A DNA stretch of 64,000 bases from Bdellovibrionales bacterium (GTDB taxonomy: Bacteria; Bdellovibrionota; Bdellovibrionia; Bdellovibrionales; JAGQZY01). Below the pieces are notes generated by a model. It was not told the DNA's origin. It was given only the letters and a program-made list of their open reading frames with translations, and did not search any database. The stretch is from contig CAXRHT010000001.1 in the NCBI GenBank assembly GCA_964230645.1, positions 416,001 through 480,000 of the forward strand, read 5' to 3'. Positions 1-64,000 of the stretch are shown here, in pieces (the first letter of the stretch is position 1; each line of letters opens with the position of its first letter). Made by a program: the position numbers and the translations under genes.

Positions 1-113
1 ATAAGCACTTGGTAAGGAAAGCAGCTACTAGCCTGGGAATTTAACGAAAAAAAACAAACAAGTAGAGAAAGAGAAAATAAGGGTAAAATTGGCATACTCA
101 GTGTCTTATTCAT
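1..113 (-). CDS. Partial CDS (5' end only), secreted protein continuing out of the window
   Basis: Manual translation from ATG at 113 gives MNKTLSMPILPLFSLSLLVCFFSLNSQASSCFPYQVL (signal-peptide-like). GAGGAGGA RBS lies just upstream. Follows the 138..1697 gene on the same strand. Confidence 0.75.
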   Translation of the reverse strand, partial: MNKTLSMPILPLFSLSLLVCFFSLNSQASSCFPYQVL

Positions 114-137
114 CTCTTCCTCCTCACTTATTAGCCC

Positions 138-1697
138 TTATTGAATAAAAGGTCTTACCTGTTTTAAATAAACCTGTCGTTGGCCAGAATCGAGGTCATC
201 CACCTTGAATTCAATATCTAAGGGAACGGTTTGACCTTGATCGGTGGAAAAAATCGGCTGAAAGTGCTCGCTTGCTTTTAGACTTTGAAAAACAAGGTCT
301 TTCACTTCCCCTTCATACATCACCTTATGGGGGTTGGCTGCTGGAAGAATGGTTTCCATATCATCGGCCACATTGGACTGACTGAGATAGTGGATTTGGT
401 AGAGCTCTTTGTTTAAGGGCTCATTGGCATCGTAAAGCACCAAAATCTTCTCTGACTGTACACCGGGCTCTGGGTTGGCGACACTATGCTCATCCCCTCT
501 CTGGGCCTCGATATAAACTCCAGCTCCACTGAATTGGTCATTCTCAGCTAAGTTCGCCGTTACTAAAACTCCATCCACTTCCTCGTTGCTGTAGGATGGA
601 TTGACTTGAACACCCATATAGATTTCGTCGTGAGCAATTCCGAAAGCTTCTCTCTCTTCGTAAGCTCTCAGGTTCCAAACAGAGCCCCAGACTTCTTTTA
701 ATGCCTCTTTTGCCTCTTTGAGTTTTTTCTTTTGTGAGCGCTCCTCGCCATCTTTCATAGGCTTATAAGACTTGGAGGAATAAAGGCCAGCACCATTGAA
801 GTTAGGAAGATCTTCTGCGTTGGTAGAACTTCTAAACTTCATTTTCATTTTTTCGCCACTGGGGGAAACAAAATCATCTAATTTTGCGACCAAAAGGCTT
901 AAAAAATCCTCGTCAATAACAGTCACGTCGGATTCAATAAGTTCCCTGATAACTTTTAATTTCTCATCACGATATTTGGTCGCCGAAACACGTCTCATTA
1001 GGGGGTCACGTAAAAGACCTTTGATGGCATCCTTTAAAATGGGGTTATCCTCAACAAACTGAGCGTAATAGAAAAATGGAATGGCCATTGAGGGGCGAAC
1101 CACTTCTCGCTCAGGGGTGTTCAAAGCGTAAGCGAGTTCAGCGTAGTTAGCCGCTTTCGATCCGACTTTGCTAAAATCCTGCCAACTGAGATCAGGCATC
1201 AAAAAAACTTGCTGTGTGTTGAGATCACTCACTAGCTCAATTTTCTCAGACCCAGCCACCTTCTGTTGATAAAAACTTTTCGCCTGGTTCTCATCGGAGG
1301 CGGAAACCGTGATGTTTCCATCGGCAAGGGCTACTAAATGGATGAAGTCTCCATCCCCAAAGCCTTCAAATATTGGATTCGACATTCCACCTTCAAGGGC
1401 TGAGATATCAACGTTGGGTATTTTTCTAGCGCGCGCTTTTATTTGCACGTGGGACAAAAGGCCCTGATTCATCAAAGTAATGGCACCAGCCACCACTGAC
1501 ATATTAAAAGGCATCTCTGCAAAAACAGGGATAGATATAGGAGAAAGACTTTCGTACTTATCGGACTCCTCAAGTATATCCTCGGCACTTAAGAAAACCA
1601 ATTGCCCATGGGCCTCTCCTGGATTCATAACTCTGGCTTGGCCAAAGACATTGAAAGAAATAAAAAGGGCTAAAACCCCTAAAGCTATTTTGTTCAT
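138..1697 (-). CDS. Secreted PEP-synthase/PPDK-family dikinase-like protein (N-terminal phospho-His swivel domain, C-terminal ATP-grasp nucleotide-binding domain)
   Basis: Signal peptide. QGLLSHVQIKARARKIP matches the swivel-domain SH..AR..IP motif. GSKAANY, FRSSTNAEDLPNFNGAGLY and DIEF...YLKQVRP are PPDK_N motifs. Confidence 0.85.
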   Translation of the reverse strand: MNKIALGVLALFISFNVFGQARVMNPGEAHGQLVFLSAEDILEESDKYESLSPISIPVFAEMPFNMSVVAGAITLMNQGLLSHVQIKARARKIPNVDISALEGGMSNPIFEGFGDGDFIHLVALADGNITVSASDENQAKSFYQQKVAGSEKIELVSDLNTQQVFLMPDLSWQDFSKVGSKAANYAELAYALNTPEREVVRPSMAIPFFYYAQFVEDNPILKDAIKGLLRDPLMRRVSATKYRDEKLKVIRELIESDVTVIDEDFLSLLVAKLDDFVSPSGEKMKMKFRSSTNAEDLPNFNGAGLYSSKSYKPMKDGEERSQKKKLKEAKEALKEVWGSVWNLRAYEEREAFGIAHDEIYMGVQVNPSYSNEEVDGVLVTANLAENDQFSGAGVYIEAQRGDEHSVANPEPGVQSEKILVLYDANEPLNKELYQIHYLSQSNVADDMETILPAANPHKVMYEGEVKDLVFQSLKASEHFQPIFSTDQGQTVPLDIEFKVDDLDSGQRQVYLKQVRPFIQ

Positions 1698-1698
1698 A

Positions 1699-3072
1699 TT
1701 AATTTCCTTTGTTCAAAATGACTGAAACTGAATTTAATGAGGAAGACTTCAACACATCATCACGAAACTGCTGCACTCCAGACTGACCACTGGCTTGGGA
1801 CCAGGCCGTCACTGTACTTAAAAACACATCATCCATTGTCATTGCAGCAACATCGATCACATCGACTAAAGTTGATGAAAGCGCCTCACTGTCACCAGAG
1901 CTCAGTTCGTCGTAAAAATAAGCCCAGTTATCCTCAATGAGAAAACCTTCGATAAATATAAGATTGAGTAAAGTTTGCGCCAATTCAGAGGACTCCACTT
2001 TCTCAAACTTTATAACCTCTTTATTAATAAAGTCTGTGGCACTAACGATTGTCGCTAAGGCCTTGGCTTTCTTGGTCCAGGCGACAGCACTTGTACTTAA
2101 AGCTTTTTTACTTTCCACAGCTGTTTGCGATAGCAGAAAAAGAGTTTTAACACTAACTCCTTGCTCCTCTACTGTTTGCGCCGCACCTACTAGGTCGGTG
2201 AGCCCTGAGGCATTGGCCAATTCTTTAATTTTTCCGGCATCGGCCTGAAAGTACTCGCTTAACATGCGGTGAATTTCCTGCAAATAGGTGTTGCCATTAG
2301 CCGCATACCAGGGGTTTTCTTCCAGATAGATTTCAATCATTGGCAAGACATTTTCTGATAAGTTGTTGTGAATGGCATTACGGATTTTGTAGAGGCCTCT
2401 TACCCGAGAATCAGAAGCCCCCCAGCGATTCACAAAATAATCGTAGGCCACTTTGATCATATCACGGCTTTTTTCAAGAGAAGACGAGTTGGTAATGGGA
2501 CTTTGTTTTGCCAATAGATATACAGGCAAAAATTGGAAGGAATCCTCAACAAAACTCAAATAATAACTGAAATAGTAATTGGCATATTCTTGCTCAAACT
2601 CTGAACCAGCGATCCCTCTTGTATTGAATCCACGAGTGATTCCTGAGTCTGGAAATTTAGATATGTAATATTTCTCAAGCACCCAGTGTTTTACAATTTC
2701 AACAGATTCACTCATCCTGGAGGCTCCCACTGACATAAGAGCCTCATGATCTAAAGAAAATGATTGAGCACCGTCAAAAATCGTCTCGCTCATAAGGTTG
2801 TAGTAATTTGTAGTAAATAGGTTACCGGTATAAAAGCCATGCTCTGTAGCAAGAGTTTCAGCCACCTCGTTTCTATAGGCCGCCTGAAAAAGAAAGTCAC
2901 CAGAAGGAGCGCCTGATAAAACTTTCGAACGCCCTCTTGTCCCTTGTAGATAATTGTAGCCAAAGGGGCCTTTCCTTGTATTTTCAATTTCACTGAAAAT
3001 TGATTCTGGACTTGCAGCTACAGTCGATGTGGCGAGCATTAGAATAAAAGTAAGTACAATTCGATACATCAT
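1699..3072 (-). CDS. Secreted, probably alpha-helical hypothetical protein
   Basis: 457 aa ORF with signal peptide (..STVAA|SP). Stop is 1 nt from the dikinase start, so the two are tightly coupled. No family recognised. Confidence 0.8.
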   Translation of the reverse strand: MMYRIVLTFILMLATSTVAASPESIFSEIENTRKGPFGYNYLQGTRGRSKVLSGAPSGDFLFQAAYRNEVAETLATEHGFYTGNLFTTNYYNLMSETIFDGAQSFSLDHEALMSVGASRMSESVEIVKHWVLEKYYISKFPDSGITRGFNTRGIAGSEFEQEYANYYFSYYLSFVEDSFQFLPVYLLAKQSPITNSSSLEKSRDMIKVAYDYFVNRWGASDSRVRGLYKIRNAIHNNLSENVLPMIEIYLEENPWYAANGNTYLQEIHRMLSEYFQADAGKIKELANASGLTDLVGAAQTVEEQGVSVKTLFLLSQTAVESKKALSTSAVAWTKKAKALATIVSATDFINKEVIKFEKVESSELAQTLLNLIFIEGFLIEDNWAYFYDELSSGDSEALSSTLVDVIDVAAMTMDDVFLSTVTAWSQASGQSGVQQFRDDVLKSSSLNSVSVILNKGN

Positions 3073-3078
3073 ATTTCC

Positions 3079-4917
3079 TTAGTCAATAAGTTCTAGGACT
3101 TCTTGTTTTTCTTGTTCAAAGGCGTCTTTCCCACAGTCCTCACTGTTGGAGGTGGGCGCACAGCCTTTCACACGTCCCATCAAACGAACAAGGCGCATGC
3201 CCTTTGTTGAGTTTCCGCTCGATTGCATCCCAGAGGTCGTAATGGGACTATAAAATTGCACTTTGTCTCTTTCGTAAGTTTGCTCATAAAGCGGGAAAAC
3301 CCCTTGAGCCACAAATGAGGTTTTTACTCTTTTTTCTTTAAGATCCATATAGGAAGGAAAAGAAAGGCTTGGGTCAACGAATTCAAACTGCCCTGAGACA
3401 GAGTTAAATTCAAACACACGATTATCGCCATAGAGTTCTTGATAAAATTCGTATTTATCATCCATTCCAATATTAAGATCCTTTCCATCTCTTTTTGAGA
3501 GGCCACTGGAACCTTGAGTGTCGTAACTGATCATATACTCAACACCAATCACTTCGAGAGTTCCGTCACCATCGATGTCGTAAAGATCAAAATCCTCGGA
3601 ATCGTTTCCAAATTGGAAAACCTGTTTCATTTTGTCGTTTTCAACGGGCATCAAATGCCTCATTTCCCAAACGTGCCCGAGAGCCAACCGCAAGCAGCCG
3701 CTTGAAACTCCTCCCCGTTTTACTGCCCAGAAATGCTCATGTTCAGAGGGAGCATTGAGAAGCTCTTTAATTTCTCTATTAAAGTTTGATCCATAAAAGC
3801 GAACGGCTGGATTATGAAAACCATTGCCGATTCCTTCGAAATCCATCTTGGGAGCCCAGCCATAGTAAGGCTCTTTTCTAATATGATCGACTTCATGATA
3901 GGAGCGATCTAAGAAAGGCCATAAACCCGGAGTTGCAAAACGAGGAATACGATTGCCAAATTTATCTTTGGTAGTACCCTTATAACTCCCTGTCGGATAA
4001 ACCGCAGAAAACTCAGGATAAGTAAGATAACACTGAGAACCCTCGCAGTGGATCGGCTCTCTCCACTCTCCATTAGCCCCTAAAGTTTTAAACTTAAATT
4101 TTTGTTCAGTCAGTGTGGTGAAAAGGCTTAGAGCTTGAGCTTGAAACTCCGCTTCGGCTTCAGAGAGAGCTAGATTAGCCAAAGCTTGCAAATCTTCGAC
4201 AAGCTCGTCTGTCGGCTCCTCGGTATAATTTATTCGCCCCCAAACGAGAGTGTTGATGGCCTGAATAGTCTCCTCACTTCGACGAGTAAGGACTGATTCA
4301 ACAGAGTCTCCGTCGAGAATTTGTGAGAGTGTCTTTTTCCAGCGTGTGAACTCAGCATTGAGATCAAGATTGACAAAGAAAACACGCTCGGTATTAAGTT
4401 GTTTAACGAGTTTTAAGCTCTCTTGATAGAGCTCTTTGTCGTTCAAATTGCCTTGTCTATAGGATTGAGTCAGAGTTTTTATTTGATAAACAGGAGAATC
4501 AATCACGCTTTGAAAATGACTCAGTTGCGGTAGAAGTGAAGCATCTTCAGGATTGATATCCAGGGCAGGACGTTGGCCGTCTTGAGAGGTGGTCATTTCC
4601 TGGTAAAAAGAAGATCTCGCTTCAAGATCAAAAAGATAATCCATAATTGTTTTTTCATCCAGGAGAACACTCACTCGCGTCTGGTTTCCACGTGAAGTCC
4701 GAATGTGAATTCTCTCGGGAGACTGACTTCTTGGAGCAAAGCCTGTGTAAAAACTGGGATAGTAGTGGCTGATTCTTCCTTCTCCACCTTTCCAGCTTGT
4801 ACCCCAGATAAGCAACGAACTGTTGTACTGCTCTAAAGGAGTTTGGCTTTGAGCCCATTGGACGTTAGATAAAATTAGGACAAATAAAAATACCTGTTTT
4901 AGGTAAAACATAGACAC
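3079..4917 (-). CDS. Secreted protein with divergent L,D-transpeptidase (YkuD-like) catalytic motif
   Basis: Signal peptide. GNGFHNP...RGGVSSGCLRL resembles the YkuD H...S(H)GC(I/V)RL motif. Also carries a DIDGDG Ca-binding-type loop. Confidence 0.6.
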   Translation of the reverse strand: MSMFYLKQVFLFVLILSNVQWAQSQTPLEQYNSSLLIWGTSWKGGEGRISHYYPSFYTGFAPRSQSPERIHIRTSRGNQTRVSVLLDEKTIMDYLFDLEARSSFYQEMTTSQDGQRPALDINPEDASLLPQLSHFQSVIDSPVYQIKTLTQSYRQGNLNDKELYQESLKLVKQLNTERVFFVNLDLNAEFTRWKKTLSQILDGDSVESVLTRRSEETIQAINTLVWGRINYTEEPTDELVEDLQALANLALSEAEAEFQAQALSLFTTLTEQKFKFKTLGANGEWREPIHCEGSQCYLTYPEFSAVYPTGSYKGTTKDKFGNRIPRFATPGLWPFLDRSYHEVDHIRKEPYYGWAPKMDFEGIGNGFHNPAVRFYGSNFNREIKELLNAPSEHEHFWAVKRGGVSSGCLRLALGHVWEMRHLMPVENDKMKQVFQFGNDSEDFDLYDIDGDGTLEVIGVEYMISYDTQGSSGLSKRDGKDLNIGMDDKYEFYQELYGDNRVFEFNSVSGQFEFVDPSLSFPSYMDLKEKRVKTSFVAQGVFPLYEQTYERDKVQFYSPITTSGMQSSGNSTKGMRLVRLMGRVKGCAPTSNSEDCGKDAFEQEKQEVLELID

Positions 4918-5103
4918 CTCTTTTAGTATTAGGCGTCATATATCTTGTCGACGAGTCACATGATATGAATAATCATTAAAGAGTATATTTTTCATGTTCG
5001 TTGGGCCTGGTTTTTCTTTTTTATTTCGAAGACTTAGAAAAATACCGTCGTTCTTTTTTTTAAGGATGGATTAAAGTCTAAAAGACTTTTTCCTTAAACG
5101 ATT

Positions 5104-5898
5104 CTACTCAGCTTTTAGAAAGGCCGGCAGAGCTCCAGAAAAATCATTCTTTTCTAAGTAAAGGGACTCTTCAAGACTCTTCTCATATTTTGAAAACGAA
5201 CGGCGATTAAGACCAAAGGTTCGAATCAAATCGGCCATCCAGCAGGGCACTTGCCTACCAGCTTTGAGCTCTAAAATCACAGAAGAGAAGGACTCACCAA
5301 AAACAGAGGTTACGTCGTAGTGACACATCTTTTTAGGATCCGGCTGAACTGTGAAGCCAGGTTCTTTTTGGTAGCAAAGGTCTCTATCAAAAGTCACACG
5401 GGCGTACTCATCCACTCTGGAGAAAAAGGCAAGACGATAATATTGAGTCAGAATTTTAGGTTCGACGTTGAGGATACTAAAGCTATGAAAAAACTTTTGA
5501 AAATTTCCTTCATCAGAGACCTTCAAAAGATCATAGTTTTGCCTTCCGGCAAGGATATCCGCCCATTCTTGAAAGCTTGTTTTCGAACGAAGCTTATCGA
5601 CCATATCACCATGTTTACATTTTTTTTCAAAGAAATAGGGAGGCTGACTGCCATCGCCGTACGAGCGTACTCGTAAATTAAAGCGGTTAAATCTTTTTAC
5701 CTTTTTGTTTTTAAGAAGATCGAAATTGAAGGTATCCAGGTAAAGACTATTAACCTGGTAATAACCATCGGGGGATTTTTTTGAAAAAGGATCTTGTTCG
5801 CAGTAGACTTTGATGTAGTCACAAATGGGTTGAACCATTTCAATGGGGATTGAGTATTTAAGCTCTCGGCGGACAAGACGAGTCTCTCGATCAAACAA
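5104..5898 (-). CDS. VTC-domain (CYTH-like) polyphosphate polymerase domain protein
   Basis: Motifs RRELKY, VNSLYLDT, RFNLRVRSY, FFEKKCK, RVTFD, ILELK and FSKY are typical of bacterial VTC proteins. No signal peptide. Confidence 0.9.
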   Translation of the reverse strand: MFDRETRLVRRELKYSIPIEMVQPICDYIKVYCEQDPFSKKSPDGYYQVNSLYLDTFNFDLLKNKKVKRFNRFNLRVRSYGDGSQPPYFFEKKCKHGDMVDKLRSKTSFQEWADILAGRQNYDLLKVSDEGNFQKFFHSFSILNVEPKILTQYYRLAFFSRVDEYARVTFDRDLCYQKEPGFTVQPDPKKMCHYDVTSVFGESFSSVILELKAGRQVPCWMADLIRTFGLNRRSFSKYEKSLEESLYLEKNDFSGALPAFLKAE

Positions 5899-5980
5899 TT
5901 TGTCACCTCTTGGACAGGAAACTAACTGAATCTTGACATAAACCTCAAGCTGTTCCCTTGGTATTGAATATTTTTCAGCT

Positions 5981-6007
5981 AAAAAAAAGCCTCCTTACGG
6001 AGGCTTT
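5981..6007 (-). terminator. Rho-independent terminator after the kinase-like gene
   Basis: Minus strand reads AAAGCCTCC-GTAA-GGAGGCTTTTTTTT. Confidence 0.8.
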
Positions 6008-6019
6008 ACAATTCAGAAA

Positions 6020-7549
6020 TTAAAGAGCGGAGCAATCAAGAGACTCCATCTGAACGCCATCGCGTGGAAAGTTATCCACGTCGTTAAGGTCAAATTGGAT
6101 CTCTGGACACTGGGCTCTTAATTTTTCGGCCACATTGTGAGTTCTCTCTACAAAACTCTCCAATGTCTTCTCATTAAGGTTTAAGTTCGTGGCCATCCAC
6201 TGATAAATGGGTCCTGCGGCTTGCAGGTCACGATCGAGCTCCATGAGCTTTTCATAGGTTTTTGTCGCCATATGATGAATATCCTCAAGCCAATCCGCTC
6301 TTTCTGGAAAATTGGCGTATTTACCAATCGTCGCTCCAGGGTATCCGCTGTAATCTCTTAGGCCAGCATCGTTATCGTTGAGGAAGGTTCTTTGAATAAG
6401 GACAGGTTCCGAACCAGGCTTAATGTCAGCCACCCAATCTTCCTCGGGTAAAGTAATTCCTGAGGCCGCCATTTCCTCACGACTCATCTCTTCGAATTCG
6501 TCTCTCTTCTCGCGCTTGTCTTTCACTTTGTCGTCGATCGTTTCGTAATTCCAGTACCAACGATAATCGATGTTTCCAACTCGGTCTTGCTGACCAAAAA
6601 TAGAATCAAGAACGATCATTTCTGACATTTCTCTCATCCAAAAAAGCATCTGTAAGGCGGGAACATCCCCTAGGGAATTAGCCATCTCACGAGAGGAAGC
6701 CTTTGCTTTTGCCACACCTTCTTCAACAGCTTCTAAAAGTGGTTTATCACTTCTTAGTGCGATAAAGGGGGCTACGTCATCACGCAACTGCTTGTGCTGA
6801 CCTGTTCCCCAGGAAGCTGTGCGAGTGGAGTTAATTTCAGCTCCGTAGCGCTCTCCTGGCCCCTTGATAAGAACACCATAGATTTTTGCGCCATCGGCGG
6901 TTACAAGCTCTTCTGTGGGTGAGTAATCCTCTGGATTTTGCCCAACGATATCAAGCCATCTCCAACCATTGTGAACCTTTTGACCTGAGCGAGTGTTTGC
7001 TAACCCCACAGGAACCACGTTTTCATAAATATACTGACGGTCTATCTCTCTATAGACAGAGACTGGGACTTTGATCTTCGTATCCAGAAGTCTAGAAACA
7101 TGATAGTAAGCTAACGATGATGGCGAATACGTTCCGCTGGTGCCACCGCCAAGGCTTGAGCTTCCCTGGTTCATAGAAACTTTAAACTTAGCGAGGTTAT
7201 CGACATCCTCCCCCTCGTCTTTTTGCCCGCAGTACTCTGAGCTCATGTACTCCTCTTTACTCATACCACTTTCACTGATTTCACGGACCATTGTGGCAGG
7301 GCTTGTGCTCCAAGTCTTTGGGCAAACCGCAAAATTCGGTGCGTAGATATTAGCGCTACAGAATTCGATTTCGTCTTCTAAATCGTCTTTATCGTAATCT
7401 CCCCCTGGAATTTGAGGCAAAGAACGGCAAACCTCATTCACTCCATTGGGAGAAACATAGGTCATTTCAAAACCGTGTGCTGAAGCTTCTATGGCACCTA
7501 ATAGACTGATTGTTAAAACTGATATTATAAATTTCATCTTATCATCCAT
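6020..7549 (-). CDS. Secreted atypical kinase, Fam20C/Four-jointed/CotH-like
   Basis: Signal peptide. LAKFK (candidate beta3 Lys), LAYYHVSRLLD..VPVSVYRE, EMIVLDSIFGQQDRVGN (catalytic loop; cf. Fam20C DFLMGNMDRHHY) and FLNDNDAG (cf. LDNGRG). Confidence 0.7.
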   Translation of the reverse strand: MDDKMKFIISVLTISLLGAIEASAHGFEMTYVSPNGVNEVCRSLPQIPGGDYDKDDLEDEIEFCSANIYAPNFAVCPKTWSTSPATMVREISESGMSKEEYMSSEYCGQKDEGEDVDNLAKFKVSMNQGSSSLGGGTSGTYSPSSLAYYHVSRLLDTKIKVPVSVYREIDRQYIYENVVPVGLANTRSGQKVHNGWRWLDIVGQNPEDYSPTEELVTADGAKIYGVLIKGPGERYGAEINSTRTASWGTGQHKQLRDDVAPFIALRSDKPLLEAVEEGVAKAKASSREMANSLGDVPALQMLFWMREMSEMIVLDSIFGQQDRVGNIDYRWYWNYETIDDKVKDKREKRDEFEEMSREEMAASGITLPEEDWVADIKPGSEPVLIQRTFLNDNDAGLRDYSGYPGATIGKYANFPERADWLEDIHHMATKTYEKLMELDRDLQAAGPIYQWMATNLNLNEKTLESFVERTHNVAEKLRAQCPEIQFDLNDVDNFPRDGVQMESLDCSAL

Positions 7550-7563
7550 TTGTTAGTGTGAAA

Positions 7564-8223
7564 TTAGTGGCAGATTTGACTACGCTGCTCGGCGGTTAAC
7601 TGAAACTCAGGAAAAGGATTAAATTCGTCGATCTTCTCAAACTGACGACGTCTTCCCTTAGCACCGAGTGAGTCGTAAATATCAATGGCATCCCAGTTGC
7701 TCTTAGCCTGGTCTTTTGAAATTCCACAAAACTGCATTAAAGCCATTTGAGCTAGAGTGTTTGAAGCATGAACTCCGTAATAGCAATGCAAATAAACAGC
7801 CCCTGCAGATCCATTTATAACATCGTTATAAAGATAGCTCATAAGGTTATAAACCCGACTCCCTCCCCCACCGTCACGGGCTTCACCAATGTAAACATAG
7901 TCAAGGGCATTGGATCCACAGCTAACAGAGGTATCAACATCAATGTAAACCGAATAAATTCTGGAGAAGTCATCAGCACACATCTGGTTGGTCATTGAAG
8001 AGCTTAGTAGCGCTCGGCGCCTGTCAGAGCCACCAATATAGAATGCGCCTTTTAAAATCGCTTTGGGACGTGTGTCCCCGGAATTGTAAGAGGACTGACT
8101 AATCTCCGTACTGCTTCCTGGATTATTGAAAATATTCTGAAAATGACTGATTTTGTCTCGAAGGCTTTGGCTGAATGCCAATTGAGAAGATAACAGAATT
8201 GCGAAAAAGATAATTCGGTTCAT
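7564..8223 (-). CDS. Secreted Cys-phosphatase-fold (PTP/DSP-like) protein with atypical active-site loop
   Basis: Signal peptide. VYLHCYYGVHASNTLAQMALMQFCGISKDQA follows the DSP pattern, but CX5R is CX5A. Confidence 0.6.
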   Translation of the reverse strand: MNRIIFFAILLSSQLAFSQSLRDKISHFQNIFNNPGSSTEISQSSYNSGDTRPKAILKGAFYIGGSDRRRALLSSSMTNQMCADDFSRIYSVYIDVDTSVSCGSNALDYVYIGEARDGGGGSRVYNLMSYLYNDVINGSAGAVYLHCYYGVHASNTLAQMALMQFCGISKDQAKSNWDAIDIYDSLGAKGRRRQFEKIDEFNPFPEFQLTAEQRSQICH

Positions 8224-8347
8224 AAGGGGGGCTCCTTTTAATAGCTTAAAAGGTCCTTATAACACTCGACTGTGGCACGCCTAGCGAAAGTGATTTTGTT
8301 AAAATCTTTCTATGTACTTATGAACTAATTTCACCGAAAAAAAACTA

Positions 8348-9493
8348 CTAAAGGTCGTGCCTTCGGTAGATTATCCTACGAGATGAATCGAGGAAGTGTG
8401 AACTAGGAAACTGACTACATCGTTGACACTTACTTGTATTGCCTGAAGGCATATCAATCACCTCAGGGAACTGACTGTCATCAAGAATTTCGTAATTGTC
8501 AGAGGTCCTTTGCACCAGTGACCAGTTACCAAGGCTATCAAATTCAACAACCAAAAAGGCCTTCGGGCTTCTAGGAAGGCTTGAATTCCTCGAAATATGA
8601 TAGCGAGATCCACTTCCTAAGAGGGGAACAGACACATACTCCGTATGATGATCTCGTCTCCCAGGGTAGTAAACGTGGGAATGTCCACTAAAAAAGACAT
8701 CCACTTTGTGTTTTTCAAAAAGGTCTTCCACCTTTTTTAAAAAGCTCGAATTACCTCGAGACACATATTCCGTTTCTTTTTTAAAAGCAAAAGGCAATAG
8801 AGGCACATGACCATAGATAAATCGCAACTTAGCGTCTTTTTCTTTTGCAAACACTTGTTCCATCCAATTCAAAGTGCTGTCAGACCAGGCTCTCACTGCT
8901 GTATCATCAAGACTGATAAAAAGAGCGGACCCAATGCGGAAAGCGTATTGGAAGGGAAAGTTCTGTTCTACACCTTCAACCATCTTCATATTGGAGGCCA
9001 CAGAAAGAGGGTCTTCTCTTTCCCAAGACTCTTTATAGTGTTTTCGTTCTGTTTGAAAACCTATATGGGCGTCATGATTTCCCGGTGAAGGAAAAACAGG
9101 AATTTCACTTTTAAGCATGGGCCGTGTCACATTGGAGTGAAAAGAATCCCACATTCCTCGGTAGTCCAAACCGCTTTTTTGACCAGCCACCATATCGCCA
9201 GTAGATATTACGAAATCTATTTCCGAATCCCTATCTGTGATGTAGCTAACAGCTCTTTTAACATCTTGCCCATAGGACTTTGAGCCGTAAGATCCGTTCA
9301 TATCGGAAATAATTCCAAAACGATAGTTTTTAACAATGGGATCCGGTTTGTCACCAGGCTCATTGGCATCACCTGGGTCTTGACCATAACCTTGATCACT
9401 TTGATCAGAGCTATTTTGGTCGGATTGATCCGCAGGCTTAGAGTGACTGCAGTGGACGAGACTAAAAAATAATAAAAGAATAAAGATACGCAC
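8348..9493 (-). CDS. Calcineurin-like metallophosphoesterase lipoprotein
   Basis: Lipobox LVHC, acidic low-complexity linker, and motifs ISDMN, GDMV, GNHD, YGH, GHSH. Confidence 0.9.
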   Translation of the reverse strand: MRIFILLLFFSLVHCSHSKPADQSDQNSSDQSDQGYGQDPGDANEPGDKPDPIVKNYRFGIISDMNGSYGSKSYGQDVKRAVSYITDRDSEIDFVISTGDMVAGQKSGLDYRGMWDSFHSNVTRPMLKSEIPVFPSPGNHDAHIGFQTERKHYKESWEREDPLSVASNMKMVEGVEQNFPFQYAFRIGSALFISLDDTAVRAWSDSTLNWMEQVFAKEKDAKLRFIYGHVPLLPFAFKKETEYVSRGNSSFLKKVEDLFEKHKVDVFFSGHSHVYYPGRRDHHTEYVSVPLLGSGSRYHISRNSSLPRSPKAFLVVEFDSLGNWSLVQRTSDNYEILDDSQFPEVIDMPSGNTSKCQRCSQFPSSHFLDSSRRIIYRRHDL

Positions 9494-9500
9494 GAAGTAA

Positions 9501-9527
9501 GTATCGGGATGTTCGTTCTTTTAATTA
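9501..9527 (-). promoter_or_regulatory. Candidate sigma28 (FliA)-like promoter
   Basis: TAAT-N15-CCCGATAC on the minus strand, ending 7 nt before the GTG start at 9493. Confidence 0.4.
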
Positions 9528-9588
9528 AGTCCAGTTCAGAACCTAGGTCGAGCCCTTGACACTTCTTTAACCAAAGTCTGTCTCATTC

Positions 9589-10752
9589 TCAAACTTTAAG
9601 GACTTCAGTAAGATAATTTATATTCTCTTTGTTGAGCTCTCCTTGGAGAAAAAGGATTTTCAAATAATTAGCGTGGATATTGAGTAGAGTCTCTATTTTT
9701 TTAAAACGCAACTTAATGTATTTCACTTCGTCATCAATACTTGTTTCAAGGTTTGAAAGAGAGCTCGAAAACCTTTGCGCATTCTTACTTTTCATAGGGA
9801 TCATTTTGTAGATTTCAAATTTTTCGATAAGCCCTAGGGTTTCAGCTTTCACCTGTGTCATCTCATCTTGTTTCTGCCATTTTTCCTGACGTATTTGAAT
9901 TTGATCTTGTAGATAATCGGTTTCTGCTTGTTTAAGTTCGGTGCTATCGGAGAGAAAAGGAACCCTTAAGGACAATTGCAGCTTATGATCTTCCAAACGG
10001 CGGATATCTCTTTCTCGACTCATTTGTACAAACTTGATAACCTGCCAAGATTCAGACTTTTTCTTTTTGAATTCCATCTCAGCCAATTCTTTTTTTTCGT
10101 TCTCAATTTTAAAATCAATTTCTTTGGCAGCTTTTAAAGATTGCTTGAGTCTCTCAGGATCTGCCAATTTTAAATCTTTTAAGCTTTCAAGAATTTCCCT
10201 GACCTTGTCATCTTTTTTAATATTATCAAAAACGCTTTTATATTGAGTTTCCATCTCAGCAAAGAAACCAAGATTTTCAATAAATCCATTAAGATCCACT
10301 TCACTATTTTGGGAAATGGCAGAGATTCTCTTTCGAGCTTTTTCAAAAAGCTTTTGATTTTGCTTTAAAACTTCATGATTTTTTAAAACACCCCACAGAA
10401 TTAAAAGCTTATTGTAGGCATTCAAACGATTTAAATTTTCCTGGTTACCTTGGGTCAACTTTAAGATTTTATTGTGTTTCTCAGTCAGTCGTACTTCGTT
10501 GGCTAGACCGAAAATTGGCTTTAAACCAAACCGGACCGATTGGTCACTGAAGACACCATCCTCATCGGTCTCAATTCTCACCTCTGTTTCATCAAGAAAT
10601 GATAAACCTGGATTCCATGCCGATTTGGGAGATACTCTTTTGTTTTTTATCTCGGATTCCACCCACTGAACTATTGGGTCCTCTTTTGCCTCGCAAGTTA
10701 AGGCGGACTGCAGGAAGACTAAGAATAGAATCAAGGCAGAAAGACTTCTCAC
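9589..10752 (-). CDS. TolC-like outer membrane efflux protein (divergent)
   Basis: Signal peptide, then two repeats of short beta-hairpin-like segments followed by long coiled coils. Overlaps the stop of the HlyD gene. Confidence 0.55.
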   Translation of the reverse strand: MRSLSALILFLVFLQSALTCEAKEDPIVQWVESEIKNKRVSPKSAWNPGLSFLDETEVRIETDEDGVFSDQSVRFGLKPIFGLANEVRLTEKHNKILKLTQGNQENLNRLNAYNKLLILWGVLKNHEVLKQNQKLFEKARKRISAISQNSEVDLNGFIENLGFFAEMETQYKSVFDNIKKDDKVREILESLKDLKLADPERLKQSLKAAKEIDFKIENEKKELAEMEFKKKKSESWQVIKFVQMSRERDIRRLEDHKLQLSLRVPFLSDSTELKQAETDYLQDQIQIRQEKWQKQDEMTQVKAETLGLIEKFEIYKMIPMKSKNAQRFSSSLSNLETSIDDEVKYIKLRFKKIETLLNIHANYLKILFLQGELNKENINYLTEVLKV

Positions 10753-11618
10753 TGATTGCCCTCAAAGGAAACCATAACCTTTTCTCCCAGATAGAAATCA
10801 TTGCCTTTTGGGAGAGAAACTTTAATTTCTCGGCCGTATATTCTCATACTCGGATCTTTTTGAAATCTTTCTGGAAGCTCAGTCAGCATCGAACCGATGG
10901 AAACGATTTCTCCTTTCACCTGATAGTCTCTAGAGATCGATTTAATGTTTGAAGCTCGGTTCTGTGTTAATGATGCGAAACTAAAGGATTCAGGGATATA
11001 GGAACGCACGAGAGTCGGTTTTAAATGAAAGATCTCTAGAAGCGGCTGAAAAGGCGGAATGGTTTCTGAGGCACTCACCTGTAATTCGCCCGCAAGGCCA
11101 TCAATCGGTGAAACCACTTCCAGACTTTTTTCCTCGGAAGCCAAGGCTTTTTTATTTTCCACAAAAGTAAGAAATCGCATCTCTAGAGGACTTAGACTTT
11201 GGTTCTTTTTTCTCTTTTCTAAGAATACGACCCACTTGTCTTTATCCCACCTTCGGCCGGAGTGGATATTGAGCTCCATCAGTGCCGTTTGCAGTTCTGT
11301 CTCATTGGCATATTGGCGAGAGGCCAAATCCTCGCGCTTCAAACGAAAAAGAGGATCTCCTTTGGAGACCAGTTGTCCTGACTCGACCAATATTTCATCG
11401 ACCACCACAGAGTCTTTAAAATTGATGGTAAAACCTCTGGCCTCGGTCACTCCTGGAATTCGATTTCCTTGGCTCAAATCATAATGAAGTATCAGATAAA
11501 TCAAACCGGAGGCCAAAACTAGTCCCACTAGCAGGAAATAGTTGGCGACAATAAAATCCCAGAAAGGATTGTTGCGACTTGTTTTGAAATTGATTTTTTT
11601 GTTACTTTCCTCGTTCAC
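10749..11618 (-). CDS. HlyD-family membrane fusion (periplasmic adaptor) protein
   Basis: One N-terminal TM, lipoyl half-motifs VDEILVESGQLVSKGDPLF and VVSPIDG, hairpin helix, C-terminal barrel ending GEKVMV. Confidence 0.85.
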   Translation of the reverse strand: MNEESNKKINFKTSRNNPFWDFIVANYFLLVGLVLASGLIYLILHYDLSQGNRIPGVTEARGFTINFKDSVVVDEILVESGQLVSKGDPLFRLKREDLASRQYANETELQTALMELNIHSGRRWDKDKWVVFLEKRKKNQSLSPLEMRFLTFVENKKALASEEKSLEVVSPIDGLAGELQVSASETIPPFQPLLEIFHLKPTLVRSYIPESFSFASLTQNRASNIKSISRDYQVKGEIVSIGSMLTELPERFQKDPSMRIYGREIKVSLPKGNDFYLGEKVMVSFEGNQ

Positions 11619-11628
11619 TTGCCAACCC

Positions 11629-12309
11629 TTAAATATCCGTACTACTTTGCTGCACCATCAACTGCAGTCCCTCTAAATTTTCAATGGCTTGAAGTTCCTG
11701 GATCAATTGTGCCTGCTGCTTTTGATTTTTAAGTTTTACCTGATAGGAGTAATCCACTCTCTGCCCCTGGGCGAGATCCCTCAACGTTACTAGAGCGAAT
11801 TTTCGGCAGTTTTTTGAGAGAATCCCCGCAACACTCTCTTGGTTGTTACCTTTAGAAGGAATATTGAACCTTAACAATCCATCAAACTGTGTGCTTTGAG
11901 AAAGAGGCGTTTTTGATAGGATAAAGATCACAGCGCAAAAACAAAGAACGCCTGAGATGGTTATTGAGTAGGCGAAAACTCCACAAGAAATACCAAGAGC
12001 CAAACTGGCAAAAAGGAAAAACATGTCTTTAGGGTCTTTTAAATTTGAGCGGAAACGAAGAATGGAAAAGGCTCCCATCATACCGATACCACGAGCCAGA
12101 CTTCCATCAATGGCCATCATTGCGATCGCCGAAACGATCGGACTTAGAACCAAGGACTGAATAAAGTTTTTTGAATAACTCAAACCCTCGTAGGTAAACA
12201 CGTAGGTTAAAGCCAGAAGACTTCCAACAATGAATGCAAAACAGACACCCTGTAGAGACGTCCAGAAGCTTGTGTTCATCGTCGCATAATTGAATGCATC
12301 AATACCCAT
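11629..12309 (-). CDS. DUF4956 family membrane protein
   Basis: Several TM helices, SLARGIGMMGAFSILRFRSNLKDPKDMFFLF signature, and an ACT-like C-terminal domain. Confidence 0.9.
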   Translation of the reverse strand: MGIDAFNYATMNTSFWTSLQGVCFAFIVGSLLALTYVFTYEGLSYSKNFIQSLVLSPIVSAIAMMAIDGSLARGIGMMGAFSILRFRSNLKDPKDMFFLFASLALGISCGVFAYSITISGVLCFCAVIFILSKTPLSQSTQFDGLLRFNIPSKGNNQESVAGILSKNCRKFALVTLRDLAQGQRVDYSYQVKLKNQKQQAQLIQELQAIENLEGLQLMVQQSSTDI

Positions 12310-12531
12310 ATTATTTTTCCATTACCCTTTGTCAGGACAATATAACACTGTGCAGATGAAAAATTGATAAACTATGTTTGGGCCTTTCTTTTTTTCTCGA
12401 CTGTCAATTTTCTTTACAACTCAACCCCTCTTTTTTCTTTTTATTACTTTTTTCTTCTCTAACCAAAATGACGGAACTTATATTTGTAGAAATCAATTCA
12501 AAGAGAGGCGAGGGATTCGACCAAGCTCCTC

Positions 12532-12560
12532 AAGGTCCTTCGGCTTCGCCTCAGGACGAC
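12532..12560. repeat. REP-like palindromic repeat half (GTCATCCTGAGCGAAGCGAAGGATC family)
   Basis: AAGGTCCTTCGGCTTCGCCTCAGGACGAC is a near copy of 63402-63428 and complementary to the units at 50841-50929. Confidence 0.65.
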
Positions 12561-12576
12561 AATTAGTTTCATTAGC

Positions 12577-12603
12577 AAAAAAAAAGGTCCCTAAGGGACC
12601 TTT
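12577..12603 (-). terminator. Rho-independent terminator
   Basis: AAAAGGTCCC-TAA-GGGACCTTTT hairpin with a long T run on the minus strand, downstream of 12631..12966. Confidence 0.8.
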
Positions 12604-12630
12604 AGAAAACTGAAAACTTTAGATGATATT

Positions 12631-12966
12631 TTAAGCGTTACTACACTTGTCAGCGCAGTAAGCCCCACCGAAATCCTTTTTGCAAGCGTCAATACAAACA
12701 GGCATGGCGTCGGCTTTACACCCGGGGTTTTCTTTGACGAAATCATCCCAGTAGTTATCCATACAATAGGCTCCGCCGTAATCTTCCATACAAGCGTCAA
12801 CAAGCACATTTAAACCCTCAACCTTGCCATCGCAGTAGGATCCTGAAACAGAACCGTCTCCAACACACTGGTAGGTTTTTCCATCAACTGTTACTGATAT
12901 TTCTTTGGCCTGAGCTGAAAGGCCCATCGCCAGCGCAAAAAACGCTACTAAAACAATTCTAAACAT
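12631..12966 (-). CDS. Small secreted Cys-rich protein
   Basis: Signal peptide (AQA|K), 9 Cys, internal repeat DAC..D(Y/F)GGAYC.D, GGGGG-type RBS. Confidence 0.85.
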   Translation of the reverse strand: MFRIVLVAFFALAMGLSAQAKEISVTVDGKTYQCVGDGSVSGSYCDGKVEGLNVLVDACMEDYGGAYCMDNYWDDFVKENPGCKADAMPVCIDACKKDFGGAYCADKCSNA

Positions 12967-13042
12967 ATTTCCCCCTGTTTATTTCTAAAAGAGAGTTAGC
13001 TTTATTTCAAAGCTCGAACAAGGAACCCCGTTCCAGCTTCCA

Positions 13043-13837
13043 TCAGTGATTCAAGAAAAAATGATCGTAGCGTGGCTCTCGTTTTTGCTTAATGGCTCTC
13101 ATCCCCTCTTCTTTTTCCTGAGATTGGATCGCCTCAAAGAGGGCCTGTTGTTCTTTTTCATAGGTTTTAATGGAAGGTTCAGTGATATTCCCCACAAGCC
13201 TCTTGCAAAGCGAGAGAGCTTTCGGTGATTTTTTGTCGATCTCCCTAACGGTTTCTAAGGCCTGAGCCAGCATCTCATCTTTTGATTCAAAAACCCTATT
13301 GACGATGTTCAATCGCTTTGCACTTAAAGCCGAAAGGCTCTCGCCAGTATAAATGAACTCTTTTGCCCTACCAGGCCCTATCCAGTCTAACAAACGAGAG
13401 CATCCCCCAAATCCTGGGATCAAACCATAATCAACCTCTGGTAAGCGAAACTGCGCAGACTGAGTGGAATAGATAAAATCACAATTTAAAGCCAATTCGA
13501 AACCCGCTCCCCAGGTTCGTCCCGAAACACAGGCAATCACTGGAAAAGGTAGATTAAAAATTTCCTGGCTCAATTTGGAAGCTTGAGTGAAAAACTTAAC
13601 CATTTGCTGGTTTTCCATTTTGCTGACTTGTTCCCAGTCCACTCCAGAACAAAAGTCCCTCCCCATAGCTGTTAATACTAAAGCGCGGAAATCAACTTTC
13701 CCCTCTTTTATTTGTTCAAAAAGATGAGTTAGCTCCTCTAGCATTTTAGAAGACAGTGGGTTTCCTTTGATGGGCTCATTGAGTGTGACCACAAAGGCCG
13801 ATTGCTTCTTTTCTAAACTGATTAATTTGTACTTCAT
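13043..13837 (-). CDS. Enoyl-CoA hydratase/isomerase family protein
   Basis: FCSGVD, GAGFELALNCD and LPEVDYGLIPGFGG motifs. Start moved to ATG 13837 (GGGGAG RBS). Confidence 0.9.
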   Translation of the reverse strand: MKYKLISLEKKQSAFVVTLNEPIKGNPLSSKMLEELTHLFEQIKEGKVDFRALVLTAMGRDFCSGVDWEQVSKMENQQMVKFFTQASKLSQEIFNLPFPVIACVSGRTWGAGFELALNCDFIYSTQSAQFRLPEVDYGLIPGFGGCSRLLDWIGPGRAKEFIYTGESLSALSAKRLNIVNRVFESKDEMLAQALETVREIDKKSPKALSLCKRLVGNITEPSIKTYEKEQQALFEAIQSQEKEEGMRAIKQKREPRYDHFFLNH

Positions 13838-14242
13838 ATCAACTCCCCTGCTTATTAAACTTCGCTCCACGCAAGATCAGTCTTAGAGGCTGTTTTTAAC
13901 GAGCCCTCCTCTTTTTTTCAAATTCATATTTCATATGCACCTATTCTCTTTTAGAATATCAGCGTAAGTTTGAAGCCGAAAACGGGTGCCTATTTTGAGT
14001 TTAAAAAGAGGTTTTTTTTGTCAAATAATTTATATTTATTATACCCCTTAAAATAATACAGAAATGCTTATTTAAATTCCGAAAACTTTATTAATTTTCT
14101 ACACATACAATGAATAACGCCAAAAATTATTTTGCTCTCAATTAAAATAGAATAGTGTTTAATTTCGAACTGCGGGGCTCAACTTTTCTGACCAGATACT
14201 CATCATTGAGTGATTGCTAAATCATAAAGCCAGGGATTAGGA

Positions 14243-15178
14243 ATGATCGAAAGCAACCAGGAAAAACAGGGGGAATCTCAATTACCGCTGTTCAACTTCA
14301 TCAGAGATAAAAAACCCACTTCGGACAACAGTAAGATCGTGGAACTTATCCCGGACGCACTCATTGGGTGTTGCCAGAATGGTAAAATCAATTATTGGAA
14401 CAAGCAGTCTGAAACTTTGTTTGGTTGGACCAAGAAAGAAGCCTTTGGACAGAGTATTGAAAAGCTCCTGACACCTCCTGGCTTTTTGAACATTCGCCAT
14501 CAAAAAGGACAACCGGATCAATCCATGGACCTTACGGCTCTTCATAAAAACGGCTCCAAAATTCCGATTGAACTCAACTTGAAGATTCTTAATCATAGAG
14601 GCAAAGACTATTTTTTCGCCTTTGTCCGAGAGTGTTCCAAAAAAAATAGTCTGGCTCATCAATTTCGTTCCCTAAATAAGCAAAACCAAATACTAAAAAA
14701 GCTTTTATCAACCGTTTCAGACTCCTCAAACAAAGACGAGGTCATTTGTATTTTTTTGGAAGAATTGGCTCAATTTAAGCAGTGTGAACTGGCTTTCGTT
14801 TGTAAAAAGGACTTCGGCCATTTTACCCGTCTGGAATTCACCTGCAATAGAACTCAACTTATTTTTAAAGACTTCAGCGCTCAGGTGGATGTGGAGCTCA
14901 AAAAGCTGGCAAAAAAAGACTTCCCTGCCGCCAATGAAAAAAAAGAAATCGAATGGATTGAGAATGTTCAGTCCGAATGGGACTCTCCTTTTTTTATTTT
15001 CGGGCGAAATTTTGGCTTTCATGGCTGCCTCGTTCTCCCCATCCAACGCCCTAATAAAGAGTGGATTTATCTTTTCTTTCTTTCCACTCAATTCATGGAA
15101 ATCTCAGAGACAGAGCAGGAGTTTCTAAAGGAATCCATAAAGAATCTTGAGAGTACCTTAAGTATTTTAGGGAAATAA
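14243..15178 (+). CDS. PAS domain plus GAF-like domain protein with no output domain
   Basis: PAS motifs PDALI..GKINYWN..E.LFGW..EAFGQ and HKNGSKIPIE. C-terminal GFHGCLVLPI is GAF-like. Confidence 0.75.
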   Translation: MIESNQEKQGESQLPLFNFIRDKKPTSDNSKIVELIPDALIGCCQNGKINYWNKQSETLFGWTKKEAFGQSIEKLLTPPGFLNIRHQKGQPDQSMDLTALHKNGSKIPIELNLKILNHRGKDYFFAFVRECSKKNSLAHQFRSLNKQNQILKKLLSTVSDSSNKDEVICIFLEELAQFKQCELAFVCKKDFGHFTRLEFTCNRTQLIFKDFSAQVDVELKKLAKKDFPAANEKKEIEWIENVQSEWDSPFFIFGRNFGFHGCLVLPIQRPNKEWIYLFFLSTQFMEISETEQEFLKESIKNLESTLSILGK

Positions 15179-15250
15179 CCAAACCCTAACTTGCGGCTCC
15201 TTCTGACTCGGCCCATCCTTGAAGGCAAAGCCTAACAAGGAGGCCTTTTT

Positions 15251-16120
15251 TTGGACTTCACTCATTTCGCAGAAGATATAAAAAAGATCACTTACTCTGG
15301 AACCTATAATAAGCCGATTCAAAATAAAATTATAAAGTGGGTGGAAAAAGGGCTGGTACGAAACCGAATATCTCAAAGGTTTATTGATTTAGGAGAAATG
15401 ATAGAGAAAGGCGAGGAAGTAGACCGAGCCGCCCTTAAAGCTTTTGGCCTAAAAGTAAAGCTTGTCCACGGTGCGATCGAAAACATTCCCAAGACGGGCC
15501 CCGTAATGGTTGTCGGTAATCATCCCTTTGGTATTGTTGATGGAATGGTGGTTGCCAGCGTACTCAGAGGCTATCGCAGAGATATCAAAATTTTAGCCCA
15601 TCAAGGAATTTCCAACCTCCCTCAGTTTGCCGAGTTTTTCCTACCGATTAATTTCGATGCCACCCAAGAAGCTAAAATCACCAACAAACAGTCCACCACT
15701 GAATTTAAAAAGCACATGGCCGAAGGCGGCCTTGGGGTTATTTTTCCCTCAGGAGCTGTTTCCACCAGACGACCTCTTTGGAAAAAAAATATAGATCCCC
15801 CCTGGCATGCGGCCGCCGGTAAGTGGGCCCTTGAGAATAATTGCTCTGTTGTTCCTGTATTTATTGATGGAAATTGTGGGCCCCTTTTTCAGCTCGCAAG
15901 TCAAATGAGCATGACTTTACGCTTAAGTGCTCTTCTTTACGAAAATATGAAACTCATGGACTCAGAAATTCATCTTCGCATTGGAGAGGCCATTGATTTA
16001 AAAACGCTCCCACCGGACTGGGACGCAACCACCCTGGTACAACTCTTCCGAGAGAAGTGCTACAACTTGGCCGGAAGAAACTCTATGGGCGAAAAAATAA
16101 AACAGCTTAAAAATCAATAA
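15251..16120 (+). CDS. Lysophospholipid/PlsC-family acyltransferase
   Basis: NHPFGIVD (HX4D) and IFPSG motifs; TTG start. Confidence 0.85.
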   Translation: MDFTHFAEDIKKITYSGTYNKPIQNKIIKWVEKGLVRNRISQRFIDLGEMIEKGEEVDRAALKAFGLKVKLVHGAIENIPKTGPVMVVGNHPFGIVDGMVVASVLRGYRRDIKILAHQGISNLPQFAEFFLPINFDATQEAKITNKQSTTEFKKHMAEGGLGVIFPSGAVSTRRPLWKKNIDPPWHAAAGKWALENNCSVVPVFIDGNCGPLFQLASQMSMTLRLSALLYENMKLMDSEIHLRIGEAIDLKTLPPDWDATTLVQLFREKCYNLAGRNSMGEKIKQLKNQ

Positions 16121-16205
16121 ATCGAATCCAGTTTTCGAACAAAACTCTTTCGTTGGGTAAATCAATAACGCCTCTTAAAGTCCAAGATTTGCACTTTGGT
16201 GGCCC

Positions 16206-17672
16206 ATGCTTATTCAATCCTTTGTTAAAACAGATTTTGGCCTTCGCCCCATTGGAGTGGAGGTTGTCCTTGTCCCCGGTGTTTCACAGATTCAAATATT
16301 AGGTCTTGCCGATCAAGTCATCAAAGAGAGCTCTAAAAGAATACTTTCGGCTCTCAGACATCAAGGTTTTCGAATTCCTCCGGGAAAACAAGCTCTCGTG
16401 AATCTTCAGCCCCATTACCTTAGAAAATCCAGTCAGGGCTTAGACCTTCCCATTGCTTTAGGCATTTTGATGGAGTCCGACCAACTCCCAATTGACTCTT
16501 TTGATTTAAAAAACATCTATTGTTACGGCTCCCTTTCTCTAAAAGGCGAAATCAAAACACCTCCGGATTTAAACCTCCTAAACTTTGAGGACTTTGAAAA
16601 AAAGGTTTTGACGGGCCCGAGTGATGAAGCTTTTCGCTTTCCCACTCTGCAACTGAATGAACTTAAAAACTGGGAAGAAGAGATGATCTTAAAATCACCT
16701 CAAGTGAGTTCTTTTCAGTACAAGGAGCCTTCCTTTGATCCTGAAATTCGCTTTGATCAGCAAACAGCAAGGTTAATGTCTATTGTCGCACTGGGAGAGC
16801 ATCCCCTATTGATTGCCGGACACGCGGGAAGTGGAAAAACCACTATGGTGGAGTGTCTGGCCCAAATTTTAGGCCCTCCAGAGGAGAACATCTTTCGTGA
16901 ATCTCAAAAATACTGGAAACTCTCAGATAGAGAGTTGCGCTCCCGACCCATCGTGCAACCCCATCATTCCGCCACCCCTATCTCAATGGTGGGTGGTGGA
17001 CGACCCCTGAGATTTGGTGAAATCTCTCTTGCTCATGGAGGAGCCCTTATTTTGGATGAGCTTCTTGAGTTTCATCCCCAAGTTCAAAGTGCGTTACGAG
17101 AGCCCATGGAGAAATCAAAAATACAATTGGTTCGAGTGGGCTCTCGAAAGGAGTTTCCCGCCCAGTGCCTTATCCTTGCCACCACCAATCTGTGCCCCTG
17201 TGGAAATTTTCAACCCACTGCTACTTATCAATGTCGCTGCTCAAGTCTCAAGCTTAGAAACTATCTCGAAAAACTCACCGGCCCCTTTCTTGATCGCTTC
17301 GCCCTTTTCTATCTTACCCGGAAAAGCCCTGTGGATATCCAATTGAGCCTCAAGGAGATCAAAGAAAAGATCTCTAGTGCTCGAGAATTTCAAAGAAAAT
17401 CGAGGAACCAAGAGGGTATTAATCAGCGCCTCCCTCTTAAAGAGGTCATCAAAAGTTTCTCAAAAAAAGTGGATGAGAGCCTTCTCCCCCCTTCTACAAG
17501 CCTCAGGCGGAAGAATTCGCTCCTGCGTGTGGCAAGGACTCTGGCGGACCTTGAGCACTCAATAGGCATTGAGCCTCGCCATCTCGAAGAGGCTCAGTTT
17601 TGGACCGCTCATGATATGTACCAAATCCAGCGCTTTCGCCTGGAAGATTTTGCCATGCGCCAACCTCTGTAG
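16206..17672 (+). CDS. comM: ComM/YifB family Mg-chelatase-like AAA+ ATPase
   Basis: N-terminal Lon-like domain (LDLPIALGIL), Walker A GHAGSGKT, PHHS, GEISLAHGGALILDE, NLCPCG, GPFLDR, RVARTLADL. Confidence 0.9.
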   Translation: MLIQSFVKTDFGLRPIGVEVVLVPGVSQIQILGLADQVIKESSKRILSALRHQGFRIPPGKQALVNLQPHYLRKSSQGLDLPIALGILMESDQLPIDSFDLKNIYCYGSLSLKGEIKTPPDLNLLNFEDFEKKVLTGPSDEAFRFPTLQLNELKNWEEEMILKSPQVSSFQYKEPSFDPEIRFDQQTARLMSIVALGEHPLLIAGHAGSGKTTMVECLAQILGPPEENIFRESQKYWKLSDRELRSRPIVQPHHSATPISMVGGGRPLRFGEISLAHGGALILDELLEFHPQVQSALREPMEKSKIQLVRVGSRKEFPAQCLILATTNLCPCGNFQPTATYQCRCSSLKLRNYLEKLTGPFLDRFALFYLTRKSPVDIQLSLKEIKEKISSAREFQRKSRNQEGINQRLPLKEVIKSFSKKVDESLLPPSTSLRRKNSLLRVARTLADLEHSIGIEPRHLEEAQFWTAHDMYQIQRFRLEDFAMRQPL

Positions 17673-17720
17673 GCTTGCCACCCTGGCTCCCAACGCGTAG
17701 TATCTAACGCTTCAACCAGG

Positions 17721-17794
17721 GGTGGTGTGGCCGAGTGGCTAGGCAGTGGACTGCAAATCCATCTACGGGGATTCGAATTCCTCCACCACCTCCA
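17721..17794 (+). tRNA. tRNA-Cys (GCA)
   Basis: Acceptor stem GGTGGTG/CACCACC, anticodon arm GTGGA-CTGCAAA-TCCAT, T loop TTCGAAT, discriminator T followed by encoded CCA. Confidence 0.95.
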
Positions 17795-17885
17795 TTCAAA
17801 ATACCGGAATTCACGTATACCTGGTGACCGGAATACCCGGATTCAAAAAGCGCAACATTCCCTCAAGAAGCTCCAAAAAACAATG

Positions 17886-18323
17886 CTAGTTCACCGTTGC
17901 AACTGTCTTGTGGGTCGCTGGTGCTTTCTTCGCTCTAATTTCCACTTTTTCAGTGAGGATTTTTGCGAAGATTGGCCGGTAGTGATCAAAATACATAACC
18001 CCTAAAATGAGGTTTAGTAAAAAGACGAAAGCTCCCATGAATCCCGATGATATATCGAGAAAAAGATGAAAGGCCATAATGTTGATAGCCACTGGCGCGA
18101 ACAGCAATACTCCCAGCGGAGCTGTGGCGGAAAAAAGAACCAATGCTCCACACAAAATTTCTGTGAATCCAATCATTGGCAACATATAGCCTGTTTCAAC
18201 AAGGGCTCCCATGAACTGTCCAGCTTCAGCACTCAATTCAGGTGGAGGAAGAAGACCAAAAAACTTGTTGGCACCCATCAGAACTAAAAACAATCCAAAA
18301 ATAATTCTTAAACCGTTTCTCAT
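17886..18323 (-). CDS. DoxX family membrane protein
   Basis: LRIIFGLFLVLMGANKF, EILCGALVL and NIMAFH; four TM helices. Confidence 0.85.
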   Translation of the reverse strand: MRNGLRIIFGLFLVLMGANKFFGLLPPPELSAEAGQFMGALVETGYMLPMIGFTEILCGALVLFSATAPLGVLLFAPVAINIMAFHLFLDISSGFMGAFVFLLNLILGVMYFDHYRPIFAKILTEKVEIRAKKAPATHKTVATVN

Positions 18324-18466
18324 AATACTCTCCTTTATTAATCACGGATTCCTTCCCGTGCTCTCCACTATGTTAAATGAACTATTTGACTAAAGCCTTT
18401 TGCAATTATGAATTAAACTTCACACAATAAATATACGAAAGGACGAAAGTACTATTTTAGCGAAGC

Positions 18467-18502
18467 AAAAAAAAAGCTGATCCCTTTTATTGGATCAGCT
18501 TT
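18467..18502 (-). terminator. Rho-independent terminator
   Basis: AAAAGCTGATCC...GGATCAGCTTTT hairpin with T run on the minus strand. Confidence 0.75.
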
Positions 18503-18546
18503 TCGCTGAGTCATGAAAGACTCGATGATCAAACTTTTACAAAGTC

Positions 18547-18915
18547 TTATTGTGGTAATTGAAAAGAAACAGATGTTTCGCCAGCACCTCTGATGGTGAT
18601 GAAAGCACGCTCAAAGTAGCTATCTGTTAGCATCACTTCTGGAAGATCAAGCTCCAGATTCCGAGTGATATAAGCCTCGCACATGTCTGGCTTGTCGGTT
18701 GTGTGAACAAGCTCTAGACCACATTGTACGGGGAAAGACTCAAGACATCCGCCCATGAGCTTTAGTTCAAAATAATGTTCAGAACAGCCACCGCCGTAGG
18801 AAACACTGAGTTCAACCTTCTGTGTTTCACTGTTGTACTGTCCGCTGTTGATTGAAGCTGCGTTAGCCACAGATCCAACGACCATTAAAGAAAATACCAG
18901 TCCAAATAATTTCAT
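18547..18915 (-). CDS. Small secreted hypothetical protein
   Basis: Signal peptide (ANA|A), VSYGGGC..H and four Cys; AAGGAG RBS. Confidence 0.85.
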   Translation of the reverse strand: MKLFGLVFSLMVVGSVANAASINSGQYNSETQKVELSVSYGGGCSEHYFELKLMGGCLESFPVQCGLELVHTTDKPDMCEAYITRNLELDLPEVMLTDSYFERAFITIRGAGETSVSFQLPQ

Positions 18916-19052
18916 TATGTTCTCCTTACTTTAGAGCTTTCTGGTATCAGAAAAACGCAGGAGCCGGTATAGAATGTTTTACAATTGAAAAGTGAATCTT
19001 TGTCACATTCATCGCGAGATTGAAGTAATTCCACTAAACCGATTGATTTAGA

Positions 19053-19940
19053 TTAAAGGTCTAAATTCTTATCGGAGTCTATGCCGGAGAGGGGATGGTG
19101 ATTTTCCACCGTGTCTTGCATCTTTTTAGTGCTGACGTTGGTGTAGATTTGAGTGGTTTGAATACTCGAATGGCCCAAAAGCTTTTGGATCGAACGCAGA
19201 TCCGCTCCAGATTCAAGCAGAGCTGTCGCACAACCGTGCCGAAACTGATGGGGATGGATGGTTTTTTCAAACCCGGCTTTTTTAGACCAGGCATCCAGCC
19301 AGCGCCAAATATCAACCCGCGATGGCCTTTTTCCGCGATCATTCACAAGAATAGAGGTCTCCCCTTCTTTAGCAAGATGAGGCCTGACTTGTCTTAGATA
19401 AACTCTGAGTTCTTGTAAAAGGTGACCGGTTAAAGGAACCAGTCGCTCTTTGCCACCTTTCCCGTGAATTTTAATCCAGGCATCGGACTCATTGAAATCA
19501 ATCAAATTAAATTGAATGAGTTCAGTCACCCGACAACCAAGTCCAAAGAGTAATGTTAAAGTGATATGGTTTCTAGCCGACTTATAGGGGTCATCCACAT
19601 GGGAGGCTTCATTGAGTTTGTTGAAATCTTCAAGAGTTAAAGCTGAAGGCATTTTTGTCTCAACCTTTGGTGGCCGAAGTTGGGAGAGATCAGGAATCTT
19701 TTCGCCCCGCTTTTGGCAGAACTTATAGTAAGTTCGGATACTACTGATCACTCGGGCTTGTGATCTTTTCGATAGCTTTTGCTTACTTAAATACTGATAG
19801 ATTCCGTTGATGTCCCGATGGGTTTCTAAAAACTCTGCAAAAAGTTCTAAGTCCCTTCGATAGGCAAGGATCGTGTTTTTCGATCGTCCTCGAACATTTT
19901 TTAAATCATCAAAAAATTCAACCCAGTACTTTAGTGCCAT
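19053..19940 (-). CDS. xerD: Site-specific tyrosine recombinase, XerC/XerD type
   Basis: SKNTILAYRRDL, GCRVTEL, GKGGKERLVP, HQFRHGCAT..GADLRSIQKLLGH..TTQIY (R-H-R-H-Y catalytic set). XerD versus XerC is not certain. Confidence 0.8.
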   Translation of the reverse strand: MALKYWVEFFDDLKNVRGRSKNTILAYRRDLELFAEFLETHRDINGIYQYLSKQKLSKRSQARVISSIRTYYKFCQKRGEKIPDLSQLRPPKVETKMPSALTLEDFNKLNEASHVDDPYKSARNHITLTLLFGLGCRVTELIQFNLIDFNESDAWIKIHGKGGKERLVPLTGHLLQELRVYLRQVRPHLAKEGETSILVNDRGKRPSRVDIWRWLDAWSKKAGFEKTIHPHQFRHGCATALLESGADLRSIQKLLGHSSIQTTQIYTNVSTKKMQDTVENHHPLSGIDSDKNLDL

Positions 19941-20032
19941 AAGATTATTGTTACACGAAACCCCTGATTTGCAAGGCGCTCATCACACATTGCAACAAGG
20001 ATAGCGGGGTAAAAAGCCCCATGAATAAGTGA

Positions 20033-21202
20033 TCAGTGCACTTCAGCCTGCAGACTCTTTTTCCTTTGAGATGAGACCTTTTCAAGTTGCGCGTTCGGGT
20101 AATAATGACTCAAGATCTCTTTAAAATTTTTGCCATTACGAGCCCAACGCTGCGCCCCCCATTGGCACATACCCACTCCATGACCGAAACCCCGCCCTTT
20201 AAATTCAATACTCTCACCAAGGTGTGTAACGGCAAAATGAGTGCTCCTAAGCTTTGAAAAGCCCAAGAGTCTTCTAAACTCATTGGCCTCAAGTCTTTTG
20301 ATAATATTATTTGAAAAGACAAAATCGATAACATGAGCCCGCGACTTTTCTCCTAGCCTTGGAAGAATACTTTTTAGATTTACTCCAAAGGGCAAAAAGA
20401 ACACGTCTTTTAATAGACGTGTGAGCTTTGCCTTATCTACCAATATCGACCAATTGTTTTTTGAGGCCGACTGGCAATAAGGGTCTTTCACTTCTACATT
20501 TAAAGAGGTGGGCTGACGCCAAACAACTTTCTCCTGACTCGTTCCCCCTCCACAGTCGGCATGAAAGTAAGCGGGAAAAATTTGGGAGGTCTTTTTGGAA
20601 GTTAAAATCTGCCCATGGGTCTCGTTCACAGCCTTGACTATATTTTTGTGTTTTTTTGCATCCATTTTAAAAACCTGATCCATCGTATCGGACCTCACAT
20701 CAAAAACCTCTGCCTTTCTCTCTTGTTTTTTAAACAGAAAATAAGTTCTTGAAGCGATGGCTTGCGCCTTTAATGTTTCCTCGGGCCAAGAAGACGGCAC
20801 TTCAGCGGCCATCACCCCGTAAAGGTACTGATCAACAGGGAGGTGAAGAACCCATAGAGTTTTCTTATTTTCAAAATAAAGGCTTACTTTTTGAAGAACT
20901 CTATTCTCAAGAGAAAAAGAACCGGTAAGGACAAAATGCCCTCCCTTGATTTCTCTTGATAAATTTTCTTCAACATTTTTTAGTCGCAGAACATTCTTGT
21001 GACGATTAAACTTCCAGGTTCCTGGCCGCAGCTTTAACTTGTCTTGGTCACAAGTGTGCCCGTCTTTGTCCTTACAAGAAACCCAAAGTGTTCCTGTGAT
21101 GACTTTTTCATTATTAAACTCGTCAATGAGAACGCGAGCCTCAAAAGCAAAGACGGGAGAACTTAAGCTTATTAAACTTAATAGGAAGCTGATGATGCGC
21201 AA
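20033..21202 (-). CDS. SpoIID/LytB domain protein (peptidoglycan lytic transglycosylase family)
   Basis: YLYGVMAAEVPSSWPEETLKAQAIASRTY, DQVF, GRGFGHGVGMCQWGA, ILSHYYP. Confidence 0.9.
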   Translation of the reverse strand: MRIISFLLSLISLSSPVFAFEARVLIDEFNNEKVITGTLWVSCKDKDGHTCDQDKLKLRPGTWKFNRHKNVLRLKNVEENLSREIKGGHFVLTGSFSLENRVLQKVSLYFENKKTLWVLHLPVDQYLYGVMAAEVPSSWPEETLKAQAIASRTYFLFKKQERKAEVFDVRSDTMDQVFKMDAKKHKNIVKAVNETHGQILTSKKTSQIFPAYFHADCGGGTSQEKVVWRQPTSLNVEVKDPYCQSASKNNWSILVDKAKLTRLLKDVFFLPFGVNLKSILPRLGEKSRAHVIDFVFSNNIIKRLEANEFRRLLGFSKLRSTHFAVTHLGESIEFKGRGFGHGVGMCQWGAQRWARNGKNFKEILSHYYPNAQLEKVSSQRKKSLQAEVH

Positions 21203-21291
21203 AAATTCCCCTCCGCCGAAGACTCTTAGGATAACAGAGTTTCTTTGGAGGTTTCAAAAGACTAAAAGAGAGTTCTTAAAACTTTTTGACT

Positions 21292-22080
21292 CTACTGAGT
21301 CTTGTTAGGACTATCGTCGAGCTTTTCAGCCACCTTAACTGGATTGAAAAGCGAGCCCAGAGTGTCCAAAGGAAGTGGGAAAACAATGGTGTTAGTCCCT
21401 TCTCCGGCCACTTCACTTAAGGACTGCAGATAAGCTAGTTGTAGTGAGCCTGGGGCTTCGGCTAGCTTTGTGGCTGCCTGCATGAGTTTTTCAGATCGTT
21501 GCAATTCCCCTTCAGCTGAGATTACCTTGGCACGCCGGTCACGTTCGGCTTCCGCCTGTCTAGCCATAGCTCTTTGCATTTCTTTTGGTAAGTCGATGTG
21601 CTTGACCTCAACCGTTGAAACCTTAATACCCCATTGCTCCGTGGCTTCATCAAGAATGACTTGTAAGCGCTGATTGATTTTATCGCGTTGGGAGAGAATA
21701 TCATCCATCTGAAACTGCCCCATGATCGAACGCAATGTTGTTTGAGTGAGTTGCGAGGTGGCGAAAAGATAGTCCTCCACCTTGGTGACGGCGGCTTCAG
21801 GCTCTGTCACTCGAAAATATACCACGGCATTCACCTTCATACTCACGTTATCAAGGGTAATGACGTCTTGTGGTTGAATATCCATAGTCACCGTTCTTGT
21901 GTCCACGCGAATGACCCGGTCAATGATAGGAATTAAAATAATAAGTCCAGGTCCTTTAATACCAATGGAGTGCCCAAGTCTTAGAACCACTCCTCTTTCC
22001 CATTCCGACAGGATTTTGATCATTGAAACTAAAAGTGTCAGACCAAAAATGACCAGAAAAATTAAAACTGAAAACGTCAT
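21292..22080 (-). CDS. SPFH/stomatin (slipin) family protein
   Basis: [44 protein letters not shown]. Start moved to ATG 22080, which overlaps the nfeD stop (ATGA). Confidence 0.92.
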
Positions 22081-23375
22081 ACTTCTCCTCTTTCTTTTTC
22101 TTTGCGAACTGTCAAAAGAAAACCATCGGCTTTGACGATCAGAGCCGTATCCCCCTCTTTGAGAGGATCCTCTGATAGGATTTGCCAAAGCTCGCCTTGA
22201 TAATGGCCCATTCCTTTTTTCTCTTTTATATCAAAAGATTTCACCACTAATGTTTTGCCGGTTAGCTTTTCTTTTTTTCGATTTTGTCTTCCCTTTTTCA
22301 TAGCACCCACTGCTAAATAGGAAATTCCAGCCATCAGCACAAATAAACTCACTGACGTGGCAATGAGTAAGCCCAGCGGAATAGCGTAGCCGGAAGACTC
22401 GTCAAATAGAAACAATGACCCCACCACAAACGAGGCTAAACCTCCAAGGCCAAGAGCTCCGAAGCTTGGAACGAAAATTTCTGCAAACATAAAAGCCACT
22501 CCTAAAAAGAGAAGCAAGACTCCTCCCCAAGAGACATCAAGCATATGAAAATTTACTAAAGAGATCACAATTCCCATGGCCCCGACCACTCCCGGAAGAA
22601 TGGCTCCAGGATGAGTCATTTCAAAATAAAGAAGTCCAAGACTTCCCATAAAAATAAGATAGGCCCACTGAGGATTTGATAGGATTTGTAAAACATTGTG
22701 GCGTAAGTCTGGGGCATAGACGATGATTTCCCCGGTCTTCACCTCGACTTTTTCTTCAGTGTTCATTCGAACTTTTTGGGTCTGTGCAAATTTTAAAAAA
22801 CTCTCAAGATCCGTGGCCACGATATCAATGGCTCCTGCCTTTTTGGCTTCTTTCGCATCCAAAGCTTTAGCTTCAAGTACGATGTCTTCGGCAAATTTCT
22901 CGCTGCGCCCTCGGTACTTCGCTAAACCCTCAACCCAACTTCTTGTGTCTTCAAATATTTTTTTTCGTAAATCTTCGGGCATCTCTTGCCCTGTTCCGGT
23001 AACGGGGCTTGCAGCTCCGATATTTGTAGCCTCCACGGCTCCATTGACATGACAAGCTTGCATGAGAATAGCTCCAGCACTTCCTGCATGTCCTCCCGTT
23101 GGATGAACCACGCAAAGAAAGGGAACAGAGGAACTCATTATCAGTTCCACAATTTTCCTGGTGGACTGTAAACTTCCCCCAGGTGTATTGATTCGCACCA
23201 AAATAGACTGACAGTTTTTCTCTTTCGCCTTTTCTTGAGCCCGAACCAAATAATCAAGAGTGGCTGGTCCAACGGTGTCCCTGACTTCAATAGAAAGAGT
23301 GCACTCTCCCCAGGCCTCTCTTGGGAGAGCAAGACTGAGAAAAACCAAAAAGAAAAATCCAAGAAACTTATTCAA
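22077..23375 (-). CDS. nfeD: NfeD membrane-bound serine protease (ClpP class)
   Basis: [22 protein letters not shown] region and OB-fold GELW; canonical partner of stomatin. Probable TTG start at 23375 overlapping the upstream stop (ORF track start is 23408). Confidence 0.9.
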
Positions 23376-23791
23376 ATCAATTGCCTGTACTTTTTCAAAT
23401 GAACCCATGTCTCTTTTTTGTAGGCTGGCTTTTCGAGCAAGGTTTTCAGGGAATGGGTTTTAACAATCTCATGCCCCATCCAATGCACAGACTCCCCAAG
23501 AGTTCCGGGGAAGTCCTCTCCAAAACAAATGACTTTTTTGGATTGGCTCTGATTTTCTAGGATCTGAACACCGGCCTCGCCTTGATTGAGAATCATCACA
23601 TCTTCATTTTTTAACTGAATGGCCACAATCATTTTTGAAAGCATAGTGTACGCTTCGTCCGGCAAAAACTCCTCCACCAAAAACACGAGAGACTTATCGA
23701 AGTCCATCGAAGGATTGGAATTCTGATTTTCAGGGCGGATCATCCAAGGTGACTGTAGGCACTCGGAGACATAGGTGTTCCAAAAATTCAT
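23372..23791 (-). CDS. Hypothetical protein with degenerate uracil-DNA-glycosylase-like/HolD-like fold
   Basis: MLSKMIVAIQL, VICFG and THSLKTLLEKPAYKKETWVHL resemble the C-terminal pattern of family-4 UDG and Pol III psi-like proteins. Confidence 0.5.
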   Translation of the reverse strand: MNFWNTYVSECLQSPWMIRPENQNSNPSMDFDKSLVFLVEEFLPDEAYTMLSKMIVAIQLKNEDVMILNQGEAGVQILENQSQSKKVICFGEDFPGTLGESVHWMGHEIVKTHSLKTLLEKPAYKKETWVHLKKYRQLI

Positions 23792-23996
23792 GCCCCCAAT
23801 CTAGTAGAGAGCTAGTAAAAAGGCCAGAAATGAACAAAAATTGCCGCGATAAGTTGCCGGGGGAGAAAATCTTTCCCCGTCGACAAGGCCATATCTCATT
23901 GATTTCACCCGAGAAGCCTTAAGTCCTCCCACCAAATTCCGAATGTTGTGTTGTAAGTAGCTTGGAATCAACCAACTATAAAAAGGAAAAGCACCG

Positions 23997-24197
23997 ATGG
24001 AAATTAGTCGTCCCCAGCAGAAACAGCTCACTCCTCAGCAGGAAGACTTCGTAGAACTTGAAAACCACTGTTGCCTCTGTGGAACGGAATTGGTTTTCGA
24101 GCACAGGCATGATGATGAAGCGGTAAAAATAAAAGAACAAGGTCACTGTCCTTGCTGCAAAATCACACTCAAAGAAAAAGAATTCATGGTTCACTGA
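23997..24197 (+). CDS. Small zinc-ribbon protein
   Basis: 66 aa with CCLC...CPCC; AAGGA RBS. Confidence 0.75.
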   Translation: MEISRPQQKQLTPQQEDFVELENHCCLCGTELVFEHRHDDEAVKIKEQGHCPCCKITLKEKEFMVH

Positions 24198-24301
24198 ATC
24201 CATTGGAAAATCACCGAATGAATTCGTGAAAACCCAAGGAACAAAAGGGGATGAAAGATATTCTCCCCACAAAGAAGTTCTGGTTTATCTAAACTCAAAA
24301 A

Positions 24302-25567
24302 TTAAAAACTACCGATCAGACGTGCCTCAACAGTTAGAAGCATCAAATCGAGCGTGGACTCTCTGGGTCCAGCCACAGGATCGGTGTAAGTGACATCACT
24401 GGCAAAATAATTAAGTTGAGTGAAAATCCCAAGTCCCAAACCTTTTGTAAGTGGGCGCTTAATCCCGCCTCCAAATTCAAACATGGTTGGGAAACCAGAC
24501 TCGAAATCAAAGGCATCACCCGAAGAAATAGGATAAAGGTAGCGACCATACACTTCGTAGTTCCAAACCTTATTGCTGCGTTTTTGATACATTAAACCCA
24601 CGTGCAGATTGTAAATGGAGTTATCAAAATAAGTTAAAGCCGCTTGCCCCTGTCTTTCTCTAAAGTAGGGAAGGTTTTGTAATTGGAAACCCAAATCAAG
24701 ACCCAATCGACCGCTCGACATTTTCAACATGTCCATAAACCAAACCACACTCCCCTGAGCCTGCAACCAACTAAAATCATTTCCAGTCACAGTAAGGCCT
24801 GAGCCTATGTCATCAGTTGAGCCAGAAGCGCTCCGAAGAGTTGCCAGTATCAAGAGCTTTTTAGAATAATCCCATTCCAATCCACCGGCAAAAGCGGGAA
24901 TGACAAATGTACTTCCTGAGGTATCAACTCCTCCACCCAAGCCAGCACCGGAAAGAGATACGGAGGTACTAAAGTAAGAAAAACCCAAAGCGCCCCAAAC
25001 TTTCAGTGAGGAATCATCGTAACCTTTTTTTCCAAGGCGATCTTGAATGAGTTGGCCTTGGTCGTTTTTACGAGAATAATAATTATCCGACTGATCAATA
25101 CCTTCGACGTCTCCATCTCGGGCCATATAACTTCTTTCCTCAGCTTCAAAATCATTGGCTCGTCCCTTTTGAGGAACACGGAAATTAAGAGTGAAGGTTC
25201 TCCACTTCTTGTTTTCTTTCACCTGGATCGGAATTTCCACAGCAATGGTGGGAAGATAAAGATCAAAGGTAAAGACTCCGCTCGAGTCGACATCTACGGG
25301 AAATTGAGCTCTGTTTTTTTGAGGAATTTTCGCCCAGCGAGTCTGACCGGAATCGAGGAACATCTTCAAACGATTCCCTTTAATACGAACCACAGCGCCT
25401 GGCGTGGTTTGCCCGGTAAACCTTAAAACACGGCGATTTTTGCGCACCAACTTTTCAGGTACAACCTCTGGTTGCGACCAAGTCACTTTTGCTTGGGACT
25501 CCCAGGCCATGAGCGACAATAAAGAAACAAGAAGGTATTTAACCGCATTTTTCATAGATGACCCCAC
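24302..25567 (-). CDS. Outer membrane beta-barrel protein with N-terminal periplasmic domain
   Basis: Signal peptide, Ig-like N-terminal segment, amphipathic beta strands in the C-terminal half, terminal Phe. Confidence 0.7.
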   Translation of the reverse strand: MGSSMKNAVKYLLVSLLSLMAWESQAKVTWSQPEVVPEKLVRKNRRVLRFTGQTTPGAVVRIKGNRLKMFLDSGQTRWAKIPQKNRAQFPVDVDSSGVFTFDLYLPTIAVEIPIQVKENKKWRTFTLNFRVPQKGRANDFEAEERSYMARDGDVEGIDQSDNYYSRKNDQGQLIQDRLGKKGYDDSSLKVWGALGFSYFSTSVSLSGAGLGGGVDTSGSTFVIPAFAGGLEWDYSKKLLILATLRSASGSTDDIGSGLTVTGNDFSWLQAQGSVVWFMDMLKMSSGRLGLDLGFQLQNLPYFRERQGQAALTYFDNSIYNLHVGLMYQKRSNKVWNYEVYGRYLYPISSGDAFDFESGFPTMFEFGGGIKRPLTKGLGLGIFTQLNYFASDVTYTDPVAGPRESTLDLMLLTVEARLIGSF

Positions 25568-25697
25568 TGCAAGATGAATAAAGCGTTCCCCGATATTGTC
25601 TCCAAAAGGCCTAGTAGGTTCAACAAACGAAGCCTTACGCTACGCAGTACTAGACAGCTGACGAGCTGCAACAGTCTTAAGTTTTATCTAATTTATA

Positions 25698-26405
25698 CTA
25701 AAGATGGCTTTCTAGGTGATTCTCTAGGACGTCAGGAAGCTCAGAGAAAAAGTCCATGCCCGTGGCCGCTTCCACCTCGTCGACTGTGACCAGAAAATCC
25801 TCTGGCTCCCCGTCTTCCACAAAGCGATTATCGATGAGGTAAGCCACCATACGCTCTTCTTGCGGAAAGTAGGCAATTTTATAATAAGTCTCTGGAACAC
25901 TCACACCAGAATCAATGCGCTCAAGTCCCACATGTAAAATTGGGGCTGTCACAACATGAGCAGTTCCATAGTCAAAAACAAAACCTCTCATGTCCCATTC
26001 AATAGAGGCCCAGATTCTTCGATTAAAACCGGGGCGCTGAGGCGACATATTCGTCATATAAAAAGTTTCACTCATGGCCGTGTGATTGAGTTTCATGTCA
26101 GCCGCAGGAACTAGGTGTCCGCGATCAAATCCCGAGTAGCGGTAGTCACTTGACAAAACAGGATCATCAATCTGTGGATCTTTCCTATAATCGTTGGTTC
26201 GCTTTTGTTTGGATTTGATCGATTCAAGAGTCAATGCGTGTTTCACCCAGCGAGCCTGTCTGTGCTCGGGATCGTAGCAAACAGAGTAGTAGGTGTAATC
26301 CAGAACTTCTGGGCAGAATTCCTGAGGCCAATACTCTTGCTGACTACCGTAAGCTTTAAAACCTACAAACACCAACAAGATGATGAGAAATCGTCTTTGT
26401 TTCAT
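25698..26405 (-). CDS. Secreted DNA/RNA non-specific endonuclease (NucA/EndoG family)
   Basis: Signal peptide; DRGHLVPAAD, TFYMTNMSPQ, FNRRIW..E, VDEVEAATGMDFF. Confidence 0.93.
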   Translation of the reverse strand: MKQRRFLIILLVFVGFKAYGSQQEYWPQEFCPEVLDYTYYSVCYDPEHRQARWVKHALTLESIKSKQKRTNDYRKDPQIDDPVLSSDYRYSGFDRGHLVPAADMKLNHTAMSETFYMTNMSPQRPGFNRRIWASIEWDMRGFVFDYGTAHVVTAPILHVGLERIDSGVSVPETYYKIAYFPQEERMVAYLIDNRFVEDGEPEDFLVTVDEVEAATGMDFFSELPDVLENHLESHL

Positions 26406-26628
26406 GGCCCCTCCTTGGACTGAAAACAGAAGATGGAAATCGTTTCATCTCACAACTGTGAGTTCTATCACGACTCTTGCTTTGTGGTATTCCAGCAAGA
26501 ACAACTTAAGACCTTGGTCTTGCTTGGAACTTTCCACTGAATTTATTGTAGCAACGTTAGAATTGGGTGCACGTTAAGATCTTGTTTGGCTTTCTTTACG
26601 GAATGGGGAAGCAATGAAGATTGCGGGG

Positions 26629-26808
26629 CCACTCCTTGGCTAAGTGTCGGCAAAAATTGCGGAAGCTTTTGGTGAAGGCACGCACCCGGGTGCACTTCGT
26701 CTCCCGGGTTGCACCACTTCGTGGCGCAACCCAAGATACGCAGCGCTCGTTGCTCGAGCCTTCTCCAAAAGCTTCCGCAATTTTTGCCGACACTTAGCCA
26801 AGGAGTGG
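26629..26808. repeat. 180 bp foldback element (MITE/REP-like) with 51 bp inverted arms
   Basis: 26629-26679 is the reverse complement of 26758-26808 at 50/51 positions. The interior has hairpins with CTTCGT loops. Confidence 0.85.
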
Positions 26809-26932
26809 TGATTTTCTTTTTTGTTTTTTACTTAAGAAAGTTATTGGGCTTGAGTGGCGGAGTCGGTAACTTATTTTGGAAAGGGGCTCATTTTTTTTAA
26901 GATCTTTCCTCTATAGCCCATCATCCTTTTTG

Positions 26933-28840
26933 CTATTGAGGCTCTGGGGAAGGGTCGGCTTCTTCCGTTGGAGGGGGATTTAGTTTTTTTAGGATGTTTT
27001 CGGCCGTTTTTGATGTGAGGCCAGGGACTAATTTTAGCTCATCAATAGTTTTGGTTTTTATTTCGGAAACGGAGCCGTATTTATTGAGTAATCGTTTTAT
27101 GAGGGTTGGGCCCAGGCCTTTTATTTCGTCAAGTTCTGAGCCGAAGCTGTGATTGTCTCTTAGTTTCCTGTGGTAGCTGATCGCGAAACGGTGGGCTTCA
27201 TCTCTTAGACCGACTAGGATTTTAAAAGGTTCTGAGCCTTCGGCAAAAGTGACGGGGTTTTGTCTTCCGGGGAGATAGAATCTTTCAGCCGATCTTTCTA
27301 CCTGTTCGCCTTGGAAGTTTCGTTTGGTTCTTTCTTTAGCTAGGCCCACAACGGGAATATAGGTTTTTTCTAGCTCCTTTAAAACTTTAACGGCGGCGTT
27401 GAGCTGGCCTTTTCCTCCGTCGATGATCATTAGATCGGGCTCTTCCCATTCTTCATGAGCGAGCCTTCTTTTTAGTACTTCCATAAGGGCTGCGTAATCG
27501 TCACCGCCTGTTTTTGCTTTGATTTTGTATCTTCGATAGTGATCTTTACTGAAAGCGCCCTTTTCGCTTACCACTTGTGAGCCCACGCTCTCGGCTCCTT
27601 GGAAGTGGGAAATATCGAAACACTCGATTCTAAAAGGAGGTTCTTTTAAATGGAGTTTTTTGGCAATCACTTCCAGAGCTTGGTGTTTTTTTCTGGATTT
27701 TGAAACTTGAGCTTCGAAATGACTTTTGGCATTTTTAGTGGCCATTTCTACAAGTTTTTGACCTTGTACATGGGTGGGAAAAGTTAGGTTAACTGAAGAG
27801 TGACCCCGATGTTTAAATACGTCTTCTAAAAGTTTTATAATGTCTCTTCCAAGATCCGTGGGAAGATAGATTTCGTCAGGCACAATGTTTTCTTGATAAT
27901 ACTGGTTAATGAAAGAAGGAAGCCATTCTCTGATGTCATCGCCGTCGCTTTCAGGGTCAATTTGAGAGAAAAATTGATTTCTCTGACCGATCACTCTCCC
28001 CTGCCTTATATGGAGAGTTTCAATGAGTGTGCCTCTTTGATCACCATAAAAGCCAATGACATCTTGATTGTTAGTCGCCTTGGAATTAACAACGGCTTGC
28101 TTCTCAAGAACTCTTTCAATAGCGGCAATACTGTCACGGAACTTTGCTGCTAACTCGAATTTTTCTTCTTCGGCCAATTGAAGCATTTCTTTTTTCAGTT
28201 TTTTAATCACCGATGTGGTTTCTTTTTCTAAAAACTTTTTAGCCCTTTTTACCTGCTTGCCATACTCCTTTTCATCAACAAGGTCCACACAGGGAGCGGT
28301 ACAGGCCCCAATTTGATGGGTCATGCAAGGTCGCTTTCTCGCTTTCATAAAATGATCAGCACAATCTCTTATTTGAAAAGACTGGTTTAAAAAACGGATT
28401 GTGTTTCTTACCACATAGCCACTGGTGTAGGGTCCGAAATATTGGGAGCCGTCGTTGATGACCTTTCGCGCTAGATAAAATCTTGGGAAGGCATCACTGA
28501 GACTCAAGCGTATATAAGGATAAGCCTTATCGTCCTTAAGCCTGATGTTATAGCGAGGCCTATGTTTTTTAATGAGGGAGGCTTCTAATAGAAAAGCTTC
28601 GGCTTCTGTTTCAGTAAGTATATAATCAATGTTTTGAATATTACGGACGAGAAGCTGAGTTTTTGTATGCGCAAGATTAGGGTTAAGGTAACTACGGACA
28701 CGACTGCGCAGTCTGACCGCTTTTCCTACATATATAATTTTATCACTGGCGTTTTTCATTAGATAAACACCAGGAGTCTGTGGAAAATCAGAGACCTTTA
28801 GCTTTAGGCTTTCAATGCGCTCTTCGTTTTTCTTATTCAT
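26933..28840 (-). CDS. uvrC: Excinuclease ABC subunit C
   Basis: GIY-YIG domain (PGVYLM..IIYVGKA), RIECFDISH, IDGGKGQ, RDEAHRFA, HhH motif. Confidence 0.97.
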   Translation of the reverse strand: MNKKNEERIESLKLKVSDFPQTPGVYLMKNASDKIIYVGKAVRLRSRVRSYLNPNLAHTKTQLLVRNIQNIDYILTETEAEAFLLEASLIKKHRPRYNIRLKDDKAYPYIRLSLSDAFPRFYLARKVINDGSQYFGPYTSGYVVRNTIRFLNQSFQIRDCADHFMKARKRPCMTHQIGACTAPCVDLVDEKEYGKQVKRAKKFLEKETTSVIKKLKKEMLQLAEEEKFELAAKFRDSIAAIERVLEKQAVVNSKATNNQDVIGFYGDQRGTLIETLHIRQGRVIGQRNQFFSQIDPESDGDDIREWLPSFINQYYQENIVPDEIYLPTDLGRDIIKLLEDVFKHRGHSSVNLTFPTHVQGQKLVEMATKNAKSHFEAQVSKSRKKHQALEVIAKKLHLKEPPFRIECFDISHFQGAESVGSQVVSEKGAFSKDHYRRYKIKAKTGGDDYAALMEVLKRRLAHEEWEEPDLMIIDGGKGQLNAAVKVLKELEKTYIPVVGLAKERTKRNFQGEQVERSAERFYLPGRQNPVTFAEGSEPFKILVGLRDEAHRFAISYHRKLRDNHSFGSELDEIKGLGPTLIKRLLNKYGSVSEIKTKTIDELKLVPGLTSKTAENILKKLNPPPTEEADPSPEPQ

Positions 28841-28870
28841 TCACTCGGGCTAGTTCGTCGGTTAAATGTT

Positions 28871-30889
28871 TTAAGAACCGAGATTTCCATCAAGAATTTC
28901 CAGTTGTAAAATCTCAAGTCGCTTTATCTTATCACGGAATCGGGCCGCCTCTTCAAACTCTAAATTATCGGAAGCCTTTTTCATTTTCTTGCGAAGCTCT
29001 TTAACCTCTTTACTGATTTCTCCAGGATTTTCGACAATCTTATCCAGATCCTTTTGCTTACCGGGCTTTCTCGTGGAATGCGCTTCGTAAATTTCGACCA
29101 ATCCTTCCGAAATCTTTTTGGTAATCGTTTGCGGTGTGATCCCATGCTCTCTATTGTGCTCTAATTGAATCTTACGACGCCGGGCTGTTTCGTCCATGGC
29201 TTTTTCCATGGACTTTGTTACTCGGTCAGCATAAAGGATCACACGTCCCTCAGAATTCCTGGCCGCTCGTCCAATTGTTTGAATCAAAGAGCGCTCTGAC
29301 CTTAAAAAACCCTCTTTATCGGCATCGGTGATCGCCACCAAACTCACCTCTGGGATATCAAGTCCCTCTCTTAAAAGGTTAATACCCACCAGAACATCAA
29401 AGAGTCCTAAACGAAGATCTCTGATGATTTCACTTCGCTCCACCGTTTTAATATCACTGTGCAGATATTTAACTTTAATCCCTACTCCACTCAGATAAGA
29501 CGTCAAATCTTCGGAGCTTTTTTTAGTAAGAGTCGTTACTAGTACTCTTTCTTTTTTCTTCACACGCTTTCTGATCTCACCTAAAAGATCATCCACCTGA
29601 GTGGTCGCAGGCCTGACTTCTACCAACGGATCGACAAGACCTGTCGGACGAATAATCTGCTCGACAATGTGATTAGGACACTTTTGTTTTTCGTAATCAC
29701 CGGGTGTGGCAGAAACGTAAACCACCTTATCCATAAGCTTTTCAAACTCTTGAAAATTAAGAGGACGGTTATCAAGGGCTGAAGGCAAACGAAAACCATG
29801 CTCCACAAGAGTCGACTTTCTGGCTCTATCTCCACGATACATCCCACCAATCTGTGGAACCGTCACATGAGACTCATCAATAAAGGTTACAAAATCACTG
29901 GGAAAATACTCTAAAAGAGTCGGAGGAGGCTCACCTTCAGCACGCCCAGTGAAGTGGCGCGAATAATTCTCAATGCCCTGGCAAAATCCGAGCTCTTCGA
30001 TCATCTCGATATCGTAGTAAGTTCTTTGCTCTAGCCTCTTGGCTTCATCATACTTCATATTTTCTTTAAGAAAGGCCAGACGCTCTTGCAACTCAGCTTG
30101 AATGGTTTTAATCGCTCTTTTTTGCTGTTCGTCGGTATTAACGTGATGGCTTCCTGGATAAATAGCAATCTGGTCGAGCTCTTCGAAGACTTCCCCGGTC
30201 AAAGGGTCAAACCAGTGAATCTTTTCAACAAAGTCTCCAAAAAATTCGATACGGATCACTTTTGAGTCTTCATAGGGAGGAAAAATATCAACAACGTCTC
30301 CCCTTACCCGAAAAGTTCCACGGTGAAAATCATGATCCCCACGAGTGTAAAGGATACGAACAAGTTCTCTTAAGAGATGATCACGCTTAAGCTCCCTGTT
30401 ACTAAACACCTGAACCAGCATCCCTTCATAAGCTTCAGGACTTCCCAAACCGTAAATACAGGAAACACTACTAACAATAATCACATCTTTACGATCAAGA
30501 AGTGAATGGGTGGCCGAGTGCCTCATGCGATCAATTTGCTCGTTAATCGCGGAATCTTTTTCAATATAGGTGTCAGTCGTCGGAATATAAGCTTCTGGCT
30601 GATAGTAGTCGTAGTAACTGACAAAGTACTCCACCGCATTTTTAGGAAAGAGTTCTTTAAACTCTACAAAAAGTTGAGCCGCTAATGTTTTGTTGGGTGC
30701 CAAAATCAGAGCAGGTCGACCTAATTTTTCAATCACATGAGCCATGGTAAAAGTTTTACCACTCCCCGTAACTCCTAAAAGAGTCTGGTGATGCTCTCCT
30801 CCATTAAAACTTGAAACGAGGGTTTCTATAGCTTTAGGCTGATCACCCGATGGTTTGTACTCACTCTCGATCTGAAAAATTTTACCCAT
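28871..30889 (-). CDS. uvrB: Excinuclease ABC subunit B
   Basis: [43 protein letters not shown]-terminal UVR domain. Confidence 0.98.
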
Positions 30890-30892
30890 AAA

Positions 30893-32350
30893 CTACTTAT
30901 CACCTCGACATTGCTTCACTCGTGCAATCAAAGACTCTCTTTCAATTAGTGGCACAAGACTTTTTAAGTCCGCCCCATGAGGTTTACCAATCACCGCCAC
31001 TCGGATCGGCATAAAAAGCTGTTTACCCTTAACCCCTACTTTTTCTTTAACGTGATTTTGTGCTTCATCAAATTCCTCGGGTGTCAGGTACATATTGTGA
31101 TGCTTTTTTAGTTCTTCTTCCCAAGCATTAAAAACCTCGGGGGTTGTTTCCCAAGCGATCACCTCGTCGGCCTCTTCAGTCACTTCAAAGAGTTTTCCAT
31201 CAATGGGTCTGAAGAGCTCAGGAGCATCGGCCAGGGTTTCCATTTTTGGTTTAAAGATTTCAAGAGACTTGTGGATGAAATCCTCATTTTCGGGAAGGCT
31301 AATGTTTTCTTTTTCAAAAAGAGGCTTTAAATGATTCCAGAGCTTCTGATTTTCAAGAGCGCGCAAGTGGACCGAATTCATCCATTTGAATTTCTCTTGA
31401 TCAAACACAGCCCCTGCGGTGTGAAGCCTAGTTCCGTCAAACTTTTCCATCAATTCTTCTTCACTCAGAATTTCTTGATCGTTTCCAGGAGACCACCCCA
31501 AAAGAGCCACAAAGTTTAATAAGGCCTGAGGAAGATAACCTGTTTCTCGATACTGATTACAACTTGTAGCACCATGGCGTTTACTCAGTTTTTGTTTATC
31601 GGCCCCTAAAATCAAAGAGAGGTGACCAAACTGAGGAAGCTTAAACCCTAGAGCTTCATAAATCATTTTTTGTCTTAGAGTGTTTGATAAATGCTCTTCG
31701 GCTCGAAACACATGAGTGATCTCCATAAGGGCATCATCAATAGCGCAGCAAAAGTTATAAACAGGCATTCCATTTGAACGCATAAGAATAAAGTCACTGA
31801 CCATGTCTTCTGGCAAACGGACTTCACCTCTGACTAAATCTTCAATCACATGATCCTCTTTACCATCGACTTTAAAACGAACAGCCGCAGGCACACCTTC
31901 TCTTACCTTTTTTTGAGCCTCTTCAAACGGAAGGATATTGTCGGGACGAGGAATTCTTGTAAATTTCTCTGAGGCTTGTTTGATTTTTTCTAATTCTTCA
32001 TCTGTTCGAAAATCATAGTAGGCGAGGCCCTTACTAAGCAGTTCGTCACAATACTTGCGATAAATTTCAAGTCTCTGTGACTGTCTATAAGGTCCATACT
32101 CGCCCTGGTCTTCGAGTGTGTCGGGATCAATCCCCTCATCCCAGCTTAAGCCCAACCACTGCAAATCAGAGAGTTGCATTCTTAAGGATTCATCAGTGCT
32201 TCGCTCAAGGTCTGTGTCCTCAATGCGCAAAATAAACGTCCCCCCCTTATTTTTAGCAAAGAGGTAATTGTAAAGAGCCGTTCTCGCTCCTCCCACATGT
32301 AAATAACCCGTTGGACTTGGTGCAAAACGAACACGCACTGTCTCTGACAT
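30893..32350 (-). CDS. gltX: Glutamate--tRNA ligase
   Basis: RFAPSPTGYLHVGG (HIGH), LRIEDTD, KLSKR (KMSKS). Confidence 0.97.
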   Translation of the reverse strand: MSETVRVRFAPSPTGYLHVGGARTALYNYLFAKNKGGTFILRIEDTDLERSTDESLRMQLSDLQWLGLSWDEGIDPDTLEDQGEYGPYRQSQRLEIYRKYCDELLSKGLAYYDFRTDEELEKIKQASEKFTRIPRPDNILPFEEAQKKVREGVPAAVRFKVDGKEDHVIEDLVRGEVRLPEDMVSDFILMRSNGMPVYNFCCAIDDALMEITHVFRAEEHLSNTLRQKMIYEALGFKLPQFGHLSLILGADKQKLSKRHGATSCNQYRETGYLPQALLNFVALLGWSPGNDQEILSEEELMEKFDGTRLHTAGAVFDQEKFKWMNSVHLRALENQKLWNHLKPLFEKENISLPENEDFIHKSLEIFKPKMETLADAPELFRPIDGKLFEVTEEADEVIAWETTPEVFNAWEEELKKHHNMYLTPEEFDEAQNHVKEKVGVKGKQLFMPIRVAVIGKPHGADLKSLVPLIERESLIARVKQCRGDK

Positions 32351-32509
32351 TGAAACTCCTTTTGAGCGGGGGTGAATTTAACCACCCACCTTACCACTTT
32401 CTGCACGGCCTTGTAGGTCAGAAGTGCAAATCCATGCATTCTGACGCAAACCATTAAAAACAATCAGGAAAAGCGTGAATAAAGGGGTCCAGTCGGCCTA
32501 TTTTTTAGC

Positions 32510-32536
32510 TAAATAATTAACCAGATATTCCGATAA
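32510..32536 (+). promoter_or_regulatory. Sigma28 (FliA)-like promoter
   Basis: TAAA-N15-TCCGATAA (consensus TAAA-N15-GCCGATAA) just upstream of 32551. Confidence 0.65.
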
Positions 32537-32550
32537 CTTACAGGACTGAG

Positions 32551-34152
32551 GTGATTGTGATTTTTCGGCTTGTTCTACTAATTTTTATTGGTCTTATGAC
32601 GACAATTGCAAAAGGAGAGGTCACCTCTCCTGAAGAAGGTTTTGCTGAGATTTCAGAAGATCACAATCAGAGCTGTTCTGAAATCGAAGTCGATCTTCAG
32701 AATGACATTTTAGAGAGTTTAGAGACTACTAGAAACCGCATTGAGTCTCTTGTGGAATGCACGTCTAATTCCATAACCCCATCCTGGCAAAGGCAATGCC
32801 AAGAAATCCAAAACGCAACAAACCAAGTCATTGAAACGGCCGTCGAGCACCGTGAGCAGGTGTCTAATTTTTTTAATGGACTTTATCTTTCGTGGTACCG
32901 ACAGCTTGATCCTGCAGGTCAACATCGCGCTCGGATGTGTTTTCACAGCGATGAACAGTCCATCGAGCCCACTGCAGAAACGGCTCCTGTGGAGCCCTTT
33001 CTCACCGCTAATCAATTTAGAATCAATGAAGTCGCTCCAAGTGCGCTTTGCCGCCGATTCAATCTTGATAACTTCATCCCCTACACATACGCCGGTTTCA
33101 ATGCCTACCGTGAAGCCTCCGAGTACCCTGAAGGAGGCGAAGAGTTTCAACAACTGCTTCGATTTCGGCGCTCTCCATTAGGAAAAGCCCTCGGGGCTGA
33201 TTTTGGCATTCATGCGCAACAGGGACGGGAAGAACTCACCGCCACTTTGCATTCCAAACTGGATCAATCCCTTCGTCAGATCGACCGCCTTAAAAGGAGG
33301 ATTGGGCAATGGGGAAACTCGAGAAGGTTCAACGTTTATCAATTTGATTCCCACTTCCAAGCCTACCTCAATCAGCAGCCCCCGGAACAAAGACAGAATA
33401 TTCAAGCCTGTCGAGACTCCAGCACCTGGGCTAGATCATGCCTAGGAAGTTCTGAGTCCGTTCGTTCATCCACTTGGGGAGAATGTGCTTTTCGAACGGG
33501 AGGCGTTTTGGCTGACTTCCTTCCTGTTATTGGAATGATTGATTCAGTGATAGCTTATCGAGACGCTCAAGGAGCCTACGCTGGGAATTTAGTTTCAGCC
33601 CAGGAGCATCAACGGCAGATTCAAGAGTCCTCTTTTAATTTTCTACTTTCCCTTCCAATCACTGGAGCCACAACCGCTGCCACATCAGGCATCCGAATGG
33701 GAGGTGTTCTTGGTAGAGGAGCTCTTGCAAATCTTCGCCCTGATCTTTCCACTGGACGCTTAATATTTATTCGGGGAAATGCGCAGCGAGCTGGAGATGT
33801 GATCCCCAATGAGCAAGTCGCTCTTAGTAGAGGTCAGAGTTATACAGTGGTGCAAACGAGAGAGGGTGAATTGGTGATTGGTGAGAATATCCCCTCTCTT
33901 TACGACGACACCATCGGAGGAGCTGGCTCCCATGTCACACTGAGTGATTTTGCAAACATCGAAGGCTATAGCTATATCAACCCCGGTGCCATTCGCGTAA
34001 ATCGAAATGGATCTATTGATATCAGCGGGAGAGCGAATCAAGGAGACAGCCTTCAACGCGCCAACAGAATTCGAGCGCTTGTGGAGGAACTGTTCCCAGG
34101 CGCATCTCTTCGAGTCACACCCGGGCGCCTTAGCGATTTCCCGCCTCCCTAA
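32551..34152 (+). CDS. Secreted protein with pre-toxin-like segment and putative C-terminal toxin domain
   Basis: Signal peptide, helical N-region, ADFLPVIG...LSLPITG (PT-TG-like), and a compact C-terminal beta-rich domain with a conserved-looking His. Confidence 0.65.
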   Translation: MIVIFRLVLLIFIGLMTTIAKGEVTSPEEGFAEISEDHNQSCSEIEVDLQNDILESLETTRNRIESLVECTSNSITPSWQRQCQEIQNATNQVIETAVEHREQVSNFFNGLYLSWYRQLDPAGQHRARMCFHSDEQSIEPTAETAPVEPFLTANQFRINEVAPSALCRRFNLDNFIPYTYAGFNAYREASEYPEGGEEFQQLLRFRRSPLGKALGADFGIHAQQGREELTATLHSKLDQSLRQIDRLKRRIGQWGNSRRFNVYQFDSHFQAYLNQQPPEQRQNIQACRDSSTWARSCLGSSESVRSSTWGECAFRTGGVLADFLPVIGMIDSVIAYRDAQGAYAGNLVSAQEHQRQIQESSFNFLLSLPITGATTAATSGIRMGGVLGRGALANLRPDLSTGRLIFIRGNAQRAGDVIPNEQVALSRGQSYTVVQTREGELVIGENIPSLYDDTIGGAGSHVTLSDFANIEGYSYINPGAIRVNRNGSIDISGRANQGDSLQRANRIRALVEELFPGASLRVTPGRLSDFPPP

Positions 34153-34155
34153 GGC

Positions 34156-34189
34156 AAAAAAAAAAGCCAGAGGTCCCAACCTCTGGCTT
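34156..34189. terminator. Terminator between convergent genes
   Basis: AAGCCAGAGG-TCCCAA-CCTCTGGCTT hairpin with a long T run on the minus strand (carD side). Confidence 0.8.
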
Positions 34190-34218
34190 CGATTCCCATA
34201 ACCCTTCGTCCTTAAGAC

Positions 34219-34737
34219 TTAAGCTTCTTCTGCTTCCACTCCAAAAATAGCTTTCACTTCATCTCGCTCAAGTTCTTTTTTAGTCGTTGCTAAGGAAAGT
34301 TCTGTAATCAAAAGATTGCGAGCTGTGTCTAGCATCTTACGCTCTCCAAAACTAAGTTCCTTATCCACTTTTAATAAAAATAAATCTCTAAGTACTTCCG
34401 CGATTTCGTAGACTGATCCCGTTTTGATTTTCTCCATATACTCGCGGTATCGACGGTTCCAAGTTTGGTTGTCGATTTTCACATCTTTTTCTTGAAGAAT
34501 GTTAAGAACCTTGGAGGCCTCTGTTTTCGATATGATCGGACGTAGCCCCACATTTTTAGCATTGTTTTTAGGGACCAAAATTTTCATTCCTGTTTCCAGA
34601 ATTTTGATCGAATAAAACACTTGCTTACAACCCATCATTTCTTTTTGCTCAACAGCTACGACTTCACCTACACCGTGGCCAGGATAAACAGCGTTGTCTC
34701 CAACCTTAAAAACATCATCCTTTACTTCTTCGCCCAT
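34219..34737 (-). CDS. carD: CarD/CdnL family transcription factor
   Basis: FKVGDNAVYPGHGVG, GLRPII, TWNRRYRE, LSFGERKML. Start at ATG 34737 (GGAGGA RBS). Confidence 0.95.
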   Translation of the reverse strand: MGEEVKDDVFKVGDNAVYPGHGVGEVVAVEQKEMMGCKQVFYSIKILETGMKILVPKNNAKNVGLRPIISKTEASKVLNILQEKDVKIDNQTWNRRYREYMEKIKTGSVYEIAEVLRDLFLLKVDKELSFGERKMLDTARNLLITELSLATTKKELERDEVKAIFGVEAEEA

Positions 34738-34985
34738 TGATCCTCCATTCATCGAGGAACTTTATAACACTTATGACACACTTGGGCAATAGCGAAAGTG
34801 ACGATTTTTGTTTTTCCCAAAAAGCAAAAACTGTAAAGATTTCAGCGGTGTACAGAGTTTTGTCAAAGTCGCACCTGTACTCTTGTTTAAATGGAGAAGG
34901 ACGAAAACTATGTTGGCATTTTAGTTTTTACATGGGGGTGAAAGAATGAAAAACTATTAAACGCTCCTGTAAAAAGGTAAAAACC

Positions 34986-37073
34986 TCATCCGATCATCTC
35001 TTTATTTTCGAAGATTTCTTGGCGTAAAAATTGGTGCTGTTTCTGGCTTAGCTCTGGGTCTTTTTGCAAAACTTCAAAGGCAGCTTGCCTTGCTCTTTTC
35101 AGTAGGGGGAGATCTCTCACAAGATTGGCCATTCGAAATCCAGGGAGCCCCGATTGTCTGGCGCCGAGAAATTCTCCTGGCCCCCTGATCTCAAGATCCG
35201 CTTCTGAAATTTTAAAGCCATCAGCCGTGTGCTCCATCAATTGAATCCGCTCTCGCGACTCTTGTGATACGGCATGCCCCAGTGAGAGTACGCAATAACT
35301 CTTGTGACTGCCTCGCCCTACTCGCCCACGCAATTGGTGAAGTTGCGATAATCCAAATCGCTCGGCATGCTCAATCCAAATAAGATTGGCGTTTGGAACA
35401 TCCACTCCCACTTCAATCACCGTGGTTGATACCAAAATATCGAAATCTTGGTCGCGAAATTTTCTCATCACCTGATCTTTTTCATCACTTTTCATCTTGC
35501 CGTGGATAAGGCCAATCTTTAGATCAGGGAGTTCTTTTTTTAAACGCTCGTACTCATCAGTGGCGTTGGAGAGATCCATCTTTTCACTCTCTTCCACCAG
35601 CGGATAGACGATGTAAGCTTGCCGGCCTTTTTTTATTTGATCGCGAACAAAACCCACCACCTTTTCTCTTTTACTCTGATAGGTCATACGAGTCACAATA
35701 GGCTGACGCCCTTTTGGCATTTCATTGATAATAGAAACATCAAGATCACCGTAGACAGTCATAGCAAGGCTGCGAGGAATGGGTGTGGCCGTCATCAAAA
35801 GAAAGTGAGGACTTTTGCCTTTTTGTTTAAGCTTTTTTCTTTGCTCAACACCGAATCGATGTTGTTCGTCCACTATAACGAGTCCAAGATTTTTAAAATT
35901 TACGTTTTCTTGGATCAGAGCATGTGTCCCCACGACGAGATCATACTCACCACTGGCAATCTTTTCTTCGACAAGCTTTTTCTCGCTCCCCTTCATTTGC
36001 CCGGTGATAAAACCCACACGGATACCAAGAGGTTCAAGAAGTTTTGTGGCTCCCTTAAAATGCTGGCCTGCTAAAATTTCTGTTGGAACCATAAGAGCGG
36101 CTTGAAAGCCGTTATCTATTGCAACGAGAGAAGATAATAACGCCACCAAAGTTTTACCACTCCCCACATCTCCTTGTACCATTCGATGCATGGGAGAGGG
36201 TTTAGCAAGATCTTCTTTGATTTCATCAAAAGCCAATGATTGAGCTTTGGTAAGCTCAAACGGAAGAGAGTTCTTTAACTCCTGAGTTTTCTGACCTCTT
36301 TCTTTTAAGGCTGGAGCCTGTTCTTTTTTTAAGCCTTGCTTTTTAGCGGCCAACAAAAGTTCCAACCAAAAGAATTCCTCAAAAATAATTCTCTGATGAA
36401 ACGGGGATTTGTAATCAAGAAAGTCTCTACCCGAACCCTTAGGCGGAGAATGAATGGCCACCAGTGTTTCTTTTAGCGGGGCCAAGTCGTATTTTTCAAT
36501 CAACCAAGAAGGAAGTTTCTCGTCGTAGCCACCCACCTCGTCATTCTTTAACAACTCTGTGGCACTAGAAACAATTTTTCTCCAACGTGTTGTGCTTAAG
36601 CCTTCCGTCTCCGAGTAAATTGGAATCAACTCATCCTTATTGGCTTCAGCATCAGGTTTGATATCCTGAATGTCGGGATGGTGAAACTCCACACGTCCGC
36701 GATAATGGGTGACCTTTCCAATCACTCGAACCTGTTGTCTGGGTTCAAAGCGCTCAAAATAACCTCGATAAGGCACACGAAAAAATTTGCAGTGAATAAC
36801 GCCCGAACCATCTCGAACAGTGACATCATAGATTTTTCTTTTAGAACGGCCAAGGCTATAGGAACTCACGTTGGTGACTTCGGCTTTAATGCTGACTGTT
36901 TCTCCCACTTGCAGGGAGGCAATATTACGAGCGGCTCGACGATCCTCATAAGTGCGAGGATAATTTTGAATCAGATCCTCAAAAGTGTGGATTCCCTTTT
37001 TTTTAAGAAGAGTGCCAAGCTTTGGTCCAACTCCCTTAAGATATTGTATTGGCGTATCAAAATAGAGCCCCAT
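34986..37073 (-). CDS. recG: ATP-dependent DNA helicase RecG
   Basis: LKGVGPK, QGDVGSGKT, DEQHRFG, MTATPIPR, QLHQLRGRVGR, DLEIRGPGE. Confidence 0.98.
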   Translation of the reverse strand: MGLYFDTPIQYLKGVGPKLGTLLKKKGIHTFEDLIQNYPRTYEDRRAARNIASLQVGETVSIKAEVTNVSSYSLGRSKRKIYDVTVRDGSGVIHCKFFRVPYRGYFERFEPRQQVRVIGKVTHYRGRVEFHHPDIQDIKPDAEANKDELIPIYSETEGLSTTRWRKIVSSATELLKNDEVGGYDEKLPSWLIEKYDLAPLKETLVAIHSPPKGSGRDFLDYKSPFHQRIIFEEFFWLELLLAAKKQGLKKEQAPALKERGQKTQELKNSLPFELTKAQSLAFDEIKEDLAKPSPMHRMVQGDVGSGKTLVALLSSLVAIDNGFQAALMVPTEILAGQHFKGATKLLEPLGIRVGFITGQMKGSEKKLVEEKIASGEYDLVVGTHALIQENVNFKNLGLVIVDEQHRFGVEQRKKLKQKGKSPHFLLMTATPIPRSLAMTVYGDLDVSIINEMPKGRQPIVTRMTYQSKREKVVGFVRDQIKKGRQAYIVYPLVEESEKMDLSNATDEYERLKKELPDLKIGLIHGKMKSDEKDQVMRKFRDQDFDILVSTTVIEVGVDVPNANLIWIEHAERFGLSQLHQLRGRVGRGSHKSYCVLSLGHAVSQESRERIQLMEHTADGFKISEADLEIRGPGEFLGARQSGLPGFRMANLVRDLPLLKRARQAAFEVLQKDPELSQKQHQFLRQEIFENKEMIG

Positions 37074-37261
37074 AACTCCCCTTGTCGGACCGAAATTTTA
37101 TGTAATCCCTAGAGGGAAGTCAAAAAGAGAGGATCTCTTCCCTGGAAAAGCTTGGGAATAGAATAAAAAGGCAGCACTATTTTCAAAAGACTGGACTCTA
37201 ACCTCCTGCACCACAGAAAAGCTTCCCTTGAATCTATGGCTGGTCGTGGCAAAATTTTAGG

Positions 37262-38182
37262 ATGAACTCCGATTACTTCAATGTTCGAGTGGGATGTCTC
37301 ACACCTGAAATGGCACTGCCTTTTGACATTTATGTTCAAATTCAAAATCGCCATGTCCATTACCTTCGCGCTGGCGATTCTTTGAAAACAGAAAAAATAG
37401 CAAAAATTGGAGAATCCAGCCGCTTTTACATCCCTAGCTCCCAAAGACAAATTTTCAAAGATTTTATTCACAGACAGCTTGAAGACGAAGACATTGAGGC
37501 TAAAACCAAAGCCGAAATATTGCGGGAAAGCTCACTATCATTGGTCGAAGAAATTTATGAAAACCCTGATGTGGGTGCCGCTCTTGAAGACTCAAAAAAA
37601 ATTATCCATGAGTTCGTTCGTTTTATGGAACAAGAGCCCGAAGGCATGGATCACCTGATTAGTCTCTCGACTCATGATTTCTACACCTACAATCACTCAC
37701 TCGATGTCGGAGTCTATGCTCTTGGAATTGGTCGCTTGGCCGGTTACTCTCAAGAAGAGCTTGAAGAATTAGGGCGAGGCGCTCTTTTTCACGATATTGG
37801 TAAAAAATGGGTCGACGTGGATATCATTTGCAAAAAAGGGGCCCTCGATGACGTCGAATGGGCGCAAATGAAAAAGCATCCCGAATTTGGTTTGCAAATT
37901 CTTTCAGAATACGATGTCAGTGATGCGATCAAGGCTTGCTGCTTTGAGCACCACGAAAGCTTTCTTGGCAACGGCTATCCACAAGAGCTCCCCGGAGAAG
38001 ACATTCACCCAATGGCCCGCATTATTGCCATCACGGACACCTACGATGCCATGACAACACAGCGCTCTTATAACGAGCCCATGACTCCCAAAGACGCTAT
38101 CGAGTTTATGACAACGAAATTAAAAGATCGCTACGACCCGGAGCTTTTAAGAATTCTTCGAGAAGTCATGTTCAAATTGTGA
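37262..38182 (+). CDS. HD-GYP domain cyclic di-GMP phosphodiesterase
   Basis: YTYNHS, FHDIGK, KHP, HHE..GNGYP, DTYDAMT..RSY. Confidence 0.92.
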   Translation: MNSDYFNVRVGCLTPEMALPFDIYVQIQNRHVHYLRAGDSLKTEKIAKIGESSRFYIPSSQRQIFKDFIHRQLEDEDIEAKTKAEILRESSLSLVEEIYENPDVGAALEDSKKIIHEFVRFMEQEPEGMDHLISLSTHDFYTYNHSLDVGVYALGIGRLAGYSQEELEELGRGALFHDIGKKWVDVDIICKKGALDDVEWAQMKKHPEFGLQILSEYDVSDAIKACCFEHHESFLGNGYPQELPGEDIHPMARIIAITDTYDAMTTQRSYNEPMTPKDAIEFMTTKLKDRYDPELLRILREVMFKL

Positions 38183-38291
38183 TTTTTGACAATTTGAATT
38201 TTTGAGACTTTTTAACTTAAGAAATTCTTTGTCACTTTATTAGAGTTGTAACGAATAATCTCTAAATGCCTATGTTGCTGAAAGGAACACT

Positions 38292-38993
38292 ATGAAAAAC
38301 TGGGGGCGAATACTACTAGCCGTGGCCGTTTTAGGGCTTATCGCAAGCTTTTTCCTTTTTGACCTCGATCAGTACTTCACTTTGAAATACCTAAAAAGCC
38401 AACAAGACAATTTTGAAAACTTCTACGCCAACAATCCCGTCGTTACAATCGCCATTTATATGGCAATATATATCATCAGTGTCGCCCTCTCAGTTCCCGG
38501 TGCCGCACTTTTAACTCTTCTTGGAGGGGCGCTTTTCGGAGTGCTCGCTGGAACGATTATCGTCTCTTTTGCTAGCACCATCGGAGCGACCCTAGCCTTT
38601 TTAGCGGCGCGCTTTATCTTACGCAACTGGGTTCAGACAAAATTTAAAAACCAACTGGAAAAAGTGAATCAAGGAGTGAAGAACGAGGGAGGCTTTTATC
38701 TTTTTGTTTTAAGATTGATTCCGGCTGTGCCCTTTTTTGTGATCAATCTTGTAATGGGCCTAACTCCCATGAGAACTCTGACCTTCTTTTTTGTCAGCCA
38801 AGTGGGAATGCTTCCTGGTACCATTGTTTACGTCAATGCTGGCACTCAGCTCTCCCAAATCGATAGCTTAAAAGGAATTCTTTCCATTGAGCTTATCGCC
38901 TCATTTGCCGCCTTAGGGCTTTTCCCCTTCGTTACTAAAAAAATTATGAAAAAAGTGGTTAAGAAAAAAGGGATGGATAATGTCAAAGTATGA
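38292..38993 (+). CDS. TVP38/TMEM64 (DedA/VTT) family membrane protein
   Basis: LSVPGA..LTLLGGALFG, GATLAF..AR, LRLIPAVPFFVINL, SQVGMLPGT. Confidence 0.92.
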   Translation: MKNWGRILLAVAVLGLIASFFLFDLDQYFTLKYLKSQQDNFENFYANNPVVTIAIYMAIYIISVALSVPGAALLTLLGGALFGVLAGTIIVSFASTIGATLAFLAARFILRNWVQTKFKNQLEKVNQGVKNEGGFYLFVLRLIPAVPFFVINLVMGLTPMRTLTFFFVSQVGMLPGTIVYVNAGTQLSQIDSLKGILSIELIASFAALGLFPFVTKKIMKKVVKKKGMDNVKV

Positions 38994-40419
38994 TTTCAAT
39001 ATGGTCACAATCGGAGCCGGGTCAGCCGGTCTTGTAACAGCCTATATTTGTGCAGCGACTAAAGGAAAAGTGGCTTTGATCGAAAAGCACAAAATGGGGG
39101 GTGACTGCCTGAACACGGGCTGTGTCCCCAGCAAAGCATTGATTCGTTCAGCAAAATTTATGAAAGATACCAAGCGTGCCTCAGAGCTTGGTTTTGCAAA
39201 AGTGGATGTTGAGTTTGATTTTGCGGATGTCATGCAAAGGGTTCAAAGAGTGATCAAAACCATTGAGCCTCATGACTCGGTGGAACGCTACACCGATCTT
39301 GGTGTTGACTGCTACATTGGAGAAGCAAAGATCACCTCTCCCCATACGGTTGAAGTCAATGGAGAAGTCCTCAAAACCAAAAACATTACCATTGCTACTG
39401 GGGCTCGCCCTTTCGTCCCTCCTCTTCCTGGTCGAGAAGAAGTACAACACTACACTTCTGATACGATTTGGAATCTTCGCGAAAAACCAAACCACATGGT
39501 GATTCTTGGCGCAGGACCCATTGGCTGTGAACTGAGTCAGGCCTTTTCAAGGCTTGGAATCAAAGTGACTCAGGTGGAGCGAGGCGAGCGCATCATGGAA
39601 AAAGAAGATCCTGAAATCTCTGAAATGGTTCTTAAAAAATTAAAAGAAGATGGGGTTGAAACAAAACTTCAACATGAAGTGACAGAGTTTAAAAATAAAG
39701 ACTCCGAAAAAGTTGTGGTTTGCGAACATAACGGGGAAAAAGTTGAGATTTCTTGTGACTGCATACTTGTTGCTATTGGTCGCAAACCCAATACCGAAGG
39801 TTTTGGACTCGAAGAGCTCGGAGTGGATCTTAACTCCAATGGAACGATCAAGGTGGACGATTACTTACGAACCACAAAGTACAAAAACATTTACGCCTGT
39901 GGTGATGTTGCGGGTCCTTTTCAGTTCACTCACACCGCCTCCCACCAAGCTTGGTTCTGTGCTGTTAATTCTATGGTGAAACCTTTCTGGGGTTTTAAGG
40001 CCGACTACCGCGTAATTCCTTGGTGCACATACACAGACCCCGAGGTGGCTCGTGTAGGGCTCAATGAAACTGAGGCCAAAGAAAAGGGTGTTGAATTCGA
40101 AGTCACCACCTACCCTATCGAGGGTCTCGATCGGGCCATCACTGAGGAGGCGGCCTACGGAGTTGTGAAAGTTCTTACCAAACCAGGCAAAGACGAAATT
40201 TTAGGTGTGACGATTGTAGGCCCTCATGCCGGAGACATTATTGCAGAATACGTGGCCGCAATGAAACATGGCTTCGGGATGAATAAAATACTTGGAACCA
40301 TTCATATTTACCCCACTCTGGCTGAGGCCAACAAATTTGCCGCTGGAAACTGGAAGCGCAATCAAACTTCTGATACAGCGCTGGCTTGGGGAGAACGCCT
40401 TAATCGCTGGCGTCGATGA
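38980..40419 (+). CDS. FAD-dependent pyridine nucleotide-disulfide oxidoreductase (MerA/LpdA-like)
   Basis: GAGSAG, GGDCLNTGCVPSK, GAGPIG.E, HIYPT. Lacks the C-terminal Cys-Cys of MerA. Confidence 0.9.
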   Translation: MSKYDFNMVTIGAGSAGLVTAYICAATKGKVALIEKHKMGGDCLNTGCVPSKALIRSAKFMKDTKRASELGFAKVDVEFDFADVMQRVQRVIKTIEPHDSVERYTDLGVDCYIGEAKITSPHTVEVNGEVLKTKNITIATGARPFVPPLPGREEVQHYTSDTIWNLREKPNHMVILGAGPIGCELSQAFSRLGIKVTQVERGERIMEKEDPEISEMVLKKLKEDGVETKLQHEVTEFKNKDSEKVVVCEHNGEKVEISCDCILVAIGRKPNTEGFGLEELGVDLNSNGTIKVDDYLRTTKYKNIYACGDVAGPFQFTHTASHQAWFCAVNSMVKPFWGFKADYRVIPWCTYTDPEVARVGLNETEAKEKGVEFEVTTYPIEGLDRAITEEAAYGVVKVLTKPGKDEILGVTIVGPHAGDIIAEYVAAMKHGFGMNKILGTIHIYPTLAEANKFAAGNWKRNQTSDTALAWGERLNRWRR

Positions 40420-40422
40420 AGT

Positions 40423-41385
40423 TTAACCAAAATGATTGAATGAAGAGAACTTAAGCTCTTTTTCTTTACCCTCGTAAAGATAGGTGATTGATTTTGAGCC
40501 CGGCTTCACTTTTCCCACGAGAAAAAGAGGAGCTCCAAACTCTTTTTCAAAGTCCCTACTGAGAATGGAGGCCTTCTCAGCCTGGCAAGAAAGCAAAAGT
40601 TCATAATCCTCACCACCGCCGAGCGAAAATTTAAAAGGGTCTTCTTCTTTTAGTTCACAGTAGTTTTTAAGTTCATCAGAGTGAGGGATTTTTTCCATAA
40701 AAATTTCTATTTGCCCGGAAGGAATTCTTTTGAGGTCACTTAAAAGTCCATCTGATAAATCCATCATACCTAAAACCTCTGCACGCCCGGCCAGCCAATG
40801 AGAAACTTCTGTTAGGATCGGAGGTCTTTTGTGTTTATCGATAAGGTCATTTTGCTTGTCACCGTCTTCAAGGGCTTTAAATCCTGCAGAGGAGTCACCA
40901 AGAAAACCTGTTACAAAAAGAGTGGAAGCATCACCAAGCTTTGAGCGCCACTTGATTTGATCCTTCAGAACAAGGCCCGAAACATGAACATTTATAAAAA
41001 GTTGACTACCACTTTTTGATAAGTCTCCGCCGACGAGTTGCAAATCTTCTTTTTCTACTGTGGCATTGAATGTCTCAAAAAATCTTTTGAGCCAAGGCTC
41101 ATCGATATCTGCTGGAACCGCCATACTCAAATGACACCATCGCGCCGTGGCCCCCATAGCTAAAATATCACTAATATTTACCGCAAGGGACTTATAGGCA
41201 ACTTCCTCAGGTGTTAAATGCCTCCGGCGAAAATGGATATCTTCTACAAAATTATCGGTAGTCTGAACCAGGTAGTGAGTTTGATCAAAGTCAACGACAC
41301 TACAGTCATCTCCACGGCCCAGCACTAAAAGATCGTTTGGTGAAGGAGAGGGTACATACTTTGAAATTATATCAAATTCATCCAT
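40423..41385 (-). CDS. thiL: Thiamine-monophosphate kinase
   Basis: EFDII, GDDC, HF, AVNISDILAMG, GGD, DLSDGL..DL, GGEDYELL, C-terminal HF. Confidence 0.95.
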   Translation of the reverse strand: MDEFDIISKYVPSPSPNDLLVLGRGDDCSVVDFDQTHYLVQTTDNFVEDIHFRRRHLTPEEVAYKSLAVNISDILAMGATARWCHLSMAVPADIDEPWLKRFFETFNATVEKEDLQLVGGDLSKSGSQLFINVHVSGLVLKDQIKWRSKLGDASTLFVTGFLGDSSAGFKALEDGDKQNDLIDKHKRPPILTEVSHWLAGRAEVLGMMDLSDGLLSDLKRIPSGQIEIFMEKIPHSDELKNYCELKEEDPFKFSLGGGEDYELLLSCQAEKASILSRDFEKEFGAPLFLVGKVKPGSKSITYLYEGKEKELKFSSFNHFG

Positions 41386-41545
41386 GACTCTTTCATAGCA
41401 GTTTTGACTTTAAAGGCAAGAATTACTGGGAGTCCCGACTTTTGTTCCTAAATGAGGAAAGTATCTAGATATCTAAAACTTAATTTCACTCTATTTTTGC
41501 TTTTTCCTGATCGGGATCAACTAAAATTAAAGCAATGGAGGAATT

Positions 41546-42382
41546 ATGAAAAATTACGATCATAAAACGATAAAAATTAACAGTGGATTTGAAATTCCAA
41601 AACTCGGCATGGGGACCTGGCAGATTAAAGGTTCAGAATGTGTGAACAGCGTGAAGGAAGCCATCGATATTGGTTACCGGGCGATCGATACCGCACAAGT
41701 GTATGAAAATGAAGAGGAGGTCGGCCAAGCTTTGAAAGAGTGCAGCGTCCCGCGAGAAGAGATTTGCTTAACCAGTAAAGTCTGGAGAGACAATCTTTCT
41801 AAAAAGGAAGTGATCAAGACAACCGAAGAATCCCTGAAACGTTTGAAAACAGACTATATTGACCTTATGCTCATCCACTGGCCTAACGACGATTACGATT
41901 TAAGCGCGACGATGGAAGCCTTAGCGGAACTCAAAGAGGAAAACAAACTAAAAGAGTTTGGTGTCAGCAACTTCCCGACCTCTTACCTCGAAAAAGTTCA
42001 AAATAAACAAACTAATTTTGTTTGCGATCAAGTAGAATACCATCCTTATTTGGACCAATCCCCCGTCATTAACTGGCTTACCAAACACGATAAGTTTTTA
42101 ATTGCCTATTCTCCCCTAGCCCGTGGAAAAGTCTTTAAAGATGAAAAAATCAAAAAAATAGCCAGCAAACATCAAGTCGACTGTGCCCAAGTGGTTCTAG
42201 CATGGTTGTGCCGACAGGACTCTGTTGTAGCCATTCCGAAGTCATCCTCTAGGGAGCATTTAAAATCCAATTGGGAAAGCCAAAATCTAGTGCTCGATGA
42301 TGAAGACGTACAGATGATCGATGATTTGCAAAGCCCCAACGGCCGCCTCATCGATCCCGAGTGGGCGCCCCAGTGGGACTAG
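41546..42382 (+). CDS. Aldo/keto reductase
   Basis: LGMGTW, GYRAIDTAQVYENE, DLMLIHWP, GVSNF, AYSPL, IPKSS. Confidence 0.93.
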   Translation: MKNYDHKTIKINSGFEIPKLGMGTWQIKGSECVNSVKEAIDIGYRAIDTAQVYENEEEVGQALKECSVPREEICLTSKVWRDNLSKKEVIKTTEESLKRLKTDYIDLMLIHWPNDDYDLSATMEALAELKEENKLKEFGVSNFPTSYLEKVQNKQTNFVCDQVEYHPYLDQSPVINWLTKHDKFLIAYSPLARGKVFKDEKIKKIASKHQVDCAQVVLAWLCRQDSVVAIPKSSSREHLKSNWESQNLVLDDEDVQMIDDLQSPNGRLIDPEWAPQWD

Positions 42383-42498
42383 GGCCGTTCGGGGCTCTTC
42401 TCAAAATAGAAAGGACTAGGACGACAAATAAGTCTTAATTTGAGTCTTTCTTTTTCGATTTTGTGGAATGTTTTAGAAGGCTAATTTTAATATTCTAG

Positions 42499-42575
42499 AT
42501 TCAACCCAAACAAATACGCTCAGAACCCACCACCCCTGAGCAGCAAAACCCGGGACCCCAAACCCCGGGTTTTTT
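42499..42575 (+). ncRNA. Putative C-rich small RNA, copy 1 (5' end approximate)
   Basis: Downstream of a TATTCT -10-like box. Hairpin GCTCAG-AACCCACCACCC-CTGAGC, then terminator AACCCGGG-ACCCCAAAC-CCCGGGTTTTTT. Near-identical copy at 43071-43148. Confidence 0.65.
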
Positions 42576-42685
42576 CTTTTTAAACAAGCTCTGTTGAGGC
42601 ATGGCGCCCCTAACATAAATATTGCCACAAACTTGGTTTTGATGGAGATTGATCTGTGTGGAAGCGATGGAGTTAACAAAGCGAC

Positions 42686-42973
42686 ATGGATAAATTTGAG
42701 AAGAAACTTTGCATAGCCTTTGGCGCCTATCTTAAAGAATTAAGAAACCAAGCCAAGATCACACAAAATGTTGTCGCCGACGCTTGTAACCATTCCAATG
42801 CCCAGTTCGTTTCAAACATTGAACGCGGCCTTTGCTGGCCCCCCATGAATGTGCTGGCGAAAATGTCGAAGCTCTATAATGTCCCTGCCCTTGAGCTTCT
42901 CGATAACTTTGCGGAACAAAGAAAAAAAATATGGGCCAAAGAAATGGGTATCAAACTTAACGGCCAATCCTAG
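42686..42973 (+). CDS. XRE-family helix-turn-helix regulator
   Basis: FGAYLKELRNQAKITQ..VA....AQFVSNIERG...PP. Confidence 0.9.
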   Translation: MDKFEKKLCIAFGAYLKELRNQAKITQNVVADACNHSNAQFVSNIERGLCWPPMNVLAKMSKLYNVPALELLDNFAEQRKKIWAKEMGIKLNGQS

Positions 42974-43070
42974 CCTCTTCTTTTTCTTTAAAAATTGTTT
43001 TTATAGCTAAATTGAGACATTAATTTGTGTTTTTGTGGAATGTTTTAGGTAGGCCCCTTTAGTATTCTAG

Positions 43071-43148
43071 ATTCAACCCAAACAAAACGCTCAGAACCCA
43101 CCACCCCTGAGCAGCAGGAAACCCGGGACCCCAAACCCCGGGTTTTTT
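43071..43148 (+). ncRNA. Putative C-rich small RNA, copy 2 (5' end approximate)
   Basis: Same promoter block, hairpin and terminator as 42499-42575. Confidence 0.65.
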
Positions 43149-43152
43149 GCGT

Positions 43153-43890
43153 TTAAGACCCATCATCAATTTTGAATGGACCACCCACGGATTGAATAGG
43201 AGTTTGATCTCCTTTTTTACTAATCCAAAATGCGAGGCTGAAAGATTGCACTCCTTTTGTTTTATTCTCTGGAACTTTTAAAGTTGTCTCAAATTGAGAC
43301 CCCTTTTTTTCAAGATTTGATCTTTGCCAATTGAGAACCACAAACTCATGCTTAAGGGTCTCCCCTGAGTTTTCGCCATATTTTACTTTTGTAGAAAGGC
43401 CATTTCCTAGCAAAGCTACATTGATGAGGAGATTATCCTCGTTGTGATTTCGTGGGACGAAAGTCACTTTTACTTGGTTGTCTCCTAGATTTTGGACCTT
43501 TAAGCTTCCTGGATTACCGTTACCGAGGTTTATGAGGGAGCGAGTGCGCCACTCTCTGCCGTCTTTGACAAAAGCGGGCGTGTAGACTCTTGAGCTCCCC
43601 CACTGACTAGCATAACGTCGTTGCCTATTGGTGAACTGTTTGTTTGAAAACCGGTCGACCCATCCTAACCGATTCCAGTAATCCACATGAAAATTGAGAG
43701 GGACAAAATCTTTCCAAAGTTTTGGGTGATTTTTTAATCCTGCCACCCAGCGGTCTGCTGGCGGGCAACTGCTACACCCCTCAGAGCTATAGAGTTCAAT
43801 TAAAGACACCTGGTTATTACCGCTTTCAAAAAGGATGGGGGATTCTTTAGCAAAAACTAATGATACGAGAAATATAAGACTTGAAATCAA
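43153..43890 (-). CDS. DUF1223 thioredoxin-like secreted protein
   Basis: IELYSSEGCSSCPPAD, FHVDYWNRLGW.D.F, VYTP, GENSG..L.H..VV. Probable TTG start at 43890 (AAGGAG RBS). Confidence 0.9.
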   Translation of the reverse strand: MISSLIFLVSLVFAKESPILFESGNNQVSLIELYSSEGCSSCPPADRWVAGLKNHPKLWKDFVPLNFHVDYWNRLGWVDRFSNKQFTNRQRRYASQWGSSRVYTPAFVKDGREWRTRSLINLGNGNPGSLKVQNLGDNQVKVTFVPRNHNEDNLLINVALLGNGLSTKVKYGENSGETLKHEFVVLNWQRSNLEKKGSQFETTLKVPENKTKGVQSFSLAFWISKKGDQTPIQSVGGPFKIDDGS

Positions 43891-44058
43891 AGCTTCTCCT
43901 TTTCTTTTAATTATTCGTCCCAAACAAGAGTTTGTGACATCAAGAGACAAGTCTTCGCCTGTCACCCTAAACGACAGCCGTGAAGAAAAAACAGGGCTCT
44001 TCCAGCTTTATTGACATCTATTGGTCTTTCTTAAAAAATAGGCTTTTTCTAAGGACTT

Positions 44059-45063
44059 ATGCCAATGAATTCATTTAGAGCGCCCATTAACATTCCTCAA
44101 CTCTCCTCGGATAGCCCCTTTGACCCAGAAAAACATCTACAGTTGACCGAGCCTGATAAAATTTGGACTCTCACCGACTTTGGCTACACACCCGAGCAAC
44201 AGAAAGACTCGCCTTATCCGATCGCGGTGACCTCCCCATTCCGAATTTTAAGTGATGAGGGTGTAAGTCTCCTTCGCCAAATTGTTCATGAGCTGACACA
44301 GTTTAAAAGAAAATCAGACCGAATGGCCAACTACATTCGAGGGGCTCTTTACTACTCGCAATTTTTAAGAGATTTCTGCCACAGCCAAGAAGTGAACGAC
44401 TTTATCTCCAAACTGGCTGGAGCACCGGCCAGGCCTCACCCCATGAGTCTTTACCAGGCTCATATTAATTTGAAGCCAGAGGATGCGAAAAAAGAGGTGG
44501 ATCGCTGGCACACAGACACAGTGATTCTCGACTACGTTCTTATGTTAACGGATCCAAAAAGTTTTGAGGGTGGGCACTTTGAGTTTTTCCAGTGCACCCG
44601 TCGTGAAGCCATTCGCTCACTGGTTAAAGAAGATGGTCTTCCTAATGTGGTAAAAGTGGAATTTCCAAAAGCTGGCTTTGCCATTCTTCAGCAGGGCCAC
44701 AAAGTGGTTCACAGGGCCAATCGTGTGGACGCCGGCAATGAAAGAACAACTCTTGTACAAAGCTTTATTCCGACCACAGCGGAATTCGCCGATATTTCGA
44801 GGCTCGCGGATTGTAAGCTTGTGGACCCGCCAGAGTATCTCTACACCGAATGGGCTCGCTATAAGGCTCTGATGGCCTCAGAGAAGCTTCAGACTCTGAT
44901 CGCTAAACTTCCCTACACAACGGACAAAAGCTTTATTAGTCACGAGCTGAGAATGGCCATTCGCGATGTTGAACAAACCATCTTTGAACTCAATGATCCT
45001 TCCGATGGCCAACTCGTGCATTTTTCAGATGATCCCCTTGAGGGACTTCTCCCAGAGGGATAA
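44059..45063 (+). CDS. Fe(II)/2-oxoglutarate oxygenase-like protein
   Basis: WHTD (HxD), FEGGHF, VVHRA, ERTTLVQSF (distal His and Arg of the DSBH fold). Confidence 0.75.
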   Translation: MPMNSFRAPINIPQLSSDSPFDPEKHLQLTEPDKIWTLTDFGYTPEQQKDSPYPIAVTSPFRILSDEGVSLLRQIVHELTQFKRKSDRMANYIRGALYYSQFLRDFCHSQEVNDFISKLAGAPARPHPMSLYQAHINLKPEDAKKEVDRWHTDTVILDYVLMLTDPKSFEGGHFEFFQCTRREAIRSLVKEDGLPNVVKVEFPKAGFAILQQGHKVVHRANRVDAGNERTTLVQSFIPTTAEFADISRLADCKLVDPPEYLYTEWARYKALMASEKLQTLIAKLPYTTDKSFISHELRMAIRDVEQTIFELNDPSDGQLVHFSDDPLEGLLPEG

Positions 45064-45075
45064 TAAGTGAGAGCT

Positions 45076-46077
45076 TTATTTTTTGGCTCTCCAAAGAGAG
45101 TCGACGAAATAGCCCTTTTTATCACTAAAGTTTTTCACGATTTCAAATCCACAGCTAGTGGCCAAGTATTCGATATCGCTTTCTAGATATTTGTAGGAGT
45201 ACTCCATATGAATCGCCTCCCAAGGTTTGAAAGAAAACTCTTTATCTAAATCTTTAATAAGAACCTTTTGGTGACATTGCGAAATTAGGTAGCTCTCCAT
45301 AGCCCCCGTTTGAACACTATAAAGCCCTTGGTGCTGAAAGTTTTCCCTCTTAAAATCACCCCCAAGACACTCATTGATGCGATCAAGGACATTAAAGTTA
45401 AACTCTTTGGTGACTCCCTCGGAATCATTGTAGGCGTGATAGAGGGTATCCAGATCTTTTTTTAGATCAAAACCTATTAACACATAATCGCCGTCGTTGA
45501 CCGAATACCAAAGATGGCGCAAAAAACGCATAGCTAGCGGACGACTGAAATTACCGATATTTGAACCTAAGAATAAAACAAGGTTTCTTTGACTGGCTTT
45601 TTCGGTCAACCAATTAAGCCCCTGGAAGTACTCGGCCACAAGGCCCTGTACATCAAACGGAATCTCTCCCCATTTTTCTTTAAGGTTATGGACCAAAAAT
45701 TCTACAGCGGCTTTAGAAATATCGAGAGGAACAAAATGAAACTGGGAATTATTTTTTAAAATCTGATCAATCAAAAGAATAGTTTTAGCACCATCACCGC
45801 AACCAAGCTCCACAAGATTAAACTCCTCATCTTTAAGGTAGCTTATTATCTCTTCCCCACGATCTCCCAAAATCTCTGCCTCGCATTGAGTGGGATAATA
45901 CTCTTCAAGACCCATGATTTTTTTGAAGAGTTCACTGCCCTTATCATCGTAAAACAAGTGGGACGGCAAACCCTTTGGATTTTTACTCAAACCCTCCAAA
46001 ACTGAAAGTGCCATTTCGTGGGTTGGATGAGTGTTGCCACCTTGATTTAAGACCTCAATATTAACGTTCTCCGACAT
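45076..46077 (-). CDS. egtD: L-histidine N-alpha-methyltransferase
   Basis: K.LPSHLFYDDKGSELF, EYYPTQCE, VELGCGDGAKT, FLGSNIGNF, AYNDSEGVT..FN, IHMEYSYKY. Confidence 0.9.
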   Translation of the reverse strand: MSENVNIEVLNQGGNTHPTHEMALSVLEGLSKNPKGLPSHLFYDDKGSELFKKIMGLEEYYPTQCEAEILGDRGEEIISYLKDEEFNLVELGCGDGAKTILLIDQILKNNSQFHFVPLDISKAAVEFLVHNLKEKWGEIPFDVQGLVAEYFQGLNWLTEKASQRNLVLFLGSNIGNFSRPLAMRFLRHLWYSVNDGDYVLIGFDLKKDLDTLYHAYNDSEGVTKEFNFNVLDRINECLGGDFKRENFQHQGLYSVQTGAMESYLISQCHQKVLIKDLDKEFSFKPWEAIHMEYSYKYLESDIEYLATSCGFEIVKNFSDKKGYFVDSLWRAKK

Positions 46078-46375
46078 GGGTTTCTCCTTGATCCCACCTC
46101 TAGTATCGAAGAATTTATAAAATGTCTCGGGGGCCCGCGTATGATTTGAGCCTCTAAAGCTCTTTCCTTTGTTTTGAACTGAGATTTTGCCTCTTAACGG
46201 AAAAAAAATGGAGAGGAGCTGACCAGGGACTGATCAATCTAACTAGCCCTCAGGCGAGAAAAACTGAAGGAGGTCCCCCTTTTAGTACAGGATTTCGACA
46301 AAAAAATGCAAAGATAGCGACCCTGCACTTTATCAGATAGCCTATTATGAGAGCATGGGAAATGGGGGATGAGTA

Positions 46376-47821
46376 ATGAATCAACGCTTCAAAGCCTTAG
46401 GGGCGATATTTATATTTGCTGGAATCATTCTATTTGGATTTCAAAACTGCTCAGAAATTCTAGGGGAAAGTCAGGTTCAAACTCTTCAAAGCACTTGCTC
46501 ACAAAACCCGGTCAATCAATCTAAAATGCTTATTTCCCCGAGCACTCTTCACGACCCAAATCTTAAAAGTTCTCTATCTCTTTTGATTCACCCACGCTGC
46601 CTTCTCACTCAAGAAGAAGAGTTACATTTTTTCGACCAAGCCCTTGAACTTACAGAGGCACAAAAAGAACTTTCAAGTGTGGCCCTACCTCTTTGGGAAG
46701 AAAGTCCGATCGACTCTGAACTATTAGAAAAGGAACTCGCCAAATCAGAATGCTTTTTAGGTCTAACAAGTGATCCGCTTTTAACTTCGAGCCAAATCTC
46801 AAAATCCACTCCCCTCACTGATGACCCTGAGGTGATAAATCAAAGACATCTCAACTTTACCGAGTACCAAAAAAGTTCGAACGAGACTCAAAAAGAAAAA
46901 GTAGTTATTGCCATCATTGATACCGGAGTCGATTATGAGCACACCGACCTGAAAGCACGTATGTGGCAGAACGCGCGTGGAGAACACGGCTTTAATTTTG
47001 TGGATAATAACAATGATCCTATGGATGATGACGGACACGGCACTCATATCGCAGGACTGATCGCGGCTGAAGAAAACAATGGTTTTGGGGTGGCAGGTCT
47101 TACCGGAGACTTTGTTGAAATCATGGCTATAAAGTCACTCCCTTCCAGACAAGCCGGTCGCACCAGTGACATTTATAACGGCATTGAATACGCTATAAAC
47201 AACGGCGCTGACATTATTAGTTTGAGTATCTACGCTGAAGGCTTAAACCCTTTACTAGAGTCGGCCATCATCAAGGCTATACAGCATAATATTATTGTGG
47301 TTCTTGCCATTGGAAACCAAAGTAAGAAATTAAGTTCCAATGACCCCGTAGCACCAGCCTACATCGGAGCCGCTTTAAATGGTGCCGTCACTGTGGCCTC
47401 TGTGGATACGGTTTCCGGTGAGCTTTCCTTCTTCTCAAACTATGGTGACAAGTTTGCTGAAGTCGCAGCACCGGGGGCTGAGAATGGTGGTCTCAGAGAT
47501 CAAGGTCTTTTATCAACTCTGCCTGGTGAAAACTGGGGGCGCCTGCGTGGAACCTCGCAAGCCGCTCCCATTGTTTCAGCCATGGCGGCCACATGGATTA
47601 GCTTTCTGAGATCTAACAATATTTCTTATACTCCAGAGATGCTTGAAAAACTTTTACTCGCTAAAGGCACAAGGTCTTTTGAGGCGCTATCAGAGAAAAT
47701 CACCCAAGGTCGGGTGATTAATTTTAAAGTGATGAGTGAGAACTTAGAAAAAAACAAAGTTCTGTCTTTTTTTAAATCTCAAAAACAAGAGGGCCTCTGT
47801 TCAACAACCCCCTTGAACTAA
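46376..47821 (+). CDS. Subtilisin-family (S8) serine protease lipoprotein
   Basis: FQNC lipobox; catalytic triad motifs IIDTG, HGTHIAG, GTSQAAP. Confidence 0.93.
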   Translation: MNQRFKALGAIFIFAGIILFGFQNCSEILGESQVQTLQSTCSQNPVNQSKMLISPSTLHDPNLKSSLSLLIHPRCLLTQEEELHFFDQALELTEAQKELSSVALPLWEESPIDSELLEKELAKSECFLGLTSDPLLTSSQISKSTPLTDDPEVINQRHLNFTEYQKSSNETQKEKVVIAIIDTGVDYEHTDLKARMWQNARGEHGFNFVDNNNDPMDDDGHGTHIAGLIAAEENNGFGVAGLTGDFVEIMAIKSLPSRQAGRTSDIYNGIEYAINNGADIISLSIYAEGLNPLLESAIIKAIQHNIIVVLAIGNQSKKLSSNDPVAPAYIGAALNGAVTVASVDTVSGELSFFSNYGDKFAEVAAPGAENGGLRDQGLLSTLPGENWGRLRGTSQAAPIVSAMAATWISFLRSNNISYTPEMLEKLLLAKGTRSFEALSEKITQGRVINFKVMSENLEKNKVLSFFKSQKQEGLCSTTPLN

Positions 47822-50733
47822 AGCTGCCTGACCTCAGTTTCATAGATGGTTTCCACGAGTTTCTTTGTGACTTCAGGGTTGTTATCAATAGACTTGAGAA
47901 GCTCCTCTTTTTTTGCCTCTAATTTTGGATTTAAAAAGGCTGAAATGGCTATTTTTGTTTTCAGGCATTTTTTCACATCTTCATCGCACTTTTCAGGAAC
48001 CTGCCCCAACACATTCTGAATGTAGGGCTCTTTTCGCATGGCCAGAAGATAGCGGTAGCGCTCAAAAAGCTCGGCCGCTAAAGGGAGCTCTTCGTTGGTT
48101 GATGAGGGTTTGGATTTTGGATTTTTATTAAGTAGGTATTCATATTGTTCCATTTTTTTGGACTTCTTTTTAGAAGCGATACTTTTACCTTTTTCACCAA
48201 AGACGTCTTGACGAGCCAAAGATATACGGCCCGCAAATAAGGGATCCACTGACAATAAAAACTCAACACCCTTTTCATAAAAACTTTCAGGCAATTGGTT
48301 TTTTACTTGCTCCCATAAAAGCTTATCGGGTCCATGTGATTGTACTGGGAACTTTGATTCCATGGCTTGCATTTTTTCTTTCTCGCTAACAGGCATGACA
48401 AAATACTTGTTGGCTAATTCTTCATGCTGAATGACCGAATTTTGAAAAAAAGCTCTCCCTGACTGGTAGGCCAGGGTTGGATGATACAGGCTGTGCATAA
48501 GTTCTGAGCGTTTCGCTAAATCTGTCACGGCAGGATCGGTTAAAAGCTGATGGTATAAAATACCAACTCCCCCTTCTCTTTCAACAGAGGTGTAAATCTC
48601 GGGAACCTGCTCAGCTTTCTTTTTAATCTGCTCTAGATTAACGGAGAGATCATCGTTACTGGCCATAATGATGGTCGCTGCTCCCCCGGCTCCCCAAAGG
48701 GTCACATTCTTGAAAGCTCTTTTAAAATTAAAAAGAATGCTTAAAAATCCCGGCTCCGACATGGCAAAAAGAGGGAACCACTGCGAATAGATGCCGTCTT
48801 TTTTTAACTTGCTCGAAGCCTCTTTTAAAAACTCGAAAGTATAAATTTTTTCGACACCCGTGACCCATGTGTTACTGGGTTCAGAAAAAATAATATCGTA
48901 TTTCTTTTCCTCGGTCTTTAAAACCTTGTAGGCATCATCATTAACAATTGTAACTTTATCCATATTGTCTTTTAAATTAAAGTTCCACTCGTCAAAATAA
49001 GGAAGGGCGCGAATCACGCCATTGGCGATTTCAGCCACCTTGACACTTTCTGTGTCTGGAAAAGAGGCCGCAATTCCGGCACTTAATCCTGAGCCCAGGC
49101 CAATGATAAAAATATCAGCGTTGGAGTTGGTGATGCTCAAGGGTAACAAGGCTGTCATTGAACGAGTGAACTGATCCCCTTTGGTATGAGCATCGGGCTT
49201 ACCATTGACAAAAACCGCTCTATCGCCAGAGCCTGTTTCAACAACCACAGTGTATGTATTGACTCCGAAGTCAGAAAATAGAATTTTCTGCTCTTCTTCG
49301 CGATACCTTCGGTTTTCTTCTTGGTTTTTTAAGTATTCTTTTTTTGTTTTAGGTGGCACGAGGTTTCCGAAAAATTGGCCTGGAACAAAATCACTATCTT
49401 TCCACTGAGGAACAAGCAGAGGAAAAATCAAAGCAATGAGAATTGGAACCGTGACGATGGCCCAGACTCTTCTCTTGGCCTTAATCGCAAGGACCATTGC
49501 CACACAAATCCCTGTTAGAAACATGATTACAAAGAAGACTTCTAAAACATCTAAAATAAAAAACGCCAGATAACCTAGCAGAATTGATCCTAAAACCGCT
49601 CCAATAGAATTCACGGCATACATAAGTCCCGCGGTCTGATTGAGAAACTGCCCTCGTCGCTTTAATTGTTGAAAAAGCAGAGGGAGAGTCATACCCATGA
49701 AGAATACGGGCCCAAGAACTAACAACTGAAATGTTAGAAAGACTGTCACCCAGTAAGGAATAAAATTAATTTCCGAAGGAGAGAAGAGTAGTCTCACCCG
49801 TGAAAGCATACTGGGCATTGAGGGAATCAAATAAACGAAAACGGCAAGAGAGATCATCAAACCGGCTTGAGAAAATATGAGCCAACGAAGACCGGTCTTT
49901 GCATTTGATTTCGAGGCCGCCATACTCCCTAGGGCAATCGATAAAATAAAAGCGGCAACAATTACTGTGTAGGAGTAATTAGAACTTCCAACGGTCAATC
50001 CCGCGAGCCGGATAATAATGTTTTCTAAACCAAAACTAATAAAACCTGATAAAAAGGCAAGCCCCAGAAGTCTATAGTCATGCTTAACCTTTGAGGCTTC
50101 TTTCACAGGCTCAAAGCCTTCAAAATTTCTTGATGAAGCTCGGCAGTATACAATCAGGAAAACACAAATCAAACAATTGAGGATTCCTGTGAGATTCAGA
50201 GACTGCGCCAATCCTAACCACTCTATTAAGATGAAACCGGCTGTCAGAGTTCCAACAAAAGCTCCGAGAGTATTAAGACCATAAACCCAAGCGTGAACCT
50301 TATGACCTTCCTCTAACTCTTTACTCATTCCCTGAGTCAAAAGAGGAATAGTTCCACCCATAAGAAAGGTAGGAAAACCAATCAGTAGAAGTGCAAAAAA
50401 TCCACTGCTCGCAAAGTGCATAAACGAATGGGAGGGGTAAGAGGGCCAGACCTCGTAAAGGTACTTAAAAACAGCCGGTGACAAGATCGCATAAACACCA
50501 ATAAGCCCCTCAAGATAAGCGTAAGAAAGGATTCGGTTGGAACCCAACTTATGTCCATAGCGCCCCATGATCTGGTAACCCAGAGCTAGAAAAAGAAAAA
50601 AACAAGAAAGTGTCAGAGAGGTTGAAAGAGCGTGGCTCCCAAGATAGATGGAAAGGTATTTCTGCCAAACCACTTGATAGATAAGTCCCGTGAAGCCAGA
50701 AATAAAAACAATTACAAGTACTAAAAATGCCAT
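47818..50733 (-). CDS. Fused multi-TM (MFS-like) / spermidine-synthase-fold methyltransferase-like protein, paralog 1
   Basis: About 13 hydrophobic helices in two repeats, then VNGKPD, IGLGSG, VAEIA, DDA, YDIIFSEPSNTW. Confidence 0.85.
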   Translation of the reverse strand: MAFLVLVIVFISGFTGLIYQVVWQKYLSIYLGSHALSTSLTLSCFFLFLALGYQIMGRYGHKLGSNRILSYAYLEGLIGVYAILSPAVFKYLYEVWPSYPSHSFMHFASSGFFALLLIGFPTFLMGGTIPLLTQGMSKELEEGHKVHAWVYGLNTLGAFVGTLTAGFILIEWLGLAQSLNLTGILNCLICVFLIVYCRASSRNFEGFEPVKEASKVKHDYRLLGLAFLSGFISFGLENIIIRLAGLTVGSSNYSYTVIVAAFILSIALGSMAASKSNAKTGLRWLIFSQAGLMISLAVFVYLIPSMPSMLSRVRLLFSPSEINFIPYWVTVFLTFQLLVLGPVFFMGMTLPLLFQQLKRRGQFLNQTAGLMYAVNSIGAVLGSILLGYLAFFILDVLEVFFVIMFLTGICVAMVLAIKAKRRVWAIVTVPILIALIFPLLVPQWKDSDFVPGQFFGNLVPPKTKKEYLKNQEENRRYREEEQKILFSDFGVNTYTVVVETGSGDRAVFVNGKPDAHTKGDQFTRSMTALLPLSITNSNADIFIIGLGSGLSAGIAASFPDTESVKVAEIANGVIRALPYFDEWNFNLKDNMDKVTIVNDDAYKVLKTEEKKYDIIFSEPSNTWVTGVEKIYTFEFLKEASSKLKKDGIYSQWFPLFAMSEPGFLSILFNFKRAFKNVTLWGAGGAATIIMASNDDLSVNLEQIKKKAEQVPEIYTSVEREGGVGILYHQLLTDPAVTDLAKRSELMHSLYHPTLAYQSGRAFFQNSVIQHEELANKYFVMPVSEKEKMQAMESKFPVQSHGPDKLLWEQVKNQLPESFYEKGVEFLLSVDPLFAGRISLARQDVFGEKGKSIASKKKSKKMEQYEYLLNKNPKSKPSSTNEELPLAAELFERYRYLLAMRKEPYIQNVLGQVPEKCDEDVKKCLKTKIAISAFLNPKLEAKKEELLKSIDNNPEVTKKLVETIYETEVRQL

Positions 50734-50821
50734 AACCCCTCTTTCTCTGAGACTTTGGTTTTATATTCTAGGACAGATCCCACGAATAGCTATTCTCATT
50801 GCATCAGACAATGACCTAAAT

Positions 50822-51005
50822 CATGTGGTCTTGAGCGAAACCCCATTGTCATCCTGTGCAAAGCAAAACCCCATTGTCATCCTGAGCGAAGCGAAACCCG
50901 GTTGTCATCCTGAGCGAAGCGAAGGATCTTAGGTCTTTCGCTGCGCTCAAGACGACATGTCTTTGCCCAAAGCGACGGGCACTCCACGCTCAGGATGACA
51001 ATGGG
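50822..51005. repeat. Cluster of REP-like palindromic repeats
   Basis: Three tandem 28 bp units (50841, 50869, 50897; CCCCATTGTCATCCTGAGCGAAGCGAAA-like) plus inverted copies at about 50936-50959 and 50987-51005. Confidence 0.85.
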
Positions 51006-51215
51006 CAATCCACCAGACAACTGTAAAAATAGTGTTTCATTGTGAAACAATTTGGAATCACGAAGCTAAAAAGACCCAAAAGTTTCCTAAAATAAATTTA
51101 ATTGATAAAAAAACACTCAAAGTACTTTAAAACAGCCCTTGCATGACCTAAGTCCAGCTTGTTTCGATTCTAAAAATCTCACTATGAGAATGTTGGTCTA
51201 ATTCTTAATTTTTAC

Positions 51216-51242
51216 TTTACCCTCTGAAAAATCTGCCGATAT
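51216..51242 (+). promoter_or_regulatory. Sigma28 (FliA)-like promoter of the pilin gene
   Basis: TTTA-N15-GCCGATAT, with the perfect palindrome TCTCA-CTA-TGAGA at 51177-51189 upstream. Confidence 0.55.
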
Positions 51243-51279
51243 ACTAGTCATGTGTAAAACTTTTTACAAAGGGGTAATA

Positions 51280-51867
51280 GTGTCACAAAAACTAACTAAT
51301 CTGGTTAAATTACTAAAAAAGAAAAATAAAGGATTCTCGTTGATCGAGCTCATGGTTGTTGTTGCCATTATTGCTATCCTTTCAACGATTGCAATTCCTA
51401 GTTACCAAATGTTCCAAGCAAAAGCTCGTCAGAAAGAGGGATTTGCTCTTATGGGTGGTTACTATTCAGCAGCTCACGCGGCTCGTGCTGAGTACAGTCA
51501 GTTCCCTGGAAACTGGGTAGGAACTGGATTTGCGCCTACTGGTACTCTTAACTACAACCTTAGATCCGCTGACAATGGTGGATTCACTCTTCCGTACATG
51601 CAAACGACAGATGCTGGATGCGTTACCGGAACAGCGGCATGTGCTTGTGGTGGTGCTTGTATGAACTTTAAAGAATGGAAAATGGGGATAGTTGGAATGG
51701 CTGGTCTAAACCTCGGTTATGCCAACCCGATGACCGCTGCAACTACAGCAGGAAACAACTTCTTGATCGCCGTTGCTGGTGTTCCTTCTACGAAGTCTGC
51801 CAACATTGATGAATACAAAATGGATCATGAAAAAACTGTTGAGATGGTTACTGACGGTCTTAAATAA
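51280..51867 (+). CDS. pilA: Type IV pilin (type IVa prepilin)
   Basis: Basic leader, then G|FSLIELMVVVAIIAILSTIAIPSY (class III signal, Glu5) and AKARQ.E. GTG start at 51280 has an AAGGGG RBS (ORF track start is 51250). Confidence 0.9.
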   Translation: MSQKLTNLVKLLKKKNKGFSLIELMVVVAIIAILSTIAIPSYQMFQAKARQKEGFALMGGYYSAAHAARAEYSQFPGNWVGTGFAPTGTLNYNLRSADNGGFTLPYMQTTDAGCVTGTAACACGGACMNFKEWKMGIVGMAGLNLGYANPMTAATTAGNNFLIAVAGVPSTKSANIDEYKMDHEKTVEMVTDGLK

Positions 51868-51891
51868 TTCATTTTGTTAAATCGCTATTAC

Positions 51892-51925
51892 AAAAAAACC
51901 ACAACATTTGTTGTGGTTTTTTTTT
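51892..51925. terminator. Bidirectional Rho-independent terminator
   Basis: AAAAAAACCACAAC-ATTT-GTTGTGGTTTTTTTT between the convergent pilin and 52013..54850. Confidence 0.85.
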
Positions 51926-52012
51926 GCTCAAGACAACTCTTCTAATAATTCTTCCCTTATAATCATTTTACCGAGAAAACCTTGTGGCTCAGGGCTGGAG
52001 TTTCTTTGAGAT

Positions 52013-54850
52013 TTAAGAGCTTTTCTTTACCTGATCTACGAAGTTCTTTTCGATAACAAACTGCTGATGCACTTTTTGAATTTCCTTAACCAGTAGCCGG
52101 AATTGCTGAGAATTCATGCGCACCTCTATGGGTCTCAAGAGCTTTAGTACCGAATCAAACTCCATCCCCTCTTTAATCGAAAACTCCGAGAGTGCGTAGA
52201 GATGTTTGGCTTCTTCTCCACTGATCGCTGTGGATTTACCAGTAAAAGTCTCGAACTGTCTTTTAAGAAACTCAAAATCAGTTTTGATAAATCCCCCTCG
52301 ACGGAGTACTTGATAGTTTTGAAGTTTTTTGAGCGTGCCATTGGGTAATCTCTGATAGAGGTCATTAATTTCAATGAGTTGCTCAACCACTTTACAGAAG
52401 TACTGAACCCCAGCCACACCTTGGCAGGATTCATAAAGTTCTTTATGACTGGAAAGTTTTTTGAAAGCAGAGAAGCGCTCACTAGAGCCAAGCAAATGAA
52501 GCCTAAGTGTTTCATCGACTATATCACCAAACTCCACTCTCTTTTTAAGAAACCGAGCTCTATTGGCATTTTCCGCCAATGTGGGAGCCACCAGTGAGTG
52601 AGGAGTCACTGCTGGATTAGCAGCAATGGCACGAATAAGCTCGGTATTTAAAATCTTAACGATATTGAAGTCTGAGGGCTCTTTGATTTTTAGAATATTG
52701 AGCATCTGACGTTGAAACTTTTCTTCAAAGCGCTCAGCCATATAGGGGCCGAGGTTTTTACTTTCAGACATCACCATAATGGAGTCTGAGCTATTAATCT
52801 GGTAGAGAGCGATATTAGAAAATTCAAGGGCCGCGTTTCTCAACACGGTTTTTATCAAATGCTCTGAAAAAGCGTAATTCTGAATCCACATCGCAAGAAC
52901 CCCTTCTGAGGTTAAGCGAGACTTTGCAAGCCTTATAAAGTCATCGGTAAAGAGATTCTCCACTCCCATCACCCAAGGATTTGAGGGCTCTGTTACGATC
53001 AACTCATAAGATTTGTCCGTTTTGGTAAAATGTCTAAAGGCGTCCGAATGAATATAGTTGGCTTTCTCCATAATATGGGCATCAAAATTGGAACCCGCCG
53101 TCTTATCACGATGTTTTAAAAGGGCTGAAGAAATCTCAATCACGTCCACTTCTCTAACGTCCTCGGCCTTTCCCATCGTCCCTGCTGACATTCCGGTTCC
53201 AAAACCAACGAGGGCTGCTGTAATATTTTTTGCTGGCACCAGGAAGTAAGGAAGGGCTGAGGTTAAATACATGGTTGAAAAATCGCCAAAGGTATTCCCA
53301 TCAGACTTACCGTTTACTGCGACTGTCACGGGCCTAGTCAGCCCACTTTCTTCTAGGAATTTTTTTTCTAACTCCCCTACGGAACTGTCGTTACTAAATA
53401 TGGCCACCGTTGTGTTTGGCCCATCGGTAATGAAGGCCTCTCTTTCTCCATGTTCCCAAAGTTTTAACTGAAAGGGTGTCTTAAAAAAATACTCATTGGC
53501 TTCCGTCACTCTAAAAACACCGATCGAGTGATTTTCTCTGTTCCAAGCTCCAAAAAGAATGGCCACACCTAAAACGGCACAAGCGGCTGTGTAACCTTTC
53601 TTATTTTCTTTAAAGCTTAGGAGGACACCGGCCACCCCTAACAAAATTATGTTCAGACGAAAAACAGCATCAAGGTTAATAAAATAAAGAAGTAAGTAGC
53701 CAAGAACAATTCCACCGAAGGCAGTCCCTATGGTATTAAACGAATAGAGAAATCCACACTTTTTACCGTAATCATGACCCGTCTTATCTAAAAGACTGTA
53801 GCCAATTGGTAGAATCTGCCCCATTAAAAAAACAGGTACAAAAAAGATGAGTCCAAAGAGCAAAAGAAGCATTCCATTAAAGACCCAATAGTTACTGGGA
53901 ATGATCGTAAGGCTCACTCTGACATGAGCGGCCCACACACCCCAATAAGGCACTGTTAAAAATACCAAGGACCAAAGCACCATAGCAGTGACAAGACGTT
54001 TATAAAGAGCTTTTGAAGAATGAACTTTGGGAAGAAGAAGGCTACCAAGACCCAAGGCGAAAATAAAGACACTTAAAACTGTTGGGAAAACAACCACACT
54101 CGAACCAATCGAAATTCCAACAAGGCGTATTAAAACAGTTTCAAAGCTAATGGTCACTAAGCCCACTATAAAAACGAGAAAGTATATTAAGCCTTCAGAA
54201 AGCTCATTTTTAGGCGGCTTAACAGGCTCGGGCTGATAAGCCGGTCCCTTTAGTTGATTGGCTAAGAAAATAAATGACAGAGCAATATTAAGGCCACCAG
54301 CAATCAACATGGTCATGGGGATTCCGTAATTGGGAAGAAGGAAAAATCCACCAGTGAGAACTCCAAGACAAGCCCCCAAAGTGTTCCACCCATATATTTT
54401 AGCGTGAGTGGAGTTTACCTCTGAGGCGGACTCCGGAAGAACGGTCGTTAAAACAGGAATGGAAGCTCCCATTAAAATTGTGGGAAGAAGCACACAAAGC
54501 CCTACTACGATCACATCAAAAATAAAAAAGTCGGGTCCTCCAAAACTAATGCTTTGAAACATGGGAAAAAGAAGCGGAAAGGCCACCGCATAAATACCAA
54601 TGAGGAGCTCAACATACCCATATATTTTGGTAGAAAACTGCCGCTCCCAGTCTCTAGCCATCAAGCGACCAAAGAGATAGTAACCAATGGCAAGGCCCAC
54701 TAAGAAAACAGAAACCACAATGGCACTGGATTTTGCCTCAGACCCAATCAGTATGGCCAAATACCTCTGCCAAGCGAGCTGATAAACCAGGCTCACAAAT
54801 CCTGACAAAAATGTACCCAATAAAAAGAGAAACCGATAAAAACTCTGCAT
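52013..54850 (-). CDS. Fused multi-TM (MFS-like) / spermidine-synthase-fold methyltransferase-like protein, paralog 2
   Basis: Same architecture as 47818..50733: VNGKSD, VGFGTG, VIEIS, SDA, YELIVTEPSNPW. Confidence 0.85.
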   Translation of the reverse strand: MQSFYRFLFLLGTFLSGFVSLVYQLAWQRYLAILIGSEAKSSAIVVSVFLVGLAIGYYLFGRLMARDWERQFSTKIYGYVELLIGIYAVAFPLLFPMFQSISFGGPDFFIFDVIVVGLCVLLPTILMGASIPVLTTVLPESASEVNSTHAKIYGWNTLGACLGVLTGGFFLLPNYGIPMTMLIAGGLNIALSFIFLANQLKGPAYQPEPVKPPKNELSEGLIYFLVFIVGLVTISFETVLIRLVGISIGSSVVVFPTVLSVFIFALGLGSLLLPKVHSSKALYKRLVTAMVLWSLVFLTVPYWGVWAAHVRVSLTIIPSNYWVFNGMLLLLFGLIFFVPVFLMGQILPIGYSLLDKTGHDYGKKCGFLYSFNTIGTAFGGIVLGYLLLYFINLDAVFRLNIILLGVAGVLLSFKENKKGYTAACAVLGVAILFGAWNRENHSIGVFRVTEANEYFFKTPFQLKLWEHGEREAFITDGPNTTVAIFSNDSSVGELEKKFLEESGLTRPVTVAVNGKSDGNTFGDFSTMYLTSALPYFLVPAKNITAALVGFGTGMSAGTMGKAEDVREVDVIEISSALLKHRDKTAGSNFDAHIMEKANYIHSDAFRHFTKTDKSYELIVTEPSNPWVMGVENLFTDDFIRLAKSRLTSEGVLAMWIQNYAFSEHLIKTVLRNAALEFSNIALYQINSSDSIMVMSESKNLGPYMAERFEEKFQRQMLNILKIKEPSDFNIVKILNTELIRAIAANPAVTPHSLVAPTLAENANRARFLKKRVEFGDIVDETLRLHLLGSSERFSAFKKLSSHKELYESCQGVAGVQYFCKVVEQLIEINDLYQRLPNGTLKKLQNYQVLRRGGFIKTDFEFLKRQFETFTGKSTAISGEEAKHLYALSEFSIKEGMEFDSVLKLLRPIEVRMNSQQFRLLVKEIQKVHQQFVIEKNFVDQVKKSS

Positions 54851-55139
54851 TCAAACTTCCTTGTTCGTCTATAAAAAGGTTAGACCAAGGTCCCTTTAAT
54901 GACAATGGCTTTAGTGGGTCTTAACCCCTGTTATTTTCAATTAAATTTGTCGATCTCAGAAAGAAACCCACGAGGGTCTGTTTTTGCATTATTTTTTAGC
55001 ACCCCTTCTCCTCCTTTATTCCTTATCTTTTTTTCAAAAAGAGGGGGTAAAACCCTCCAAGAAATGACTAGAGCTTCAAACTTCTTAATTCTTGTGAGAA
55101 TCTCAAGTGATTTGGATGTAAAGAAAGGATTTATTCACT

Positions 55140-56576
55140 ATGTCTCAACCTGTGCTTAGTTTTGTTTCCGGAAAAATGACAGAGTCCCAACAGGGGGCCA
55201 GTTGGGATAATATCAATCCCGGCACCGAGGAAAACTTAGGAAAAGTTTTTTCTATTTCAGAAGGAGAGTATGAAAAGGGAATCACTGAAGCTTTAAAGGC
55301 TCAAAAGGAGTGGGCGGAGAAAACCGGGACCGAGCGTGGGCGAATTCTACACAAAGCCTCGCTCTTACTCAGAGAAAAGACAGAAGAGCTCGCCCTCATC
55401 GAAACAGAGGACACTGGAAAGCCCCTCTCCGAATCTTTAACGGTTGATATTGAGTCCGCAGCTGACGCCATAGAGTACTTCGCTGGAATCGCGTCAGCAC
55501 TTAAAGGTGATTCCTACCAATTGGGTGGCGACTTTGTTTATACTAGAAGAGAGCCTCTGGGGGTCGTTGGAGGAATTGGAGCTTGGAACTACCCCATTCA
55601 AATTGCCGCTTGGAAATCGGCCCCAGCTCTTGCCGCCGGTAACGCCATGATCTTTAAACCCAGTGAAATGACCCCGAGAACTGCCCTGGAGTTGGCAAAA
55701 GTTTATAAAGAGGCGGGTCTACCCGATGGACTTTTTCAAGTCTTTCAAGGGGATCACCACGTGGGTGAAAAAATGGTTAAAGATGAACGAATCCATAAAA
55801 TCTCCCTTACAGGAGAAGTCGGCACCGGGGTTAAGATCATGGAAGCCGCAGCCCCCACACTAAAACATCTCACTTTTGAGCTTGGCGGTAAGTCCCCCAT
55901 GCTGGTTTTTGAAGACGCCGATCTTGATCAAGCTGTCGAGGGTGCTATGGCCGCAAATTTTTTCACCCAGGGAGAAATTTGCTCCAATGGCACAAGAGTC
56001 TATGTGCATGAAAAAGTTTTAAATGCTTTTACAGAGAAACTCCTCGCAGAAACAAAAAAATTAAAACTCGGTGATCCGATGGATAAGACCACCACGGTGG
56101 GCGCTTTGATCTCAAAGGAGCACCGTGAAAAAGTGCTCTCTTATATCGAGAAAGGAAAAGAGGAAAAAGCGGAGCTTCTCACAGGAGGTAACACTTGGGG
56201 AGAGAAGGGCTATTTTGTAGAGCCCACAATTTTTGCCAACTGCACTGATGATATGACTATCGTCAAAGAAGAGATCTTTGGCCCCGTTCTTAGTCTTCTA
56301 AAGTTCAATGACGAAGAAGATGTAGTAAAACGAGCTAACAACACGCCTTACGGATTGGCCGCAGGTCTTTTTACTAAGGATTTAAACCGTGCTCATAGAG
56401 TTTCAGGTCAACTAGAAGCTGGAATTTGTTGGGTGAACACCTATAATGAAACCCCTGTCGAAATTCCTTTTGGAGGCTACAAGATGTCAGGCTTTGGAAG
56501 AGAAAACTCGGAATGGGCTCTGCTTGCCCACACTCAAATTAAAACAGTGTTTTTGAAAGGTACCAATAAAAAATGA
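55140..56576 (+). CDS. betB: Betaine aldehyde dehydrogenase
   Basis: GIGAWNYPIQIAAWKSAPALAAGNAMIFKPSE, ELGGKSP, ANFFTQGEICSNGTRV, EEIFGPV. Confidence 0.88.
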   Translation: MSQPVLSFVSGKMTESQQGASWDNINPGTEENLGKVFSISEGEYEKGITEALKAQKEWAEKTGTERGRILHKASLLLREKTEELALIETEDTGKPLSESLTVDIESAADAIEYFAGIASALKGDSYQLGGDFVYTRREPLGVVGGIGAWNYPIQIAAWKSAPALAAGNAMIFKPSEMTPRTALELAKVYKEAGLPDGLFQVFQGDHHVGEKMVKDERIHKISLTGEVGTGVKIMEAAAPTLKHLTFELGGKSPMLVFEDADLDQAVEGAMAANFFTQGEICSNGTRVYVHEKVLNAFTEKLLAETKKLKLGDPMDKTTTVGALISKEHREKVLSYIEKGKEEKAELLTGGNTWGEKGYFVEPTIFANCTDDMTIVKEEIFGPVLSLLKFNDEEDVVKRANNTPYGLAAGLFTKDLNRAHRVSGQLEAGICWVNTYNETPVEIPFGGYKMSGFGRENSEWALLAHTQIKTVFLKGTNKK

Positions 56577-57475
56577 AACTCTTTATTCTCTCCTCACTGA
56601 TCGTATCAAGCTTTGCCATGTCTCCTTCTCCTGAAGGACTGGAAGTTGTAGAAGAATACACTCTTCCTACTGTCGAAATCTCAGGGATGGCTTGGCGCAA
56701 AGATCCCACAACGTCAAAACGGGAATTGGTTCTTGTGAGTGACAGAGAGTACAGCCTTTACATCGTTGATTGGGAAAATAGAAAACCCCGCTTTCAATTT
56801 AGAAAGGTCGATCTATCGAGCTTAAAAAGTGAAGAGGACGGCGAACAGTCGGAATGGGAGTCGGTTTTTAGTGATGAATCAGGAAGAGTCTATATCGTAA
56901 AAGAAGAGCCTGGCCGAATCCTTGTTCTCTCCTCAGACTTATCTCGGGTTGAAAAAAGAATTTCCATCCCTAGGCAATCTCGTGCCGAAAACTCTGGTGC
57001 TGAAGGCCTTTTTCCTCTGAACAATGGCCATTTTATTGTGGTAAATGAAAAAGAACCGTTAAGAATTGTTGAGCTCGGCGTCCAAGGGGAAAAGCCTAGT
57101 GGTTACACATCTTCTTTAAATATTGAAAACTCAGGAAATTTTCCAGTTGAAAAAATAGGAGCCTCCCTTAAAAGCCTCAAAACCTGGGCTCCAGACGCAG
57201 ATACCCTTGAGAAATTGAAAGACTCTAGTGGTATCAATGCTGACACTGAGAGTAACCTTTATCTTCTCAGCGATGAGGAAAAAGTCATTGCTCTTATCGG
57301 AGACTCTCTCACTGAATCTCAAACAGAGGTGAGTGCTACAAAATTCTGGAAGCTTCCTAAAAAACTAAAAAACCCTGAGGGTATGGTCATTGATTCCAAT
57401 AAACAGCCTATTATTGCTATCGATAACAAAGACGATGACAAGCCAAACTTGTTTCTCCTCTCCCCTCTTCAATGA
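56573..57475 (+). CDS. Secreted SdiA-regulated (YjiK)-like beta-propeller protein
   Basis: Signal peptide; repeated blade motifs EISG, EWES, ENSGAEG, DSSG..LYLLSDE, NPEGMV.D. Overlaps the betB stop (ATGA). Confidence 0.75.
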   Translation: MKLFILSSLIVSSFAMSPSPEGLEVVEEYTLPTVEISGMAWRKDPTTSKRELVLVSDREYSLYIVDWENRKPRFQFRKVDLSSLKSEEDGEQSEWESVFSDESGRVYIVKEEPGRILVLSSDLSRVEKRISIPRQSRAENSGAEGLFPLNNGHFIVVNEKEPLRIVELGVQGEKPSGYTSSLNIENSGNFPVEKIGASLKSLKTWAPDADTLEKLKDSSGINADTESNLYLLSDEEKVIALIGDSLTESQTEVSATKFWKLPKKLKNPEGMVIDSNKQPIIAIDNKDDDKPNLFLLSPLQ

Positions 57476-57638
57476 CTGTAAAGTTTGTATCAGATCAGGA
57501 CGTTAAAGATAAAAGTTATAGTTTGAGTTTCATTTAGAATTTTATTTGATAGGCCCCTTAAAAATGAGTGTTCTAAAATGGAACCGAAATTTGCCCCTGT
57601 CGCTCATATAAAAGATAATTGAGACATCAGGGGGATTT

Positions 57639-58352
57639 ATGTCTAAAGTTCGTATCATTGTTGTTTTTGTTGGAATCGCTATTTCCTTATTAATTTTTCA
57701 AAACTGCCAGCAAGCAAGCTCGAACAAAACTCAATCTAATCAACAGGACCTAGATTCTATTGGAGACACAGAGGAACCCTTTGTTTTTAATCCCCAGGAA
57801 AGCTACGAAAAACTCAAGTGCAGCTTCTCTTTAACCGGCCAAGGTGGCTATCAGTGGCGCGTGGAGCGCTACACCGATGTCGCAGATGATTGCAAAAATG
57901 AAATCCCCACAGTGACCGCCAACAATCCAAACGCCACTGTTGAGCTAACCGCTGAAACATATGTCTACGACTCCATTGACCTTGATGAAAAATACAAATG
58001 CGAATTTAGTCTTGAGGGACAAAAAGGCTATGTGTGGAAAACCGAGCGCTACGCCATTGATGAAGTGGGTTGTGACTTGGAGTTTGAGGAAGTAAGAAAG
58101 AACAATCCTCTTGCAAAAGTCTCAAATGTTAGCCGAATATTCGTGCACGACCCCACAAACGGAACAGAAAAATGGAAGTGCGAATTCTCACTCACAGGAC
58201 AACAAGGTTTCCAGTGGCAAACTGAACGCTATGTGACTGTCTCTGATGATTGCCAAAACTTCGCCTTACAGGAAGCCCAACAAAACAACCCCAACGCCCA
58301 AATCGAAATGGAAGTGGTCTTCGTGCAAGACCTCCCGAAACTCTCTAATTAA
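57639..58352 (+). CDS. Lipoprotein with three tandem ~60 aa repeats
   Basis: FQNC lipobox; three copies of EK.KC.FSL.GQ.G(Y/F).W..ERY.....C......NNP.A. Confidence 0.88.
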   Translation: MSKVRIIVVFVGIAISLLIFQNCQQASSNKTQSNQQDLDSIGDTEEPFVFNPQESYEKLKCSFSLTGQGGYQWRVERYTDVADDCKNEIPTVTANNPNATVELTAETYVYDSIDLDEKYKCEFSLEGQKGYVWKTERYAIDEVGCDLEFEEVRKNNPLAKVSNVSRIFVHDPTNGTEKWKCEFSLTGQQGFQWQTERYVTVSDDCQNFALQEAQQNNPNAQIEMEVVFVQDLPKLSN

Positions 58353-58415
58353 TGGAGTTTTAAAGCTCGACGGAAATTTTTGAGTTTTTAAAGGAATACA
58401 ACCGAAAGTGGTCTC

Positions 58416-58832
58416 TTAGTAGTTCAATGCAGACCCAGGCTTTAAATACTTTATATTTAAAAAGTGACCCATCATTAGAAGGATACTAGCTAGAATGGTT
58501 AAGCCCAATTCAAGACCCTCCACGCTGAATCCAATTGTATGCTCCAAGCCGAAAGCTCCGACTAAAAGAGCTAAGCCTAATAAGGCTAGCTTCACCGGCA
58601 GAACTCTCCCGTGGATTCTTTGAGTTTTATAAAACGATATTCCAGCAACGGGTACAATAAGAAGGATCAGTAAAAAGTGAACCCACTCGTTTTCAAAATA
58701 GGTTGTAAAAGCCGGTGCAATGTAAGAGGTCAAAGGAAGGAGAGAGCAGTGAATAGCACAGGCTCCGGAACTTAAAATACCGACCCAATCGAGTTTATTG
58801 GAAACCTCACTATTGACTGAAATATTCATCAA
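58416..58832 (-). CDS. MerC-family membrane metal transporter
   Basis: LDWVGILSSGACAIHCSLLP, EWVH and GHFLN; four TM helices. Confidence 0.85.
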   Translation of the reverse strand: MMNISVNSEVSNKLDWVGILSSGACAIHCSLLPLTSYIAPAFTTYFENEWVHFLLILLIVPVAGISFYKTQRIHGRVLPVKLALLGLALLVGAFGLEHTIGFSVEGLELGLTILASILLMMGHFLNIKYLKPGSALNY

Positions 58833-58890
58833 TACCTTCCCTTAAGGCAAAATGGCTTAAGTAATGGTATCTATACAAAACTCTTTATGC

Positions 58891-58912
58891 TATTGCAAGT
58901 TTTTTGCATTAA
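58891..58912. promoter_or_regulatory. Palindromic operator TGCAA-N5-TTGCA (Zur/Fur-family-like)
   Basis: TATTGCAAGTTTTTTGCATTAA upstream of the MerC-family gene; near-identical site at 60191-60212. Confidence 0.6.
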
Positions 58913-58971
58913 AGTAGAGATTGCCCGTATTTTTTTTGTCGAGTCTGCCCCATTCTCTTTAGAGGTGGCCT

Positions 58972-59904
58972 TTAGCGGTAATCGTAGACATGAAGCTTAA
59001 GCTCGTGAACAAGCTTTTTAAGAAGGTAAGCTCCCCTCTCACTACAACCGTCCTGATTGATTCTTGGGGAATATACGGCGATTCCGAAGTTCTCAGGGGC
59101 CACCGTTAGAATTCCACCTGAGACACCACTTTTTGCCGGCAATCCCACCTCGTAGATCCATTGGCCTGCGTAGTTATACATTCCGCAAGAGAGCATCACA
59201 CTCATAAGGCGCCTTAAATTGACCGCTGAGATTAGTCTTTCCCCGTTTTCAGAAATTCCTTTTCGAGCTAAGGTGGCACCAAAACGCGAGAGACTTTCGG
59301 TATTTACTTCAATCGAGCAGTGCTTGAAATAGAGTTTTAAAACTTCCTCGACAGGGTTATCGAGAAGCTCGAAACCTTTTAAAAGGTGCCCCAAGGCACG
59401 ATTTCTCGAAGCGGTTTGCATTTCCGACGTGAAGACAGCTTCATTAATTTTAAGCTCCTCACAGCCAAAAAGCTTAGCGAAATACTCTAATGACATCTCT
59501 AGGGCCTGATCACCAAACTTTGTAATTAAAAGATCTGTGATAGCAATAGCGCCAGCGTTGATCATGGGATTAAAGGGACGTTGATATTCATCAAGCTTAA
59601 TAATGGAATCAAAAACATCTCCTGTGGGCTCAACCCCAACTTTTATATCGATCTCTTCTTCACTGAAGTTTTCAAGAGCCAGTAGATAAACGGCCACTTT
59701 TGAAATCGACTGCAGGGTAAAGCGTGCTTCGCTGTCTCCACAGGAGAAAACTTCACCTTCGAGATCACAGATACTCATTGAAAAAAGCTCCCCATTCACT
59801 TTAGCCAGTTCGGGAATATAAATAGCCGTACGACCTGATGTGATTTTTGAAGCCTCTTGAAAAGCTTTTTCTGCTAACTGAGCTATGTTCATTTTTCTCT
59901 CCAC
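58972..59904 (-). CDS. glsA: Glutaminase
   Basis: YIPELA, FTLQSISK, VGVEPTG..F, NPMINAGAI, CGMY, VGLPAKSGVSGG. Confidence 0.95.
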   Translation of the reverse strand: MERKMNIAQLAEKAFQEASKITSGRTAIYIPELAKVNGELFSMSICDLEGEVFSCGDSEARFTLQSISKVAVYLLALENFSEEEIDIKVGVEPTGDVFDSIIKLDEYQRPFNPMINAGAIAITDLLITKFGDQALEMSLEYFAKLFGCEELKINEAVFTSEMQTASRNRALGHLLKGFELLDNPVEEVLKLYFKHCSIEVNTESLSRFGATLARKGISENGERLISAVNLRRLMSVMLSCGMYNYAGQWIYEVGLPAKSGVSGGILTVAPENFGIAVYSPRINQDGCSERGAYLLKKLVHELKLHVYDYR

Positions 59905-60190
59905 TGCAATGGGTTCAACTTTACTACAACAACAAAGAGAAGGCTTCCCTTCAAGTAAAGTTTTTACAATATTTTAGAGCCACACTCTTGCTTTGGCTTT
60001 TATCAACGAGGGGATCACCAGTATTCATTCGAATGTTCTGTCAACAGTAAGAACTTGGCTAAAGTTTCAACTAGAGACACAAAACAATTATTAAGTGAGG
60101 CCCCTTTCCCTGCTTTACTCGAAGGGACCCCAGACTGCAGAGGCCTCTCGGTGGTTTTCCAGAACAAAAATATTGACTTCCACAGCAGTT

Positions 60191-60212
60191 TATTGCAAAA
60201 TATTTGCATTAA
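60191..60212. promoter_or_regulatory. Palindromic operator TGCAA-N5-TTGCA (Zur/Fur-family-like)
   Basis: TATTGCAAAATATTTGCATTAA, 37 nt upstream of the methyltransferase start. Confidence 0.6.
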
Positions 60213-60249
60213 CGGCACCGAGCCCCTTTAGATTCAGGGAGAATCAAAT

Positions 60250-60948
60250 ATGAAAAACGATCCTATCGTAGAAGTTTTCGATAACATGGGTGTTGAAGCC
60301 TATGAGAAATTTAATCTTCATTTTCAGCCGGTAGCAAAGGGCATGTATTTATTAACTATGCTTACCCTTAAGAATCTTCCTGAAAAGGCAAAGATACTTT
60401 GTGTCGGCGTGGGCACAGGGGCTGACATCATTGATATCGCACAAATGAAACCCGGGTGGAAATTTACTGGAATCGAACCCTCAAAGACAATGCTTGAAGG
60501 ATGCAAAAAGAACCTCGAATCAAAGGGTCTCACAGATCGTTGCGATTTATTTCAAGGCTATTTGTCTGATTTCCAGACTTCAGAGTCCTATGACGCCGTT
60601 CTGTGCTTTTTTGTTTTCCATTTTATACCCGTAGAAGAAAGAAAAAAAATATTCGCCGATATTCAACAGTATCTCAAACCCGGGGGAACTTTTGTGCACG
60701 CTGAGATAAGTTGCGACTTTGAGTCTAGAAACTTCTCCCAACAACTAGAAGACTGGAAGTCACTTCACGGCCATGCAGGCGCTACGGAAGAAAAGTTAGC
60801 GGAAATGCAAAATGTGTTAAAGAATCAACTTTCGGTCCTCTCCCCTCAAAAAACCGAAGCTTTATTGAAGGAATTAAAATTCGATGCTCCAACTCTCTTC
60901 TTCCAGTCTTTTTTGATACGCGCCTGGCATTCGAAAAAAACTGTTTAG
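60250..60948 (+). CDS. Class I SAM-dependent methyltransferase (CmoA-like family)
   Basis: ILCVGVGTG, GIEPS..ML, YDAVLC..VFHF, LKPGG. Confidence 0.9.
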   Translation: MKNDPIVEVFDNMGVEAYEKFNLHFQPVAKGMYLLTMLTLKNLPEKAKILCVGVGTGADIIDIAQMKPGWKFTGIEPSKTMLEGCKKNLESKGLTDRCDLFQGYLSDFQTSESYDAVLCFFVFHFIPVEERKKIFADIQQYLKPGGTFVHAEISCDFESRNFSQQLEDWKSLHGHAGATEEKLAEMQNVLKNQLSVLSPQKTEALLKELKFDAPTLFFQSFLIRAWHSKKTV

Positions 60949-61070
60949 AGGTATGAGTTACATTTAAAAGAGGCGTAGTGATCTAACCGCGCGGTTTCCT
61001 TTGAGACCAAGATAAATAGTAAAATTGACAACTCCTCTGGGATTGCATAGTTTCTTTTCTCAGATAAACA

Positions 61071-61160
61071 CCTGTTTGTCAGATGAAGTCCGGTGAGAAT
61101 CCGGCACTGTCCCGCAACGGTATGCAAGAGGGTCTTGTAAGTCCGATCTCTGCTTTCAGG
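61071..61160 (+). promoter_or_regulatory. Cobalamin riboswitch (short variant)
   Basis: Core GAAGTCCGGTGAGAATCCGGCACTGTCCCGCAACGGTA...AAGTCCGA, closed by CCTG/CAGG. CTCCGAG (61183-61189) can pair with CTCGGAG at the downstream RBS. Confidence 0.85.
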
Positions 61161-61289
61161 TCAAACTAACGCAACTTAAGTTCTCCGAGGCAGAGAAAAA
61201 GCGTTCCTTTGGATGGGTTATTCTACCAACCATAGCCGCTTTTCTCCACCTCTAATAACTTAGCTTAGCGTCTCTCGGAGGAAGAGAAT

Positions 61290-61760
61290 ATGGTGACTCA
61301 AACAAATCTTAAAAAGGCTGATGAACTGGTCATGGTTGAGATGGTATTTCCCAATACGACCAACCACTACGGAACTTTATTTGGAGGAAAGGTTTTAGAC
61401 CTTATGGACCGAGCCGCTTTTTTAGCGGCCACACGTTTCACGGAAAAAACCATCGTGACCGCAAGTATGGAGCGAATCGACTTCTTTTGTCCGATTAAAA
61501 GTGGCCACCTCATCGAACTCAAAGCAAAGGTTATCTACACAGGAAAGACCTCACTCACAGTCAAAGTCGATCTCTACGCTGAAAATCCTTTAAAAAGCTA
61601 CAGAGAACAAGCCAGCCGTGGCTTCTTCCATATGGTGGCCATTGGAGAGCATGGTAAACCAACTTTAATAGACGGTGTTTTGATTGAAACCGATGAGGAA
61701 AAACGAGATTGGCAAAAAGCTACAGCCCTCCGGGATGGCTTTAAGAAAGAGAGGCTCTAA
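61290..61760 (+). CDS. Acyl-CoA thioesterase (hotdog fold, YciA-like)
   Basis: VFPNTTNHYGTLFGGKVLDLMDRAA, VTASMERIDF..PI, YTGKTS, FHMVAI. Confidence 0.93.
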   Translation: MVTQTNLKKADELVMVEMVFPNTTNHYGTLFGGKVLDLMDRAAFLAATRFTEKTIVTASMERIDFFCPIKSGHLIELKAKVIYTGKTSLTVKVDLYAENPLKSYREQASRGFFHMVAIGEHGKPTLIDGVLIETDEEKRDWQKATALRDGFKKERL

Positions 61761-61942
61761 ACAGGACTACATTTGAAATCAATCTCCCAATTGAGGATAA
61801 TCCTATAGTCCGAAAGAAAATTATCAGCGAGGAAGTGTTCGCCTAATTACTCTAGTTCATTCAAGGAGATGAATGCGAGGCCTTATCGTGTTCAAATACG
61901 AACCATTCGAAAAATGGGGATCTATTTGTTTTAAAATGAATA

Positions 61943-63160
61943 TTACTCTGTAGCTAGTGAGCGTTTCGACTTTAGACTCTCGTAGCAGCTACAGCAAGCT
62001 TTTTCCTCAGAAGCTTTGCTGGTGCAGTATCCATCAAGAAATCTTATAGCTCTTTCTTGATCCTCTTTATTGGAGAGGTCATTGCTTAAAATATTATAGC
62101 AACTATGTGGATCACCCTCCCCACACGATAATTTCACCAACTCTAAAGACTTTTCGTGGTTCCCTTCAATTGCATAAAAATAAGAGGCTAAGCGACAAAA
62201 GTAGTCATTGTTTTCAGAACAATTGGTTTCCCAATCTGTTTTTAGCTTCCCATAAAGCTTCCCTTTGAAAATATCAAAGGCACTCTCGATATCGCTCTGT
62301 CTTAATGACTGTAAATTCTCTGCAGAAGAAATTTTACTACGATGAAAAGACACATCGCCAGCAAGCGGAACCGCCAGAAGGAGCAAACCGAAAGCAAATG
62401 AAATATATGATTTAACCCCAATTTTTTGTGGCTTTTCTACACCCATCAAAACTTTTTCTATCTCTCTCTGATCACCAGCTGGGTTCTCTCTTTTCCTGCG
62501 ATCAATTTCAACTTTTAGTCTGTGCATTGGCTCGAAATTTTTATTTTTCACTTTACCAGTATATTCTGGAAGAAATCTAAACCTATCAGCGTACAGGAGG
62601 GACACGTCAATTTTAAACCCATCATTAAAAAATATTCTCAGGGATGACCAAGAGAATTTCATTTCTTTGATTTCGTTAAAATATCTTGTTTCTTTGTATC
62701 CGTAAGAGCCAATTTCCAATTCTTCGTGGATAAAATTATCACCTATAACAATTATTTTTTGAAAATCACGAACTGACCATAGGCTTATTAAAAAGAGCGA
62801 GAAAGAAAACAAAGAATAAAGAATACTATCTGCAAGACTAAAAAAGGACAAGATGTTTACCATCAATAAAAGACTTAGAAAAAGTCCGCTCCCAAAAAGC
62901 ATGAATAAACTGAACCACTTTGAATACTTTAAAATTATTAATTTTTCTGAACTTTCAGATTCCCCACCTTTTTTCGCACCATTAAAAAAGGTTGCCATCA
63001 AGAACCCATAAAATGCTCCGCTGAGAATCCCAGTCATAAAAGCAGTCAATGAATCATAGGTAGTAAAAAAGTAAAACAACCCCATTCCCAGTCCAAAGGG
63101 GACACCAAGTTCAAGAATTTTTCTGTCTTTGAACAATTTTATTACTTTTTTGAAACTCAT
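61943..63160 (-). CDS. Membrane protein with PH-like central region and C-terminal Sel1-like Cys-rich repeats
   Basis: About 5 TM helices; C..N...FC..L and LSC..GD..SC repeats; visibly AT-rich. Confidence 0.7.
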   Translation of the reverse strand: MSFKKVIKLFKDRKILELGVPFGLGMGLFYFFTTYDSLTAFMTGILSGAFYGFLMATFFNGAKKGGESESSEKLIILKYSKWFSLFMLFGSGLFLSLLLMVNILSFFSLADSILYSLFSFSLFLISLWSVRDFQKIIVIGDNFIHEELEIGSYGYKETRYFNEIKEMKFSWSSLRIFFNDGFKIDVSLLYADRFRFLPEYTGKVKNKNFEPMHRLKVEIDRRKRENPAGDQREIEKVLMGVEKPQKIGVKSYISFAFGLLLLAVPLAGDVSFHRSKISSAENLQSLRQSDIESAFDIFKGKLYGKLKTDWETNCSENNDYFCRLASYFYAIEGNHEKSLELVKLSCGEGDPHSCYNILSNDLSNKEDQERAIRFLDGYCTSKASEEKACCSCYESLKSKRSLATE

Positions 63161-63401
63161 GATCTAATTCCTGTTGGATACTAATCGGTATTTTTAGACC
63201 ACCGTTCAAATATAATTAATTTATCGCTCTCATTTTGATACGCCATTAGACTGTACTTCCCCAGAGCTAAAAAAAACGTCCCTTTTCTGGTTATCCAAGG
63301 GTTATCATAAAGTTACCAACTCTTGATATTTCGGCAGATTTCAACGCATTTCAAACTCAAATTAGTTTTTTTATATCAAAATGGCTAAGTGTTGGGGCTA
63401 T

Positions 63402-63428
63402 AAGGTCCTTCGCTTCGCTCAGGACGAC
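63402..63428. repeat. REP-like palindromic repeat half
   Basis: AAGGTCCTTCGCTTCGCTCAGGACGAC, same family as 12532-12560 and 50822-51005. Confidence 0.7.
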
Positions 63429-63433
63429 GATAG

Positions 63434-63494
63434 GGAAATGGGGCAACCAACAGGTCATGAACCCTAGCGGGTTCAAGCCCCGTTGGGCGACCCA
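63434..63494. repeat. Degenerate direct and inverted copies of the tRNA-His 3' end
   Basis: 63434-63464 resembles 63562-63592. 63467-63494 (GCGGGTTCAAGCCCCGTTGGGCGACCCA) resembles the tRNA 3' end in opposite orientation. Confidence 0.75.
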
Positions 63495-63566
63495 CGAGCG
63501 CTAGCGAGCCCAACATCATCCATTGACGAAACTGGGAAGTGGAAACAAACAGGAAATGTGAGGAAA

Positions 63567-63643
63567 TGGGGCGACCGACGGGGCTTGAACCCGCGACAAC
63601 TGGAATCACAATCCAGGGCTCTACCAACTGAGCTACGGCCGCC
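63567..63643 (-). tRNA. tRNA-His (GTG)
   Basis: Minus strand GGCGGCCGTAGCTCAGTTGGTAGAGCCCTGGATTGTGATTCCAGTTGTCGCGGGTTCAAGCCCCGTCGGTCGCCCCA, 77 nt with G-1 and encoded CCA. Confidence 0.96.
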
Positions 63644-63747
63644 ACAAAGGAAATCATTTTATGACAATAAATCCTTTGGGAATCAAGGTTTTTTGCTGGG
63701 GAATACCTGTGTGCTGGGAGTTCCGGTGGACTGGGATGCCGGTATTT

Positions 63748-64000
63748 TTATGGGGCGCAGGAGCCCACTCTTACGCCTCTGGCTGGGCAGAGATCCTTAT
63801 AGGAGGTGGCAAAGGGAGTGGCCACACCCCATTGGCCCGCAGCGTTGCATACGCGGCGAATACAATGAACGCCACTCTTTTGAGCTTCACAGCCCTTGGC
63901 ACCTTTTGGATTTCCCTCGCAGCTCCAGGCGCACTGCTGAAACTCAGCCGCTGGAGATTGGCAGAGAGCGCCGGGCTCGTTGAGTGAGGCCAGATTTCTG
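63748..64000 (-). CDS. Partial CDS (3' end), Cys-rich domain protein
   Basis: Manual translation: ..RNLASLNEPGALCQSPAAEFQQCAWSCEGNPKGAKGCEAQKSGVHCIRRVCNAAGQWG...LCPARGVRVGSCAP*, with 8 Cys. Absent from the ORF track because its start lies outside the window. Confidence 0.75.
   Translation of the reverse strand, partial: RNLASLNEPGALCQSPAAEFQQCAWSCEGNPKGAKGCEAQKSGVHCIRRVCNAAGQWGVATPFATSYKDLCPARGVRVGSCAP

Follow-up and report, generated by a model that had tools for sequence, protein, structure and literature searches.

The locus described here, from a Bdellovibrionales bacterium, probably comprises three modules (A, B and C) rather than one operon. Our leading reading, put forward tentatively, is that these modules run extracytoplasmic phosphorylation on exported ATP in preference to polyphosphate (polyP), with a DUF4956 membrane protein as the predicted conduit and the VTC enzyme as an optional component. 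ATP appears more likely than polyP to be shipped to the envelope because, in other genomes, the same kinase stands beside a relative of the NTT nucleotide carriers or beside a membrane partner unaccompanied by a polymerase.

Gene layout and modules

The window, meaning the whole 64,000-nt stretch of DNA that was analyzed, contains ten ORFs of the locus, and an eleventh crosses its left edge. The original prediction had described eleven co-oriented genes; the ORFs, the minus strand and the order stand, while the eleventh lies partly outside the window and several labels were corrected. The features are as follows:

11629..12309, minus strand, DUF4956 membrane protein (PF16316, 54 bits; weak MgtC match)
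10749..11618, minus strand, HlyD-like periplasmic adaptor (PF13437, 33 bits; TIGR01730, E 2.4e-11)
9589..10752, minus strand, helical protein in the TolC slot, predicted exported (weakly supported as TolC-like)
8348..9493, minus strand, calcineurin-like metallophosphoesterase, predicted lipoprotein (PF00149, 64 bits)
7564..8223, minus strand, DSP/PTP-like Cys protein, predicted exported (weak profile matches)
6020..7549, minus strand, Fam20/PI4KII-fold kinase of an unannotated family, predicted exported (AF2 model and fold comparison)
5986..6007, minus strand, intrinsic-terminator-like hairpin between kinase and VTC (9-bp stem and T-run)
5104..5898, minus strand, VTC, a Vtc4-like triphosphate-tunnel enzyme and predicted polyP polymerase (PF09359, 141 bits; cut-off 23)
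3079..4917, minus strand, 612-aa Cys enzyme with a conserved L,D-transpeptidase-like (LDT-like) motif, predicted exported
1699..3072, minus strand, helical protein, the N-terminal half of the dikinase, predicted exported (76 homologues)
138..1697, minus strand, dikinase, predicted exported (PF01326, 65 bits)
1..113, minus strand, start of a NAGPA phosphodiester glycosidase, predicted exported (PF09992, 40 bits)

Module A consists of DUF4956, the HlyD-like adaptor, the TolC-slot protein and VTC. Module B, which in this locus parts VTC from the TolC slot, holds the metallophosphoesterase, the Cys protein and the kinase, followed by the hairpin, and module C holds the LDT-like enzyme and a dikinase divided between two genes. 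The predicted fold of positions 5970-6019 is -17.5 kcal/mol, and a T-run hairpin also lies 3' of the kinase in a relative (G004/L006). The hairpin with its T-run at 6007-5986, together with gaps of 121 and 186 bp flanking VTC, indicates that the genes are probably not co-transcribed; given the terminator, these gaps and the independent distribution of the modules, a single eleven-gene operon was rejected. A scan for sigma-70 promoters returned fewer sites than shuffled sequences. The NAGPA gene (275 aa) starts at position 113 and continues beyond the window (L001:15286-16113), and among the fetched loci only this one has it.

Signal peptides were judged by a hydrophobicity rule, which required a basic residue and, after it, a hydrophobic stretch. 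The pattern is present in all eight predicted exported proteins and absent from VTC. Among family members it was found in 81 of 94 kinases, 70 of 76 helical proteins, 16 of 18 dikinases, 14 of 18 LDT-like enzymes and all 25 Cys proteins, versus one of 26 VTC proteins. By this rough rule, the earlier claim that every enzyme except VTC carries a signal peptide is borne out family-wide.

Predicted activities of the encoded proteins

The identification of VTC was confirmed. Vtc4 was its best match in a profile search of solved structures (E 4e-19), and counting along the 8i6v_E alignment placed VTC residues K14, R76, R78, K93, Y153, R155, E210, S236 and K237 at Vtc4 K200, R264, R266, K281, Y359, R361, E426, S457 and K458. 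All nine residues of the published Vtc4 site (10.1101/2023.01.27.525886) are thus present, including the Lys that distinguishes active Vtc4 from inactive Vtc2/3. The enzyme is predicted to synthesize polyP. Tunnel enzymes related to VTC include hydrolases and cyclases. The protein (264 aa) is soluble and cytoplasmic by prediction and consists of the VTC domain alone. It resembles the eukaryotic VTC complex (Vtc4/Vtc3/Vtc1; 3g3q, 8i6v, 7ytj) in its tunnel domain, its Vtc4 residues and the position of its gene beside that of a small membrane protein in which basic residues are conserved. Unlike that complex, the bacterial VTC has neither an SPX domain nor fused TM helices, and homology between DUF4956 and the Vtc channel was not detected.

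DUF4956 has four TM segments predicted by TM scan and a soluble C-terminal domain. Across 25 sequences, R85, F86, R87, D92 and D95 are invariant and R73 and K91 nearly so. The family ranges from Corynebacterium to Methanosarcina and has no relative among solved structures; it is homologous to the membrane protein that partners the kinase in roseobacters (hhalign probability 93.7). In 17 of the 20 loci fetched, VTC and DUF4956 form a single, directly linked cassette. The HlyD-like adaptor, unfused here, is joined to a beta-propeller in many relatives; a propeller match occurs in 15 of the 20 fetched VTC loci and corresponds to a roseobacter neighbor protein (probability 97.8). The TolC-like label has a weak basis, since an OEP match was obtained for three of 26 TolC-slot proteins (best E 6.4e-6) and not for the window's own; its Atlas neighbors are unnamed, with one cluster 11% OEP.

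The kinase gave no Pfam match at E 0.1 (Fam20C model included) and no NCBIfam match, and a profile search of solved structures returned no Fam20 chain. The claim of a Fam20C-like kinase is nevertheless borne out at the level of predicted structure. The AF2 model (pLDDT 94.6) aligned with Hydra Fam20 at Z 16.3 (rmsd 4.2, 294 aligned residues), with PI4KII-alpha at Z 14.5 and with the CotH fold at Z 9.2, and the top Foldseek rows were all Fam20 (best E 1.5e-3). The closest solved folds are ATP kinases, the top structural matches being Fam20A/B/C and type II PI4K (Z 16.3 to 13.2). Both Asp motifs and the beta-3 Lys are retained: K78, K123, D322, R323, N326, D392, D394 and six Cys are kept in at least 95% of 105 sequences, the catalytic positions at 95% (K123), 97% (D322), 100% (R323), 97% (N326) and 98% (D392/D394). 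The conserved Cys and hydrophobic N-termini fit export, and export and disulfides, both predicted here, are further points of likeness to Fam20 kinases. The differences are an identity of about 14%, the lack of a Pfam match, a PI4KII score at most 2 Z units away, and the missing alpha-C Glu; position 144, which we take to be its site from the Fam20C motif, is Ser in 74% and Ala in 21% of the 105 sequences. The family also has additional invariant Lys/Ser/Thr motifs.

Two exported phosphatases had been proposed, and the evidence differs between them. The metallophosphoesterase has conserved metal motifs and adjoins the kinase in 62 of 80 kinase loci. The Cys protein, which adjoins it in 64 of 80, gave 21 weak profile matches, nearly all DSP/PTP (best E 0.026), with DUSP21, PTPMT1 and TpbA at E 0.03-0.1. 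Its invariant residues are H146, C147, G150, V151, H152, S154 and R70, but the Arg of the CX5R P-loop is lacking (HCYYGVHAS) and is replaced by Ser or Ala in all family motifs counted.

In module C, the dikinase consists of a putative phospho-His region followed by an ATP-grasp domain, where the chain ends, also in fused forms; unlike PEP synthase and PPDK, it has no PEP-binding barrel. Its profile matched the ATP-grasp domain of PEP synthase (E 4.7e-22), and the site is complete, with every nucleotide-binding residue present. Invariant residues are S82, H83, K181, R289, E295, D296, E496, Q513 and R515; the S82-H83 region has no library match, and its motif presumably corresponds to the His-swivel motif. 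The helical protein had been listed as a separate gene, and a gene it is, but it is fused with the dikinase in 6 of 18 genomes, which identifies it as that enzyme's N-terminal half; a stand-alone protein was rejected on these fusions. Its AF2 model (pLDDT 94.9) gave no significant fold match by Foldseek or VIA-align, and none by profile search, a GWD-like fold having been sought; the matches were four-helix bundles (Z up to 10.4 over 83 residues) with no family match. The ATP-grasp domain and absence of a PEP barrel are shared with glucan, water dikinase (GWD) and rifampin phosphotransferase, as would be the putative substrate domain and phospho-His, and the domain order resembles the helical-His-ATP-grasp order of GWD. 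Predicted export, division between two genes, a helical half without a solved match and an LDT-like partner set it apart from both. In the LDT-like enzyme, H368 and S405-x-G407-C408-x-R410 are invariant in 18 sequences, at longer spacing than usual, a pattern that we take to be the L,D-transpeptidase (YkuD) motif. The earlier label is weakly supported: the enzyme has no Pfam or PDB match, and YkuD neighbors in the Atlas at 0.83 serve as a lead only.

Distribution and the partner slot

The VTC cassette recurs beside the other modules: in 22 of the 39 Bdellovibrionota genomes that have both, no more than 15 kb separates cassette A from the kinase, and the same proximity to module C is seen in 6 of 12. 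Kinase and dikinase modules adjoin each other in only two of 14 genomes with both. The eleven genes do not travel as a whole but as three modules. Adjacent VTC-kinase pairs fall mostly (18 of 22) in one genus, and one genus carries two different kinase paralogues at two different positions beside the cassette. There is no kinase within 6.5 kb in 15 of the 20 fetched VTC loci, and VTC is absent from 6 of 18 module C genomes. VTC also occurs in the flanks of 3 of 80 metagenomic dikinase loci, just 31 of which are at least 12 kb long, and exported dikinases in L159, L171 (with CotH) and L216 have unrelated VTC-DUF4956 pairs beside them.

Beyond this group, the kinase trio, with its own membrane partner, is common among roseobacters and gammaproteobacteria. 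The kinase, phosphoesterase, Cys protein and a DUF4956-like gene stand together in 51 of 80 loci from distant groups, and a DUF4956 homologue without VTC is present in 52 of 80. Of 30 tested genomes with the kinase beside a DUF4956-like gene, 29 are VTC-free, two of them complete chromosomes (L034, L042), and one has VTC. A divergent VTC/CYTH substitute in roseobacters was rejected: our own VTC profile matched none of five genomes in a search run without a positive control, and CYTH matched one of five. Thiothrix-type loci have the kinase with no transporter nearby, which, with the absence of VTC from 26 of 65 kinase-bearing Bdellovibrionota genomes, indicates that a dedicated neighbor is not required.

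At three of the 80 kinase loci (L054, L076, L083) the DUF4956 slot is taken by a homologue of the NTT-family ATP/ADP carriers, directly after the kinase or between kinase and phosphoesterase, and neither VTC nor DUF4956 was found in these three genomes. The homologue's matches to TIGR00769 (E 2.6e-7) and to PF03219 (E 7.5e-4) fall short of the curated cut-offs; among solved structures it agrees best with the plastid ADP,ATP carrier 9j3j (E 2.9e-5), the C-terminal motifs being in alignment. Since two of the loci are 94% identical, the swap spans about two lineages. Among relatives of G087, the kinase was found in 0 of 60 and NTT genes in 29 of 61. As a general partner, NTT was rejected: none stands beside the 80 metagenomic dikinase loci, and no match was found in the 65 Bdellovibrionota genomes with the kinase (the present genome among them), the six NTT-positive genomes among 401 Bdellovibrionota being kinase-free. 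Carriers of the NTT/TLC type (PMC5381601; 9j3j) are a parallel for the slot elsewhere and not for this genome.

The phosphoryl donor

To our knowledge, the periplasm lacks ATP, and secreted kinases such as CotH exist. DUF4956 would form an inner-membrane pore, lined by the conserved Arg/Lys residues, that passes a phosphoanhydride compound. With VTC docked on it, polyP would be threaded into the HlyD/TolC-like duct; without VTC, as in roseobacters, nucleotide would pass, the job that the NTT carrier would do in its three loci. The kinase would phosphorylate an envelope substrate from ATP, and the metallophosphoesterase, perhaps with the Arg-less Cys protein, would undo this. The dikinase would transfer the beta-phosphate of ATP to His83 and on to a substrate bound by the helical half. 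The dikinase always has an LDT-like neighbor and often a beta-lactamase-like one, which suggests peptidoglycan or muropeptides as the target. A bolder form, which we regard as doubtful, makes DUF4956 a previously unrecognized phosphoanhydride channel acting as an ATP/ADP carrier that powers, in the periplasm, a Fam20-like writer with its phosphatase erasers and an enzyme akin to starch dikinases that phosphorylates peptidoglycan, with polyP also leaving by the TolC-like duct when VTC is docked.

Three alternative suppliers for a single kinase family, namely DUF4956 together with VTC and duct, a DUF4956 homologue on its own, or an NTT carrier, offer a direct test of where secreted kinases obtain phosphate. 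If the ATP reading is correct, DUF4956 would gain a function, the system would parallel Golgi kinases supplied by a nucleotide carrier, and cell-wall phosphorylation may be revealed. Open-access literature searches returned no relevant title on bacterial Fam20-like secreted kinases, on secreted dikinases, or on periplasmic polyP as donor or bacterial VTC activity, and none combining Bdellovibrio, polyphosphate and VTC.

The closest published set is the CotH/VTC/DUF4956 accessory group of Gram-positive pel loci, described without a function and found only at pel loci by its authors, who expected polyP to stay cytoplasmic (10.1101/768473; PMC12345266). In both sets, VTC and DUF4956 adjoin a hydrolase and an atypical kinase that is secreted. 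Here, the kinase has a Fam20 fold, CotH (PF08757) has no match and no pel genes are near, and the HlyD adaptor, TolC-slot protein, two phosphatase-like proteins and split dikinase module are additional. According to PMC12345266, deleting either the DUF4956-type gene or CotH in S. intermedius more than halved aggregation in artificial sputum medium, and a drop is not reported for the VTC deletion.

This last result bears on the view, central to the original prediction, that polyP made by VTC and exported through DUF4956 and the duct feeds both of the unrelated exported kinases, directly or via periplasmic ATP regeneration. We consider it unlikely. The active-site residues of VTC, the cassette's recurrence beside the kinase and module C, the two paralogues in one genus, the unrelated VTC-DUF4956 pairs by exported dikinases, and the kinase's additional motifs and missing alpha-C Glu are in its favor. 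They are set against the 29 VTC-free genomes of 30, the NTT homologue in the slot, the complete ATP-grasp site, the module C genomes without VTC, the few metagenomic dikinase loci with it, and the S. intermedius VTC deletion. In genomes without VTC, polyP from PPK1 might be exported.

Improbable, too, is a loose phosphate-economy island. Phosphate would be released from organic matter or prey by the exported phosphoesterase, NAGPA, the Cys protein and the propeller, handled at the membrane by MgtC-like DUF4956, and stored or exported as polyP by VTC; shared regulation would have brought in the kinase and dikinase modules as separate systems. The terminator between two of three modules, the rarity of kinase-dikinase adjacency, the many cassettes without a kinase, the phosphate-releasing families among the neighbors and the weak MgtC matches agree with this arrangement. 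It does not account for the union of kinase, phosphoesterase, Cys protein and DUF4956-like gene in distant groups, and scavenging leaves exported kinase folds with intact catalytic residues unexplained. The genome also has PPK1 (PPK2 was not found there), so VTC is not needed for a cytoplasmic polyP store.

Delivery of the kinase and dikinase into prey to use prey ATP, with a separate job for the VTC cassette, would suit a predatory host group with Bdellovibrionales relatives, the kinase's presence in 38 of 53 genomes of one family (often in several copies), the wall-type enzymes of module C and the lack of NTT in kinase-bearing Bdellovibrionota, but is very unlikely given the same trio, with its own membrane partner, in roseobacters and gammaproteobacteria and a phosphoesterase that appears lipid-anchored. 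Culturable hosts, e.g., Ruegeria and Bdellovibrio, are among the bearers of the kinase.

Organization of the locus

Ten ORFs occupy the minus strand from 138 to 12309 of the window and follow one another in the sequence given by the original prediction, whose gene order on one strand is thereby borne out. An eleventh gene crosses the window edge. In transcription order, the features are:

11629-12309 (-), DUF4956 protein
10749-11618 (-), HlyD-like protein
9589-10752 (-), protein in the TolC slot
8348-9493 (-), metallophosphoesterase
7564-8223 (-), Cys protein
6020-7549 (-), Fam20-fold kinase, 509 aa
5104-5898 (-), VTC
3079-4917 (-), L,D-transpeptidase (LDT)-like protein, 612 aa
1699-3072 (-), helical protein, 457 aa
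138-1697 (-), dikinase
start at 113 (-), continuing past the window edge, NAGPA phosphodiester glycosidase (library match)

Library matches at the locus comprised DUF4956, HlyD, metallophosphoesterase, VTC and PPDK_N. GC content is uniform over the locus region of this 3.78 Mb genome. Export signals are present across the families of the predicted exported proteins, consistent with the signal peptides previously assigned to all enzymes but VTC, with a rough hydrophobicity rule as the sole criterion; by the same rule VTC has no export signal, in line with expectation. We conclude that the locus is real and unusual, combining three uncharacterised modules concerned with extracytoplasmic phosphate transfer: module A (DUF4956, HlyD, TolC slot, VTC), module B (metallophosphoesterase, Cys protein, kinase) and module C (LDT-like protein, helical protein, dikinase). 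A terminator-like hairpin lies between kinase and VTC, and one also follows the kinase in the relative G004.

Upstream, a small cysteine-rich predicted secreted protein without a family match (12631-12966, -) is closed by a terminator-like hairpin (12603-12583). Fetched locus L001 carries a predicted secreted peptidyl-arginine deiminase-like gene convergent with the NAGPA gene (L001:14114-15208, +) and the first part of a fibre-like protein, very long and predicted to be secreted, which extends past the fetched stretch (L001:2-2650, -).

The VTC cassette

The window VTC retains nine of nine metal- and triphosphate-binding residues of yeast VTC, as named in a cryo-EM study (10.1101/2023.01.27.525886), among them the Lys that inactive Vtc2/3 lack. 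The order DUF4956-HlyD-TolC slot-VTC was found in 17 of 20 hand-picked, mostly top-scoring VTC loci; two of the others are broken by contig ends and one is without the TolC slot. In the window, module B is inserted within this cassette, and the TolC label of the slot protein is tentative. The HlyD of the window locus has no beta-propeller fusion. A gene 44 kb away (56573-57475, +) encodes a stand-alone SdiA-regulated/phytase-like beta-propeller that is predicted to be secreted and is homologous to the HlyD-fused domain of many relatives and to a roseobacter kinase neighbour.

The locus is a variant of a VTC-DUF4956-kinase set that is itself published but unexplained. A set of cotH, polyphosphate polymerase and DUF4956 adjoins Gram-positive pel operons (10.1101/768473) and is listed in a table of a C. 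perfringens locus (PMC2879425). In Streptococcus intermedius, deletion of SIR_1592 (MgtC-like TM + ACT) or SIR_1594 (CotH) more than halved aggregation in artificial sputum medium, and no drop is reported for deletion of SIR_1593 (VTC) (PMC12345266); the preprint of that work expects polyP to remain cytoplasmic (10.1101/2024.04.20.589940). No account of the present system was found in the open-access text searched.

Elsewhere, the neighbours of the VTC cassette include predicted secreted proteins some 1100 aa long and without annotation (L142:9212-12529, with no Pfam match; L146:8666-11995; L141:12058-15510). Genome G024 has a second VTC-DUF4956 pair, after which comes a CYTH-domain protein predicted to be secreted (L008:8737-11314). 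In G362, one VTC gene contains internal stops (L150:3876-4418, contig C141), with kinase, phosphoesterase and Cys protein still in the locus and another VTC in the genome.

The kinase family and its possible phosphoryl donor

Relatives of the 509-aa kinase number 578 in a set of 8000 scored candidates and 583 at the level of 50%-identity representatives, and no Pfam domain was found in any of the 120 relatives listed of the 578. Its model (pLDDT 94.6) best matched Hydra Fam20 (Z 16.3, rmsd 4.2, 294 residues), followed by Fam20C (Z 14.7), PI4KII-alpha (14.5) and CotH (9.2). The family conserves the catalytic Lys, the Asp motifs and six cysteines, with Ser or Ala at what is presumably the alpha-C Glu site. 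The Cys protein weakly resembles DSP phosphatases but its family lacks the P-loop Arg throughout, so the earlier "Cys-phosphatase-like" label is unproven as to phosphatase.

Among the best 80 of 272 kinase loci, neighbours include the Cys protein (64), phosphoesterase (62), a membrane protein (52) and a beta-propeller (47). By hhalign, the membrane protein is homologous to DUF4956 (93.7) and the propeller to the HlyD-fused domain of many cassettes (97.8). Only two of these 80 loci have VTC in their flanks; a whole-genome search for 50 of the 80 placed VTC above the cut-off in seven, six of them Bdellovibrionales. In three loci the next gene after that of the Fam20-fold kinase encodes an NTT-family carrier homologue whose C-terminus bears an Ig-like (He_PIG) domain:

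L054:2377-4071
L076:11371-13089
L083:2282-3970

The phosphoesterase comes after it in L054 and L076, and searches of the three draft genomes found no VTC and no DUF4956. The rarity of VTC near the kinase, together with these NTT neighbours, therefore points to one kinase family with three supply partners and VTC dispensable. NTT genes are common among free-living bacteria, with roles there described as unknown (PMC5381601). Roseobacter kinase loci (flanks of L014-L087) also lie amid SH3/META-domain secreted proteins (41 loci) and HGSNAT-like acetyltransferases (14 loci).

We tentatively favor a model in which exported ATP is the donor, DUF4956 serves as its conduit and VTC is optional. Against this, the NTT-kinase case covers about two lineages, and 60 relatives of G087 gave no further instance; an NTT match occurs in none of 65 kinase-bearing Bdellovibrionota genomes, 26 of which are without VTC; some kinase loci have no transporter nearby; most cassettes in the 20 selected VTC loci are without an adjacent kinase; and VTC-free systems could be fed by putative polyP from PPK1. 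The original prediction, polyP made by VTC as kinase donor, now appears improbable: among 30 searched genomes with a DUF4956 homologue beside the kinase, VTC was found in one, at another place in that genome.

Co-occurrence of the modules and the split dikinase

Of 401 Bdellovibrionota genomes, 77 carry VTC, 65 carry the kinase and 18 the helical protein. VTC and kinase are both present in 39, versus 12.5 expected under independence, kin genomes not being independent. The predicted co-occurrence stood for VTC, which lies within 15 kb of the kinase in 22 of these 39 genomes and of module C in 6 of the 12 genomes they share; it did not extend to kinase and module C, adjacent only in the window genome and G004. 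One genus supplies 18 of the 22 close pairs, and there two kinase paralogues occupy two different positions. A loose phosphate-economy island is an unlikely description of the locus, and enzymes directed at prey are less probable still.

The window dikinase is split over two genes. In 6 of the 18 genomes the helical and His-ATP-grasp proteins form one chain of 939-995 aa, and in all six the fused gene directly follows the LDT-like gene; L123 and L125 hold such natural fusions. A beta-lactamase-like neighbour accompanies most split forms but is absent from the window genome. All 18 sequences share His83 and the ATP-grasp residues, and the helical half had no convincing match among solved structures. 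In the 612-aa protein, a His and the motif S-x-G-C-x-R are invariant, and its identity as an LDT is a lead.

Among 80 metagenomic loci of exported dikinases from other lineages (31 of at least 12 kb), VTC-DUF4956 adjoins in three, one also with CotH. Locus L171 (4426-13794) holds co-oriented VTC, DUF4956, DUF2490, CotH lipoprotein and two exported 830-aa dikinases. The His-ATP-grasp family is wide (L151-L230), with varied N-terminal domains and mostly signal-like N-termini; 517 of 600 pattern-search matches were relatives.

Follow-up and report, generated by a model that had tools for sequence, protein, structure and literature searches.

The genes at positions 138..1697 and 1699..3072 of the 64,000-nucleotide stretch of Bdellovibrionales DNA that we analysed (hereafter, the window) encode one enzyme in two pieces; in many relatives, the same enzyme is a single, fused protein. 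Downstream lies the dikinase half, of 519 amino acids, and 1 nt upstream of it lies a partner of 457 amino acids that corresponds to the domain at the N terminus of fused forms; these positions and the 1-nt spacing confirm those given in an earlier, sequence-only reading, and both genes, like every feature described below, are on the reverse strand. Our preferred interpretation, which we put forward tentatively, is that the pair constitutes a predicted-exported relative of the plant glucan-water dikinases (GWD), relaying phosphate via His83 to a cell-wall glycan, most likely peptidoglycan.

A split dikinase with a signal peptide on each half

The dikinase half is composed of a signal peptide (residues ~1–19), a phospho-His swivel (~22–150) and an ATP-grasp domain (~160–519; positions 141..1220), and its sole Pfam domain is PPDK_N (residues 177–517, E 7e-18). 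Its AlphaFold model (pLDDT 94) has a small alpha/beta domain at the N terminus and an ATP-grasp-like domain at the C terminus, and residues 160–519 of the model align to the ATP-grasp of rifampin phosphotransferase (RPH) and PEP synthase with Z 29 and rmsd of 2.7–2.9 Å over ~300 residues. Profile alignment to 5hv6 indicated that K181, R289, S308 and E496 are the equivalents of RPH K22, R117, T136 and E297, and all four are invariant (110/110 rows). Among 121 aligned close relatives, the predicted phospho-carrier, His83 (1449..1451), is kept by 120, with a gap in the remaining row; 22 residues ahead of it lies E61, which is 93% conserved. In the family profile, the His segment aligns His-to-His, although weakly (i-E 0.02), with the PEP synthase swivel. 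Since swivel and ATP-grasp take up the chain, there is no space for a pyruvate-binding barrel. Pfam, the model and the His83 alignment thus agree with the architecture first deduced for this protein, of signal peptide, swivel and C-terminal ATP-grasp, without a barrel. The protein shares with PEP synthase and PPDK the PF01326 ATP-grasp, the phospho-His swivel motif and the phosphate-binding Lys, Arg, Thr/Ser and Glu residues, but those enzymes have an N-terminal ATP-grasp and a C-terminal pyruvate barrel, and the score here is 60 bits versus a cut-off of 598. We therefore rejected this identity, because the order is reversed and the barrel is absent; in databases, these proteins are over-annotated under names like 'pyruvate, water dikinase'.

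The partner half also has a signal peptide and is mainly helical, as had been anticipated, with a model that is nearly all helix (pLDDT 95); translation may begin at the second ATG (3069), because the database record has 456 amino acids. Signal peptides were scored with a simple hydrophobicity/charge rule, instead of SignalP; 100 of the 121 dikinase sequences passed it, as did 57 of the 76 from partners, compared with 6 of 605 internal windows. The misses were mostly fragments or rows with anchor-motif failure.

Homologues in which both open reading frames are fused do exist. The 80 loci that we fetched comprise ten fused and six adjacent-split forms, two broken by contig ends and 62 with other N-terminal domains. 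In a sample of 301 Bdellovibrionota genomes, the partner occurs in 13, all of them with the dikinase, which is directly downstream in nine and fused in four; genome G236 contains a lone additional partner copy. The split forms make up one clade, and a frameshift artefact was ruled out because each half has its own signal peptide and because the split recurs in nine sampled genomes. Modelling of both proteins as a complex also supports binding, with a score of 0.72 versus 0.00 for the best control; the mark for complex models is reached by 116 of 157 solved pairs and by 2 of 215 mismatched pairs. The runs share at least 88% of contacts, with partner pLDDT of at least 87, and the predicted interface joins partner residues 379–385 (1918..1938) with dikinase residues 230–246. 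Within it, split forms conserve D381 in 71 of 74 rows and N382 in 73 of 74, whereas 21 fused rows do not conserve these residues.

Dikinases made of two proteins are already known, such as HpeHI, CreHI and PpsAB (PMC4844700, PMC12167813); in HpeHI, one subunit carries the ATP-grasp and the other an RPH-type acceptor domain plus the swivel (PMC12167813). RPH and these systems have the same ATP-grasp fold as the window's dikinase (Z 24–29 to 5hv1 and 9goj) and the same phosphate-binding residues. However, HpeHI, CreHI and PpsAB are cut between the ATP-grasp and the acceptor plus swivel, whereas the cut here falls between the acceptor and the swivel plus ATP-grasp; the swivel sits on the ATP-grasp chain, which departs from the two-component RPH-type arrangement. 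RPH and the two-component phenolic dikinases are cytoplasmic, and the pair also differs from RPH-type dikinases in its acceptor domain and its signal peptides. The N-terminal domain of a further family (56 rows, mostly from Bacteroidota and Myxococcota) matches neither the partner nor GWD, and therefore appears to be a separate acceptor type. A literature search found no paper on this bacterial dikinase family. As a separate observation, a preprint about giant genes reports PPDK_N domains in giant proteins of predatory bacteria (10.1101/2023.11.21.568195).

Kinship with glucan-water dikinases

Fused forms, gene order and models all show the domain order of plant GWD, as had been suggested from the sequence: helical domain, His swivel and C-terminal ATP-grasp, as in potato GWD1 (StGWD1; central domain, PDB 9HA9/9QVI). 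Moreover, the partner is quite probably a distant homologue of the central domain of GWD, as judged from profile alignments. In hhalign comparisons, a helical profile of 47 rows matched 16 algal GWD central domains over 262 columns (P 82.6%, E 9.6e-6), involving partner residues ~199–457, while the reversed control gave P 0.2% and, of 12 block shuffles, the highest-scoring one reached P 6.2% (E 0.006). The profile of split-form partners alone did not match the GWD central domain (P 0.4%, E 0.17), partner-GWD profile-to-sequence searches gave no significant match (best E 0.07), and the first 180 partner residues did not align to GWD. Likewise, PDB-sequence profile searches with the partner, fused and upstream-gene alignments retrieved neither GWD nor transpeptidases, and the ESM Atlas had no usable match for the partner. 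With the whole 457-residue model, both Foldseek (best E 0.22) and the VIA fold search (best Z 10.4 over 83 residues) retrieved generic helical bundles; 9HA9/9QVI were not among the matches listed, and their presence in the structure libraries is uncertain, although they are in the PDB sequence copy. The GWD central domain itself is reported as having no clear structural equivalent in the PDB (PMC13553574).

Two motifs are in register along the ~260 matching helical-domain residues. The invariant H235-N236 (2365..2370; 74/74, with H in 21/21 fused rows) aligns with an HNN that is conserved in the central domain of GWD, and D438-D439-x-x-K442 (1747..1761; D in 74/74, K or R in 74/74) aligns with the E-E-x-x-R of GWD. 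In potato GWD1, E900, E901 and R904 are proposed as helping phosphate transfer, and E971 lies 21 residues ahead of H992 (PMC13553574). The distance from the motif to the His in fused rows is 87–104 residues in 21 of 22, and 128 in the other one; it is 91 from E901 in potato GWD1.

The catalytic half is also related to GWD. The His-domain profile of fused relatives matched that of algal GWD (P 93%, E 2.7e-7, 101 columns), with no significant match for the close-family His profile alone (P 0.2%). PF22973 covers His83 with 10.9 bits, below its curated cut-off of 27; PF22973 matches nowhere else in the genome, and relatives reach E 0.006. A fused relative fell in a mixed bacteria/plant cluster of the ESM Atlas in which 12% of members carry PF22973, at score 0.84, which we consider only as a lead. 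A tree of ATP-grasp sequences joins the exported family to GWD (94.5/98) and keeps both apart from five PEPS/RPH-like rows. The GWD sequences compared were taken from metagenome contigs, and a homologue search for GWDs yielded five bacterial proteins from 32 candidates.

The pair is not a true GWD, because it lacks starch-binding modules: there was no Pfam match to CBM45/PF23166 or CBM20 on either half or on the 612-aa upstream protein, whereas PF23166 was found in the five algal GWDs scanned. Unlike GWD1, it is bacterial, is made of two chains, each with a signal peptide, has no CBM45/Ig domains and neighbours cell-wall-type enzymes, and the first 180 residues of its partner are unmatched. 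The ATP-grasp motif N-x-E-D-L...G-A-G-L is common to both, but E-D-L...GAGL follows W-x-S in algal GWD1 and precedes it here, as in PEP synthase.

Conserved neighbours of the pair

The third core gene (3079..4917), separated by 6 nt from the partner gene, encodes a predicted 612-aa cysteine enzyme with a signal peptide that resembles L,D-transpeptidases (YkuD, PF03734) in its invariant His and its S-x-G-C-x-R motif (H368, S405-x-G-C408-x-R410); H368, S405, G407, C408 and R410 are invariant in the 19 members of its family. The protein departs from L,D-transpeptidases in its length and its His-Cys spacing (40 versus ~20). No member of the family was above the Pfam cut-off for PF03734, with weak matches in 7 of 19 (best E 0.023) and none in the window's own protein; comparison with a YkuD profile gave 17 columns and P 47%, with YkuD fragments that were preselected by the same motif. 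Nevertheless, a 469-aa relative (profile E 1.7e-14) matches YkuD at E 0.002. All 13 genomes that contain the pair have this gene ahead of it, in a near-fixed order and with gaps to the helical domain of 42 nt or less, and there is one further, weak match; the gene is absent at three fused loci (L023, L027 and L039), and G298 contains a lone additional copy. Additionally, a gene for a penicillin-binding protein (PBP)-like product with invariant SxxK, SxN and KTG flanks the module in eight of nine split-form genomes, the exception being this genome, where we did not find it, and two PBP-like genes adjoin each of the two distant fused relatives examined.

Other neighbours relate to phosphate. A VTC-domain protein of the polyphosphate polymerase family is encoded at 5104..5898 (PF09359, E 7e-41) and, together with three genes that recur with it (9589..12309; a 387-aa exported protein, a HlyD-type adaptor and a DUF4956 membrane protein), would form a polyphosphate export cassette. 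The cluster also includes a metallophosphoesterase and, 24 nt after the dikinase, a phosphodiester-glycosidase (NAGPA)-like gene that has its 5' end at 1..113 and then runs off the window (PF09992, E 6e-10). Among the 301 genomes, VTC is present in 9/9 split-form, 0/4 fused-form and 42/288 other genomes, and lies within ~10 kb of the module in six of the nine split-form genomes. This link may reflect shared ancestry, because the split forms are one clade and VTC is common in families f2 (19/35) and f29 (5/6); it was found in 0/5 gammaproteobacterial fused-form genomes. Fisher tests overstate the link, since the genomes are kin, and were thus set aside. The ATP/ADP transporter PF03219 was found in none of the 13 module genomes, with one weak match among 23 searched, so it is unsupported as a fuel source for the split-bearing branch; a transporter gene of this type adjoins one distant fused relative.

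Candidate functions and significance

The accompanying cell-wall-type enzymes suggest that the module adds phosphate to the bacterial cell wall, and the conserved third gene and the cell-wall-enzyme and polyphosphate context point away from alpha-glucan. We consider it very likely that the halves are exported separately and re-associate through the ATP-grasp and helical domains, given the fused relatives and the modelled complex. By analogy with RPH and GWD, and with the catalytic residues in place, the ATP-grasp would with high probability cleave a nucleotide triphosphate and phosphorylate His83. The His domain would then move across to the helical partner, whose D438/K442 and H235/N236 may position the acceptor hydroxyl. 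That the partner supplies the acceptor-binding domain, as originally suggested for this pair, is supported by fusions, co-occurrence, the complex model and homology to the GWD domain; the polymeric substrate that was suggested along with it is still an inference. To judge from the neighbours, there is a nearly even chance that the acceptor is peptidoglycan or a muropeptide on which the transpeptidase-like and PBP-like enzymes would act, in the cell's own wall or in that of prey. The weakest step is the extracytoplasmic donor, which would be ATP, either from prey or regenerated from VTC-exported polyphosphate; the polyphosphate link is possible but doubtful, and the normal ATP-binding residues give no indication of direct polyphosphate use.

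The pair could instead activate its substrate, phosphorylating a carboxyl or carbonyl, for instance of a stem peptide, that the cysteine/serine neighbour captures for a cross-link or conjugate, and thus act as an ATP-driven ligase outside the cytoplasm. Its tightest companion is indeed a cysteine enzyme with a transpeptidase motif, and NCBIfam matches to the ATP-grasp of relatives include the His-swivel proteins PigC and RedH, annotated as ligases. We regard activation as unlikely, however, since in its acceptor domain the enzyme is like a glycan kinase and unlike the RPH type, and the cysteine enzyme is missing from the three fused loci. Homology to GWD in the central domain, His domain and ATP-grasp might also fit a glycan dikinase for another polymer, such as prey glycogen, periplasmic glucans or a surface polysaccharide, because GWD phosphorylates alpha-glucans (PMC13553574). 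This appears improbable, given that neither half has a carbohydrate-binding module, that no glycoside hydrolase is annotated among the neighbour families recurring across genera, of which the main ones were scanned, and that the conserved neighbours bear peptidoglycan-enzyme motifs.

A role in extracytoplasmic phosphate or energy handling, interconverting ATP, AMP and polyphosphate or phosphorylating small metabolites next to merely incidental cell-wall genes, would account for VTC, the metallophosphoesterase and the NAGPA-like gene, and GWD in vitro mostly hydrolyses ATP to AMP (PMC13553574). But fused-form genomes without VTC still keep the transpeptidase-like gene, and the phosphatase neighbours are limited to this genus or sporadic, which makes such a role quite improbable. 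The near-fixed gene order and short gaps upstream of the helical domain could even suggest a protein acceptor, for example the 612-aa neighbour, whose activity phosphorylation would turn on or off; this seems very improbable, since no characterised His-swivel dikinase acting on a protein turned up in the papers we consulted, and the plant regulatory kinase of PPDK has a different fold.

Phosphorylation of a cell-wall glycan thus remains our preferred reading. A far more specific scenario is improbable as a whole: an exported bacterial lineage, sister to the plant starch dikinases, whose members phosphorylate peptidoglycan, with the enzyme split in predatory Bdellovibrionota, coupled there to a transpeptidase-like enzyme and fuelled outside the cytoplasm by VTC-exported polyphosphate, and with another branch using an ATP/ADP transporter. 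Our literature search found no description of phosphate addition to the cell wall; if the preferred reading is true, the module would modify the bacterial wall covalently in a way not described before, by phosphoryl transfer in a compartment usually assumed to be ATP-free.

In that case, the family would also provide a bacterial counterpart for the GWD central domain. The naturally separate halves, two compact proteins of ~50 kDa, are expected to be easier to crystallise than full-length potato GWD, which resisted crystallisation. Both lineages conserve the D/E-D/E-x-x-K/R and HN motifs, and the residues for the second phosphate transfer of GWD would become testable, as would the evolutionary origin of GWD: if the sister-lineage reading is true, plant GWD would descend from a bacterial cell-wall kinase that was given starch-binding modules.

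The two halves of a predicted dikinase

Three tightly packed ORFs lie on the minus strand: a putative L,D-transpeptidase (YkuD)-like cysteine enzyme of 612 aa (3079-4917), a helical partner of 457 aa (1699-3072) and a dikinase half of 519 aa (138-1697), separated by 6 and 1 nt, respectively. The dikinase half has a hydrophobic leader and PPDK_N (177-517) as its sole Pfam domain; its homologue search gave 888 matches from 7,996 candidates, and the few relatives bearing names are Bdellovibrionota. The sequence-only reading, a swivel histidine followed by a C-terminal ATP-grasp, was borne out: His83 is kept in 120 of 121 rows (the query and the best 120 matches listed), and the structural comparison it suggested aligned model residues 160-519 with the ATP-grasp of rifampin phosphotransferase (RPH) and PEP synthase (Z 29), with swivel-fold matches in Foldseek including 3t05 and 2fm4. 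K181, R289, S308 and E496, unchanged throughout a 110-row alignment (the 121 rows minus 11 fragments or near-duplicates), are the counterparts of RPH K22, R117, T136 and E297, which according to mutagenesis and structure bind nucleotide phosphates and Mg (PMC4844700). By a simple rule only, signal peptides were predicted for 100 of 121 dikinase and 57 of 76 partner sequences, against 6 of 605 internal control windows. A fused-family profile that detects PEP synthase in other genomes found no second PPDK_N-type gene in the whole genome of the window.

That the two ORFs should have fused homologues and occur together also proved right. The partner profile, run over 80 loci kept from 580, matched 16, as the adjacent upstream gene in six and as the N-terminal half of a fusion of 948-1042 aa in ten; two further loci are interrupted by contig ends, and 62 have unrelated N-terminal domains. 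Thirteen of 301 evenly sampled Bdellovibrionota genomes carry the partner (nine split, four fused), with the dikinase part directly after every sampled copy except a lone second one (L108:8320-9768, genome G236). The 62 loci (L017-L081) form a large His plus ATP-grasp family whose leaders are of the export or lipoprotein type and whose N-terminal domain, roughly 200 aa long, is unrelated to the partner; an unannotated gene for a 350-aa lipoprotein is clustered with this family in 27 loci, and VTC (polyphosphate polymerase)/DUF4956-like genes in four.

In a quick tree rooted at its midpoint and built from 48 rows (four lost to the motif filter), the ten split rows form a single clade (support 81), nested among fused forms and sister to the fused gammaproteobacterial ones (100). 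The simplest history is a fission in which the second half gained a signal peptide of its own; alternatively, the sister group may have re-fused. Complex modelling of the two proteins, also proposed earlier, scored 0.72 (best control, 0.00) and supports their predicted binding; 116 of 157 solved pairs attain the mark used, as do 2 of 215 mismatched ones, though these counts hold only roughly for the alignments used. Runs share at least 88% of contacts, with partner pLDDT of at least 87, and PDB searches found no similar complex. The modelled interface sets dikinase 230-246 against partner 379-385 and 404-415. Among 74 split rows, 71 retain partner D381 and 73 retain N382, but 21 fused rows do not keep these residues, a pattern that strengthening of the contact once the halves had separated would produce.

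Relation to glucan-water dikinase

Potato glucan-water dikinase (GWD), StGWD1, has two CBM45 modules, then a central domain of 444 residues that is helical throughout, followed by a His domain and an ATP-grasp; its residues E900, E901 and R904 point towards H992, and a helping role in the transfer has been proposed for them (PMC13553574). Scanning metagenome contigs for motifs yielded 80 loci with DNA, of which 24 had long uninterrupted ORFs, and finally 16 distinct GWD sequences; all five tested are GWD1 by Pfam, and one aligns to 9HA9 (E 1e-131). The bacterial helical-domain profile (47 rows, led by the window partner) gave a 262-column match to the central domain of GWD (P 82.6%, E 9.6e-6; no control above P 6.2%), and partner R203, H235-N236 and D438-D439-x-x-K442 land on conserved GWD positions. 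This remote match favours the earlier suggestion that the partner may supply the acceptor domain. The split-form partner profile alone was not significant against GWD (E 0.17), with the same C-terminal register, and profile-to-sequence searches for this link gave no significant match. Fold searches with the partner model brought up generic helical bundles (best Foldseek E 0.22).

The His domain of the fused relatives likewise matches that of GWD (profile, P 93%). In an ATP-grasp tree (257 columns, permuted motif masked; nine GWD, 22 exported bacterial and five PEP synthase/RPH-like rows), GWD and exported rows group together (94.5/98), apart from the PEP synthase/RPH-like rows, and GWD is placed as sister to the exported rows (86.7/92); because there are only five outgroups, without PPDK or the related dikinase PWD, we claim no origin for GWD. 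The window pair does not reach the PF22973 cut-off and, unlike GWD, has no starch-binding modules; it is predicted, from sequence comparisons, to work like GWD, yet on these grounds it is no GWD. The available text of PMC13666283 and 10.64898/2026.09.25.754361 treats GWD as eukaryotic. Split dikinases are already known in HpeHI (PMC12167813), whose cut site differs from that of the window pair. Our literature searches found no paper on this exported bacterial dikinase family, and a Bdellovibrionota pangenome paper (PMC11656739) does not contain the word 'dikinase'.

Genomic neighbours and the acceptor

Both halves would most likely be exported and then assemble outside the cytoplasm, where phosphate would most likely pass from the nucleotide to His83 and on to an acceptor held by the helical partner. 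Of 29 distinct loci, left after three duplicates were set aside from 32, 22 have the cysteine-enzyme gene immediately upstream; three others are without upstream sequence, three are fused without this gene and one is the lone partner. Among the 301 genomes, this gene was found in the 13 that carry the partner, plus one weak match. H368 and S-x-G-C408-x-R are invariant in its family; YkuD matches are weak, but the relative behind the one weak genome match links to YkuD at E 0.002. A stand-alone relative of 469 aa (L155:8569-9978) has normal His-Cys spacing and no dikinase found nearby, and a lone second copy of the upstream gene lies at a contig end (L154:259-2082, genome G298). That the dikinase provides acyl-phosphate activation for this cysteine enzyme seems unlikely to us.

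A PBP/beta-lactamase-like gene (320 aa, serine motifs intact) occurs in eight of nine split-form genomes, none of four fused-form ones and one other; G236 and G298 both have extra copies. It was not found in the window genome, which has a NAGPA-like gene downstream instead. Two PF13354 genes stand beside each of two distant fused relatives examined, and a TLC ATP/ADP transporter beside one. Peptidoglycan-enzyme motifs thus accompany two family branches, which makes a cell-wall acceptor the best guess, and an exported, split GWD-like dikinase acting on the cell wall is the reading that we tentatively prefer, at rather less than an even chance. Another glycan as acceptor is improbable, and a protein highly so. 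Bdellovibrio chemically modifies prey peptidoglycan (PMC4876506); fused forms occur also outside Bdellovibrionota, and therefore predation is not required. A PF18967 Pycsar-effector-like membrane protein follows the fused dikinase in gammaproteobacterial loci L008 (11684-12358, E 3.5e-19), L009 and L010. An AmpG-like permease (by sight; L001:7049-8386) and a peptidyl-arginine deiminase family gene (L001:14114-15208) are located beyond the window, no more than 9 kb downstream, and are not conserved with the module.

Phosphate handling as the role of the module is more doubtful still than another glycan. VTC occurs in 9/9 split-form, 0/4 fused-form and 42/288 other genomes, within about 10 kb of the module in six of the nine, a link weakened by the kinship of the genomes. 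In the family of the window genome, the two other module-bearing genomes have VTC and the four without the module do not; nor was it found in five fused-form gammaproteobacterial genomes. In eukaryotes, VTC ties the synthesis of polyphosphate to its passage across the membrane (PMC9911596), and the bacterial cassette may export polyphosphate.

The VTC cluster includes a calcineurin-like metallophosphoesterase with a lipoprotein-like leader (8348-9493, minus strand), which forms a phosphate-handling island with two minus-strand genes for signal-peptide proteins. One (6020-7549, 509 aa), without match in Pfam, NCBIfam or PDB, was present, among the loci compared, only in a same-genus genome; its D-R-x-G-N and D-N-D segments may resemble those of atypical secreted kinases such as Fam20C. 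The other (7564-8223, 219 aa) has an H-C-x-x-G-V-H segment, which we take to resemble a tyrosine/dual-specificity phosphatase loop minus its Arg; a gene close to the dikinase of gammaproteobacterial L010 is weakly homologous to it (E 6e-6).

In all, the split dikinase module, predicted to be exported, is real and uncharacterised, and the analysis tested, with controls, a match to the central domain of GWD, a split-specific interface and a VTC pattern that separates split from fused forms.
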